Assembly: GCA_028534125.1 (NCBI GenBank)
Contig: CM052816.1
Coordinates: 65,474,001-65,538,000 of the forward strand
Direction of reading: 5' to 3'
DNA: 64,000 nucleotides
From: Lama glama
Taxonomy: Eukaryota
The notes under the pieces were generated by a model. The model did no database searches. It saw nothing but the letters and a program-made list of their open reading frames with translations, and was not told the DNA's origin. The position numbers were made by a program, and so were the translations under genes. How positions within the stretch are numbered: position 1 is the first letter of the stretch; each line of letters opens with the position of its first letter. This document shows positions 1-64,000 of the stretch, piece by piece.

Positions 1-2089
1 AGGAGTGTGCCACTCCATTTTAAAATCATTATATTGTTCTTCACCTTACTTTTATCCTAGTTCTTTTAAGGTTTCTCTTTTTATATTTGATTTTTGATAT
101 AACTGTCATTTGTTCTGATATGAAGAATAAGGAAAGGGTCCAGCATTTTGGACAGCTTCCCCAACCCCAGTTTGTAAAGTAATCACTGATTAGATACTAA
201 CTTGTAAGGTCTGAACATTTTAAGTAGACTTTCTTATTGAGTGTCACTCTTGCCACGCCTCCAACTGTAATGATTGTACTAAGTGTAGCAGGATCTTGCT
301 GGATTTTGTTTGCACTATTCTAAATGGTAAATGTTAGCTATTAGTAGAAGTTAAATATCTGGAAGATAGGCTTAAAATACTTGATAATTACCTTTGTTGA
401 GCCCTATTTCCTTTCAAAATAAATATTAACTATATTTCCCAATAACATTCCTCTTGTAGGGGGTAAACAAGGAGAAATGCTTTCAGTGACACAGGAGGCC
501 AGTGTGAAAGAATGACTTCTGTTATAGAATGATTCTTCTTTCAAATGTGAAATGATGACAGAGTTTCTATAAAAGAAGAAGTGATGTCTATTTCAGGACA
601 TCTATCCAAATGCACTTCTTGGGATTCAGTTTAGGATCCTGACAGTGCCACACCTTGTAGGAAGATGTAAAACCCTTGTAGCTACATGAAATCATTCTTA
701 CCACCGTCAGGTACAGATACAAGAACAGGAGTTCTGGAATTGGGCTGTTCAAGGCCTGGCTTTCCTGTAAATTGGCTGTAAGACTGACTAAGTCCCCTTC
801 TTCTTTTGAGCATTGGTTTTCTAATTTGCTAATAAACAAGAATACATAACACACATGAGACGTTTGAAAAGATGTTTAAGCAATTAAACATGATAATTTG
901 TAGGATTTGTACTGTATACAATATTACATGCTAAAATGATGATGGTGATCATTGTTACTAGTAACAACAACAGTAATTATGGTGAGAGAAGATCTTGCTG
1001 GTACAACACACATTCTTTCAAATAGTCCATTCCTGACACAGTAAGCACTCCTGAGACAGCAGGGCTGGATCCTAATCCCTATATTGCATAAAGACCCATT
1101 GCATCTATAAATTCATTTGAAGCATGAAAATCCAGAACGTTGCTAGTAAACAATTAAACTCAGATGACATACTGTTAGAAAAAATTTCTCTACCCAGCTT
1201 TTTCTTCTTCTAGTCTCCTCTTTATTACCTCAACTGTGGAGGTTTTATTAACTGCTTGAAGAATATAATTTCAGGTTGTTTAAAAGGAAAGAAACTGGGT
1301 GTGTAAAGATAGTTTTCGGGGGGAGGGATATTATAATTAGTCACTTTTATGTGATGCTTTCATCTTTAAAGTTTCTTTATCTCCCATGACTTGAAAGGAG
1401 GAAATCAGTTTCTGTGAAATGAAAATGTATGAAATTTAAAGCTAACATCTAACAGAAATTTCTCAAGACAACTTTGTAGCCAGAGCTGGTTGTTCACTTT
1501 GAGTGAGCTGTATTAGTATGAAAGGCCAAAATGGTCACAGTACAATTAGAATTATTAAGAGATCTTGTTATTAGACATATCCGTTGAAATTTTTCCTGTG
1601 TTTAAATAGTGGGGAATTTCTTTAAGGTGAGCTTTTGCCTGGGCAAAGGGTTAAAAAAGAAAGAAAAAATATCATGTCAGCTGTTTAGGGACATAGAGGA
1701 AAAGGGGCCTTGGAGAGATCATCGTGAGTTTTGAGATAAGAACACAGAAGTTCAGAGTGGCACAGAAAAGTGTCCAAGGGTATGTATGAGGGGAATGTGA
1801 GATCTAGAGCACAGATTATTTGATGCAGCCCAGTGTTTTTTTCGTCTGACCCAGAAAGCCTTTGGAGATGAGGATGGAAGGAAAGTGGGGAGAAGTCATT
1901 ATTAATTCAGTATCTCTACTCAGTGGCCACTTGTTTAATTTTTCCTATAACTCTTGTTTGATTTTTTTTTTTCTTGTTTTGATTCTGGATTTAGAGTGCA
2001 ACATCACATACCCGATTTTGACTTGAACTAGGTGCCTTGAATACAAGAAGCAATTATGGAGAAATGAATTAACAGAGCAATTTACTGTA

Positions 2090-2243
2090 AATCCAGAGAC
2101 CTTTGTTGTTGTCCTCCTCTGCCCCTAGCCAGCTGTTTGACCTCAGATAAATTACTTAAATTCTCATAGGCTCAATTTCCTCAAATGTAAAAAGAGGGTC
2201 TGTGTAGTTGATCTCAAAAGTCTTTTCCAGAGCAAAATGCTAT
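2090..2243 (+). mobile_element. MIR/MIR3 SINE remnant
   Basis: Core 'gctgtttgacctcagataaattactt...ctcaatttcctcaaatgtaaaa' and MIR3-like tail 'gatctcaaaagtcttttccagagcaaaatgctat'. Boundaries approximate. Confidence 0.6.
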
Positions 2244-3299
2244 ACCTGTCCATCTTCGCTTGAGTAATTTCACAGGTTGACAAAGCAGAAATGGCCTCTG
2301 GGTTCTTGGCTATTGACTGCATACTTCCCTCAAATGTGAAAGGGAGGAAATCCCAAATGTAACTCCACTTTTATGTTTGTCTCTATTTTCATCTGGGCAT
2401 CTCTGCCTCATGGATTTAATTGCCTCGTATGAAATCTTTCATTCAAATAATGGAGTGATGATAAAAGGAAGGAAAACCTCTGACATCTAAGTTCTACATA
2501 ACTCTGCCACTATTTATGGTTTCTGTGCGAGTTATAAATGGGTTAAGAATTGAAAAGTTGGTGAGAATTCCCTATTGCTGCAAAGTATACTGAAGAGAAT
2601 GCTTGTAAAATAATCCCTCATTCTTTTCCCCTACTCGTTTCTATTTCAGAATAAAACATCAGCAGGAAAAATAAACGAATGACTATACACAGTAAATACA
2701 CAGGAGTAGATTATTAGGTCATCACTGAAACTAGTTTAAGTATATGAGTACTTTATAAAACAAAGAATAAATGATAGAAGTTTGTTATGTATTTGGAAGT
2801 TCCAGACTGCTAGTAATTTTCATTATTTAACAGTAACAAAAAATGGGCAACAGACATTAAGGTACTAAATGGCTTATAGATTAATTCATTATTCAGTTTC
2901 AGAACACCAACAGTAATACAGTATTTCCCACTTTTATAATAACTCATGTAGAGCATTTCTCTAGAGGTCCACTAATTCTTATTCTCGAGGATGTATTAAA
3001 GGAGAAATATTTATAATGTAATTGTATGGGCCCTGAATGATTACGATTCAAAACTTCAGCCTCCAATGAGACTTTTTGTACTTGACTAAATTAATATTTA
3101 AAAATAGTAAAGCAAGAGTCAAATTAAAATTTAAAATATTTTAAAATTATTTTATTTTTGTATATTATTCCATAAACTTCTGTAACATGTTTTTATATTC
3201 CTACCTTTCATTCAACCATATTTTAAAATATTGGACATTTAACTGTTTTTAGTGATCCTAAAATAAACATCTTTGAAGATCAGTCCTGAATTATTGCTT

Positions 3300-3830
3300 A
3301 AGGGTGAATTCTCAGAAGTGTGATGCAGAGTTAAAGACAATTTTAAGAGATATCATGAACTGCTTTTCAGAAACTGTTGATAAGGTCCCAGTAGTATATC
3401 GCATTGCCAGATACCTGGCAATATTATTCCAAGTACTGACCATTTTACGGTTAATAAAGATTTGCCAATTTAGTAGGATGAAGAATAATATCTAATTATG
3501 TTTTAACTGATTATTATTGAGGCTACGAATGTTTTCATTTGTGCATAGGGATTTTTTATTTCTTTTTTTGAGCATTGTATGTTAGTGTCATTTGTCTATC
3601 AGGACATTAACCATTTCTTTTTCTATCTTGTTTTTCACAGAAATATTTTTCTCAATTTGTTACTTGCCATCTCATTATTTACATTGACTTTTGATGTAAA
3701 GGGATTTTTTCAAACTATAGCCAGAACAGTTATATTTCTTTTGAAAATTTTCATCTATTACTTTCATTCATAGAAAAGCTTTCTTCAACCCTAAATCACA
3801 TTAGAATTCACTTTTTTCTAGTTTTTTTTA
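3300..3830 (-). mobile_element. Ancient L1 (L1ME-like) fragment
   Basis: Degraded antisense L1 3' ORF2 phrases such as 'tttgccaatttagtaggatgaagaataatatctaattatgttttaa'. Approximate. Confidence 0.45.
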
Positions 3831-5115
3831 AACTTTCTTTGTTTTTAATCACTCTACAAATAATTAAAAGAAGATACTTAGTTTAAATTTTTTGTAAAAT
3901 TAGACCATTTTGAAAAAGATTGAAAGGATAAAAAGTTTTAAAAAAAGAGGAATCTCTATCCAATACTATTTATTATACTACTATAAGCAAAGCCAGGAAC
4001 TTAAATACATACCTAAAAGCATTTTTGTAAAATATCAAGAACTGTACAAAAGCAAGAAGAGTCATAAAGTAACATCTTAACATTTTAAAAAGCAGATTCT
4101 TCCAAATGCCCTCTCCTTCAGGAGGGCACTTTGAAAGCCTAGGATTTATGTTATGCTATCAAAGTCATTGGATTGAATAGTACAATAGTGCTGTAATGAA
4201 TTAAGTGTTTGCACATAAATATAGAGTTAGCAAAAAGAATTTCAAAGAGTATAACAATGCTAAATTGTTTTCTTGATAATTTCTGATCTATATAATGAAG
4301 GCATTGAAATGTATAACTCCTTAACACTCTAACAGATCACTGTACTGTGAAAAACAACTTTATAAATCTGAGAAATTAATAAAGATATTATTTCATTAAA
4401 TTTAATACATTTTGCAGTATGTCAAAACATAATGTTAGTATTGTCTATAAAACATCAGTTATACAGAGAAAGATTAAAAATGAGCCCAATTTTATATACT
4501 TTCACATAAATGAGTATTTAAAATTACATATATAAAATGTCTTGTTGTTGACTCTGTTTAACTCATTGTCTGGATTTTCCCATTTTCATAATGTGTTTAA
4601 ATAAATGAGTGGATTCATGCATATATAGGTATCTATATAGATAGCTGGCTAGATATATACATATGTACAACATACTGTATAGAATCAAATATTACTGCTT
4701 TCTTGACTCCCAGTTTTGAAAAGACAGCATTAGACAGACCTATATTTCTCAAAACACATTTCTTTTTATACGGAAAATATGCAGAACCATATTTTTCTAC
4801 CAGTTCATATTATAAAGATTCATTACTGCTACTGCTGCTGATGATAGAATCCTTTAAAATTTAGTCAGTGAGAGACACTATGACATGTAGCCTCAGATAT
4901 CTACACATATCAAATAAAAGATGCATAGATTACAGGACCAAGATTATTTAAATAAAGGTCTCAGTTTTCTATAGGTATAAGGAGCCATACGTGGGCATAT
5001 GCTGACATGTTTGTTCAAAACGTCTGCCATGTACTGTTTTGTTGTTAGTCAGACTTGCAGAATCAGGGTAACACATGATAAAAAAGAACAAATTTTGAAT
5101 TAAAAAAGGATTCTA

Positions 5116-5265
5116 AGTAACCTATAATGAAAAAGAATATGAAAATGAATATATGTATGTATATGTATGACTGAAGCATTATGCTGTACCTCAGAAATTG
5201 ACACCACATTGTAAACTGACTATATTTCAATTAAGAAAAAAACAAAGTAAAAAAAAAAGTTTTAA
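5116..5265 (+). mobile_element. 5'-truncated young L1 3' end with A-rich tail
   Basis: 'cctataatgaaaaagaatatgaaaatgaatatatgtatg...attgtaaactgactatatttcaatt' is the reverse complement of the 3' ends of the L1s at 34330, 48032 and 55572; A-tail; degenerate TSD aaaaaaggattcta / aagaaagtattcta. Confidence 0.85.
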
Positions 5266-5449
5266 AAGAAAGTATTCTATTCCCAGTAAATAGGAAAGAA
5301 AAAAGTGGTGATAAAAGTGATATTATTTGCCTGTTACAGTTAGACATATGAGTAAAGTATATAATATACAATCACAAAACGGCATAATTATTATTTTCTA
5401 AAGTGGAAAAGAGGAAAGTTTTAAAAACAATGATAACTCCACCTTTGAA

Positions 5450-6005
5450 TAATTATTCTCTAAATGTTAGACATTTGGAATGCTTCCGAATGTTTGCTTG
5501 CATAAATAATGTTGTGAACATCTCTGTTTGCACACGTCTTTTAACTTGTCTGGAACTGATTGCTTACTTCATGATTTCTCTAGATTTTGTCACATTGTTT
5601 TTAAAGAAATTGTATCAAGTTACAATGCCTCAGCAATATCGTGTCATTTGAACCATATTGAATACTATAATTTTCTTAAAGTGTTTGCCTCTTTAGATGG
5701 CGTAAAATACTATCTCGATATTATTTTCAGTAAGGATCGGTATTTTTCCATTTGTTTGTTTTCCCTTTGTAATTCCATTTGCCTGAACTCTACTCAGATC
5801 CTTTCAGTATCTACCTAGTGGATCTTAATGATTGTTTCTTATACATGTAACTAGTTCTTTTTTTTCCACATGGATTTGACTCTGTTTTATTTAAAACAAC
5901 TGTTTCTGGGTCTTTTCCTTTTTGTTTTTGAAATTTTATTATAAAGAAGTTTTGTTTCTATAACATGTTCTACTTTATAGTAAGTTTGCTTTTCTTATTT
6001 AGAGA
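5450..6005 (-). mobile_element. Ancient L1 (L1ME-like) fragment
   Basis: 'gacatttggaatgcttccgaatgtttgcttgcataaataatgttgtgaacatctctgtttgcacacgtctt' is typical antisense old L1 3' region. Approximate. Confidence 0.55.
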
Positions 6006-6418
6006 AACTAATGATGGTCCGTCTGATGTATATCTTGGTAAATCATACAGGATATGTTATCTCAGCATTATTTATGAAATCTATCATTCTTACTTTCTTG
6101 TGTTGTAAATCCCGTTTAATAGCTGAGTTCAATATTGTCAAGGATCCTATTGTCATTGACTTAAAAAATAGAGACACAAGGATCCCCCTCAAGTGTTACA
6201 TCTTAGAATTTGTTTGACATTATTTCCAGACATCAGCTAAATAAGTTAGAACCCACTCTCTCTGGGGTACAGATAACCTGAATACAGTTAATAGAAAACA
6301 AAATATTTTCTCCAATTGCCTTCCCTGATATTAGTGATCATTCATTTACATTCACATCAAGTCTAATCTCCTAGTCTGTTTGTACGCCCAGATTCACAAC
6401 TTTAAGATGTATGTTTCA

Positions 6419-6556
6419 GGAGGGAGGATATAGCTTAGTGGTAGAGGGCATGCTTGGCATGCACAAGGTCCTGGGTTCAATCCCCAGTACCTGCATTAGA
6501 AAAATAAATGACAAACAAACCTAATTACCCCACCCCCCAAAAAAAGAATTTTTAAA
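6419..6556 (+). mobile_element. tRNA-Ala-derived camelid SINE (Vic-1 type), full length
   Basis: Head 'ggagggaggatatagcttagtggtagag...ggtcctgggttcaatccccagtacc' with Pol III A and B boxes; tail 'aaacctaattaccccacccccc' plus A-rich end; exact 15-bp TSD AAGATGTATGTTTCA at 6404-6418 and 6557-6571. Confidence 0.93.
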
Positions 6557-8419
6557 AAGATGTATGTTTCATATTTGCAACATCACTGTATGATGCATAG
6601 ATGGGATTCTGTACTCAACTATTCCATTGGTATTCAAATAAATAACTTATTTCACTTTACTTTTCAGGAGACAAGGTCTGTTGAGAGGTATCATTTTTAA
6701 ACAAACATCTGATGGGCAATGTGTAAATCTGAGGTTTTTCTGAGTAGAAGGCGCTCAAAACCTCAATATAGGATTTATGGAGTTTAAGAGATTTTATGAG
6801 CAACAGAGCTTATGAAAGTATGCAATTCCTTTGAAGGATTTCACCCATGAATGTGACTGTAGGGTACAACATGGGCCATATTCTCCCTGGGAATCTGTAA
6901 AGCCAGCTTGAGATTCAATCTTAGACATTGCAGAGTGGCATTCCACAAACTTTCAAACGTGATTGGATTACCTCAGGTCAATCTCTGGGTCAGTTGCAGA
7001 GTTTCCTTCATCGCTTCCTCACATTATTTGCAAACTCTCTTTTTACCTCTTGTGTTGTTAGCCGTGACTTTTGTCTAAAAGAGAAAGAGAGGAAGAGGGG
7101 GAGAGGGTGGGAAAGAGAGAGACAGACAGGCAGACTATGGTATATCCCATGGAATGGCAATGAATTAATATGTAAAATTATCTCAACATTTTTAATCCCT
7201 TCTTGAGGTTTTCTTATCTCTATCTAGAAGACATCTGATTCAGACAATGGACTTTTCTTTGTTCATGGGATATTTGATCATTTTGTACATCTCCACATTC
7301 CAGAGCTTACAAGGAGACCACAGCAGACCAAATCTAAACATCTCCCTTTCCCTTTTGAGCCTGTCTCTTACTATGCAGCACTTGTAATACTGCTAACTTA
7401 AAGGAACTTAATTCTACTATAAATTGTTAAGACAAATAGATGTAACAAGGCAGAATAGTTGTATAATTTACAAATCGTATGTCATTTTCTGTATGTATTT
7501 AAGAAGTCTGAAGTTAGATGTAATGTATATTCTATTCCACTGAGCCTGTTGCTGTGAATAAGGTATACTGTATTTTACCCTAGTTGTTCTTTTCTTAAAC
7601 CAAGAAACATGCTTTGAGCATAGTTTAAGAAGAAAGGAGAGAAACTATTTTAAATAAAATCAATACCTGAGGGAAATATATATATATACATATATATATG
7701 ATATTAGCTGTGACTTCAAAAACATATATAATACATATATATAAAATATATAATTTGGGGATTATAGTTCTGCCTCTACCCCAGGAGAATTTTTTTTCAT
7801 CAGACCATAAAATGGAACAGAGTTTCAGATTATCTGTTTCACTACGTAAAAATTTATAATTCTCAATTTACGAAAATCCGTAAAAATTCCCTACTTAGAT
7901 GAATCCAAATTTAATCCTTAATGCTTTGGCTCAAAATTCAAATTTACCCTTTCTATAGTAGTTAAGAAACCCTTGTCAATAATAGGCTTATTAAGAATTA
8001 CTATTTCAGCATTTAAAACTTATTAAAATTGGTACTTCCTACTCTGTGTGCTTAATATTTGCTCACAAAGGTTAAATGATTAAGAAATTAAAGACTGAAT
8101 AGAAAAGGAAGAAAGAGAAGGAAAAGATATTGATAATGGTGGCTTTTCCATTCACAGAGATAAAATTGTGTTTAGGGGTAAGCAACCTGACGTTTCAATT
8201 TTTGGGCCATTGGTAAAAGGGTAGTTGGAATCACATACTTAGCAGATTACCTGACTTAAAGTAAGATTTCAGCTTTGTTTTAACATAGCAGAGAACATTC
8301 TAATCCATGTAATCATAAAGAGAAGCAGAAATAAATCTAATCCTAAAATTTTCCAGTCTTCCTTCTCTCGTCACAGAACATAATTCATACATATCCATAT
8401 CGGGATGGGGAGGCTTGAA

Positions 8420-8897
8420 ACTGATGCTACTGCACCCACCAATTTACTCTTCTCTCTCACCTGATAAGACTCACTGTCTTCTCAAAAGAATCTAAACTCC
8501 TCAATGAGTTCTTTAAATTTCTAGTTCCATCCACCTGTCCAGGATTTTCTCTTATTTTTGCATGTATTCCATCTTAACAGTATTACTTTCTGAACTTCCG
8601 TTGCCCTTTGAATTTGCCTTATTTGATAAGTGGAGCTATATCCTGGATAGCTCCACTTATCAAAGTCCATCCCTTAAGGCCTTACATAGATGTCACCTCC
8701 GAACCTCCAATTCTAATTATTTATCGCTTAACGTGGGGTTGACTTTTCCATTCTGTAAAGGACTCTAATTTCCTCCCTAAGGAGCTTACATGTGAAAATA
8801 AGGACAGTATCTCATTTACCTTGAACTCTCCATTGTGCAATTTCTCACTCACTCTCTTATATGGAACATTATGCATCATGTTTAGTGGCTGAATAAA
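8420..8897 (+). mobile_element. L2 LINE 3' remnant
   Basis: 'cccttaaggccttacatagatgtcacctcc...aaggacagtatctcatttaccttg...tggctgaataaat'. Approximate. Confidence 0.5.
8622..8664. repeat. Perfect 18-bp inverted repeat with 7-nt loop
   Basis: TTTGATAAGTGGAGCTAT (8622-8639), loop ATCCTGG, ATAGCTCCACTTATCAAA (8647-8664). Confidence 0.95.
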
Positions 8898-9430
8898 TCA
8901 TTAATTGGATACCATCAGTGGGCCCCTGGAATTGATTTACTTCAAATCTGTATAAAAGGCACTTAATAAATATTAAATGCTGCAATTCTCAATTATTCAT
9001 GGGTTTATTATTCACATTATAGCCGTGGTATGATTTTAAAGGTCATATTTACATAATGAATGATTCTGCCTGCTAAAGCCTGTAGTTGGCATAAATAGGT
9101 TCTTAGTTTGTGTCCATCCAACAGAATTTAGAAGGGAAACCTCTGTGAATCAATTTTAATATCTAATTACCACCAGTTCTCCTTTACCGTCTTAGTCAAA
9201 GGCTTTTAGCTGCTTTGCCTAAATCTGAAAGGTGATACTGATCATCCCCAGTGTTTAATGAGGGAGCGTGGAGAAAGTTCAGCTGGAGATTAGAATCTAC
9301 AATGTCGGGAGTTTTCTGTTCCTCCTTCCATTAGATCTTCATAGTGGAGTTTAGTTAATTCAGAAACTTCCTGATGAAAACAAAGCCCTTTTGGTAGGGA
9401 GAAATTCTGTCTCTTTGTATTCATTCAGAG

Positions 9431-9466
9431 TCTCTCTCTCTCTCTCTCTCATTCTCTCTCTCTCTC
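9431..9466. repeat. (TC)n microsatellite
   Basis: Direct reading; one interruption. Confidence 0.9.
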
Positions 9467-10299
9467 AGCACTTGCAATACACCGTGCAATTTTACAATCA
9501 ACAAAATCATAAAAATTATGGCTTTCACTAAGGACTTTAACATAGATTAAGATACAGGATTTCACAGAAGGATAGGTGAGTTGATGGGTTGATTTTTAAG
9601 CCTTAGATAAAAACCACATACAGAAAGAAGAGACTGAATTTTGTTGAAATTCACAGTGTACCTTGAGTACAGAAAATTACAGGGAATGCAAGATATAAAT
9701 TGAATAATACATAATTATTGTTTTGAAATCAATAAGGCAAATATGAAAGCATTAGCTTATCCACCAGGACCTGTGATGATGTTTGCCTAGCAGTGATCTA
9801 TGTGGACAGATTTTGGAAATTGTCAGCAATTTTATTTAGTCTGTCAGCAGTTGCAGTGGCAAGGATTGGGATTTACTTGATAAATTCATGCTAGATAAAA
9901 CCTTTTGTGCACATTAGCATGACAACCAGTGTGTATAAAATACAATAGAAACAGCATTCAATTATAACATATTTTACACCAAAAGAATTAATAGTTTAGG
10001 AAAGGAAGCAAGAAATGAATTAGATGAATTACAAACATTTCTGCTCTTTTACAATTTCTAAGATGGGTAATTTGTGTATATTTCCTTTAAAAATGCCTTG
10101 TAGACATAGAAATGACTGAAGGAAACATTAACTCTAATAAAAGCTAAATTAATGTGTCCAAATACAATAACATCAGAAGAAGTCAGTCATTTGAATTTTT
10201 ATAGTCTGGCACCAACTCTTTTAGCATGCTCGTGTTTTCAAAGTAGATGGCAGGTGTGCTAGCAAGGCTTCACTTCAAAAAGACTTGAGAGTCTTTTTT

Positions 10300-10807
10300 A
10301 TCAGGTGAGAATGCACTCAGCTGGGAGTAACAGAAAGCTAACAGCAGTTTGACCATCTAAGAGTTTATTTGTCTTTTACAGAGGATGCTGGCATTAGCAG
10401 CCTAGGGCTAGCTCAGTGATCCTATGATATCTTCAAAGACATTGTTTCCTTTTATTCTTTCTTCTCAGCCATTAATGGATACTGTCTTATCCTCTGCTTG
10501 TCACCTCATGATCCCGTGTGGTGTGACTCCTCCTCCAGCTTTGTACCCTCATTCCAAGCAGAGTAAAGAAAATAAATAGAAGAGAAGCAGGGAAGGGTGA
10601 CGTCTAAATCAGGGAAGCCAGGGCTTCCTGGGAGCCCTCAGCTTCTATCTCTTTGATGGGAAGAATGCCACAGGACGAGCTTCAGGCGAGGCTAAGGAGC
10701 TTGTGTTTTCACCTGGACATAATTTTTAGGTGGACATCATTGGGCTTGTATAAACGAGAAGGAAGAGAAGACTGGATTTGGGTATATATTCAGCAGTATC
10801 TGTCATA
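10300..10807 (-). mobile_element. MLT1-type MaLR LTR (old, MLT1J/K/L-like)
   Basis: 'cagctgggagtaacagaaa...gcttgtcacctcatgatccc...attccaagcag...cagcagtatctgtcata' matches antisense MLT1 architecture. Confidence 0.65.
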
Positions 10808-11159
10808 GTCTTGTAGTTCAGACAGAGCTAAATTTGATGAGATTCAAAAAACAATTAGCTGATGAGAAATGAAAAGCTATCTATCTGAAGAGCCAATTCA
10901 TTAGGAAAAACAGATTTTCTCAGATAGTGTCCAAAATTGGTGAGGAGGAAAATAAAGTGAGTGCTTTCCAGCAGAAAATCAGATGATCTTACCTGTTCAC
11001 AATTATGTTAGGACCCTAAGACCAAAAAACTCAGCTACATTTAGATTCGTAACAAGTTGTTCACTTCCTGCACTATCAAGACCTCCTTTGTTTTATAGAC
11101 AAATGGTCTAGCACAATTTACACCAAGCCTGTATGGCATATGACTGAAAAGAATTGAAC

Positions 11160-11420
11160 TGGAGCCTCTCTGATCTTTAATTCAAAGTGATCCTGCTTTA
11201 TCAGGCAGTGTGGAAATCCAACTCTGACGGCAGCAGAAAATACCAAATGGGCAGATTTGTTGGTGATTTATAGCTGACACAGAAATGAAGGTGGAGAAGA
11301 CGGTAACTCTCTGATTAATGACAGCCTCCAAACCCCCCTGTGGTCTGAAATAGCTTGATAAATGAATCTCAGCGTTGGAGCTCATGTAAATGATAAATGT
11401 TTTAACTCTCCGCTCTTCCA
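11160..11420. promoter_or_regulatory. Candidate enhancer with clustered PBX-HOX (TGATNNAT) and MEIS (TGACA) motifs
   Basis: TGATTTAT 11264-11271, TGACAC 11275-11280, TGATTAAT 11312-11319 overlapping TGACAG 11319-11324, TGATAAAT 11356-11363 and 11391-11398; no repeat recognised here. Confidence 0.45.
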
Positions 11421-12689
11421 GGTCTGTGTAGGGAGAGTCTGAAAATAAAAGTCTGTAATCAGAGTAATTTCATTTGTAAAGCTTGAAAATTAATGGGTCT
11501 GTCTCAACCAATCCCTCATATTATTTAACAAAATATCTGTATTCTAATTTTTTAAATGCCCCGACATGGAGGCAGAAATTGGTTTTGTACACAGCCAGAA
11601 CGTTCCCTCTTTTTAACTGGGTTTTCTTAGTTCGATGTCTATCAACCATTGTGCATATTAGAGCTTTATCCCTGCTTTCTCTGCGTCTTTTCTCTGTGAT
11701 AGAGATTTTGGCTTCTCTCCTCCTCACTCCAGTTTGTTTGTTCCTAGAGTTTTCTGACTGAGGACCAATTATGGTACTTGGTCTGCAATATCATTTGGCT
11801 TGGGAAGTATTGTAGTAGAGCGAGCTTCACTCTAAGTGCTGACTGGCTTAGAATCTGCTTGTTTCATAGTCTGTGGAGTGCCTCTTACCTGTCAGTGCTG
11901 TCCTAAAGGTCACAGGGGTGAAGATGAAGGACTTCTGGTCTTGGCTGTTGGAGGGCTCTTCATCAAGCACCTCTTGGGGGGCTTTAGCTGCGATTGTGTA
12001 TAAAAAACTGCGTTATGAAGCTGTTTGACCTTGACCCAGTCTCATGGACCATAATGAATTGGTCTCATGGCAGTGCCCACAGTGCATGGAGAAGTTAAGA
12101 TCAGTATGTTACATTAATTTGAAGAAGGCGTAAAAGCCAAAGTTTTATGTCTCTCATCTGAAGAAGTAAATTTCTTGTCATTAACTTTGCTTCTGTTTAT
12201 GCTTTCAATGTAGCTATTCCTTTTATTCTCCATTGAGAATCTAGCCATTATTCCCACCATATCTGAAAGGGTACTTGTGTAGTTTCTGGCCACTACCAGA
12301 GATAATTCCATTTTATTCATGGCAGGATGTGAATAGTCTGGGATCTAGAAAAGACTTGCAAAGCATCCCTTTGTTATTCTACTGGGTGGGGTTCACATTC
12401 CATACAGAATCTCTTTTTATTTTCTATCCCTAGCCCATCCTTATTAAGAATGAAATAAATCTAAGACATAGTCTTGTCTCATAAAACTGATAGTTCATGT
12501 TATTTTATGATAGTTTATATTAACACATATCGCATTAGGGCATTGTTTTTGCTAGAATATCCTCCACCTCTCCATCAGAAATAAGGATGTAGAAGCACAA
12601 AAGGGCAAAGCTGACAGAGAACTCTGCCACACATAAGAACAATAATGAATTTTATTTTGAATCCCCTAAATGTACTACCAGTATATAAG

Positions 12690-12975
12690 ATGTAGGGTCA
12701 GCTGATGCTTGCAGCAGAAATATACAGTGGCTCAAACACAAAAGAAGCTTAGACCTTGTCTTGCTATACCCAATCATTCAGGACGTAGGCTGGTGGAATC
12801 TTCTCCATCTTTAATCTGTAGTTTCCAAGGTTGACTTGGAGACATCTCCATTCCAGGCAGCCAGAAGGGAAAAATTGCAAAAAAATTGATCATACCTAAC
12901 TACGAGGGAGACTGGGAAATGAAATCTAGCCATGTGCCCCCAAAGAGAAGGATTTTGATGAGCAATCAGCAGTGT
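12690..12975 (-). mobile_element. MLT1-type MaLR LTR remnant
   Basis: 'cagtggctcaaacaca...cattccaggcagccagaaggg...cctaactacgagggagactgggaaatgaaatctagccatgtgccc'. Confidence 0.65.
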
Positions 12976-13544
12976 AATCCCTTTTACAATGACAAAGCAG
13001 CAACAAGTCAGATTAGAAAATCGGATCACTGGAACCTGATCTTTTGACAAGTCCGTATTTTCATCAAACTTGTAGATTGCTTAAGAAGTGTAACAAGCCT
13101 CCCAGAATTTCAAGTACTTACTAAGTAGATCTGGCAAATGATACTATTTATAAAACGGTTTTCTCCAAATTTGAAGTTTGAGTCCCAAATCAGGTTGTAA
13201 TAGAATGAAACAAATTATTCTAAGGCAACATTAGAAGAGATACACAAATATTTTTCCAGGATTAGTGATGATACTCTTTTTCTGAAAAGCAATGTTACGG
13301 AAAGCAATGTCCTCTATGAAACATGCTGAAGATCTGAAAAATACTTGCAATTTTTACGTGCAGTGCTTTGTAAATGTAAGGTCTGTTCTGAGTCTTCTGA
13401 TCTTATTTTCTTTTCCAAATTCCTTAGCTGCTTTCTAGATTTAGAAAACGCACGGCAATGGTATTGTATGGGAAACTGCTGGATGTTTACCTCCGAACAG
13501 CTCATTTATTTCTCTTCTGGCTTCATTTTCCTTTGTAACTCTGT

Positions 13545-14100
13545 ATTATAGCATAGCCTATATGCTGTGCTGAAATTATACATGGTGGAGTATACAGCAG
13601 CATAAACTCCTGTAACCAGATCCCAGACCAAGAGCCAGAACACTGGAAGTCCCTACCCCTCATTCTAAACTCCCTTCCTTCTTTCGTCCAATTACTACTC
13701 CCTCCTTTCAAGGATGGTCACTATCCTCACTGCCAATAGAATAGCCTAGTTTGGCCTCTTCTTGCACTCTATATAGATGGAATCATGCAATATGTAGTTT
13801 ATTTTGTGACTACCTCCTTTTGTGCAACATTAGTTTGTACAATCATTTGTATTCTGTTGTAGAAATAGACCATGATTTACTTATTCATTCTGCTGTTGAT
13901 GAGCATTTGGGTAGTTTTAGGTTTGGGGCTATTACAAATATTACTGCTTCTGTAAACATTCTAGTCCATGCCCTTTGGATAAAATATGTCCACATTTCTG
14001 CTGAGTATATAACTAGGGGTTGAATTGCTGGTTTACAGGATATAGATAAATTCAACTTTAATAAATACTTCCAGTTTTCCATAGATGATTTGCCAATACA
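13545..14100 (-). mobile_element. L1ME-like 3' fragment
   Basis: 'gatggaatcatgcaatatgtag...ttattcattctgctgttgatgagcatttgggtagttttaggtttggggctattacaaat'; the ORF track shows a degenerate ORF2 C-terminus (RMFTEAVIFVIAPNLKLPKCSST). Confidence 0.8.
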
Positions 14101-15671
14101 CCTAAGGATTCATTTTTAATTAAAAGAAATAGAGGCCAAATTTGCATAAAAATGAAGGTCAGCTCTTATTTGCTCTTTTTCAGACATGTAACCTCTTTTC
14201 TCAGTGAGAAGCTCCCAGGGGCATTGCAGGAATTCTCCAAATAGGATCTGAGGAGAACAACGGTTAATGGTAGTTATGTGCTTTTTGCTTTCTAAGTGTC
14301 CTATGTGTAGGCTTAAAATAAAAATAATAATTTTGTGTCAGTGATTTTACTATGTTCATTCTGAATATTATAATAACCTCAAATCAGGATCTGGTTCATG
14401 CTGTTTTTCCTTCAGTTCTGTCAGCAAACTGATGACCTGAAAACACATTAATTAGCATTTGATGCCATATCTCCTTCCCAGATCTTTTATTCTGTTTTTG
14501 TTTGTTTGTTTGTTTTCTGCAAATTTATCATTTTTTTCTAAGATCTTTGTCAGATGCTAAATTATTAATTGAATAATGACTCCATTACTTTGAAGAATGA
14601 CTCCTTTTGTGATTTTCCTGTTAAAAATGTATTTTTGCAGTGTGATATGACTACAAAATTTTAAATGTCCAAATATGCTTCATTTCACTTTGATTATATA
14701 AACTAGAATTATACAGAGAAAGAAACAATTCCAATATTAGACGTCCCTCTGAAGAACGTGAGATAAATATCAAAGGGTCGATATTGAATTTTCTAAACCT
14801 ACCTCCTTATGTATTTCCCCGTGTAAAAATAATTAGAGGTAAAAAATACCTAAGTCACTGTATTAGTGATTCTGCTAAGTGTATGTGATTCTTGACCTCT
14901 GCATTTTTAAATACTGATTTTTAAAATGTAGTGACATATTAGGTGGCCTATTTCTGGTTTGCCAAGGGAGATCATTTTTAAAGAGATCCTACCCTCCACT
15001 CTTCTCATTTCATAAAATCATAAATATTTAAAATTTTAAGAAGTGGGAACAGTCATGTCAGGGTAAAAGATAGCACTTTAAATTGGGTAACTTTCACTTA
15101 AATACATGGAACTTTTTCTATTTCTCTCTCTTCTGTGTGGCTTGGTGAAAACTTTCTCAAGGAGAAGCTTTCGTGTTTAGGAGTCACTAGAGTAGATGCT
15201 GTATTAAAAGGTTTAATTAAAGCAGATTTTTCCAGCTTTAAATTTTTGGAAAGCTGAGTATGGTCGATAATGGACAGCATGAGCTGGGAAGGTCCACTGG
15301 TAAAAGAACCCGGTCTGGGAAGGCCTGTCTGTATCAGGCCAGGGTGCTTCCAGGGTTATTCTTTCAGAATGGCCCTTCTTTCTTGCTCATTCTGTTATTC
15401 TTTTTCATTGAAAGACAACATGTCAACAATTTCTTCTGATACAATATGTCATTCGTACTTCTTGAGTTGTATGAGGATAGGATAACATTTTCAGAGGGAA
15501 ATTCTCTAAACAATTTCACACTAATTAAATCTGGGAGCCAAGAATATTGTATGCATAAGATGTGGATGTCTTCTCTAGAAATATAAAGTGTTTTCATGAT
15601 TTTTACATTTTCAGAAAAATAATATGCTTACTTGTAACAATTGAGATTCTATAGTCAAATCAAATTTTTAA

Positions 15672-15760
15672 AATTTTTAACACCTTTACTGCGGTATGGT
15701 TCCTATACAATAAACTACACGTATTTCAGATGTACACTTTGATGAATTTTGATAGATGTA
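15672..15760 (-). mobile_element. Short old L1 extreme 3' end
   Basis: 'ctttactgcggtatggttcctatacaataaactacacgtatttcagatgtacactttgatgaattttgatagatgtat'. Confidence 0.6.
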
Positions 15761-16401
15761 TTAAAAGTATTAAAATTTTTTAAAGTTAAAAAGTTAAAAT
15801 TTAAAAGCAGCCATTCATTTGAAATCTTGCACTAAAATTGGAATGAGGGGCCAAATTAAAGGCAAATCATTAGTTGCATTTTTACAGACTATGGAGGATA
15901 TGCAGAGGACAAACCTTCAAACCCAGTGGTATGTATTGTACTGTGCTGCCTTAGTCACCGGCGGTCTTCTTTCCCTCTAATGTTAATAATCTAACATCAT
16001 TAATAATTGTCTGTGTAGGATAACTGTGGGCCAACCCAGTTCTCTGTGTTCAGAGAACACAGCTACACAGTGACACCACGAGAAAAGTGGTGCAGGTGCA
16101 GAAAGATCAGCCTGTCCATGTCCCACTAGGCTCAGTATAAAGCTTCTTATCACAGTGTATTTGAATACCTTGGAATGAGATAAAGGGAAAAAGACATGTT
16201 GGAGTAGAAAGCTGACTTGTTTGGGCCTCCTGGGAAAAACACTCGAGGGGAGATTTGAGTTAGTAACTTTTAAATCAAACCAAAAACTTTTTTCAGGTTA
16301 TATTGTATAGGGGAAGGGGGCAGGTAGGTGGTAAACTAGGATGGTGGGTGCATGTTAGTTATAGCTTTTTATTTCATATTATGGTTTTTATATTATGTTC
16401 A

Positions 16402-16625
16402 TAGCATCATGAATTTTAGACTCAGGATAGACCTGGACTCAAGTTCTAATTTCATCTCTTCCAAACTGTGTGACCTTGGGCAAGACATTTACTGTGTCTT
16501 TGCCTCAATTTCCCATTTATCAAATGAGAATAATAGGGTTATTGACTAGGGATTAAGTAAAATAAGACCTACACAAGCTGGTGCCAGAATATAATGACTC
16601 AATACAGTGCAGATGCTGTTATTAT
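16402..16625 (+). mobile_element. MIR SINE
   Basis: 'ctgtgtgaccttgggcaagacatttactgtgtctttgcctcaatttcccatttatcaaatgagaataata'. Confidence 0.8.
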
Positions 16626-16854
16626 CAGCTTACATGTGTGAGGAGAAAGGGAAAGTTGGTAGGCTCTCAATATCTGGTAGCTAATAATAATAATAATTAA
16701 TAATAATACATTGGAAAGTTGAGAAGGAACAGCAATTTAAAAGCCTACCATTAGCTCTGCTGAAGCAGAATCTTTGTTCATTTTCTTCCTTTTACCTGTG
16801 TGTCAGTGGGATACACTGTTCTCTTGAATTCTCGATTCTCTGAATAGATGTTAT

Positions 16855-16975
16855 TTTGATCCATGTTACTAATGAGTGAGACTCAGAGAGGTTAGAAACT
16901 TTTCCAACATCACATAACCGGTTGACGTCAGAGCCAGGACCTTAAACAGCTATGAGACTTTAAAACCCATACTCT
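16855..16975 (-). mobile_element. MIR SINE remnant
   Basis: 'ccatgttactaatgagtgagactcagagaggttagaaacttttccaacatcaca'. Confidence 0.6.
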
Positions 16976-17519
16976 ACCTACTCAGAATTAGTAGCTATTC
17001 AAGGATCCTATCCTGAATTCTTTCCCTTTATGCTTGTTAGTTTCTGTTCTAACTACTAATTTGAAACAAGCCCTCTGACTTCTGAGGAAAAAGTAATCGT
17101 AATCGTCTCATTACCGTCTTTTTTTTTTTTCCTTCAGGAATGTAATCAAACATCAGCTGGAAACTTCCCTTTAATATAAGTGAATAAGCCAGCCCACACA
17201 TGTTATTTCCCCCGAGGCATATTGCTGGGAAAGCCTATTTCCGATTTTAAGAAATCAACATATGCTGAACCAACTGTCTATTTCCATTTAAATTGATTGG
17301 AGCTGAGACTTGCAAATTATGTAGAAAACTTTGTTCTGTCTTAGATGCTTCCTAAATAAGTTTCCTTAAGCAAATTTGTCAGGGAATAATTTTTGAATTA
17401 ATCCAGGTAAAGTCAGTAAAGATAGTTTTAGTAAAGAACCATTCTAAAGTTTTTTAACTGCTTTTAAGATTATATTAGTTATAATCGTGGCGTTTACCAC
17501 ACCTTATTACTTGCCTCTA

Positions 17520-17652
17520 TCTTGTCTTTCTCTTTCATTAGGTGATAGGTTCTATGAGGATGGAAAGGTGATTTGTTCATCTTTGTTTACTAGCTCTTGG
17601 CTCATTTCTTGGTACATAGCAAACACTCAGTAAAGTTGTCGAATTAATTGAT
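17520..17652 (+). mobile_element. L2 3' terminus
   Basis: 'ttctatgaggatggaaagg...ttggtacatagcaaacactcagtaaagttgtcgaatt'. Confidence 0.6.
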
Positions 17653-18124
17653 TACTGAGTTGGCATTATACGATGGTATTAATGATCTGTGGTCAACATT
17701 TATTTTACCTATATATGCAGTATGTATGTGTGTTTGCAAGAATTTTATCTTCATATCATTGAAAGGTTATATTATTTTCTGTACAGGTTTTATTCCTTTA
17801 GCTAAATTTACATCAACATTGAATTTATAAATAAAATACTGTGTTGGTACATGGGTAGGTTATGTGCTTATGAAAATATAGTTCCAAGCTATGACTCACA
17901 TAAAAATTGGATACAAATGTTTTACATGATTAATATGTTGACATGTCATCTAATGCCTGAAATTCATTTAAAAAATGAAAGCATTGGAAAAATATTACTT
18001 TCCCTAGAAGTATTTCATATTTAATAGTGTTTAGCTTACAAAATCTTTATTGGGAAAGCATTCATTTTAGAGATAATGTATGTGTTGGAGGGCAGGTGCA
18101 GGTGGGGAAAAAAGGAATGGCACG

Positions 18125-18295
18125 TACACTGCTAGGTGCATTGTAATGAGTTATATCATTTAATTCTTGTAGTGGCCCTGAGGATGGTCTTATCAACCAT
18201 TTTATGGAGAAATTGAGTTTCAGAGAAGTTTACTAACTTGGCCAAGTTCACATAGTAGGTTGCAAGTGGACTGTAATCAAAGTCGTCTTGTTTCC
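18125..18295 (-). mobile_element. MIR SINE
   Basis: 'ccattttatggagaaattgagtttcagagaagtttactaacttggccaagttcaca'. Confidence 0.7.
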
Positions 18296-20509
18296 AAATA
18301 AAGAAATCTTTTAGAGATGATCTGTTACTTATATGAAAACAACAACAATAAATAACCTTGATGTTTATGGAAATATCTAATTGTTCCCTAAATCCAAAAG
18401 ATCACAATGAAAATCAAGGCAGTATTGCTCTTAATGATTTAAATTAAGCACTTAAGATTTAAATTCTAACTTCTTTTTCAACTAACATTTAGAATTCGAT
18501 TTACTGTTAATATTTATGGAAAGCCAGGGCTATAAATCAGTTTTATATGCAATGTATTTCACTGATTAAAATTGTCATATTTGTAAGCTGACAAGAAGAA
18601 ATTCACTCCTTTTTCCCGAGTGATAGGGCTCCTTTTTTGGGCAATGAATGTAACTCCTCCAGAAAGTCTTCATAACTGTTTTGTTTACTGTTGTTTCTTA
18701 ACATTTCAAGGGTTCTTCTTGTGTGTTAAAAAAAAAGTTCAACAGACGTTCACTGAGTATCTGTAAGATGTAGATGTGGTAGACATTGCCCCTTCATGAT
18801 TAGGACAACACATCCCAAAATGCCCTAGACCTTCCAGTCCAGGATCAGACAAAACTCAGGGAAAGAAACAAATGATTGCTAAACAGGGTGGAGAATGCAA
18901 AAACTAAAGGCTGTGTGAGATCTGACACTAGCACAGAGGGACAGGCTGAGCAGCTTTGTCTCAGGAGTTCATGTGTAAGTGTGTATTTATTTCCCAACCA
19001 CAAGAAGGGAAATTCCAAGAACAACATATGCAAAGGTGCTGCTGAGAAAGGAGAGGCAGTAGTAGGAAAAGAATCTTGGAGAGGTAGTCAGATTCCCGAA
19101 GTACCATGAAGATGTTTCAAGACAGCCAGTTTTATCTCCAATTACATGGATGAGGAAATGGGACTCAAAAATGCCCAATGTGACTGAAGTAACCAGATGC
19201 AGTGTCAGCCTTTGATGCAAGTTTCTTTGACTCAGCTTTTTCAACTCTACTTGATAAGACGTATTTATTATAATTTCATCATATATTTTTTATGTTTATC
19301 CCACTTAGACAAAAACAGAAACAAAACCACAAGTGCATTGACGTTCTTGGCATATGGCTGTATTTGTGCAGTTATTTCTGGCAATCCTTGGCATTTGGAC
19401 AAAATTCTCCCCAACTTGAGAAATGTTGTGATGCACCTGGCGCTTCCCTGTGTCACCACCCGATGGCACACTCACATCCACTGCCAGGGCAGGAGGATTA
19501 GAGAACAGAGGATGTCTGCCCTCCATCCAATGAGAGCATCTGCTGACCTCATGGCTTCGCAGTTTGAGCTTTTAATTGTGCAAAACTAAATGCAAATAAA
19601 CAAAGATGTTTACTTTCTAACCCATTCTGTTTCCAGTCTTGTTGAAATCATCTTTCCTCACTCCATCAGGATAATTTGAAATCTTCTTAATGAAGTGATC
19701 CTGAGATTTTATAGGCTATAGACTGGATTCCAGGGTCTAAATGACTCCCTGAACTAGCCAGTGATGTTTGGGTTTTTCCAAACGTAGAAACCTCCATACT
19801 TAGGGGATTGTAACATCCCAGGCAGCTACTTCCAGGCTTCCAATGGTTAATCAGCTGGGAAGATCAGCCAACACCCTACTCTGGAACAGTCTTCAGATAG
19901 GTCTTAGAAAGCTCTAGGATAATCAGATGTTGTTTTCTATTGTTCCCATCCCTTGATTTTTCCAAGGACTGAAAGGAGATTAAAAAGCATGGCCAGATGG
20001 GCACCCCTTTAAGCCCATGACTTTCTGTTACTTGAGGGGAAGGAAAACCAACTCTATGTAATGCTCTGTCACCTGGGTTTTATCTCTTGTCTTCCTTCTC
20101 TGTATAAAAGTATTTAAAGTAACTGCAAGGAGAAAAGTTAATCAGTGGCTTCTTCTTTCTCTGAAAATGCTTTTCCAGCCGAGCAGCCATGTCAAATACA
20201 TGCAATGCTATTTTGAACAGTAACTTAAGTGGGTCTCAAAATGCATCCCTATAGGAAGTGTTCAAATGTTTTTCACTGTAAAAACCCATATGGGTATTTT
20301 GGTTACAGGGTATCTTCTATGATTCCAGCATAAAGTATATTGCCCAAATACACTCATGGCATTCCTGCACTCATTGCATCCATACCGACTTTCCCCCACC
20401 CCTGTTTTGTAAATGATAAGCCTCACACATCACAACTTCTGTTTTCCTCTTTATGGGATTTCCTTATCTATATTTATCCAAATTAATAAAAGAGAAGTTC
20501 CCTAGGAAT

Positions 20510-20690
20510 ATAATGGTGATCCATATTTATCCAGCATTTATTCTGTGCTTAATTCTGAGTTAAACACTTTGTATACAATATCTCATTTAGTATTCACAAC
20601 ATCCGATGAGGTATTTACTCTTCTTTTCTTGTAAGGGTAAGAAATCATGTTTTGCTATTTAATCATTTGCCCACATTTACACAACCAGTC
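20510..20690 (-). mobile_element. MIR SINE
   Basis: 'atatctcatttagtattcacaacatccgatgaggta...catttgcccacatttacaca'. Confidence 0.6.
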
Positions 20691-22394
20691 ATGGGAAAAC
20701 CAGAGGACCCAGGAGATTTAAGCCCATGGTACTTCCCAGCTTGAAATCTGGAATTTGACTGCCCTAGGAAACCCCGCATAAGCATGTGTATCCTCTCCAT
20801 CACCTGAGGACTTTGAATATACATGCAGCTCCTCTTTTCCTGTTCTGCTCAACTAGATCTTGATCTGTGGGATGGAAAATTGCTTTGACTTTGATGTGAC
20901 CTCAATATTTGACACAGTGGTGGGTCATGAGTGTATTTGGGCAATATACTTTATGCTGGAATCACAGAAGATACCCTGAGACCATAAAGAGTATTAGCTT
21001 TTCAAGGAGTCTGAACAGTGACTATATTAACAGTGAGGCAACTGTAAAAAATAAAAACATTATCACGTTCATTTCTTGAACTTCCAGAGACCTAAAGCAA
21101 CCGTTAAGTGTAAGGCCATTCATTCTGTGGGTGTACATTTTAAGCTGCTTCTGTGTACTTTCAAAAGTGAGAGCTCTGAGTACATAAGCGTCTGAGCTCG
21201 ATTCAAGTCAAATACCTAGCGACATATTGGGCAGTGAGAAGCTTAAATATTCAGTATGCAAATTACTCCTCATTCTAGAGCTTTCCTATGGGTGCTTCAT
21301 ACTGATTACTGATTGCATGAGGGGTAATTGATAGACCCCAATAAGGCATATTTAACATATCCTGAAACAGATTATTCTATTCTCCCTAGGTTTCCAGCAG
21401 ATAACAGCCAGCACCAAAAACAATCTTTAGAGAAGCAAGAAGTCCAGGATAAATAGAATTATTATAGAAACATGTATAGGGATAGAATTAAGGAAGTAGC
21501 AGAAGCTGGAAAATAACTCTTAGTAAAAGGGAAATTTTTGTAACATACCATTCTTTTAAAGGTTATAGAATATTTTAAATTGAGTTGGAAAAGACTAGAC
21601 TTCTGGTTGCAATGTGCTTTGACTTCTTTTTATCCTAAATTATTCTTTTAAATTAAAGTTATTCATCCCCCAAGGTGGTCTAATTTAGCACATCTCGTAT
21701 TAGAGACTTCTGCATTTCTCACCCCTTGATATGATCAAAAGCTTCTCATTTATGTCAAAAGAAGAGAAACGAAGGCCATTTTCTTCATTGTCCTAGAGCC
21801 ATGCTTTCTTGCCTTACTAACATTTTATTTCAAGCAATAAATTAGACAGAAGTGCTTGTGGTTGAATGAAGATTAATTACAGGTTATGGGGGTATTCGAA
21901 CCTATTTTATTGTCCTGAATAGTGTCTTTTGCTGCTTTGTTATCCAAAAGGGAAGAAGTATTTGGGGAACAAAGATCATAATATATTAAGGAATATTCAA
22001 GATGCACTCCCCCTCACTAGGCTGTCAAAAGGCTGGGCTTGTCACAGATTTCGAGGCTGTGATGTATTATTATCACCTCTGCTGCTGCATCCACGGATGC
22101 ACCTCTCCTGATGTGTGACTTTTATCAGGAATGTGGAGCACACGGGAGGTTTTGAATCCAGAGTCCATGCAGGAGTCAGTGATGCATAGCTGGCTGAGGC
22201 AGACTTCAGCGTCTTGTATTGTAACACTTCACAATTTTTATAGTTATTTCTGACTTCCTTAGAGTTTATAGGGGTACATATCTTTTATGGAGGATTCTAA
22301 TTATTAAATTATTGTTATGGAATATAATTTTATCAGTTTTCTTTTATATATTTGATGTTTAAACAGAAGTTTTAGTGGTGTATAGGAGGAAGAA

Positions 22395-22603
22395 GCAATA
22401 TAGCTTTGTAACAAAAGTCATGGGATCTGAAGCCAATCTACTGGCAAATTACTAAGCCTGTTTTCTCACCTGTAAAGTGGAAATAAATACTGGTATCTAT
22501 CTGGTAAGATTGTGTTGATGATTAAATTAATTAATACACATAAAGTACTAGCAATGGCTCCCAGCACATAATAAACACTCATTAAATGTTAGCTTTATTA
22601 TTA
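22395..22603 (+). mobile_element. MIR SINE
   Basis: 'gttttctcacctgtaaagtggaaata...gattaaatta...cagcacataataaacactcattaaatgttagctttatta'. Confidence 0.75.
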
Positions 22604-23090
22604 TGTTCCTAATTAACATGTCTGAAAACCAGAACTGGAAACCAGAATTGGATCCCGAGAAGTCATAGAACCGATTAATCAACAAATACTTGCTGCATCT
22701 GTGTGCCTGTGCCTGAATTAGTCACCGTCAGGAATATAGTGAGATGAGCCCCTCCTATGAGCTGGCACTAGAAGAAAGGGAATAACATAGAAAACAATTG
22801 TATAATTTGAACTCCAAATTCAATGACATATAAAGGGAAGAAGAAATCACTGTGGGCGGTAATAATCAAATAAGATACAGAGGGCTGAACTTGAACTGAG
22901 CCAAGAAGATTTAGAAATTGTAGTTTTAAAAAAATCTGAAAGCGATACTACCCTTTATAAGACCTCTCTGTGCCCCTCACTCCTGTTGCAGCAAAATGGA
23001 ACAACTTTTTCAGCATCTGGCTTACCTCTTTTGTAAAGAAGTCTCCCTTTACTGGTCAGTGTTTATCATTCTCTTTGTCTTTATTTTTAA

Positions 23091-23542
23091 TTAAAAAAAT
23101 TTTATTGAAGTATAGTTGATATATAATATTATGTAAGTTACAGGTGTATGCAATAGTGATTCACAATTTTTAAAGGTTATACTCCATTTATATTCCATTT
23201 ATGGTTTTATAAAATATTTGCTATATTCCCTGTGTTGTACAATATATCCTTGTAGCTTATTTTATACCTAATAATTTGTACCTCTTAATTCCTTACCCCT
23301 ATATTCCCTCTCAGCCCTTCCCTGTCCTCACTAGTAACCACTAGTTTGTTCTATCTGTGAGTCTGTTTCTTTTTTATTATATTCACTAGTTTGTTGTATT
23401 TTTTTTAGATTTCACATTTAAGTTATAACATATAGTATTTGTCTTTCTCTGTCTGATTTAATTCACTTAGCATAATGCCCTCTGTCTATGTTGCTGAAAT
23501 GGCAACATTTCATTCTTTTTTTATGGCTGAGTAGTATGTGTG

Positions 23543-23591
<49 letters not shown>

Positions 23592-24722
23592 GTAGTATAT
23601 AAATATATACCACATCTTCTTTATCCATTCATCTGTTGATGGACACTTAGATTGCTTCCATGTCTTAGCAATTGTAAACAATGCTGCTATAAACATTGGG
23701 GTACATATGTCTTCTCCAATTAGTGTTTTTGGATTTTTTGGCTATATACACAGGAGTGGAATTGCTGGGTCATATGGTAGTTCTGTTTTTAGTTTATTGA
23801 GGAACCTCAATATTATTTTCCACAGTGGCTGCATCAATTTACATTCCCAGCAACAGTGTACAAGGGTTCCCTTTTTCTCCACATTCTCACCAACATTTAT
23901 TATTTGTGTTCTTTTTGATGATAGCCATTCTGACCTGTTGAGGTGCTATCTCACTGTGGTTTTGATTTGCATTTCCCTGATGGTTAGTGATGCTGAGCAT
24001 CTTTTTCATGTGCCTCTTGGCCATTTGCATGTCCTCTTTGGAAAAATGTCTATTCAGTTCTTCTGCCCATTTTTCAATTGGGTTGTGTATAGAAGCACAA
24101 AAGGAGCTTGAATAGCGAGAACAATATTGAGAAAAAAGAACAGAGCTGGAGGAATCACACTCCCTAACTTCAGACTATACTACAAAACTACACTAATAAA
24201 AACAGAATAGTACTGGCACAAAAACAGACCCATAGATCAATGGAACAGAATAGACAGACCAGAAATAAACTCATGCATTTATGGTCAATTAATCTACAAC
24301 ATTGGAAGCAAGAATATACAGTGGAGAAAAGACAGTCTTTTCAATAAGTGGTGCTAGGGAAACTGGACAGCTACACATAAAAGAATGAAATTAGAACATT
24401 CTCTAACACTATATGCAAAAATAAACTCAAATGGAGTAAAGACCTAAATGTAAGACTGGATACTGTAAAACTCCTAGAGAAAAACATAGGCAGAACACTC
24501 TTTGACACAAATCACAGCAATTTTTTTTTTTGGATCTGTCTCCTAAAACAAAAGAAATAAAACCAAAAATAAACAGTAGGACCTAATTAAACTTAAAAGC
24601 TTTTGCAAAGGAAACCATTGACAAAATGAGAAGACAACCTACTGAATGTAAGAAAGTGTTTGCAAGTGATATGACCAATAAGGGATTAATGTGTAACATA
24701 TAAACAGCTCATACAACTCAAC
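23091..24722 (-). mobile_element. 5'-inverted (twin-primed) L1: 3' part on - strand 23091-24085, inverted ORF2 segment on + strand 24086-24722
   Basis: - strand ORF2 C-terminus ([30 protein letters not shown]); + strand ORF2 'aagaacagagctggaggaatcacactccctaacttcagactatactac'; the two parts are consecutive in L1; imperfect TSD tgtctttatttttaa (23076-23090) / tgtcttttttttaa (24726-24739). Confidence 0.9.
23552..23589. repeat. (CA)n microsatellite inside L1 3' UTR
   Basis: Direct reading. Confidence 0.95.
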
Positions 24723-24740
24723 CTCTGTCTTTTTTTTAAA

Positions 24741-25833
24741 GCCTTATTAGAGCAGTTTTAGGTTTGTAGCAAAATTAAGAGGAAGGTACAGAAATTCCTC
24801 ATATACTCCCTGCCCTCACGCATGCATAGCCTCCCCCATTATCAACATCCTTCACCAGAGTGGTACATTTATTGAAACTATATTGCAACAACATTATCAC
24901 ATAAAGTCCATAGTCTACCTTAGGTTTCACTCTTGGTGTTGAAGTCTATGGATTTGGACAAATGTATAATTATATGTATCCACCATTATAGTATTTTACA
25001 GAGTGTTTTCACTGTCCTAAAAATCAGATGTCCTTTGCCTATTCGTTCCTCCTACCCAACCCCCAAACCCTGGCAACCACTGATTTTTTTTTATACTTTA
25101 TCCATAGTTTTGCCTTTTCCTGAAAGCATGTACTTGGACTCATATAGAATGAAGCCTTTTCAGAGTGGCTCATTTCCTTAGTAATATGGATTTATGGTTT
25201 CTCCATGCCTTCCTATGGATTATGCACATTTTCATTTCACTGCTGAATAATGCTCCATCATCTAGATGTACCACTCATTTGCTGAAGGTCATCTTGGTTG
25301 CTTCCAAGTTTTTGAAATGATGAATAAAGCTTCTATAAACATTTGTTTGCAGGTTTTTGTGTAGACATAAGTTTTCTGTTCTTTTGAGTAAACATTAAGA
25401 TGCATAATTGCTGAATTGTATGGTAAAGGTATGTGTAATTCTGTAACAAACCACCAAACTCTCTTCAAAGTGGCTGTACCATTTTACATTCCCATCACCA
25501 ATGAATGAGAGTTCCTGTTGCTCCATATTCTCACCACTACTTGGTGGTGCCAGTTTCCAGATTTTAGCCATTTCAGTAGATGTGTAGTGGTACTTCCTTT
25601 CCCCAATTTGCATTTCCCCAGTGACACATGATGTGGAGCATCTTTTCATATGCTTATTTTCCATGTGTATATCTTCTTTGGTAAGGTGTCTGTTAAGGTC
25701 TTTGGCTTATTTTTTTAATCAAGTTGTTTCGTTTTTAAGATTTCTTTGTGTATTTTGAATAACAGTTCTTTATTAGATGTGTTGGTTTATAAGTGTTTTC
25801 TTCCAGTCGATGGCTTATTTCATCATTCTCTTT
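24741..25833 (-). mobile_element. Older L1 (L1MC1-like) 3' end
   Basis: 'agcagttttaggtttgtagcaaaattaagaggaaggtacagaaattcc...atcaacatccttcaccagagtggtacattt'; ORF2 C-terminal remnant MENKHMKRCSTS in the ORF track. Confidence 0.85.
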
Positions 25834-26644
25834 TTCACTGCTGACCCTGAACACTTCTATGCTGTAGCACTTAGCTCACTGAGTTATGACTGTTTACAGT
25901 TTTATATCACTGAACTAATGGTTCTTGAATTTAGTGTTCTGTCTCACCTTAACATTTAGTTAATACTCAGTAAATCAGTTGATCTTGAAACTTTAGAAAC
26001 CTACCATCATCTGAGTTTTTGTTTAAAAAGCAGATTTCTAGATTCCATTGCTCAGATATTCTGATCCTGTAGTTGAAATGAGCATTTACCACAAGCATGT
26101 AAATAGTCCACCATTTTCTTTAAAAAAAAAAATCAAAAATGCAGATGAATGAATGTGTGACAGAGCTGAGGAGAATAGAAGGGAGAATAAACCTGGCATT
26201 TACAGAAGATAATGAGAAGACCACTATTTTTTCCCATATAGTGACTATGGGAAAAAATAGAGTTGATGGGGTAAAATTACGGATGTCCTGGAGGAATACT
26301 CAAAGGAATACTGCATTGAATGTGTCTCCTTGCATAAAGAGGTAATTTTGGAGCAGGAGAATGAGCTAGGCTGGTATCCCCAGTAGTCTTCACTGCGAAT
26401 CTTAGGGGCAATTGGACCAATGATCTCTAAAGTCTCTCTCAGCACTAAAATTGTATACTACTGCTGTTCATAAAATTATATACAACCTGAATTGTATTAT
26501 TTAAACAGTTTGTATTTATGAGGTAACACTTCCTATTTAAATACATTTTACTTAAATAATTTTATATAAATTATAAATTTTGTTCATAAATGGCTGTGTG
26601 TAAATGTGGGTCAGCTTGTGTGTGGAAGGTTTACTTAAGGTTTG

Positions 26645-27037
26645 CAGTGATAGGCTGGAGTCAGGTAATACCAGCTCATGAGAGTCAATTGTTTCATTTT
26701 CAGGGATTTTGAAAGCCAGTTGTTAAGCACAGCCATAATTAAATTGTATAGACTGGCAATGACTCAATTATATGAAAAGTAAAGGTAATCTATACTCAAA
26801 ACTTATTACTTACTAATTATTTGACTACATTTTATTGAGGTTAAGTCAATGTATCTGCAAGGTGGAAATACTACAAAAGGAAGTGTATCTCTTTCTGATT
26901 CCACATTTAGTGGCATCACATTGGAAATCAGACAAGGTAGTAATATTTACACCATGGAAATTGCCAAACCTTAGAAATTAGGGCTTTTATCCCCTGGAGA
27001 GCCCATGGATAAACATATATTTACCAGCACGCCAGTG
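26645..27037 (+). mobile_element. MER63-like hAT-Blackjack DNA transposon
   Basis: Starts 'cagtgataggctggag...accagctcatgagagtcaattg', ends 'ttaccagcacgccagtg' (degenerate terminal inverted repeats). Confidence 0.75.
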
Positions 27038-28239
27038 GCTACGTGTATAGAAAGAGCCCATTGTTTTTGGTAGAGATTCCCTTTGGTTCATGGCATAGTT
27101 TAGACGGTAGCCCTTTCAGTCATGCCCCAGTTCAGCATGAACCTCCTTCCCACATCTCCCCATATGAGACTAAAAGCAAGGAGATAGTTTTTAAGATCTG
27201 CAGGTGAACTGTTCTAGTTGTAAAACAGAGAGCAGGTGCCTTTTGTATACTTCAATTTCCAGTCTTTTCAAAAACATCTCAGAACCTTTTCCAAAAACCA
27301 TTTTTTTCCAAAGTCTGATGAACATCCTTCTATTTTGTCATCATTTACAGTTTTTCAACTTACTAGAATTTGAAAGACACTTGCAATCCTGAAAAGCTAG
27401 GGAGACTAAAGCCATGGATGAAGAAAACAATGGCTTATTTCCCCTTTCACTGTAGAAAATTGTTCTTTATTTCTGTGGAAATAAGAAAGTGAAATGTTTT
27501 GTTGAGTCAAGAACAGTCTCAAGATCTTTCTGACAGCTTGTGTTCTGACAATGTGGGGGTTACTCTAAGCTTATTGTTCTGCTTTGGAAGTCCAAGAACC
27601 TTCCCCTTACAAGGGCAATTAAGAAAGCAAATTGTTCTTATAAATATGATTTTCTGTGCTTATGCTGAAAGCTAAAAGAATGGCCGAGCATTTTTCAGGA
27701 ATTTTTCATTTCTCAGCTATGCCTTGGAGATGTGTAATCCTTACTTAAGCAAACATCTATTTAAGGGATTCTGGATAATCTTCCTGTCAGGATATTCCAA
27801 CAACTAAGAAAGGTGTTCACCAGCCTGTGACTGATTTGCTGTGGAAAGAGAAATGTGGCTTCTCAAAGACAGTGCTGTGGCTTTGATTCAAGCTGCCGTA
27901 ATCAAAGTGTAAACATATCAATGAGTTTGTTTTGATTAAACTTTAGATGGAGATAGAGAATCAAGTTCACTGAGATCAAGGTAGGTATTCTTACTCTGAA
28001 GTGAATGGAAATAGAACTTGCAGAAACAGAAACAAGGACCTAAACATCCCCAGAGAGGCCTTGAAGGTAAATAGGAATATCCTTGGAGATAATTTGAGAA
28101 TGGAGCTTGTAACATTAGATCTTGGGTTGTCTACCTCCAGCCAACTGTACTGAGTCACAGAATGGTGTAGGGATGGTCAGAAAATTGGCGTTTTTTCCAC
28201 AAGGTCCTCCGAAGATTTTTATATACACTGAAACAGTAA

Positions 28240-28400
28240 CTGAGAATTTGCCTCAGTTTCTTGAACTGCAAAATGGAGATGGTGAAATAGGGTTGTTGGC
28301 GGATCGAATGAGTCCAGGTATGTAAAATGCTTAGAATAATGTGCTGTTTTGGAGTAAATGCCATAGTATTGGCTGTTTTCACTGTTATTGTTGTTGTTAC
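28240..28400 (+). mobile_element. MIR SINE remnant
   Basis: 'tgcctcagtttcttgaactgcaaaatggagat...atagggttgttggcggatcgaatgag...tgtaaaatgcttagaata'. Confidence 0.75.
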
Positions 28401-29704
28401 TTTTGTCAAGGGATCATCAATGTTAGCTGGAGTGGAAACAAACTAGAATATTTCTAATCACTGCAGCTATCAGAGACCTTAAATATAATGAAGCCAACAC
28501 ACAACTGAAGATTTAATGTAATTAATATGTTTAATATCAATATATTATTTAATATAATTTGAATACAATCTGGGATGTTGACTAGCCATCCTAATTATTT
28601 TCCATAGTTTCCTACTGCACATGTAAATTTTTTTTTGTTTAAACCCTTTACTTTTCTGGAAGGGTTCCATTTATTTTTATTACTTCAGAAATATTACTTC
28701 TAGATGTCATTCTAGAATCATGGCTGTGTTTTTATCTTGCATGTGGAAATCAATTTTTAGATCCTTTAAAACAAATGACATTTATAAAAACTAATGATGG
28801 GGTGACAGTGAGTCATAATATATGGTGTTGTTTTACATGGGTGCCGCCAGAGGCTCAGCTCTTCACTGGAGTCAAGGGCTCCTGAGGCAGGGAATGCCTC
28901 CCTGAGTGGAGTTGCTCCAGGAGTGAGAGTACACAGACATCCTCTCCTGGACTGTGGACCCTTCTTCCAGGTGAAGGCCATACTAATTTGGTCTTCACTG
29001 AGGGTCATGAAGTGAAGGAAGGCTTTGGGGAGGCAGCAAAACGAGAAAATCCACTGGGATCTGTCGGTGTGACTGAGCGGGGGCCACTTCCTCTAGTTCA
29101 CCATCAGTAACACAGCCATCATTCGTGCTTGGCAAAGATGAACGAATTTTATCCCTAAGAAAGAAGGACTCTCCTCACACTCTCTTCCTGTGCTAAGTTT
29201 TTATCAGTGTCTAACGATAGTTTGCATGACTCCATGACATGCCAAAATGAGGGCAGAGTGAAAGTGCCAGCCTGGTTGTGATTTCATATAGTTTTTGGTA
29301 TATGCTTAGTAGGCACACAGTTTTGGGTTGCATTGTGTTTGAATAAATAAACCTTTGTCTATTATTAGAGTTTTATGTGTTGCTTGAGGGATGATGATTT
29401 GGAATTGCCACATCGAATAACTTTTTCCTAGATCCTAATGACATAGTGAAGACATTGAGACATTTATATTTTAAATAATTGCTCCTTAAAGCTATTATAA
29501 CATTACACAGAGTTTGCATGTAAAGTGGATTTTGATGTGTTTTATATGACACGGAATTTGTTGTGATAGAATTAAAGATTTTCATAAAAGCATGTTAGAT
29601 AACACTTATTAAAAGATATGTAGGGGCAAATAGAATTTACCTCAACTTAAACTCATGAAAATGGTTTCTGGATTAGCTTGCTTTCTTATTTAACAAACAG
29701 CACT

Positions 29705-29870
29705 AATTTTGTGTCAGTTTATGGCACATTGAAAGTACAATGTAAGTGCTTGATGTAGCAAATACCAGGAAACCTTTTTAGATAGTTACTATTATTAGCC
29801 ACATTTTACAGGTGAGGAATTGGCTGCACAGAAAGGTTAAGTTCCTTTCCCAGGTCACACAGCCTAGTAA
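29705..29870 (-). mobile_element. MIR SINE
   Basis: 'attattagccacattttacaggtgaggaattggctgcacagaaaggttaagttcctttcccaggtcacacagc'. Confidence 0.8.
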
Positions 29871-30539
29871 ATATGATTCATATAGGCCTTCTATAGGAGT
29901 GTGTTAAAATCTGATTAATGGCATAGCCCTGATAAACAGATCATCTGCTTGTAGTCCACTAGGTTAATTCAGTAATCTTAAAGGCAGGGCTAAGGCTGAA
30001 CCTTCAATGTGTCCTTCTATTTCCATGGCTTTAAGAAATATTAAATGCTAAATGAAGCAGGGATGCCCACGGAACATCTAATGAGTCTTTTCCACTGTGC
30101 CCTTTTTAGAAACTCCTTTCTCATTATGTAGTGGTTTTTTTTTAATAAAAGAGAAGAAAATACTACTATGTATTACTGATTTCTATTTAGTTGATTTGAG
30201 TGTGTAAGTAATTACTTAGGTGTTATAATTTATTGTATCTTGGTTCATTATGCTCTTTTCACACTGTAAGCTTTCAGTCACCCTCTAATAAACTAATTAG
30301 GTCATGGTATTAGTAGAACTAATGTTTTCAAAAATTTCTCTTATAGACATTTATAAATAGGTGCATACGTACAACTATAAAAAATAATTTTATGGATACC
30401 ATAGGCAGTTTTAAAAATATTAAAAATGCAAAAAATTCAAATTTCAGTATAATAAGCACAATACAGACCAATTAGAATCAAAATTTTATCTTCTTTTATT
30501 GTCTTATTTTATATTTTAAAATTATAGTTAAAAATTAAA

Positions 30540-31520
30540 ATCCTTTTTATTCTGCATTCTGATCTTATTTCCCATATGCCATCAACCACTATTGCATAAT
30601 TAATGTATATATTACTTATTCATTTTTATGTTGCTTTTACACACACACATACACACACCCCCAAAATATGTGGTTTTAAATTTTACACAAATTTTAATTT
30701 TTTACCAATTATCCCTGAATAGTTCAGCACTGAAGGTGATAAAGACATGCAAACAAAGCCTGTATTGATTTAAAAAACAAAAACAAAACAAAACAAAAAC
30801 AACAACAACAAAAAAACCCCCTGGATTTGTGGGTAGATTGTAGGAAATGATTAACAATCCCTTCTGATAGTGATTCCCAACCAGCTTTTAGTCAGAGCCT
30901 TGACCACAGCAGCCCAGTCCTAGTGGAAAATAAAGTAGCATTTTGTACCATGCTTTTTTCACTAAACAATATTTTCCCTCCATTTTATGACTGTATACTT
31001 CTTTATTTGTCTGTTGCCTCATTGGTGGTTATTTAGATCATTTAAAAGTTCTTAGTATCAGAATAGTGCCTTGGAACATACCAATGAAGGCAGGGAGAAC
31101 TGTTTCAGTCTAAGAGATAATCCCAAGCAAACAAAATTGTGCACTCAATGACTTTATCTGTGAAATAAGTAAATGAATGACTAAACACTGCACTGAACAT
31201 CAGTGTCCTATTTGCTTCATTTGGAAAGCTGTTTTGAGGTATATAACCAGAAATAGAATTGCTGGGTCTTAGGGTAAATAAGATTACTGATTTCCCTAAA
31301 TAATGCTCAATTTCTCTCTGAAATGGCTGGAAGTTTACTCTCTGGTAATCAATGTACAGACCTGTATATGGCATTGTCACAACACAATTTTATCAGATTT
31401 AAAATTTTTTGCCTATTTGTTAGATGTCTGTCATTATTGTTTTAATTATTTACTTTTTTCCTTATTGCTAGACAAGTTGTGTATTTTCTCAAATGTTCAT
31501 TAGCCATTTTTTCTCTCAAT
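30540..31520 (-). mobile_element. Ancient L1ME-like fragment interrupted by a duplicated segment (30713-30934)
   Basis: 'atgcttttttcactaaacaatat...ggtggttatttagatc...ccagaaatagaattgctgggtcttagggta...tttttgcctatttgttag'. Approximate. Confidence 0.6.
30713..30934 (+). repeat. Copy 1 of a ~200-bp diverged direct duplication
   Basis: Shares 'tcagcactgaaggtgataaag...tgtaggaaatgattaacaatccc...ccaaccagcttt..gtcagagccttg...tcctagtggaaa' with 32824-33008; roughly 85-90% identical by eye outside the A/C-rich tract. Confidence 0.92.
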
Positions 31521-32823
31521 TTTTGTATCTAATTTAAACACTATTGTAACTTTATCATATGTTCCTAGAGCATATGCTTATTGATATAAGTGCAGAATGA
31601 CAGTATATATGCCAAACCACTTACAGTTTAAACTTATAGATGATAAATAACTTTAGCCACTAAATATTCCACAGTGTATAGTAAAATATTAATACCGAAC
31701 TATTCACTCAAAAACTCTTTGAGCAATTATCATCTTTGTTTCTTTATCTGTAATAATTTGACTTCAAGTATAGATAATGAGTACCATGATTCTGAAAATA
31801 GAAGACCACTAATTTTATTATACCTGGGGCATAAATTCCTAGAACCTGTCTTCTAGTTTCAGTAATTATGAAATTAATTTTATGTACCGTTACTCTATTA
31901 ACAACCATATAGCAAATACATCATAGTGCTGTTACATTTTTTAAGTAACTGAAAGCTCATTGGACAGAATGTGTATTAGTTTTTATCAGTACTTTTTGGG
32001 TAAGATGAATTCTGTAAGCTAATATCCCAGTCATAAATTTTTAGGGACAATAGTAGGGTTTTAATGGGCAACATTAAAACTTTGGAGTTTTGCAAAAACA
32101 ACTTACATAACTTATGTAAAAGTCAACAGTTATTTCTATGTTAGTATCAATGCAGTTCTCTGATATGTGAAGACTGAAAGAGAGACAGAGAGATTGAGAG
32201 AGGCAGAAAGACAGAAAAACAGACAGAATGAAATAATTTAGACCAGAAAGACAGAATAAGTTTCTGGAATTATGGAAAGAGAATGAATATGGTAGAAATA
32301 GATGGAGCTAGCGATATTGAGGAATGATTGTTCTTTACTTTTGTCCTATCATAGGATGACTTAGTTTGATGTTATTTTAGTCATCTTATAGCAGTTTATA
32401 CCCTAAAAACAGTAGGAAAAAATAATCAGTTTCTATACTATCTGAATGTTGTCAATGCAGGTCAGGTATCAGAAGTCAGATTTGAAGTCTGGGGAAAACT
32501 CCGAAAAACTCCTGAAAAAAATATACTTGATCTTGATAATAGATTGACAAAGGAAATTGAGGTCAAATATGAGAGCTAATGAAAGAGTGAATGATAATAA
32601 GTAAAACCCACAAAGTATCATAAATGTCATTTGACTGTTTCCCCTTCCTTACCCAAGACAATTTCATGAGAGTTGCTAACAATACATCTTCAACATTATA
32701 TAAGCTTTATAAGCATCCCCCTCAACGGTTCTCTCTGACTAAGATAACAAGGAATAACGTGTCCATAAGATACAAAAGAAGGAAGATGTATAATGTATTA
32801 ATAATATACCACCGATCAAAAAA

Positions 32824-33008
32824 CCCTGGATAAATCAGCATTGAAGGTGATAAAGGCATGAGAACAAAGCTTGTACTGATTAGAAAAACAAACAAACAAA
32901 AACTAGAAAGTGTGGGTAGGCTGTAGGAAATGATTAACAATCCCTCTGATGGTAATTTCCAACCAGCTTTCAGTCAGAGCCTTGCAGCCCCATCCTAGTG
33001 GAAATAAA
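32824..33008 (+). repeat. Copy 2 of the ~200-bp direct duplication
   Basis: Matches 30713-30934. Confidence 0.92.
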
Positions 33009-33454
33009 TATTCAGACAATTTGAAGGGAGTGGAGAGAGCAGAAGAAAGTATGATGAAAGACCTGAAAAATTATGCAACAGAAGAGAATTTACAGCCTGG
33101 CTTATTAAATGAATGGACATATTAGTTACTTTGTTTTGAAAAGAGAATAAAATGCTTCAAGGGAAAGATATTTCAGGGGTGATACTAAGGGCAATTATGA
33201 GAATTCCTGGGACAAAATAAAGATTTCTTATCAAGAAAAATTTCCTGGGAGTGTGATCTCTCAGAAAACTTTCCGATGTAGTTAATCAGAATTTCCTTAA
33301 GACATAAGGAAATTGGTCAAGACATCCACAGAAAATGGTCAGTACAAGAGATATTTCATACTTAACTGCAGACAGATAGCGGAGTGGAACTCCTGTGTCT
33401 TTTCATGTGTAATTCCTCTGAGAAAAAACACCAGAGAACCCTACAAGAGGGGCT

Positions 33455-33665
33455 AGAACAAATACTCAGTACATTCTAATTGGGAGTCTCTCTCCCTCGT
33501 TAGCTGTGAGCAAGGACAAATTACTTCAACTTTCTACATCTTAGTTTTCCTGGTCTGTGAAACGTGCATAGATTTATGGCATCTTATTTAAGGCTATTGT
33601 TAGTATCAATTACAAAAGCATGTAAAACTTTTACCATATGCCATGGCTCTCAGTGCTCCATGTGG
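33455..33665 (+). mobile_element. MIR SINE
   Basis: 'tagctgtgagcaaggacaaattacttcaactttctacatcttagttttcctggtctgtgaaa'. Confidence 0.65.
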
Positions 33666-34222
33666 GTAGTGACTGGTTAACCCATTTCTTTACAGGGTAA
33701 TTAAAAGGAGACCATGTGTCTTTTAAATATCAAAACAGTCAGAATAGAAATATTGCTGAGAAATTTTGCTTTATCTCAGCAGCATTAGAACATCACAAAT
33801 GGAATATTGTTTTCCCCATAAAGGTTAACCCGGATATGACATTTATAGGATTTACGGTAACGGTACTGGTATCTGTGAACTGTATTATTAGACTGGGTCT
33901 TATTACTTCATTTTGAATATTGACATTAAGTTAAATATGACTTTTGTTACTTGAGATTAACCTTTTCTTTTCTGCATTATGAGAACGAGTATAATTGTGT
34001 TACTCATGAGACTTTGAGAAAGTAGGGTGTCATGGACATTCTCATTGAATTATTAGTGTGCAGAATTCTAGAGTTCTGTTTTGCAAGAAGCAAGAATTCC
34101 CACATTTCATTTGAGGTAAAAAGTAAAAAATAAAAAAAAAGAGTTTTTCAGCCACAAAAAGAAAAGTGAGTACCCAACAGCAATGGAAGCTTCAGAAGCC
34201 TTTGTTGTTTCTTTTTATCACA

Positions 34223-34224
34223 TT

Positions 34225-34271
<47 letters not shown>

Positions 34272-34272
34272 T
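34223..34272. repeat. (TTTA)n microsatellite
   Basis: Direct reading. Confidence 0.95.
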
Positions 34273-34329
34273 TGCCTTGAACAAATTCCTGTGTTTTTAT
34301 TCAGTTTAACATTTAAAAGTTGTATGATT

Positions 34330-35492
34330 TTTTAAAAACATTTTTTATTGAGTTATAGTCATTTTACAATGTTGTGTCAAATTCCAGTGTAGAGCACAAT
34401 TTTTCAGTTATACATGAACATACATATATTCATTGTCACATTTTTTTTCACTATGAGCTACCACAAGATCTTGTATATATTTCCCTGTGCTATACAGTAT
34501 AATCTTGTTTATCTATTCTACATTTTGAAATCCCAGTCTGTCCCTTCCCACCACCCGCCCCCTTGGCAACCACAAATTTGTATTCTATGTCTGTGAGTCT
34601 GTTTCTGTTTTGTATTTATGTTCTTCTTTTTTTTTTTTTTAAGATTCCACATATGAGCAATCTCATATGGTATTTTTNNNNNNNNNNNNNNNNNNNNNNN
34701 NNNNNNNNNNNNNNNNNNNNNNNNNNNNNNNNNNNNNNNNNNNNNNNNNNNNNNNNNNNNNNNNNNNNNNNNNNNNNNNNNNNNNNNNNNNNNNNNNNNN
34801 NNNNNNNNNNNNNNNNNNNNNNNNNNNNNNNNNNNNNNNNNNNNNNNNNNNNNNNNNNNNNNNNNNNNNNNNNNNNNNNNNNNNNNNNNNNNNNNNNNNN
34901 NNNNNNNNNNNNNNNNNNNNNNNNNNNNNNNNNNNNNNNNNNNNNNNNNNNNNNNNNNNNNNNNNNNNNNNNNNNNNNNNNNNNNNNNNNNNNNNNNNNN
35001 NNNNNNNNNNNNNNNNNNNNNNNNNNNNNNNNNNNNNNNNNNNNNNNNNNNNNNNNNNNNNNNNNNNNNNNNNNNNNNNNNNNNNNNNNNNNNNNNNNNN
35101 NNNNNNNNNNNNNNNNNNNNNNNNNNNNNNNNNNNNNNNNNNNNNNNNNNNNNNNNNNNNNNNNNNNNNNNNNNNNNCAGCATTTGTCATTTGTGGACTT
35201 TTGAATGATGGCCATTCTGACTGGTTTGAGGTGATAACTCATTGTAGTTTTGATTTGCATTTCTCTGATAATTAGTGATATTGAGCATTTTTTCATGTGT
35301 CTATTGATCATTTGTATTTCTTCTTTGGAGAATTGCTTGTTTAGGTCTTCTGCCCATTTCTTGGATTGGGTTGTTTGTTTTTTTCTTATTAAATCGTATG
35401 AGCTACTTATATATTCTGGAGATCAAGCCTTTGTCGGTTTCATTTGCAAAAATTTTCTCCCATTCCGTAGCTTGTCTTTTTGTTTTACTCAT
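34330..35492 (-). mobile_element. Young 5'-truncated L1 spanning an assembly gap
   Basis: 3' UTR 'ttttttattgagttatagtcattttacaatgttgtg'; ORF2 C-terminus [28 protein letters not shown]. Confidence 0.92.
34678..35177. other. Assembly gap (500 N)
   Basis: Direct reading. Confidence 1.
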
Positions 35493-35519
35493 GTTTTTAA
35501 ATGAAGGTTTTCCTGCTTT

Positions 35520-35885
35520 CCTACTTTCCTACATCACATTGAGGATAAGACCCTCCTGTACTTTTACGTAACCAGGTCCCTTCTCAGCTGTAAAACTCAT
35601 CTAACTTCTCCATGAGATCTTTCTTGCCTCATCCCACTGTCAGCCCCCAGCTTGAATTCTTCCTGCTTCCCTCCACACCCTCCACACTGAGTCAGCAGAC
35701 TTCTGTTTAGTTGTGTAATTGTTTATATACTTCTGATGTGTGCTCTTGCACGTATTTCCTCTGTCCCATTTAGAATCAGGAGCTCTCAAGGAAATAAAGA
35801 ACATCTTCTCGTTCCCTAATAATCCCCAAAGCCCTCGATGCCATGCTGTGCCCACAGAAGGCAATCAGTAAACCTGTTAGAACTG
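35520..35885 (+). mobile_element. L2 3' remnant
   Basis: 'tagaatcaggagctctcaaggaaataaagaac...tgcccacagaaggcaatcagtaaacctgttagaa'. Confidence 0.6.
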
Positions 35886-36726
35886 ACTGGAGCCCCCTCT
35901 CCCCTACATTTGCCTTAGGTGGTCTGCTGAGCTCTGTCTAAAGTAATTGAGGCTTGGGATTTGTATTCTCATTGTGCTAATGGTTATTACTTCCTTTATT
36001 TTTGAACAATTCATCATTGGGTTCCAAGCTAACCATGCTTTTCTCTGCATCCTAGCAATTCTCAGTGAGAAGTCATTTGTTCTCCTAGGTCATCCTCCCC
36101 CGAGTAGGAGGAGGATAAGAGGAAGTTGCAGTATTTACTCTAAGAGAACCTTGAGCACTTGAGCCCCGAGGCTGCTTCTAGACTAATGTTTCTGTTCAGC
36201 TGCTCCCTGGTTTTTCATCAAGGGAAACCAAGTTTGTGTCTGAAGATCAACTTCATCTGGCATTTCTCTCTACTCCCTGCTGTGTTTCTTGCTATCTGGA
36301 AACTTCTCAGCAGAGTAAAGGCTCTTGGCACCACGAACCCTTTTCCTCTCTCAAATTCCATGCTCTTCCTTGGACTGTTAGTTTCTTTTTCAGAAAATTC
36401 TATTCTTGTAAAACCACTGAGAAATCAGTGTTGGGCTTTCAGCTGTAAAATCACTTCAAGGAATGTGTTTTAGCAAAAGAGGTGCCATTCTTTTGAAGAG
36501 TTTAGATTTTTCTGTTTATAGAAAAGAGTTCCTGGGAATAGTGTGCTATGCTGAAAGTATTAAACAGTTCCTATTTCTTCAACAGTAATTTTTCTTCTGG
36601 GGTTTACGAGGGAAAAGGTTAGAAGTTCAGGGCTCTGATCTTGGTTCAGTCTCTAGCTTGGCCATTTGAGGCAAGTTCCTTTATGTCCATTGACTTCCAT
36701 TTTCTCACGTAAAACATGATGAGTAA

Positions 36727-37173
36727 TGTCGACTTAAAAAAATGCACAACCTGAAAGTAGAGAATTGTTTTATTCAGCAGACTTGCTGCAGAGTTAATCC
36801 TGGGAGAAGCTTCTCAGATAGCTCTGAGATACTACTCTGAAGAGGTAAGGGAGGAGCCAGGATATATAGGAGACTTCACAAACAAACAAACAAAAACAGA
36901 TAGTCAGAAGATCAAAAGATTACAGTTACCTAAAGAAAAACCAGACATCTGAAGTTAATGAATATAGCATTTTTCTATGTATGGGAAGATGCAAGAGTCT
37001 GGGCTTACTGAAATCATATCTTTGATATGCACCTTAACAATCTAGAACCAGTATCCTGTTTCCTCCATCCTGAGTCCACTCGGGGTGCACCATTGAGGTG
37101 GGGGAAGCTGCAGTGGCTGATGGCTGCAACACCTGTTATTGACTGATACGGCAGGTGACATTCTTCATCCACA
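36727..37173 (-). mobile_element. ERV1 solo LTR (MER41-like), inserted into a MIR3-like element
   Basis: TG...CA termini; 'ttctcagatagctctgag', 'atgggaagatgcaagagtctgggcttactgaaatcatatctttgatatgcacc'; AATAAA and TATA on the - strand; MIR pieces at ~36620-36726 and ~37174-37238. Confidence 0.8.
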
Positions 37174-38653
37174 GTGGAGTGAACAGATGAAATAGATGTT
37201 CTTCAAAGCACCTTTCAAATCTAAAATGTTATGATTCTACCACTAAATTCTCATCTCCTCAACACCAGGTAACACTTAACCAGATAACATTAGTATTGTT
37301 GAAAATATATTTGAGGATATTCTTGGTTTAAAAAAAAAAAAAGGATGATCCACACAAAAAGGAAAGAATTTTGAGCCAGTGCTCAAAATTGTAGTCAGAG
37401 TGACTTTCATGTCCTAAACTGAAGGAAGTAAGTGGAATTAATGGAGGCTTAGGTAATCCCTCTTTTATCAAGATTAATCACTTACTTTTAAATTAGTCAT
37501 TGTGAATTGACATAGCCAATTTGACTCTTTATAGTTATCAGGTTCTTTTTGGCAAATAGCCTGCATTAATTAGAAGAGAATATGATACCTAGGTCTCCTC
37601 TCCAAAACCAGACTATCAGGTATAACATAATAACAAAAGCAAATTTCAGACTGAATTGTGATTTACTCGCCAGCTGCTACTGTCAAGGAGGGTACAAACT
37701 GTCATCCAGCCTGTTTTCATGAGCTCCACAGACACTCTGCAATCTGTCCTTTAGACATTCTGATAAGTGTGTTACATGGAAGATTCATGCAGGGTTGGTG
37801 TGACAACGTTCTTGAGGCAGGATTAGCTCCCACTCTAGTCAGAATTTGATGGCAGATTCCACTTAAGGCAACAGGACTCAAGACCCAGATGGAGCCCCAG
37901 GCAGAGAGGAGGACAACGTTTAGATTCCTGTATATCCCTGTTCATCAGTGACAAAGGTACAATTTTTTAATCAAACCACATTTCTTGAATTCCACTTAAT
38001 TCATCTATGAGAATGAATGTGGATTAACACATCTTTTAGTTATAGCTCAAGATAGCAATAGTTGATGCTCACTGAATGGCCGTGTTTGGAATGCAGACTC
38101 CATGTTAAGATTCTTTAGATGTCAAAAAATACCCCTAAAATGAAGGAAAACACACTCGGTCTCTTTTTCTCTCACACACGTACACTACACTACTTAAGTT
38201 GAAATACTTCAAGATACATTATTTCAGGCTACATAACAACATGACAAAATTTTCTAGTAGTGCCAAGAGACATGTCTCTGCTTAGGTATAAGACTATACC
38301 AATTTTATGTAACTTTCTAGAAATAATAAATATAAAAATATGTATGTGTAGATAACTCCCCTCCTTTTTTTAAATAAATAAGAACATGTTACACATTTTT
38401 AACATATAAATTCTCTTAGATATTTTTATAGCAGCATATATAACACAGCTCTATTTTTCAATATATTGTTTGAATACATTTTAAAGTGTATAAATTAATT
38501 TATATTTATCATTTATAAAACAGTCCATGGCCACATGTCTAGCAATTTGTATTTTTCACTAATCTCAGATCGAGTGATCATAATCATGTGATTACTCCCA
38601 GTTCGAAAATATTAGATCTAGTTTAAACTGATAAATTCTGTTATTCTTGAGAC

Positions 38654-38877
38654 CATAGGTTAGCAAACTTTTTTTAAATAAAGAGCCAAGTTAGTAAATA
38701 TTTTAGGCTTTGAGAGCCGTAAAGATTCTGTTATAGCCACTCAAAATCTGTCTTCTTAGCACAAAGCAGCCCATGGCAATATGTAAATTTATGAGCATGG
38801 CTGTGTTACAATAAAATCTTATTTCCAAACCAGGCTAGGAGCTTGATTTGGCCTGAGGGCCAGTTTGCTGAGCCCTG
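38654..38877 (+). mobile_element. MER58A-like hAT-Charlie MITE
   Basis: TIRs CATAGGTTAGCAAACT ... AGTTTGCTGAGCCCTG; internal 'tagtaaatattttaggctttg...gagcatggctgtgttacaataaaa'. Confidence 0.85.
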
Positions 38878-38924
38878 AAACTAGACCAGCATCTGGAAGT
38901 GGCCAACTTGTGGATGAATTTCCA

Positions 38925-39022
38925 TAAGACTGGGAGCTCCTTAAAGGCAAGGTCTGTATCTTTTCATCTCCAATTCCCCCCAGTCCCTAGGTGAACAGTG
39001 ACTCAACAAATGTTTTTTGAAT
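38925..39022 (+). mobile_element. L2 3' terminus
   Basis: 'agactgggagctccttaaaggcaaggtctgtatctttt...actcaacaaatgttttttgaat'. Confidence 0.65.
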
Positions 39023-42000
39023 TAAAGAATTAATTCACAGAAGAGGTATAGAATCAACCCATGTTTTACCATTTACTGTCTCTGAACATGAGCTTTGTTG
39101 TTTTTAGCTGAAGATATGTATATCATAATCTCTGGCTTTCCCTCACATGTATAGCTAAGGAGATGCACAGCTTTTTAAAATATCATTTTACAAATCATAA
39201 CAACAAAAAAATCGTAACAAAACAACTTCATCGAGAAATAGAAAAGGCATTCGCTAACAAAGTAGAGGCACTTACTTCACGCTGTTAAGTTCCTGCTGTC
39301 TTGGCTGATATCCTGCTAGAAAACTTTACTGCTAGATTCTGTGTTTCTATTACTGGTTTCATTTGAAGTTTCTCATTATGATTGATCCAATTTGTTTTTG
39401 TTGTTCTTAACCAAAAGCAGTTGAGCATCACTGATATGCATACTTTCTTCTTTAGGGTTTGAGAAAACTACTCTGAAATATTTATTGAGCCATCGTTTAT
39501 TTTATCACATATGTATATGCATGTGTTTAAGGAGAGGGAGTTGGAGAAAGGACCTATGTCTCACTATGGTACAACTTTGTGCTCTTCCTCCTCCTCACCC
39601 TAGCTCTACCTCACTGAAAATATCTGTATAAATGTGAGTCACGTCTTATAAGCAAATGTGCCTTCTTGAATTCTTTTCTTCCTAAAGCACCATTCATAAA
39701 CAAGATGGAAAACTCCCTGAAACCTTTGTAAACCATGTTGAAAGAAAAACCTAAGTCAGGTAGAGCTGTGTTCACATTCTGGACCATAGGAGAGGTATTT
39801 CTAGTTCTCATACCTGATAGCCTTCTAACTTGAGCCCAGAATGTCAGGCTCCCATTACTTTGACCCTTCGGTTCAATCAGAATGTTTTGGATATCCAAGT
39901 CTTTAATTATTTGAATTCCCAGTCTTTCTCAGGAAGGTGGGGGTGGCCAGATTAGTTGGCCTTAGGCTATGGGCTGAAAGGATTTTCATTGGCCCCTGTA
40001 CCCAACCCAGTTACTTCCTGATGTAAAGCAGCCAAAACGACTGGGCCACAAATAAGCATGAAATCCTTACTGGCCACACCTTCCCCCAGCTCAGCGGGAA
40101 GCTTCAGGATAAAGAACAGAAATGAACTTTTGTAAAGGGATTAGCTTGAGTAAAGAACGTTATTCATAACCAAACAGAACCTGACGATTCACCAGGATAG
40201 CCTTCAAATCACTGGTTTCTTTGGCGATATCAGAGTCTATATTTCATTTGTTCAGATTTAAAAACACTAGATAACTTTGGAAGGGTACCAGAGGTCAAGG
40301 TACAGGTCTATAGATGGAAAAAGCAAAAATGTCAGATTTAATTTCCACAATTATGCTATGAGATTAGTGGTCCTATGATCTTTATTTTGTTACTTGCCCA
40401 ACTTCTTGCAGCTAAGATTCAGATACAGACCATCTAACTCCAGAGCACTGACTTTTAACATTATGCTATAATTCATCGCTCAGAATAGCTGATCTCACAA
40501 AAGGAAAAGTAGGGATCCCTGGATTGCTAGGCCAAGCATTATCCTGCCAGACTGTTGGGAAGAATAAATACCGTAATGTGTGTGGAGTACCATGGGCTAT
40601 TCCTGGCACAAAGTTAAGCTCTGGGTAAAATGTAGCCATTCCTATTAGTAACTCAGATAGGATCTGGGTAAATTAGCAGGAAGAGCCTTTTTAACTCTAT
40701 TAAATAAGGTATTAAAATCATCTAATTATTAGTATTGTTATTAACAACAACAACAACAAACAAAAAAACTCACGTGTGCACAAGATATGTATACCTTAGC
40801 CTGGGAAAACTGTCTTGGTTTCTCTTTTCAAAGAACTGAATTCTGTGAGAAGCAGCTTTCAGTGGTAGAAAAGCGAGAAGTGCAGGGAATGAGAGACTCT
40901 CCTGTGTTTACATTTGAGGCTTGCCTTCTCGCTGTCAACTTTATCTTCATAACTGCCTCCCGGTTGGGTCTGTGTCTTCTTCGTTTTGAAGAAGGTGGCA
41001 AGAAGAGCCCTAGAATGTTTTGTTTGCATGTAATTGATGTGACAAATGATGGACTCTTACCTAAGAGGCCCCAGATGAGGGTTTGGTTACCAAGTCAGGG
41101 GAAGCCCTGGGGAGCAGTTGTTTCTGGGCTCTCTTGTTGAGCCAGAACAATCTTTCATTGACTGTATTCATGCCACAGGAGCACAGTCAATATTACATTC
41201 CAAAAAAAGGAATAGAAGCCTGTCACAGAAACAGCTGTGTTCCATACACAGCCAGTTCACTCCAGCAAATGGCTAGAAATGGAAAAGTTTCCATTTCTTT
41301 TTGTGTTTATCCTTGATAGTTGTCTTGTAAAAAGTGCCTTTTGTAAATAAGGGAAGCCTGGTTTTAAACAGCCTTGACTAATGCCTGTAATTGAAATAGT
41401 AAGTTCTACAGAGTTCTAGAAAATTAAAATAAATCTGATGGAAAGACATGTATCTTTCAAAGAAAATATTTTGAAGTGTCCTGGCCCCATAGCTCCATTT
41501 TTTTTCCATCCTACATGTAAACTGGATTAGGTTTCTTTTATGTCTAAGTTGTCATTTAGTCTAAAACCTGAGAGAGATTTAAGTACAGAGTTGGACCCCA
41601 CTGAAAGCCTTGTTCACAGACACTACACTGTCTTTGTGTAAATATTCATTGCCGACCATACTACAGTGGGAAAAAAATTATTTTCTTCAGCAGCAGAACA
41701 GTAAGAAACAGATGTTTCTTACCTACCAGTTCATCTCACTGGGCTGTACTCAAGCAACCCAATGGTTCTGTGGATTTTCTGAGAATAGGAACTTAACTGT
41801 GTTCCCCCCAGTTCCTATTCACTTCCAAGCAGAATGCTGGGAATTCTTGAAGGGCTCAGTCAGTGCTGAACAACTGACAAATAATCCACAAAATTCGGAT
41901 GATAGAATTAGCTGGATAAGCCCTGATACAGAATTCTGTCCATGGCAGAAATATTGGGTGATTAGGGAGATGGAATAACTACCACGGAGAGCCAAGATCC

Positions 42001-42657
42001 CATTAAGCATGGTGCATTAATCACAATAAACGAAAATTTGGTGCTTCAAAGAACTGATTTTGCGAAGTATCCGTATTAATATCAAGGAATGGCCTAAGCC
42101 TTAGGGAAATGAGAATCTTCTGCTTTCAGAATAGTATAGCAAGCCTTCGAGGGGGGAGGGTTTGTTTGTTTGTTTTCTTATTTGTATTGTAAAATAAGAC
42201 ATGTTAACTTGTCACCAACATACTATTGTGTGAGTTTTACTAATTAAAGGTGAAATCCCACAAATGTTCTGTAGCGTTGACAATGACTGAATTTTCACTC
42301 TAGTGAGAAACTTGTAAATTATGAGGGTTACCTCCCTCACACTCCTTGAAATCTTTTTCTTCATTCAAATTTTTCTAGCTAGAGGCCAAGTGTTAAATTT
42401 CGTGTTCTGTGACAGCCTCTGTCTCTCTCTATCCCTCCCCAGCTTGGCATCAGGGACATGGAACTGAAATGTTCTCAGTACCCTTGGTCCCTGTCAAAAT
42501 AGCAGGCAAATACTAGACTCTTGAATCAATGTTAAAATGAATTTCTTCTGAATGTGTGTATCTTGCTTCAAGTCATTCATGCAAACATTGAAGAGGACAA
42601 ACAGAGCTTTGTTGACCTCCTCTAGGAAACCTCTCTCTAGTAGACCTCAGCACGTCA

Positions 42658-42755
42658 ATCTGTACTCTTTGGTTACAGTTGTTCAACCAGTTACTAATCT
42701 CACTAATTGTAACCTGTTGAACAACTGAACCCAAAGGGTGCAAAGTGGAAACATG
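42658..42755 (+). ncRNA. MIR582: pre-miR-582 hairpin (5p 42673-42695; 3p 42710-42731)
   Basis: 5p TTACAGTTGTTCAACCAGTTACT matches human miR-582-5p as recalled; 3p TAACCTGTTGAACAACTGAACC; the arms form an approximately 27-bp imperfect stem; flanks 'atctgt.ctctttg' and 'ccaaagggtgcaaagt.gaaaca' match the recalled human precursor. Confidence 0.96.
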
Positions 42756-44154
42756 TCATTGAGAAGTCGGCTGGGGACAAAGGAAACACCACCAGATCCC
42801 CCTTCAGTATGCAAAGGGAAAATTCCTTCTCAAGTAGAAAGTACTTGGTGCCTCTTTGAATTATTAATGTATGACGCTGTGTAAGTCTACATGTATTGTC
42901 TGTTCTTTGGGTGAGGCTTATTTGAAGGGTAAGGTACTGCTTCCATAGTGAGCGATACAAACCATATGTTAACTATTGTCTGAAAATAACCAAGGATATG
43001 AACAATAAAACGTTTTGAAAAATAAGACATGTTTCTTTTATTGATAGCTGTCCCTCAAGGCTGAAGTGAGATATGCAATGTGAGATATAAAATCTGCCGT
43101 GAAATAGACAATCATGTGTCGTTTATATGAGTGACTATATTCATGTGCATTTATGGTCAAGAGCAGGAGGCTTTTAGGTTATTATTCTAAAGTTTGTTTT
43201 GAAAATAAATTTATTTTTTATTTTCTTCAAAATAAATTTCTTACTCGGTATCATACCATATTCACAAAATATTACAGTAAAGCTATTGCTCATTGTTTCA
43301 GAATGTTTTTTCTGTGGTCCCCCAGGGGCTATTTCTGCCTGATGCTTCAGTATCAAGAGCAGCTTCATGTTTTCTAAATAGCTTCACACTATAAATGATT
43401 ATGTTCTCTTTTCACATTGGCTGCTAAGAAGCTCACTTTCACTATGGTAACTGTGGGATGCATTTTGAACAATAACTTTGTTTTCTTACTTTTCCTTAGC
43501 ACCCTCAAATCTTTTCTTTTTTAAATTTAGACTATAATTAATAAGTGCATATCAAACCAAAAACTGTTTCTGGATGAGATTGCTGTTGAAGTATAAATAT
43601 GTCTGTTGTCTAGCTTCCCACCTCATTCTCTCTGGTCATGTTGCTGTTGACTAGGGTGCTCTTGCTCCTTGGAGATTTGGTTAACTTTTGCCATGACCCT
43701 TCTACCAGGACTACATTTAACATCTTTATGCTTCTTTCTGCTTTCAGACCTCTGTGTCCACTGTAGGTGTTCTTTCTCCTGTGGGGCCTCAAACTTGGAT
43801 TCAGACCTGCACAGGAGTTGAGCTGCTTTTCATGAGAAATCCAAGAACCTGGGTGAATTTGACTGTTTTACTAAAACCTTGAAGTGTTGTGAGGAAGACT
43901 CACGTTGTCCATGCATCACGCAGACTTCAGTTGTCTGGTTGGTCCCATCTCCTCACCGAAGGGGTCCTCTTGGAGTCTTTGCTTTCCAAAATCAGCACTT
44001 CTAATCTTACCAGGAGACCTGCCCTAATTGTGGAACTCCCTGGGGATGTGTTACAGGGCTCCAACCTCTACTCCCATCCCTGAATTCTGAGGAATGCCAA
44101 TTCCCCACCTTATTTACATTTGCTTTTCAGTATTAATTGTTCTAGATAAAGGCA

Positions 44155-44930
44155 TTCACTCGCTCAGTCAGTCCTTCACTTAGCAGACCTCTTCAATGTA
44201 CGTGCTATGTTCTAGATACTGGAGATACTAACATAAATAAACATAAATAAAGTGTATCTCCCAAGGAGTTCAAATTGAAGAGTTCACATTGGGAGTTGGG
44301 GGGTGGGCAGAGATTTAAATAGATAAGAGGGAAAATATGTGGTGAATGCAGTGATTAGCAATATGCACAGGGCTTTATGGGAGTGGACCTCATCTGGAGT
44401 GGAAAGGTGTGCTGTAGGGTAAATCTTAAGGAGTAAGTGTGCGGTTGGGGTAGAGGTTCCTAGCAGAAGCAGAGATGCTGAGGCCAGAATCACTTGGTAT
44501 GTATGACAAATGGTCACTGACAATATCTGAAGCTGGACATGAACTAAGACTGATTCCTGGGGACTGTGTGTACCAGGTTAAGGACTTTGATTTTGTCCTG
44601 GAACCATGAAGTATTCCAAGCAGTGGTGGGGCAAGGTCAGATCCTGGAGGCTGAATGGAGAATAAAAATGCAGGCACAAAATTGGAGATCAAGAGTGTTG
44701 TAGGTGGCCACTGCTGTGGCTCAGGCAAGATATTACAGGGGCATAAGACAGGCTGGTAGTTCTAGAAATTAAGAGAAGGGCATAGATTCTGTAAATATTT
44801 AGTAGATATAATTGTCGTGTTTATGAGTGTACTTGGGAGGAGAGGGCAGGTCATTTAATGAATAGTTATTTGTCACTGATAAATAAGACACAGAAGAAGG
44901 TGAGATTTAGGGGCAGGTGGAGTGAGTTTT
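44155..44930 (-). mobile_element. L2 LINE remnant
   Basis: 'gtgctatgttctagatactggagatac...ccaggttaaggactttgattttgtcctg...ctgtggctcaggcaaga...gcatagattct'. Approximate. Confidence 0.7.
44528..44608 (+). repeat. Left arm of 81-bp inverted duplication
   Basis: 75/81 identical to the reverse complement of 45457-45537, no gaps. Confidence 0.95.
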
Positions 44931-45456
44931 GGAGGTTGTAAGGGGATTGAAATTCTATTGAACAGAAGGATGGGGTCAACTAGTAGGCAAATAAGTATAA
45001 ATAAGTATACAAACACCTCATGTATATATTTACATAATACATGTATAAATTGATTCTCTTTCTTTGTCCATTTATTGGGTATAAATACAACTGTGACATC
45101 TAGTAATTTTTTCCTCCCATATAATTTTTGCTAAGCAATAATATGAATCATGAAAAGACAACCATTTCTATGTAATTTCTGCGATGTTGCATTCTTATCC
45201 TATTTTGATTGACAATAAAATGCCTAAGTTGTTTTTTTTTTAACCCAAGTGGTATGATTTATAGAAGGAAAATAAAAATGTCAAAGATAAAATTGCCTAA
45301 ACTTGGAATGTTGGTAAAGTAATATAGTATCACAAAGTGATTTTCTAGTTAGCCAACTGCTGAAAAATTATATTAGTTGTATTTACAATTAATTGATGAT
45401 TTCACTTTGGGCCAGGACCCACAGAGACTGTCACCATTCAGCCCTGCAGTTTTGTC

Positions 45457-45537
45457 CATGGTTCCAGGACAAAATCAAAGTCCTTAACCTGGAACACACG
45501 GTCCCCAGGAATTAGTCTTTGTTTATTTCCAGCTTCA
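45457..45537 (-). repeat. Right arm of 81-bp inverted duplication
   Basis: 'catggttccaggacaaaatcaaagtccttaacctgg...ccagcttca' is the reverse complement of 44528-44608 with 6 substitutions. Confidence 0.95.
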
Positions 45538-46074
45538 TTTTCTGTTCTCCCTTTTGGTGTTGTCTGGATAGTCTCAATTGGCGACCGGAAACAGTTCAGT
45601 AATGCTTGGGCAGCTTCCTCCTGCAGGGTATTGAAATTCATGGCCAGGAATCCCTGTAGAGCTGCTGTTGGAATTTCAGTCCACTGTTAGATTAAATCTA
45701 CCTACAGAAGCTCAAGGGATCCTGTCCAAGGCCGTCTGATCAATACTCCATAGGCCTTGTGCAGAAGAAGCTATTAAGATGTTCTCAGAAGGGAGACTGT
45801 TGAAATTGGATCTAACTAGTATTAGTGGATGGTGATTTAAATGAGGGATATATTGACACTTACTTGGCATCAACCTAGACCTGGGAGGAGTTTGAAAGAA
45901 TAAATTGCCTTTTGACTCAGCTTTGAAGGGATAGAGATGTTAAATATCCCTTGTTCTGTATTATTGGTTCTTAAATATTTGTCAGGAAAGTGGCACAAGT
46001 CAGTCGATAGACAAGGCTCACTGACCTTTGTTCGCCAAATCATCCTCCCCATCTTCTTTGTTTTTGGTTGCAGT

Positions 46075-46131
46075 CACCGCAGTCACCACCACCACCACCA
46101 CCATTATTACTATCATCACATCATCATCATC
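46075..46131. repeat. Compound (CAC)n/(TAT)/(CAT)n trinucleotide repeat
   Basis: Direct reading. Confidence 0.85.
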
Positions 46132-48031
46132 ACAGATAGTTCACGTATTAGGTGCTTAGGTTTGCCTGTGTTTGAACCAGGCACATTCTGGGTCCAAAGC
46201 CCATGTTCTTAATTTCTACTCCATACCTCTTTTCTAGTAGCCCAGAGACCTCCCGTGGTGGGGAAGATGTTGGTGTTGTGCTTTTAAAATGGATTTGAGA
46301 TCCAGTAAGTTCCGTTTCTATTGGTGCTATTTTATATAATTTTGGAAGATGATGCCAGAAGAGTTAACCTTTTGAATTTTTTTTTTTAATTTGAGATATT
46401 TCTAACGACCAGCTATGTAGTGTAACATTTATTGCCACATTTAGTTTATTAAATTGTGACAGACATTTCCGGTTCTTATTCCTCCCTTCTCCCTTTAAAA
46501 AAAAAAGTATTTGTTAATCATGCCTCCTTCTGTCTGTTCCACGAAACTGTAATTTCTTACAAATGCATAAGACTCATGCATTTCTCCAGCTATCAGTAGA
46601 AATGAATGCGTTAAGAAATTCTGCTTCAAGATCTCAAATGGTAAAAGCCATTGACATTGAAAGCTCTTTGTTGTGTGTCCTGTGATGGAGGATGTGGTAA
46701 TGGAGAGGTGCAGAGTGCATCTCCTACCCAACAAGCTAATTGCCCACTTTGAGGCCTCTCTCAGGCCCAAATGCTAAGTGAAACCTCTCCTTTCAGGGAA
46801 ATTAGGCAACCAATGCAGACATTGGGTTCATTAGCCTTATCTAAATCTGGATGAGCCAGTGATAATCTGCACTAATGAAGGTGATTCTTTGAATCAAATG
46901 CTTGTTGATGGGGTTCTTCAGAAGTAGAATGTTGATTTGGTGCCGCCATCCCTATTACAAGAGCTGCGTGTGTAATTATGGTTTCACTCTAAACAGGTTT
47001 GCTTTTGGACTATGACGCTCATCCCATTACTTTATGTTTTTGCTGTCTCCCAACCTCAAAAAGAAAAGCAAAAGACCAAAAAATCTAAAGTGTCTCTAAG
47101 CACCGTATATGGGCTAACATTCATTTTACATTTAGTGTCATAATGTTTTCAAACAACAGGTCAGTTTACAGGTGAGTTTCCTTGTGATAGGATTTGAGTA
47201 CACATGTATGTGATGTTTCCAGTCTCAGTCCTACCTGACCCTTCATGTTGGTAATGGTTTTAAAGGGACCTATGGGAGATGAAACCAAAACACAGTCAAC
47301 CTTCCAAATATCCATACAATGTAGGAAGTCAGGGGCCAAGGTTATTACCGTGTGATCTGCCTAAGAGGGGACAGGGCTGTTTCTCTCTGCTCTAACTCAT
47401 ACCCAGACACACCTCAGCCAACCACTCCCAGTTTGGAAAACATGGCAGGTTTTCTCTGGTCTCTAAACACTGATCTTCCTCCTTCCTTTCCCTAGCATCC
47501 TGCTGCTCCTTTCCAGTCCCTAGGTCAAGGACCAGTTCCTCTCAAAAGCCTTCAGGCAGGATTAGGAGCCTCTCACTGGGCCCCACTTTTTTCTGTAACT
47601 GTTTTGTAGCATTAGCATAGCATTTGCCTTATTAGACTCCACTGATCTGTTTATGGGTCTGAATCCTCAACAGGCTGAGCTTGAGCACTGAAACTGATAT
47701 CTATCTAAAGACTTCAGTATAAAAAAAAAAGTAAGTAAATAAGGACAGGAAAGTTTGTCATGGCAAATGGGACCAAGGGCTAGATCCCACTGGGCCAATT
47801 CAGCTGGGTTAATCGTTGGCCATTTTGGCCCAGATCAACCTGTCCTGCCTCACTTAGTAGTCAGATCTGAGCCACTACCCAGGAGGTTGATTTGCAGTAA
47901 ATATATAATCCCAACTCATCATAATAGCAGAGATCTTGGTAACAGGTTGCTTGATACCTACTGATACGGGAAAATCTTAAACAGGTCTGCATTGGAATCC
48001 TGTCCCACAACCTGTATGATCTTGGGCAATA

Positions 48032-49111
48032 TTTTTTTTTTATTGAATTACAGTTAGTTACAATGTATCAATTTCTGGTATATAGCACAATGTCCAGTCA
48101 TGCATATAAATACATATATTCATTTTCATATTCTTTTTCATTAAAGGTTATTACAAAATATTGAATATAGTTCCCTGTGGTATATTGAATATATTGAATA
48201 CAGTTCCCTTGTTTCTTTTAATCTATTTTTGTGTATTGTGGCTAACATTTGCAAATCTCAAACTCCCAAATTTATCCCTTCTCACTCCCTTTCACCAGTA
48301 ACCATAAGGTTGTTTACTATGTCTGAGAGTCTATTTCTGTTTTGTAGCTGAGTTCATAGTGTCTTTTTTTTTTTTTTAGATTCCACATATGAGTGATATC
48401 ATATGGTATTTTTCTTTCTCTTTCTGGCTTACTTCACTTAGAATGAAGATCCTCTAGGTCCATCCATGTTGCTGCAAATGGCATTACTTTATTCTTTTTT
48501 ATGACTGAGTAGTATTCCATTGTATAAATATACCACAACTTCTTTATCCAGTTGTCTATCGATGGACATTTAGATTGCTTTCATGTCTTGGCTATTGTAA
48601 ATAGTGCTGCTATGAACATTGGGGCGCATGTATCTTTTCAAATTAGAGTTCCCTCCAGATATATACCCAGGAGTGGGATTGCTGGATCATGTGATAATTC
48701 TATTTTTAGTCTTTTGAGAAATCTCCATTCTGTTTTCCATAATGGCTGAACCAAACTACATTCCCACCAGCAGTGTAGGAGGGTTCCCTTTTCTCCATAC
48801 CCTCTCCAGCATTTGTTGTTTGTGAACTTTTGAATGATGGCCATTGTAGTTTTGATTTGCATTTCTCTGGTAATTAGCGATATTGAGCATTTTTTCATGT
48901 GCCTATTGACCATTTGTATGTCTTCATTGGAGAATTGCTTGTTTAGGTCTTCTACCCTTTTTTGGATTGGGTTTGTTTTTTTTGTTGTTAAGTTGTATGA
49001 ACTGTTTATATATTCTGAAATGAAGCCTTTATCAGTCGCCTCATTTGCAAATATTTTCTCCCATCCCATACGTTGTCATTTTTATATTCCTTATGGTTTC
49101 CTTTGCTGTGC
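48032..49111 (-). mobile_element. Young 5'-truncated L1 inserted into a MIR
   Basis: Poly-T start and 3' UTR; ORF2 C-terminus [13 protein letters not shown]...[20 protein letters not shown]...[11 protein letters not shown] halves at ~47985-48031 and ~49125-49285. Confidence 0.93.
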
Positions 49112-49914
49112 TTATAAAGAGCAGCATTTTATCTCTGTCAGCTTTAGTTTTCTCATCTGTTAAAAGAGCATGATAAAATCTTACTCACAGGTTTGTTGTG
49201 AAGATTAAATGTGATGGTATGTGTTGAGTGCACATAGTATAAGAATATAGTAACAACTGATGAACATTCATTGAATGAATAAATGTAGTACCTAGAACAA
49301 AGTCCCCACTTTCCTACCTCCAATACTGACTGAATGGATGAACAGACATCACTCATCTTGCTAAGTATGACTTCCAACTTAGATTCACCCCAAATTACCC
49401 CCAGTTTAGGCAGGCTTTCTCACTTAACTCCCTCAGCCCTAAGATGAACAAAACTACTCTAAGTCTATGTCAGAATGTGTTATCTGTATTGCATTTGCCA
49501 TCATCACAAAAAATCTTTCATGAATTTCTTTTCCAGACTGGATCTTTCTGGATTAGCTTATTGATGATTGTAATTATTGATTAGATCACATTTTTTTCTG
49601 ATTTCTTAATTTTCATATATTTAATTTGCTCTCTTAGATATTTATTCCTTCAGCAGATCTTTGCTGTGACAGCCACTCCTCCAAGCACTGTGAGGGGATG
49701 CAGAGATGTGTGGAGTACAGTTATCTCAGTCAAGGAACTTACACAGGAACAGACAAGATAATGCATGTGCAAACTTAGCTAAACTATTAAGACTACGGGA
49801 CACGTACCTTTAAGAAGATACAAACCAAGAACTCAAGTACTTTCCCCAGTTGTTATTCTCTACTGCATCCTCAATTTTTACTGGTTTCTCACCAAATAAT
49901 TGTGCCAAAGTAGA

Positions 49915-50245
49915 ACTCCTTCAAGTCATTGCTCAGATGTACTTTTTCAGTGATGCCTACTCTGACCACCCTATTTGCTCTATTTGCTATTTCCTATTGC
50001 AATGTATTTCCCTACCCTAGCACCATTCTCTTCCTCTGTTCCCCTACTCAATTCATCCCATAGCACTCATCACCTTTTTAAATACTATGTAATGTTCTTG
50101 TGTATTAGAACTTGTTACTCGCTGTATGTCTCCCTACTGTAGAATGTGAGGTTCATGTGGGTCAGGATCTGTTAGTCACTGATGTAAACCTACAATGAGC
50201 CCCTGACATGTAGTCAGCATTCAATGGATATTTGTTGAATGAATT
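49915..50245 (+). mobile_element. L2a-like 3' end
   Basis: 'tccttcaagtcattgctcagatgt...tagaatgtgaggttcatgtggg...tcaatggatatttgttgaatgaat'. Confidence 0.8.
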
Positions 50246-50369
50246 TATTAAATGAAGTAAGGAATAGCAGTTACGCACTGAGACTGGACAAGTGGCCTGA
50301 CTCTACCACTTTCCGCCATATGATCTCAGATGATTTACTTCAAGCCTCTCATTTCCCAGCTATACGTAC

Positions 50370-50876
50370 TGTAGGAGGGCCAAAAGTTTACCTCTACCCT
50401 TTTAGGGTCTCTCACTGGGCCTGATAATTAAATTTATATAAAATAGATTAATAGGAGAAAAACACACAAATTTATTTAATACAAGTTTTACGTGACACAG
50501 GAGCCCTCATAAGGAAATGAAGACCCAAAGAAGTGGCAAAACCTAAATGCTTTTATTTAAGTCTGAGCCAAGATAGGCAATTGTGGAAAAGTAACTAAAA
50601 TGTATAGAGAGGCTAGTGGAAGATAAGAATTATTTTAACAAGGTCTGTTTCTAAAGAAGTCTCTTGGCCTCGATATCTTGTCTCCTGTGGAGAATGTTTC
50701 TTTCCTCCTGGTACAGGGAGAGCATCTTTCACATGTGAGTTTTATCTTCTGTTTTCTGGAAGAAACAGGGGAGTAAGAGTGCTTCTTGCACCTGCTGTTT
50801 TTCAGGTGCCTTTAGCTCAAAATAATCCGTATGTCGACGTGGCATATTTGAGGGTGGCATATTCTACCACCCCCCA
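50370..50876 (-). mobile_element. ERV1 solo LTR (MER34/MER39-like), inserted into a MIR
   Basis: TG...CA termini with near-match 4-bp TSD gtac/ctac; - strand start 'tggggggtggtagaatatgccaccctcaaatatgcc'; the MIR continues after 50877. Confidence 0.8.
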
Positions 50877-52720
50877 CTACCTCCTGGGCTTGTTGGGAGG
50901 ATAAAATGCATTATGCATTTAAAGCTCTAAGCCCATGCTAGATATGAAGATTGGCTGTTTGTAAAATTAAATCACTCTGCTAGGTACACACATACTTGAT
51001 TTTACTAGTTTTTAAAAAATAGTAGCAGTAAAAGTGTTAATACAAAATGGTTCCCATCATAATAATTCTATACTTTGAGTTGAACGACTTAGAGAAATTC
51101 CAACAGTGTGAGTTGAAATCAGTTTAACGAGAATAAAATCAAATCTATGCCACTCTCAAATATGACCCCAGTCTATGTAATTAATCTGAAAGGACTTCAA
51201 GGTCCAATGTGTATTATGTAAAGAGTCACTGGAGCACAAACTAGAGTGGGATGGACATTGGCCTGAGCAGTTGATCTGGGGGTAGCTAATGAAACAGTTT
51301 AGTTCTTTCGACAGACATATCACATACCCACCATGTGTGAGACACAATGGCAACATTTGGTAATACTTTAGCAACAACAATGATACAGTTCTTGCCTTGA
51401 GGAAACAATTGTGGTATACCATATAGAGCTGTGAGTAGAGAGAGCACCTGAGAGTGAGGGGTGGGTTTGTAGGGCAGTAACCGGTAGAAGACTCATTAGA
51501 AGAGATGATTCTTGATCCTTTGGCATGTTTAATTTGGGGATTTTTTAATTTTAATTTTTTTTCAAAGTTACGCAGACATCATGGAGCCTGGATAGGGTAG
51601 AACCAAATAGGGTTCTACCAAAAATATGAGATAGGGATTTGAGCTGTTCGTTGCATTCTGAAGGAAAAGATGATCCTAGAAGGTTAGGGACTTAAGTGAT
51701 TTTCAGGTGGCTGACATTGCATTAGACAAAAACTAGTATAACTCAGATGTGCATAACTGAGGGCCTGACTTTATTGCAATTTGAAATTACTGGGACTTGG
51801 GGCTATCTCTGTGAGCCTCCATGAGCTGAATATCTCCAAGTTCTTATTCACTGCATAAGTGAACATCCTTCAGCCAAATTCACTAATAGAAATATTTGAT
51901 AGAGGTCTTTTAAAAGTAGACTGTTAACTGGGTTAACTGTTAGACAGTCAATGACCAGTCTGTGACTGTAGGAGCAAATGATCATGGGGATGTAGAGTAT
52001 TCTCTGGACCTGATTCTCTAAAATTACTGTCAATGCATGGTCCCTTCCAAGCCTTTGACCTGGTTCTGAGGCAGGCTCCATACTAATCCTGAGATGTCTG
52101 AATGATCTTCTACTCCAGACTGTGTCAAGAAGAGCATAGACTGGATGTACATTCAAAGCAGAAGGCCAAAGGCTCTCTTCATGGTTTCCCACGCAGTTAT
52201 GGCATATTGCTGTAATCCCACACAGCAGCTAAAACATCTTTTTCTCATTTCTTTAGATTTCTGTAGCATTTGATGTCTCTACCATGTAATTTACATTTAA
52301 TTATAAGTTGTTTTGCATTGTTTAATGGTGATTTCAAGTATAAATGTCTTGCCTTCCTAAGAAGATTTTTAAAAAATTCCTTTTAGAACCAGGGCTCACT
52401 ACACAGTACCAGGTGTAAACATGGAGTAAACCACGAATACTGACTTCACCTCAAATTTACTTAACCATTTTCCCAGCACAGAAGGCCAGTCTGGCATGTA
52501 ACTCATTCTTCTGACTTGTGCCTACTTTATATCAGAATAAGTATCCTGAATTAATGGGAGTTTGTGAATGAAGTAACCAGATTTTCAATAAGATAATGAA
52601 GTTTCTTTTTGGGTTTTTTTGTTTGTTTGTTTTTTAAAAGAAACTGCTGAATGCGAAATAGATTTAGAAACAGAGATTGGGTTTGTTTGCAGGGGTAAAG
52701 AACTGCGTCACAACTTAGGG

Positions 52721-55571
52721 TGATATCTTTGTCTTGTTTTGGTATCAGGGTGATGGTGGCCTCATAGAATGAATCTGGAAATGTTACTTCCTCTGCAGTA
52801 TTTTGGAATACTTTCAGAAGGATAGGCGTTAACTCTTCCCCAAATGTTTGGTAGAATTCACCTGTGAAGCCATCTGGTCCTGGACTTTCATTTTGGGGAG
52901 TTTTTAAATTACTAATTCAATTTCAGTACTGGTAGTTGGTCTGTCCACATTTTCTCTTTCTTCCTGGTTCAGTTTTGGGAGATTGTACCTTTCTAAGAAT
53001 TTGTTCATTTCTTCTAGGTTGTCCATTCTATTGGTGTTTAGTTGCTTGTGGTAGTCTCTTATGATCCTTTGTATTTCCGTGGTGTCAGTTTTAACTGCTC
53101 CTTTTTCATTTCCTATTTTATTGATTTGGGCCCTCTCCCGTTTTTTCTTGATGAATGAGGTAAAGCATTTTGTTTATACTTTCACAGAACCAGCTTTTAG
53201 TTTTATTGATCTTTGCTATGGTTTTTTTTAGTCTCTATTTCTGCTTTGACTTTTATTATTTCGTTCCTTCTACTAACTTTGGGTTTTGTTTGTCCTTCTT
53301 TCTCTAGTTGCTGTAGGTGTAAGACTAGGTTGTTTGAGATTATTCTTGTTGTCTGAGGTTAGCTTGTATCACTGTAAACTTCCCTCTGAGAACTGCTTTC
53401 GCTGCATCCTATGGATTTTGATCATTGTGTTTTTGTTTTCATTTATCTCTAGGTATTTGTAATTTCCTCTTTGATTTCTCCAGTGATCCACTGGTTGTTT
53501 GGCGGCATATTGTTTAGCCTCCACGTGTTCGTGTTTTTTTGCAGTTTATTCCCTTGTAGTTGATTTCTAATCTCAGATCGTTGTGGTCTGAAAAGATGCT
53601 TGATATGATGTTAATTTTCTTAAATTTACCAAGACTTGCTTTATGGCATATGGTCTATACTGGAGAATGCTCCACGTGCACTTGAAAAGAATGTGTACTC
53701 TGCTGCTTTGGGATGAAATACTCTACAAATAACAATTAAGTCCATCTGCTCTAATGTGTCATTCAAGGTCTGTGTTCCCTTATTGATTTTCTGTCTGGAT
53801 GATCTATCCATTGATGTAAGTGGATGTTAATGTCCCCCACTATTATTGTGTTATTGCCAACTTCTCTTTCTATGACTGTTAACATTTACCTTATATATTG
53901 AGGTGCTCCTATGTTGGGTGCATATATATTCACAATTGTTATATCTTCTTTTTGAATTGATCCTTGATCATTATGTAGTGTCCTTCTTTGTCTCTTGTAA
54001 CAGTCTTTATTTTAAAGTGTATTTTATCTAAATATTGCTGCTCCAGCTTTCTTTTGATTTCTATTTGCATGGAATGCCTTTTCCTTCCCCTCACTTTCAG
54101 TCTGTATGTGTCTCTGGATCTGAAGTGAGTCTTTTGTAGGCAGCATGTATACAGGTCCATTCAATCAGTCTATGCCTTTTGGTTGGAGCATTTAGTCCTT
54201 TTACATTTAAGGTAATTGTCAATATATATGTTCTTATTGGCATTTTGTTAATTGTTTTGGATTTATTTTTGTGGGTCTTTCCCCTCCCCCCTTTCTTCTT
54301 TTATTCTCTTCTCTTGTGATTTCATGACTATCTTTAGTGTTATGTTTGGATACCTTTTTCTTTTTTGGGTATATGTCTTTTACAGATTTTTGGTTTATGG
54401 TTACTATGATGTTTTGGTATGGCAGTCTATATGTGTATATGACTTCTTTAAGTTGCTGATCTCTTAATTTCAAGTGCATTTTAAATACTTTGTATTTGTA
54501 CTCTTCTCCCCTCACGATTACTGTTTTTAATATCATATTTTACATCTAATTGTCCCTTAATTGCTTATTGTGGATATAGATAATTTTACCACTTTTGTCT
54601 GTTAAACTCCCTGCTAGTTTATGTGTGGACGATTCCCTATCTTTACTGTATGCTTGCCTTTACCAGAGAGTTTTTCCAGTTTATAATTTTCTTGTCTCTT
54701 GTTGTGGCCTTTTTTTTTTTCTACCTAGAGAAGTACCTTTTTCATTTGTCTTAAGCTGATTTGATGGTGATGAATTCTTTTAGCTTTTGCTTGTCTGTAA
54801 ATCACTTGATTTCTCCATCAAATCTCAATGAGCCTTTCTGGCAAGAGTATTCTTGGTTGTAGGTTTCTCCCTTTCATCACTTTAAATATATGATGAAATA
54901 TATGATGCCACACCCTTCTGGCCTGCAGAGTTTCTGCTAAAAAATCAGCTGATAACCTTGTGGTAGTTTCCTTGTATGTTATTTGTTGCTTTTCCCTTGT
55001 TGCTTTTAATATTCTGTATCTTTATTTTTTGTCATTTTGATTACTATATGTGTTGGTGTGTTCCTCTTTGGGATAACCCTGTATGAGACGCCATGCTTCC
55101 TGGACTTGGGTGACAGTTTCTTTTCCCAAGTTAGGGAATTTTTCAACTGTTATCTCTTCCGATATTTTCTCAAGTCCTTTCTCTCGCTCTTCTCATTCTG
55201 GAACCCCTATATTGTAAATATTAGTGTGCTTGCTGTTGTTCCAGAGGTCTCTTAAACTATCCTCATTTCTTCTTACTTTTTTTCTGTTCTGCAGTAGTGA
55301 TTTCCACTACTGTCTTCCAGCTAACTGATCTGTTCTTCTATCCCATTTTGTCTACTGTTGATTTTGTCCAGTGTATTTTTCATTCCAGTTATTATATTCT
55401 TCAACCCTGTTTGGTTGTTCTTTATGTTTTCTAACTCTTTGTTAAAACTTATAACTTCTTACTCTGTGAATCTGTTCTCCTCCCGAATTCTCTGATCATC
55501 TTTACAGTCATTACTCTGAACTCTTTCTCAAGTAGATTGCCTATCTCCACGTCACCTACTTCTGGGATTTT
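52721..55571 (-). mobile_element. Older L1 host, part 1: ORF1 (partial), spacer, ORF2 endonuclease to start of RT; 3' half missing
   Basis: Endonuclease remnant CCLQKTHFRSRDTYRLKVRG...RDKEGHYIMIK in the ORF track; ends near the [18 protein letters not shown] region at ~52721. Confidence 0.9.
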
Positions 55572-58500
55572 TTTTTCATAGAGTTTTTTGTTTGTTTGTT
55601 ATTGAAGTATAGTCAGTTTACAATGTTGTATCAATTTCTGGTGTACCACACATTGCTTCAGTCATACATGAATATACAAATATTCATTTTCATATTCTTC
55701 TTCACCTTAAGCCACTACAAGATATCAAATATAGTTCCCTGTGCTATACAGTATAAACTTGTTTATCTATTTTATATATACCAGTCAGTATCTGCAAATC
55801 TCAAACTCCCAATTTATCTCTTCCCACCCCCTTCCCCTCTGGTAACCATAAGTTTGTTTTCTGTGTCTGTGAGTCTGTTTCTGTTATATATATATAAGTT
55901 CATTTGTCTTTTTTTTTTTAGATTCCATAGATGATTGATATCATATAGTATTTTTCTTTCTCTTTCTGGCTTACTTCCCTTAGAATGACATTTTCCAGGG
56001 ACATCCATATTGGTGCAAAAGGTATTATGTTGTCATTTTTCAAGGCTGAGTAGTATTCCATTGCATAAATATACCACAACTTCTTTATCCAGTCATCTGT
56101 CAATGGACATTGAGGTCGTTTCCATGTCTTGGCTTTTGTAAATAGTGCTGCTATGAACATTGGGGTGCATGTATCTTTTTGAATTAAGGTTCCCTCTAGA
56201 TATATGCCCAGGAGTGGGATTGTTGGATCATATAGTAAGTCTATTTTTCATCTTTTGAGGAATCTCTATACTGTTTTCTATAATGGCTGCACCAAACTAC
56301 ATTCCCACCAACAGTGTGGGAAGGTTCTCCTTTCTCCCCGCCCTCTCCAGCATTTGTTGTTTGTGGACCTTTGAATGATGGCCATTCTGATTGGTGTGAG
56401 GTGATACCTCATTGTCATTTTGATTTGCATTTCTCTGATAATTAGCGATGTTGAGCATTTTTTCATGTGCCTATTGGCCATTTGTATGTCTTCATTGGAG
56501 AATTGCTTGTTTAGGTCTTCTGCCCATTTTTTGATTGGGCTGTTTGTTTTTTTCTATATGAGTTTATGAGCTGTTTATATATTCTGGAAATCAAGCTCTT
56601 GTCAGTCTCATCTTTTGCAAATATTTTCCCCCATTCTGTAGGTTGTCATTTTGTTTTGCTTACGGTTTCCCTTTCTGTGCAAAAGCTCATAAGTTTCATT
56701 AGGTCCCATTTGTTTATTTTTGCTTTTATTTCTATTGGCTGGGTAGACCGCCCTAGGAGAACATTGCTGAGATGTATGTGAGATAATGTTTTGCCTGTTT
56801 TCTTTTAGGAGATTTACTGTGACTTTCCTTATGTTTAAGTCCATAAGCCATTTTGAGTTTATTTTTGTGTATGGTGTGAGGGAGTGTTCTAATTTCATTG
56901 ATTTACATGCTGCTATCTAGTTTTCCCAACACCACTTGCTGAAGAGACTGTCTTTTCTCCACTGTACATCCTTGCTTCCTTTGTCAAAGATTAACTGACC
57001 ACAGGTCTGTGGGTTTATTTCTGGGCTCTATTCTGTTCCATTGACCCTGATGTCTGTTTTTGTACCAATATCATGCTGTTATGATTGCTGTAGCTCTGTA
57101 GTGTTGTCTGAAGTCTGGGAGTGTTATTCCTCCAGCTGCATTCTTTTTCTTCAGTAATGCTTTGGCAATTCTGGGTCTTTTGGGCAATTCCATGTAAACT
57201 TTAATATGATTTGTTCTATTTCTGTGAAAAATGTCCTGGGTAATTTAATAGGGATTACATTAAACCTGTATATTGCCTTGGGCAGGATGGCCACTTTAAC
57301 AATATTGATGCTTCCAGTCCAAGAGCATGGGATATCTTTCCATTTCTTTAAGTCTTTAATTTCCTTAATTGATGTTTTGTAGTTCTCCGTGTATAAATCT
57401 TTCACCTCCTTGGTTAGATTTATTCCTAGGTATTTTATTACTTTAAGTGCAATTTTAGAAAGGATTGTTTCTTTACTTTATTTTTCTTTTGTTAGTATAA
57501 AGAAATGCAACTGATTGTTTTTACATTAATCTTGTATCCTGCTACCTTGCCGAATTCTTTTATTTGCTCTAGTAGTTTTTGTGTGGAGATTGTAGGGTTT
57601 TCTATATGTAGTATCATGTCTTGGTGTGGGGCTATTTGGGTTCTTCTTGTTTGGAATCCTCTGTGCTTCCTGTACTTGTATATCTGGTTCCTTCTTTAGG
57701 TTTGGGAACTTTTCAGTCATGATTTCTTCAAATACCTTTTCAATTCTCTTTGCTCTTTCTTCTCCTTCTGGGACCCCTATTATGCATAGGTTGGCACACT
57801 TTATGGTCTCCCATAGGTCCCTTATATTGTTTTCATTGGTTTTTATTTGTTTTTCTTTAAGCTGTTCTGATTGGGTGTCTTCTGTTATCCTGCTTCTAAG
57901 TCACTTATTCGTTCCTCTGCATTATATAGCCTGCTTTTTTTATAGCCTTTAGTTCAGCTTGTATCTCAACAAGTGAGTTTTCCATTTTTAATTGGCTCCT
58001 CTTTATAGTTTCAGTTTCCTTTTTGATATATTCTTTGTCTCTATTCACTATCTCTTTAAGTTCCTTCAGTACTTTGATCACTCCTTTTTTGAAATCATGA
58101 TCTAGTAGACTATCAAGGTCTATTTCATTGAGCATTCTTTCAGGGGATTTCTCTTGTTCTTTGAATTGGGAGAGATTCCTCGGCTTCTTCATTTTACTTA
58201 TATCTCTTTGCCTCTATGGATTATGGAGTATAAGTTATCTACTGTGGTCCTGAACAGGTTTATTTATTTATTTATTTAACACAGGTGCAGAAATAAAAGT
58301 TGAAAAAAAATTAAAAGAAGAAAAAAAGCTTTGAAAACAGTATAATCAATAACAGAAGAACAAAATAGAGAAATATAGATCAAATTAAGACAAAAAGTTA
58401 ATAGAAATTTTTTAAAAGAAAAAATGTTTAAAAGGATTAAAAAATAAGAATAAAAAATTTAAGAAAATAAAAATTAAAAAAAAAGGAACAAAACAAAACA

Positions 58501-59696
58501 AAAAAAGGAGCATGTGTTCCTGTGTAGACTGCACTCCTAATAATTTTGTCAAGAAGTCCTTTTTAAGTATGCCTGGTTGCCATGTCTTCCTTCCATGCCT
58601 TTTGTCTGTTATCCCTTTGGTTGGGGGTTTGGCTGGTGTTGTGGCCAGAGCCTGTTCTGTGGTTGTTGCTGCTCCTGCCATCGCCCTGCTTCGTCAACTG
58701 CTCGCTGCTTCCAGAGGCCTGCGGGTCGGTCCGCTGGTCTGTGCTGCTCCCAGCGCCGGTAGGCAGGAGGTTCGCGCCCCCTCCCCACGCTGCGTCTGGT
58801 AGGTGGGCGGGTCGCTCCCCTCTTCAGCGCCCCTCCCCACGCCACGTCGGGTCCACGCTAGGTAGGCGGGCTGGCAGAAAACGGCCTCACCGGCCCTCGC
58901 CGCCACTGTGCGCGACTGTCCTCCTTGTTCACTTGTTTTGGAGGCAGGAGTTCACAGAGGCACCACAGAGCAGAACGGTCCCCTCTGCCTGGGGCTGTAA
59001 ACAAACCGCAGTCCCGCCTAAGAGGTTGTGGCGCCCCTAGGTACGTATTCAGGTTTCGACCCCACCTCCGCCTGGTGCTGCGTGTCTGAGGAGACAAAGG
59101 CTACGGCGCCCCTCCCCCCAGGGCACACCAGCAGTGGTGCTTTGGTTCTTTTTTGTTTTTTCCTTTTCGTATTTTCTGGGAAACCCAGGCTGTCCTGCTC
59201 TGTATACCCTCCCAGCCACGGCGCACGGCACCCTGCAGTCCCCCAAGGTTTGCCTCTGTACAGCGGCCCCTGTCCTCCACCCGCCTTGGCCCTGGCAGCC
59301 TGTCCCGCCCCCCAGCTGCCGGTTTGCGTCTAGGGCTGGGGCTCCCGGGGACCCTTTGTGCCTGCTTCACTTAGTTCTGTCAGTCAAGGGCTGTTCCATG
59401 CAGATCCGAGCCTCAGAGGTTCCCCCTCAGCCTCTGACCACTCCGTTGGAGCGCTGTTCCTCCTTTGCACTCCCTCCCCACAGGACCGGTTTCGCACTAA
59501 TTTCCTTTTGCTTTTCTTTTTCCCTTTTCTTCTACCAGATTTGTGGTGTATTTTGTGTTTTGAAGAAGGTAATGTTCTGTCAAAGTTCAGCGGGTGTTCT
59601 GAGTGGATGGGTGGGTCCGTGGATGTCAGTCTTGGTGTATTTGTGTGAGAGGGTGAGCTACGTGGCCTTCCACTCCGCCATCTTGGCCGCCTTCCC
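55572..59696 (-). mobile_element. Young L1 with both ends intact but an internal ORF1-to-RT deletion, nested in the older L1
   Basis: 5' end 'gggaaggcggccaagatggcggag'; CpG-rich 5' UTR; ORF1 start at 58192 (MKKPRNLSQFKEQEKSPE); ORF2 C-terminus; T-rich tail; TSD CTTCTGGG(A/G)TTTT at 55559-55571 and 59697-59709. Confidence 0.93.
58680..59696 (-). promoter_or_regulatory. CpG-rich L1 5' UTR internal promoter with YY1 motif
   Basis: The only CpG-dense stretch in the window; CCGCCATCTTGG at 59675-59686 is the YY1 core at the L1 5' end. Confidence 0.75.
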
Positions 59697-60850
59697 CTTC
59701 TGGGGTTTTATCTTGTTCCTTCATCTGGAACATATTCCTTTGTCACCTCATTATGTCTAAATTGCTGCTTGTATTTATATATGTGGTAGATAAACTATGT
59801 TTCTCGACCTTGGAAAAGTGGCCTTTGTACGAGAAGCTTTGTGCATCTCAGCAGTGCACTCCCCACTTGTCACCCAAGGACAGGGGCTAGCTGGTCACAG
59901 GGTAGCACCTGCCCTGTTTGCGGACTCATTCAGCAGGCTGTGAGACCAGTTTTCTTGCTTTTGGTGCCTCCTGGTGGGTGAACCTGGTGTAGAACTTACG
60001 CAGGCTTCCTGGTCGGAGGGCCTGGTGACTGACTACTGGTGGATAGACCTGGGTCTTGGTCCTTTGGTGGGCAGTGCCATGTCTAAGGGTGTATCTAGAG
60101 GCAGCTGTGGTCTCAGGAAGTCTTTAGACTGCCTGTCTGGTGATGAATTGGGCTCTGTCCCCACCCAGATAGATGTTTGGCCTGGAGCCTCCCAGCACTG
60201 GAGTGTACAGGCTGTTGGGTGGGGCCAGGTCTTAGTGCTAATGACCCAAGATGTTAGCCTCCAGGTAAGTTTACACAGATGAATACTCCCTGATGTGTCT
60301 GCCAGCAATGTCTGTGTCCCAAGGGTGAGCCACAACCGCCCCCACCTTCCCAGGAGACCCTCCCAGACCAGCAAGTAGGTCTGGCCCAGACTCCTGTGAA
60401 ATTACTGCTTTTGCCCTTGGTCCTGGTGCATGAGATTTTGTGTGTATCCTGTGAGAGTGAAGTCTTTATTTCCCTGAGTCCTGTAGCGCTTCTCCAGTTA
60501 AGCCCTGCTGACCCTAAGAGTCAAATGCTCTGAGGTTTCCTCGTCTCAGTGTTCGACCCCAACCTGGGGAGCCTGACATGGGGTTCACCCCTGTGAGGGA
60601 ATCTCTGCCATATAAATATTCTCCAGTTTAGGGGTCACACACCCTGGACTTAATGAGATTTGATTGTATCACAAGTCTGCCCCTCCCACCCATTTCGTTG
60701 TGGTTCTTTATGTGTTTAGTTGTAGAAGATCTTTTCTGGTAGGTTCCAGTCTCTTTCACTGACGATTATTCTGCAGTTAGTCGTGATTTTGGTATGCTCA
60801 TGAGAGAAGGTGAGCTCAAGGTCGTTCTACTCCATCATTTTGGCTGTGCT
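59697..60850 (-). mobile_element. Older L1 host, part 2: ORF1 N-terminus and 5' UTR
   Basis: Sequence continues from 55571 ('ttctgggg ttttatcttgttccttcatctggaacatattcc'); 5' end 'ggtgagctcaaggtcgttctactccatcattttggc' is homologous to the young element's 5' end but CpG-depleted. Confidence 0.85.
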
Positions 60851-61539
60851 AAGAGCTCGTTCTATACAAGTAACCGGAGTTTTCTGGCAGAAGCAAGCAG
60901 GCTTCATGTGTGTTTCTCAATTTACCATATTCTTTCAAGTAATTGATCCCCTTGATTATGTTCCTCCCTCAGATGCTTCTTTCTTTAACATTTTGTTGCT
61001 AATCAGAATCTCTGTGAGAATGACCACAAACCTGAAGAAAACTGCACTGTTAAATGGTGTTAACTGCTTCTTGAATGACTGACGGATTTTACCTTTAGAC
61101 TGACATGCCATCTCAGGATTTTGGCAACTCCATTCTTTTCTTGTAGCTCCCTGGTCATTTGTTTAAGATCTACCCCTTACCTCTCCCACTGGAGAGCATT
61201 TAGTTCTCATCCCTAAACAATCGGTAGAATAAAGAACTGGTGCAGGGCCATCTGTAGGAAGAAAGAAGTAACCTGTACTTAGAGTGACTTGTTGTGTAAA
61301 TATTTCTTGTGTTGAGATACAACCTGAGTACATCTATTAGATATCAGTTTTGTTCATTTGCTTATTACTTATTCATTCAACAAATACTACAGAGTAGCTG
61401 TTATGCACCAGGCATTGTTCATTTCTTTCAAGTTTTAAAATTATAAGCAGTTCTATTTTTATAATCTATTATTTAACAAAGTACAAATACTGGGATCCGT
61501 CTTTCTTTCCAACTGGGTTTTGGATGTACAACACGAAGA

Positions 61540-61785
61540 TTATGAGATTGGGCTCTAGATTCAGAGAACCTGTGAAAATCCCAGCTCCAACACTTTTTAG
61601 CTGTGTGACTTTGGGCAAGAAAAGGAACTTCTCTAAGCCTCACTTACTTCATCTTTACAATGGGGATAATAATAGTATTTACTCGTCTTCATTTTCTGAA
61701 GAGTGAATGAGAATGTGCACATATAGTATATTGCACTGGACTTGGCAGACAAGAAAGCACTCCAGAGGTGTTATTTGCTGTTGTT
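61540..61785 (+). mobile_element. MIR SINE, near full length
   Basis: 'aatcccagctccaacactttttagctgtgtgactttgggcaag...catctttacaatggggataataatagta'. Confidence 0.88.
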
Positions 61786-61979
61786 TTAATCATAGTGCTA
61801 GGCTACTTGATTGTTATAATCTTTCTTAACATTTATTGAGGAGATACCTATGAAGTATACTCAAAATAAACTTGAGCAGTCAGAGAGACACCACCATCTG
61901 GCCTGTTGTGTTATAAACAAAAGCCCTGAAATTGAGTCTGGCGGTAATGAGGGGAACAGATGCTTTGAATGCCTGCTAG

Positions 61980-62091
61980 AATTTGTTTTTCACTATATGT
62001 TTAAACTGTGATGAATGTCATTAATGTCGTCTCTCCTTTTATTTTAGGTAAGTACATCACCATTTTTGAAGCTTTATGCAGATGGGTAAGT
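61980..62091 (+). other. Recursive splice site with RS-exon (3'ss AG 62046-62047 abutting GTAAGT; RS-exon 62048-62085; downstream 5'ss GTAAGT 62086-62091)
   Basis: cattAat branch-like motif (A at 62024), tract 'tcgtctctccttttatttt', TAG|GTAAGT, TGG|GTAAGT 38 nt later, no AG between 61980 and 62045; PDE4D is a known recursively spliced gene in human. Confidence 0.75.
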
Positions 62092-62964
62092 CTTGCTGTT
62101 GAAGTGTTTCATGTTGATTTGCATACTTGGAGAATCTCGACCAGACAATGTGCTTATCATGGTCAGACAAATGCTTTTATTTTATTCAAGCAGAGATTTA
62201 GAAAGATAACAGCATTTCCCACACATATTCCATCTCTGTTTCAAATTTTTGGCAGAAAAAAATACATTCATTATTTTAAATTGGATGACATGTTATGTTT
62301 AATCTAAGTAATTGAAGATTGAGTTTTTTTACTCTGTCAGTAGAAGGCAGAGTATTTGAAAGGTTTTAGAATAGAAAAAAAAAGGTTTTCCTTCTATGAG
62401 AAATTGTGAAAATTTCTGAGGTAAAACATACAAACCTTTGTTTTTTTCCTTGCAAATGATGAATCTTTTTAAAATCACATAAAAAGCAGGTATCCCATGA
62501 TTATATTAATAAGATACAATTTTGTAGCAAATAGAAAATGTGGCTAATGTTCCTATAAGATCATTTGTACAGAACATTATACAAATTGTACATTGTACAA
62601 ATGAGGGAATTCTTGCTATGAGTGAGAGTTCATGTAGTTAATTTAGTGTTTATCGTTGTCTGTGATCCACTCCCATAGAAACTGAAGTAGGAGAAAAAGA
62701 CCTTGAAACAGGGGATTTAGTATAGATGTAAGTTGGATGTGAAAGGTAATTAAGCTATGAAACAACTTGCAAAAGGAAGTTACAAAATTTCTGCAATGGC
62801 GAACTTTAAAAACTATGTAAACAGTTTTATTTGCATTAGGAAAGTAAGATTTATCCTGTTTTGAGGCGAAGTATTGAGTTGACTAGTTGTCCTTGGTGAT
62901 AAAGTCCCAATTTGCTCCTCCAAGCTTTAATTTCTACTACTTACTCCATCTAAACCCTATTCTC

Positions 62965-63411
62965 TGTATGTTAGTCTTACTCTTCTAAGAAGCCAATGCT
63001 AAAGTGGGACTGAAAATACAAGGATTTTAGGAAATGCTCATGTAAGAGGAAATAGAGGGAGAGTCAGATAAGGTTGAGGGAGACCTCAGATTATGATACA
63101 AATTTGACCCTAAGTGAAAAAGGGAGAGAGAGAGAGGCTGGGTGGAAGCATCCTAGATTGGTTAACTTAAGGCTTACATATAGAGTCCTTAATCCAACAC
63201 TGGCCATTAGAGGAGTCCTTTGTTTCCTGGGAATGGGTTTACCTCAATATCTCTATGTTCTCCACTTGATCAGTCATTGCCTGGGAGCAGGCCATGGAGG
63301 CATGGTCATAGCTCGAATTCTTCAGTGGATTTCAGAGGCAGCAGCTGGGGGCCCTTGGTCAGTTATGGTCCCTGTAGTGGGAGGTCTGCGGGCATTCCTG
63401 TGGACACCACA
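62965..63411 (-). mobile_element. LTR16-like ERVL solo LTR
   Basis: 'gctgggtggaagcatcctaga...cagtcattgcctgggagcag...gatttcagaggcagcagctggggg...caccaca'. Confidence 0.75.
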
Positions 63412-63639
63412 CTTAGGCTCTTAGGTCTTGGTTCTTTCATTTCTTGTTCTGCATTAAAATCCCTCTCTCACCATTGCCTTTGACTCACATTCTACTCGTT
63501 CTTCACGCCCAGATCAGTTACCATTTCCTTCATGATCTGAGCAAGCAATGGCTGGTGATTACCACTCTTTTTTTGGAATTTTATAATTCTATGTATTTTC
63601 CTATGATATTTGTTGCCTTTTGTTATACACTTGTTCAAA

Positions 63640-63915
63640 AATAATTAATGAGTGCTATGCTTGTGCTAGACATTCTGTTCTCTGGAGGGTCAGAAAAATT
63701 AATGGCTGAATAACATTTTGAAAAACTCATTGCAACCTGGTGGAAGAAACAATCCCATAAAATACATTAATTAAAACACAATGTAAAAGAGGTAGAAGTA
63801 TGGGGAAAGAGATATGAGGAATCAAAAAGGAAGAATTACATTTGGGGGAGAAGGGAAGGTAGTGCTGAGGGAGGGAGGAAAATTTTCATGAAAGAAGTGA
63901 CATTGAAATTTGCCT
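63640..63915 (-). mobile_element. L2 remnant
   Basis: 'taattaatgagtgctatgcttgtgctagacatt...aaattttcatgaaagaagtgacattgaaatttgccttg'. Confidence 0.6.
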
Positions 63916-63919
63916 TGCT

Positions 63920-64000
63920 GGGGGAGGGTATAGCTCAGTGGTAGAGCATGTGCTTAGCATGCATGAGGTCCTAGGTTCGATCCCCAGTACCTCCATTTAA
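63920..64000 (+). mobile_element. tRNA-Ala(AGC)-derived camelid SINE (Vic-1 type), cut off by window end
   Basis: 'ggggagggtatagctcagtggtagagcatgtgcttagcatgcatgaggtcctaggttcgatccccagtacctcca' with intact A and B boxes; same family as 6419-6556. Confidence 0.9.

Follow-up and report, generated by a model that had tools for sequence, protein, structure and literature searches.

Is the stretch at 61980-62091 on the + strand of this DNA, deep in a long PDE4D intron, a recursive splice site, and, if it is, does it correspond to a site already described in human and mouse or to an additional one? The question came from a tool-free reading of the raw sequence, which proposed a recursive splicing layout here and named the host gene and its strand. 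We analysed the whole 64-kb stretch (64,000 nucleotides, C1:65474001-65538000 of its genome), hereafter the window; positions are those of the window unless a C1 coordinate is given, and a slash marks a splice border. Gene, strand and layout were all upheld. We conclude that 61980-62091 is very probably a PDE4D recursive splice site of the vertebrate type, orthologous to human RS1 and to the mouse site at chr13:109333510.

Gene and strand were assigned from landmarks inside and outside the window. A mir-582 precursor hairpin lies at 42662-42744 (+); it matches Rfam model RF00927 in full length, scoring 110.6 bits (gathering score 84; E 1.5e-23). In the literature (for example, PMC3384304), mir-582 sits in a Pde4d intron. 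Exons of the PDEase_I catalytic domain were located at C1:66118312-66124587, on the same contig and strand, about 582-588 kb downstream of the site. Because mir-582 and the phosphodiesterase exons share one strand, the window lies in PDE4D, and the host strand is +, as had been claimed.

Upstream of the site, we found a PDE4D5-type first exon with an 88-codon frame at C1:65452391-65452656 (+), 83.4 kb away and ending ..ACA TG/GTAAGA. Its 88-residue translation aligns from end to end with the N-terminus of an annotated PDE4D isoform of 746 residues at 95% identity, and its identity to several further annotated PDE4D isoforms is 98%. We take this N-terminal region to be the one unique to PDE4D5. 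A 16-residue piece of it gave no match in a literature search. A PDE4D7-type exon lies 287.6 kb upstream of the site at C1:65248229-65248458 (+), bounded by ..cag/GCC...AGTAG/GTGAGT; in another frame it reads ..ASEETLHSSNEEEDPFRGMEPYLVRR.., presumably the PDE4D7-specific region. The site is thus 83.4 kb and 287.6 kb past two upstream exons and about 582 kb before the nearest catalytic exons, deep in a very long intron. For both upstream exons, the hairpin falls within the intron segment that would be removed first, so the geometry proposed for mir-582 holds; its release through the removal of that segment is a proposal. Cropping of a miRNA hairpin does not require prior splicing.

A further upstream PDE4D exon, about 622 kb from the site, was located at C1:64914263-64914398 (matched by P0127 over C1:64914238-64914398) and looks untranslated. 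This exon and the one at C1:65248229-65248458, which encodes the PDE4D7-like N-terminal region, were revealed only through the mapping of the spliced transcript contig P0127 described below; residues 2-55 of P0127 match the more distant of the two. Pfam returned no family for the 88-residue N-terminus, for P0127 or for the open reading frame (ORF) at 62005-62307. Downstream, exactly 100,000 nt past the recursive site, an ACG/GTAAGA motif occurs at C1:65636045-65636053, near the position of a further PDE4D first exon of human (+99.6 kb) and mouse (+108.8 kb, ending ACG). We saw no reading frame or promoter-like sequence at this motif.

The remainder of the window held several other features. 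A CpG-island-like stretch at 58501-59250 (C1:65532501-65533250), 3.3-3.5 kb upstream of the site, has a GC content of 0.60-0.63 and a CpG observed/expected ratio of 0.60-0.69; the highest GC content in the window, 0.486, is that of 58001-60000. An intronic promoter or enhancer could account for the stretch at 58501-59250, as could a GC-rich repeat. Two tRNA-model matches scored above the gathering threshold, at 6424-6495 (+) and 63924-63995 (+), with 38.8 and 52 bits, respectively; given their place in a PDE4D intron, tRNA-derived repeats or pseudogenes are likelier here than functional genes. A repeat family flanks an assembly gap of 500 N (34678-35177) and occurs three times in the window (approximately 34.3-35.4, 48.1-49.1 and 55.6-57.2 kb), and the + strand is T-rich at 52-58 kb. 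The three-copy repeats look like antisense LINE fragments.

Direct reading found each part of the module where the original prediction had put it. An AG-free zone of 66 nt (61980-62045; a script also gave 66) precedes the acceptor. Within this zone lies the candidate branch point CATTAAT (62019-62025), whose branch A at 62024 precedes the G of the AG, where the intron would end, by 23 nt; the TTAAT at 62021-62025 is compatible with the branch consensus yUnAy. The polypyrimidine tract follows at 62026-62045, with pyrimidines at 17 of 20 positions, and leads into the recursive 3' splice site AG at 62046-62047. This AG is immediately followed by GTAAGT (62048-62053), the 5' splice site that would be regenerated after the first splicing step. 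A second donor, TGG/GTAAGT, has its GT at 62086 (62086-62091), and the interval between the two splice motifs delimits a putative 38-nt RS-exon at 62048-62085. This exon has a frame-shifting length and begins G-TAA; both that length and the TAA (62049-62051) had been predicted.

The 62086 donor is the sole site with at least 7 of 9 consensus matches in the 400 nt past the recursive site. The GC content of the RS-exon is 0.37, against 0.33 in the following 200 nt, and is thus intron-like; an intron-like GC content was described as typical of RS-exons by Zhang et al. 2018 (PMC6110456). Searching the 2.35-Gb genome with a 401-nt query around the site returned one match, so the DNA of the site is unique, in agreement with the prediction.

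The same layout of pyrimidine tract, AG/GTAAGT, short exon and second donor is shared by vertebrate recursive sites with short RS-exons in Cadm2, Lsamp, Ank3 and Ntm, which follow the exon-definition model of Sibley et al. 2015. Drosophila ratchet points, which have zero-nucleotide exons (for example, in Ubx and kuz), resemble the site in that an acceptor abuts a donor in a very long intron that is removed stepwise; unlike them, the vertebrate model, in the accounts we drew on, requires a downstream donor for exon definition. Mouse RS-exons with downstream reads measure 42-202 nt (PMC8797253), and the putative 38-nt exon here would be shorter than any tabulated there.

We then compared the site with chance expectation. 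The octamer AGGTAAGT occurs twice in the window (at 60263 and 62046) against 2.61 occurrences expected, and at least two occurrences were seen in 71 of 100 shuffles. Alone, it is near the chance rate and uninformative; the composite is unusual. Among 445 AGGT sites on both strands of the 64-kb window, only one combined at least 80% upstream pyrimidine with at least 5 of 6 matches to GTAAGT. When 100 kb of the same contig on either side was added to the window (264 kb, both strands), the full AGGTAAGT with at least 80% upstream pyrimidine was found at 1 of 1,930 AGGT sites, namely this one. On the + strand of the 264 kb, GTAAGT occurs 65 times and GGTAAGT 10 times; from this local rate, another GGTAAGT would be met within 100 nt with a probability of approximately 0.004, and another GTAAGT with one of approximately 0.024. 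The other copy of AGGTAAGT, at 60263-60270 (+), has pyrimidines at 11 of 20 upstream positions and an AG-free zone of 5 nt, and is probably a chance match.

Evidence on splicing came from P0127, which comprises 261 residues from a single 1,796-nt Logan contig from a public run of a relative. Its match to the window starts only at G-K-Y, with 87% identity over 75 residues: residues 177-250 align to the window from 62047, and the match goes on to about 62299 after a change of frame. The PDE4D7-type exon, 287.6 kb upstream on the same strand, is matched instead by residues 101-176 (C1:65248230-65248458). The homology changes from exon to window exactly at the AG at 62046-62047, and the end of the exon joined to the window from 62048 reproduces, when translated, the P0127 junction exactly (..LLQTPV then GKYITIFEALCRWVSL). 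Stretches of DNA that are 288 kb apart can have come together in one 1.8-kb contig only by splicing. This one contig shows what appears to be use of the AG at 62046-62047 as an acceptor in a relative. The match extends about 250 nt into the intron, and the 62086 donor is read through unspliced. P0127 is thus the expected intermediate, consisting of an upstream exon, the recursive acceptor and the following intron; taken alone, it also fits an alternative terminal exon.

Logan ORFs ending in ...AHTW (for example, P0002) were considered as further evidence of the junction and were set aside. The intron of the PDE4D5-type exon itself starts with GTAAGA, so that unspliced DNA also reads TGG TAA, and these ORFs cannot tell the junction from genomic DNA.

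Conservation was assessed through a stop-free stretch of 100 codons that spans the site (62005-62307, +). We regard this frame as non-coding; it served as a handle for orthologous sequence in protein collections, in which the same frame had been called as 'proteins' on short contigs from other organisms. Used as a query, the frame found four relatives (88, 69, 64 and 54% identity) and then two more, and their clusters added 19 members. In total, we recovered 25 related ORFs in six clusters at 90% identity, the representatives of which are 54-88% identical to the window ORF; the phylogenetic breadth of the set is a guess from these identities. The splice block is covered by 24 of the 25 ORFs, as P0133 begins past it. 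One further candidate, P0128, is a repetitive protein of 687 residues that matched in seven stretches, and it was treated as spurious. A metagenome contig scan for TTTTAGGTAAGT, a gap of 28-32 and GGGTAAGT gave six loci, all of them unrelated chance matches.

The original prediction had named a lack of conservation of AGGTAAGT and the downstream donor as an observation that would count against it; at the translated level, both are kept in 24 out of 24 covering relatives. The region of AGGTAAGT reads L-G-K-Y in 23 of the 24, the 24th being the spliced contig P0127, and G-K-Y, which corresponds to the GTAAGT at 62048-62053, is present in all of them. The second donor reads W-V-S-L in 24 out of 24, at the same offset and ungapped, so the 38-nt spacing is kept. 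This conservation is read from amino acids and gives no direct view of third-codon bases, the T of the first GT among them. In a five-sequence alignment (the window and four relatives), 14 of 18 positions were invariant in the block 62041-62094 compared with 13 of 70 after it (Fisher p 4.6e-6, with block borders taken from those of the finding itself). The codon equivalent to the branch A (AAT, 62023-62025) is invariant in all four aligned relatives. The residue beside it changes from I to T in two of the four; a single base change of ATT to ACT could explain this and would give CTAAT, which would still be compatible with a branch point. Elsewhere, the ends of the relatives' ORFs vary, and P0135, P0139 and P0141 change frame near the C-terminus.

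Both upstream exons end two bases into a codon, the PDE4D5-type exon in ..ACA TG/ and the PDE4D7-type exon in ..AGT AG/. Joined to 62048, the frame reads TGG TAA or AGG TAA, respectively, with the TG prefix giving W and then a stop. The TAA at 62049 is therefore in frame for two out of two upstream exons examined. The predicted stop thus stands for these exons, in the narrower form that it arises only if the upstream exon ends with two codon bases. All long isoforms enter the common exon 2 in one phase, so the TAA should be in frame for every long-isoform upstream exon. The annotated 746-residue protein reads AHT-C-FDVDNG across the junction, which indicates that the mature mRNA is without the 38 nt.

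After the first step, the regenerated donor is ATG/GTAAGT with the PDE4D5-type exon, corresponding to ATGGTAAGT, and TAG/GTAAGT with the PDE4D7-type exon; the RS-exon's own donor, with which it would compete, corresponds to TGGGTAAGT. MaxEnt scores are 11.01 for ATGGTAAGT and 10.24 for TGGGTAAGT (PMC8797253 S4 Fig), giving a small advantage for recursion. In Cadm2, Lsamp, Ank3 and Ntm, as here, the regenerated donor at least equals the exon's own donor in strength.

Several recursive sites in PDE4D have been published. Zhang et al. 2018 (PLoS Genet, PMC6110456) reported three in human, of which RS1 is the promoter-proximal one, the others being RS2 (+217.5 kb) and RS3 (+303.5 kb). It is placed at hg19 chr5:58981769 on the minus strand, within the intron 58511794-59064072, and in S2 Table it is 82,303 nt from the upstream donor with a phastCons value of 1. 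Junction reads at human RS1 numbered 34, 123, 158 and 32 at 60 min, 120 min, 4 h and 16 h, respectively, and coverage there followed a saw-tooth pattern (PMC6110456). According to the same paper, RS1 had been reported earlier by Sibley et al. 2015; according to a review (PMC8758631), PDE4D is also among the genes of Duff et al. 2015. We found no PDE4D rows in the lariat table of Zhang et al. or in the supplements of PMC10156609, and no mir-582 in the supplements of PMC3675212.

Distances from two landmarks place the site at the position of human RS1. Counted to the G of its AG, the site lies 83,391 nt past the last base of the PDE4D5-type exon, compared with the 82,303 nt of human RS1, an agreement within 1.3%. 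Human mir-582 is tabulated at chr5:58999432-58999529 on the minus strand (PMC3384304); with these coordinates assumed to be hg19, the distance from mir-582 to the site is 17,663 nt in human and 19,303 nt here, which agree within 9%. Human RS1 thus lies in the same gene and in the same mir-582-bearing intron, at a matching distance from the upstream donor and at a similar distance from mir-582 (17.7 versus 19.3 kb), and it too has a strong acceptor and high conservation. The likeness is between different species and is one of position.

In mouse, the site at mm10 chr13:109333510, one of three Pde4d recursive sites, has the identical AGGTAAGT and 128 upstream junction reads (PMC8797253 S3/S4 Figs). 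By hand count, its printed pyrimidine tract is identical to that of the window at 14 of 20 bases, and eight of the other 19 mouse recursive sites, compared in the same way, reached 7-11 of 20. The original prediction had allowed for either an ortholog of a known PDE4D site or an additional site. The two independent landmark distances that agree with human RS1, together with the 14 of 20 tract bases, favour the site being the ortholog of human RS1 and mouse chr13:109333510 over its being an additional one. Since its human and mouse counterparts have been published, the site confirms what was known and is not a discovery.

The mouse site differs from that of the window in its follower exon. The mouse table gives a 208-nt RS-exon (chr13:109333512-109333719) whose donor is weak (score -3.21), and it records 0 downstream junction reads (PMC8797253 S4 Fig), whereas in the window the donor 38 nt downstream is strong and is kept in all 24 covering relatives. 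The upstream exon ends also differ: the regenerated donor is tabulated as ACG/GTAAGT in mouse (PMC8797253), with ACG as the end of the upstream exon, compared with ATG and TAG for the two exons here. A rule drawn by the mouse study is that sites without downstream intermediates have weak downstream donors (PMC8797253). If mouse also keeps a strong donor 38 nt downstream, this site would be an exception to the link made there between weak donors and missing intermediates.

Taken as a recursive splice site, the element would work in two steps. Long PDE4D isoform transcripts begin at alternative upstream exons, such as the PDE4D7-type and PDE4D5-type exons found here. In step 1, the acceptor would be made up of the AG at 62046-62047, the tract before it and the branch point near 62024, and would probably be recognized by exon definition together with the 62086 donor. 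The upstream exon would be joined to 62048, and the first intron segment, carrying mir-582, would leave as a lariat. In step 2, the junction would recreate a strong donor (ATG/GTAAGT or TAG/GTAAGT) that would normally beat the TGG/GTAAGT at 62086. The 38 nt would then be removed with the next intron segment and would leave no trace in the mature mRNA. If the 62086 donor were used instead, the 38-nt exon would be retained with its immediate TAA, and nonsense-mediated decay would be expected. We infer the use of the 38-nt exon, its role in exon definition, the competition between the donors and the decay upon inclusion from the arrangement of these motifs.

Another reading is that the 38 nt form an ordinary cryptic or 'poison' cassette exon, occasionally included and then degraded, with no recursive second step. 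Both splice sites of the 38-nt exon are indeed present and conserved, and inclusion would yield an immediate in-frame stop. However, such an exon would carry the hallmark of a regenerated donor, a perfect GTAAGT, as its first bases, and the P0127 contig is unspliced across the 62086 donor. At the orthologous human position, a saw-tooth pattern has been reported together with junction reads of the intermediate that accumulate over time (PMC6110456), and the mouse site has 128 upstream versus 0 downstream junction reads (PMC8797253). We therefore consider an ordinary cassette exon quite improbable.

Less probable again is a reading in which the AG serves an alternative terminal exon, with intronic polyadenylation downstream of 62048. 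Such an exon would give the structure of P0127, where intron sequence runs on without interruption for at least 250 nt past the junction of an upstream exon with the AG. Against this reading, AATAAA is found 0 times in the 1,953 nt past the site, compared with a window mean of 1.16 per kb, and the nearest ATTAAA is at 63453. Two U1-type donors also stand directly past the acceptor. Donors of this type would be expected to suppress polyadenylation close by. The saw-tooth pattern published for the human ortholog (PMC6110456) likewise speaks against a terminal exon.

The idea that splice-like motifs lie side by side here by chance and without function, or that 62005-62307 is a small conserved protein-coding ORF, can appeal to the chance rate of the octamer alone and to a stop-free frame of 100 codons that has relatives in protein collections, but it is extremely improbable given a composite unique among 1,930 AGGT sites, a conservation peak on the splice block (14/18 versus 13/70 positions), relatives' ORF ends that differ and in some cases shift frame near the C-terminus, the lack of a Pfam family for the ORF and the apparent use of the AG in the spliced contig. 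The recursive splice site of PDE4D remains the reading that we prefer.

Thus, a reading of raw sequence without tools picked out a true recursive splice site. At the translated level, the recovered relatives preserve the site along with its branch region, its second donor and the 38-nt follower exon. The known picture of recursive splicing is unchanged. For PDE4D, the analysis makes small additions: the stop embedded in GTAAGT is in frame for both upstream exons examined, and the strong, conserved donor 38 nt downstream differs from the one tabulated for mouse. Tentatively, the 38 nt may form a conserved 'poison RS-exon', with the 62086 donor acting as a regulated switch that would set the dosage of long PDE4D isoforms by diverting transcripts to decay; we regard this as unlikely. 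If it were true, the weak-donor rule of the mouse study would fail here, and PDE4D would have one control point downstream of its upstream promoters.
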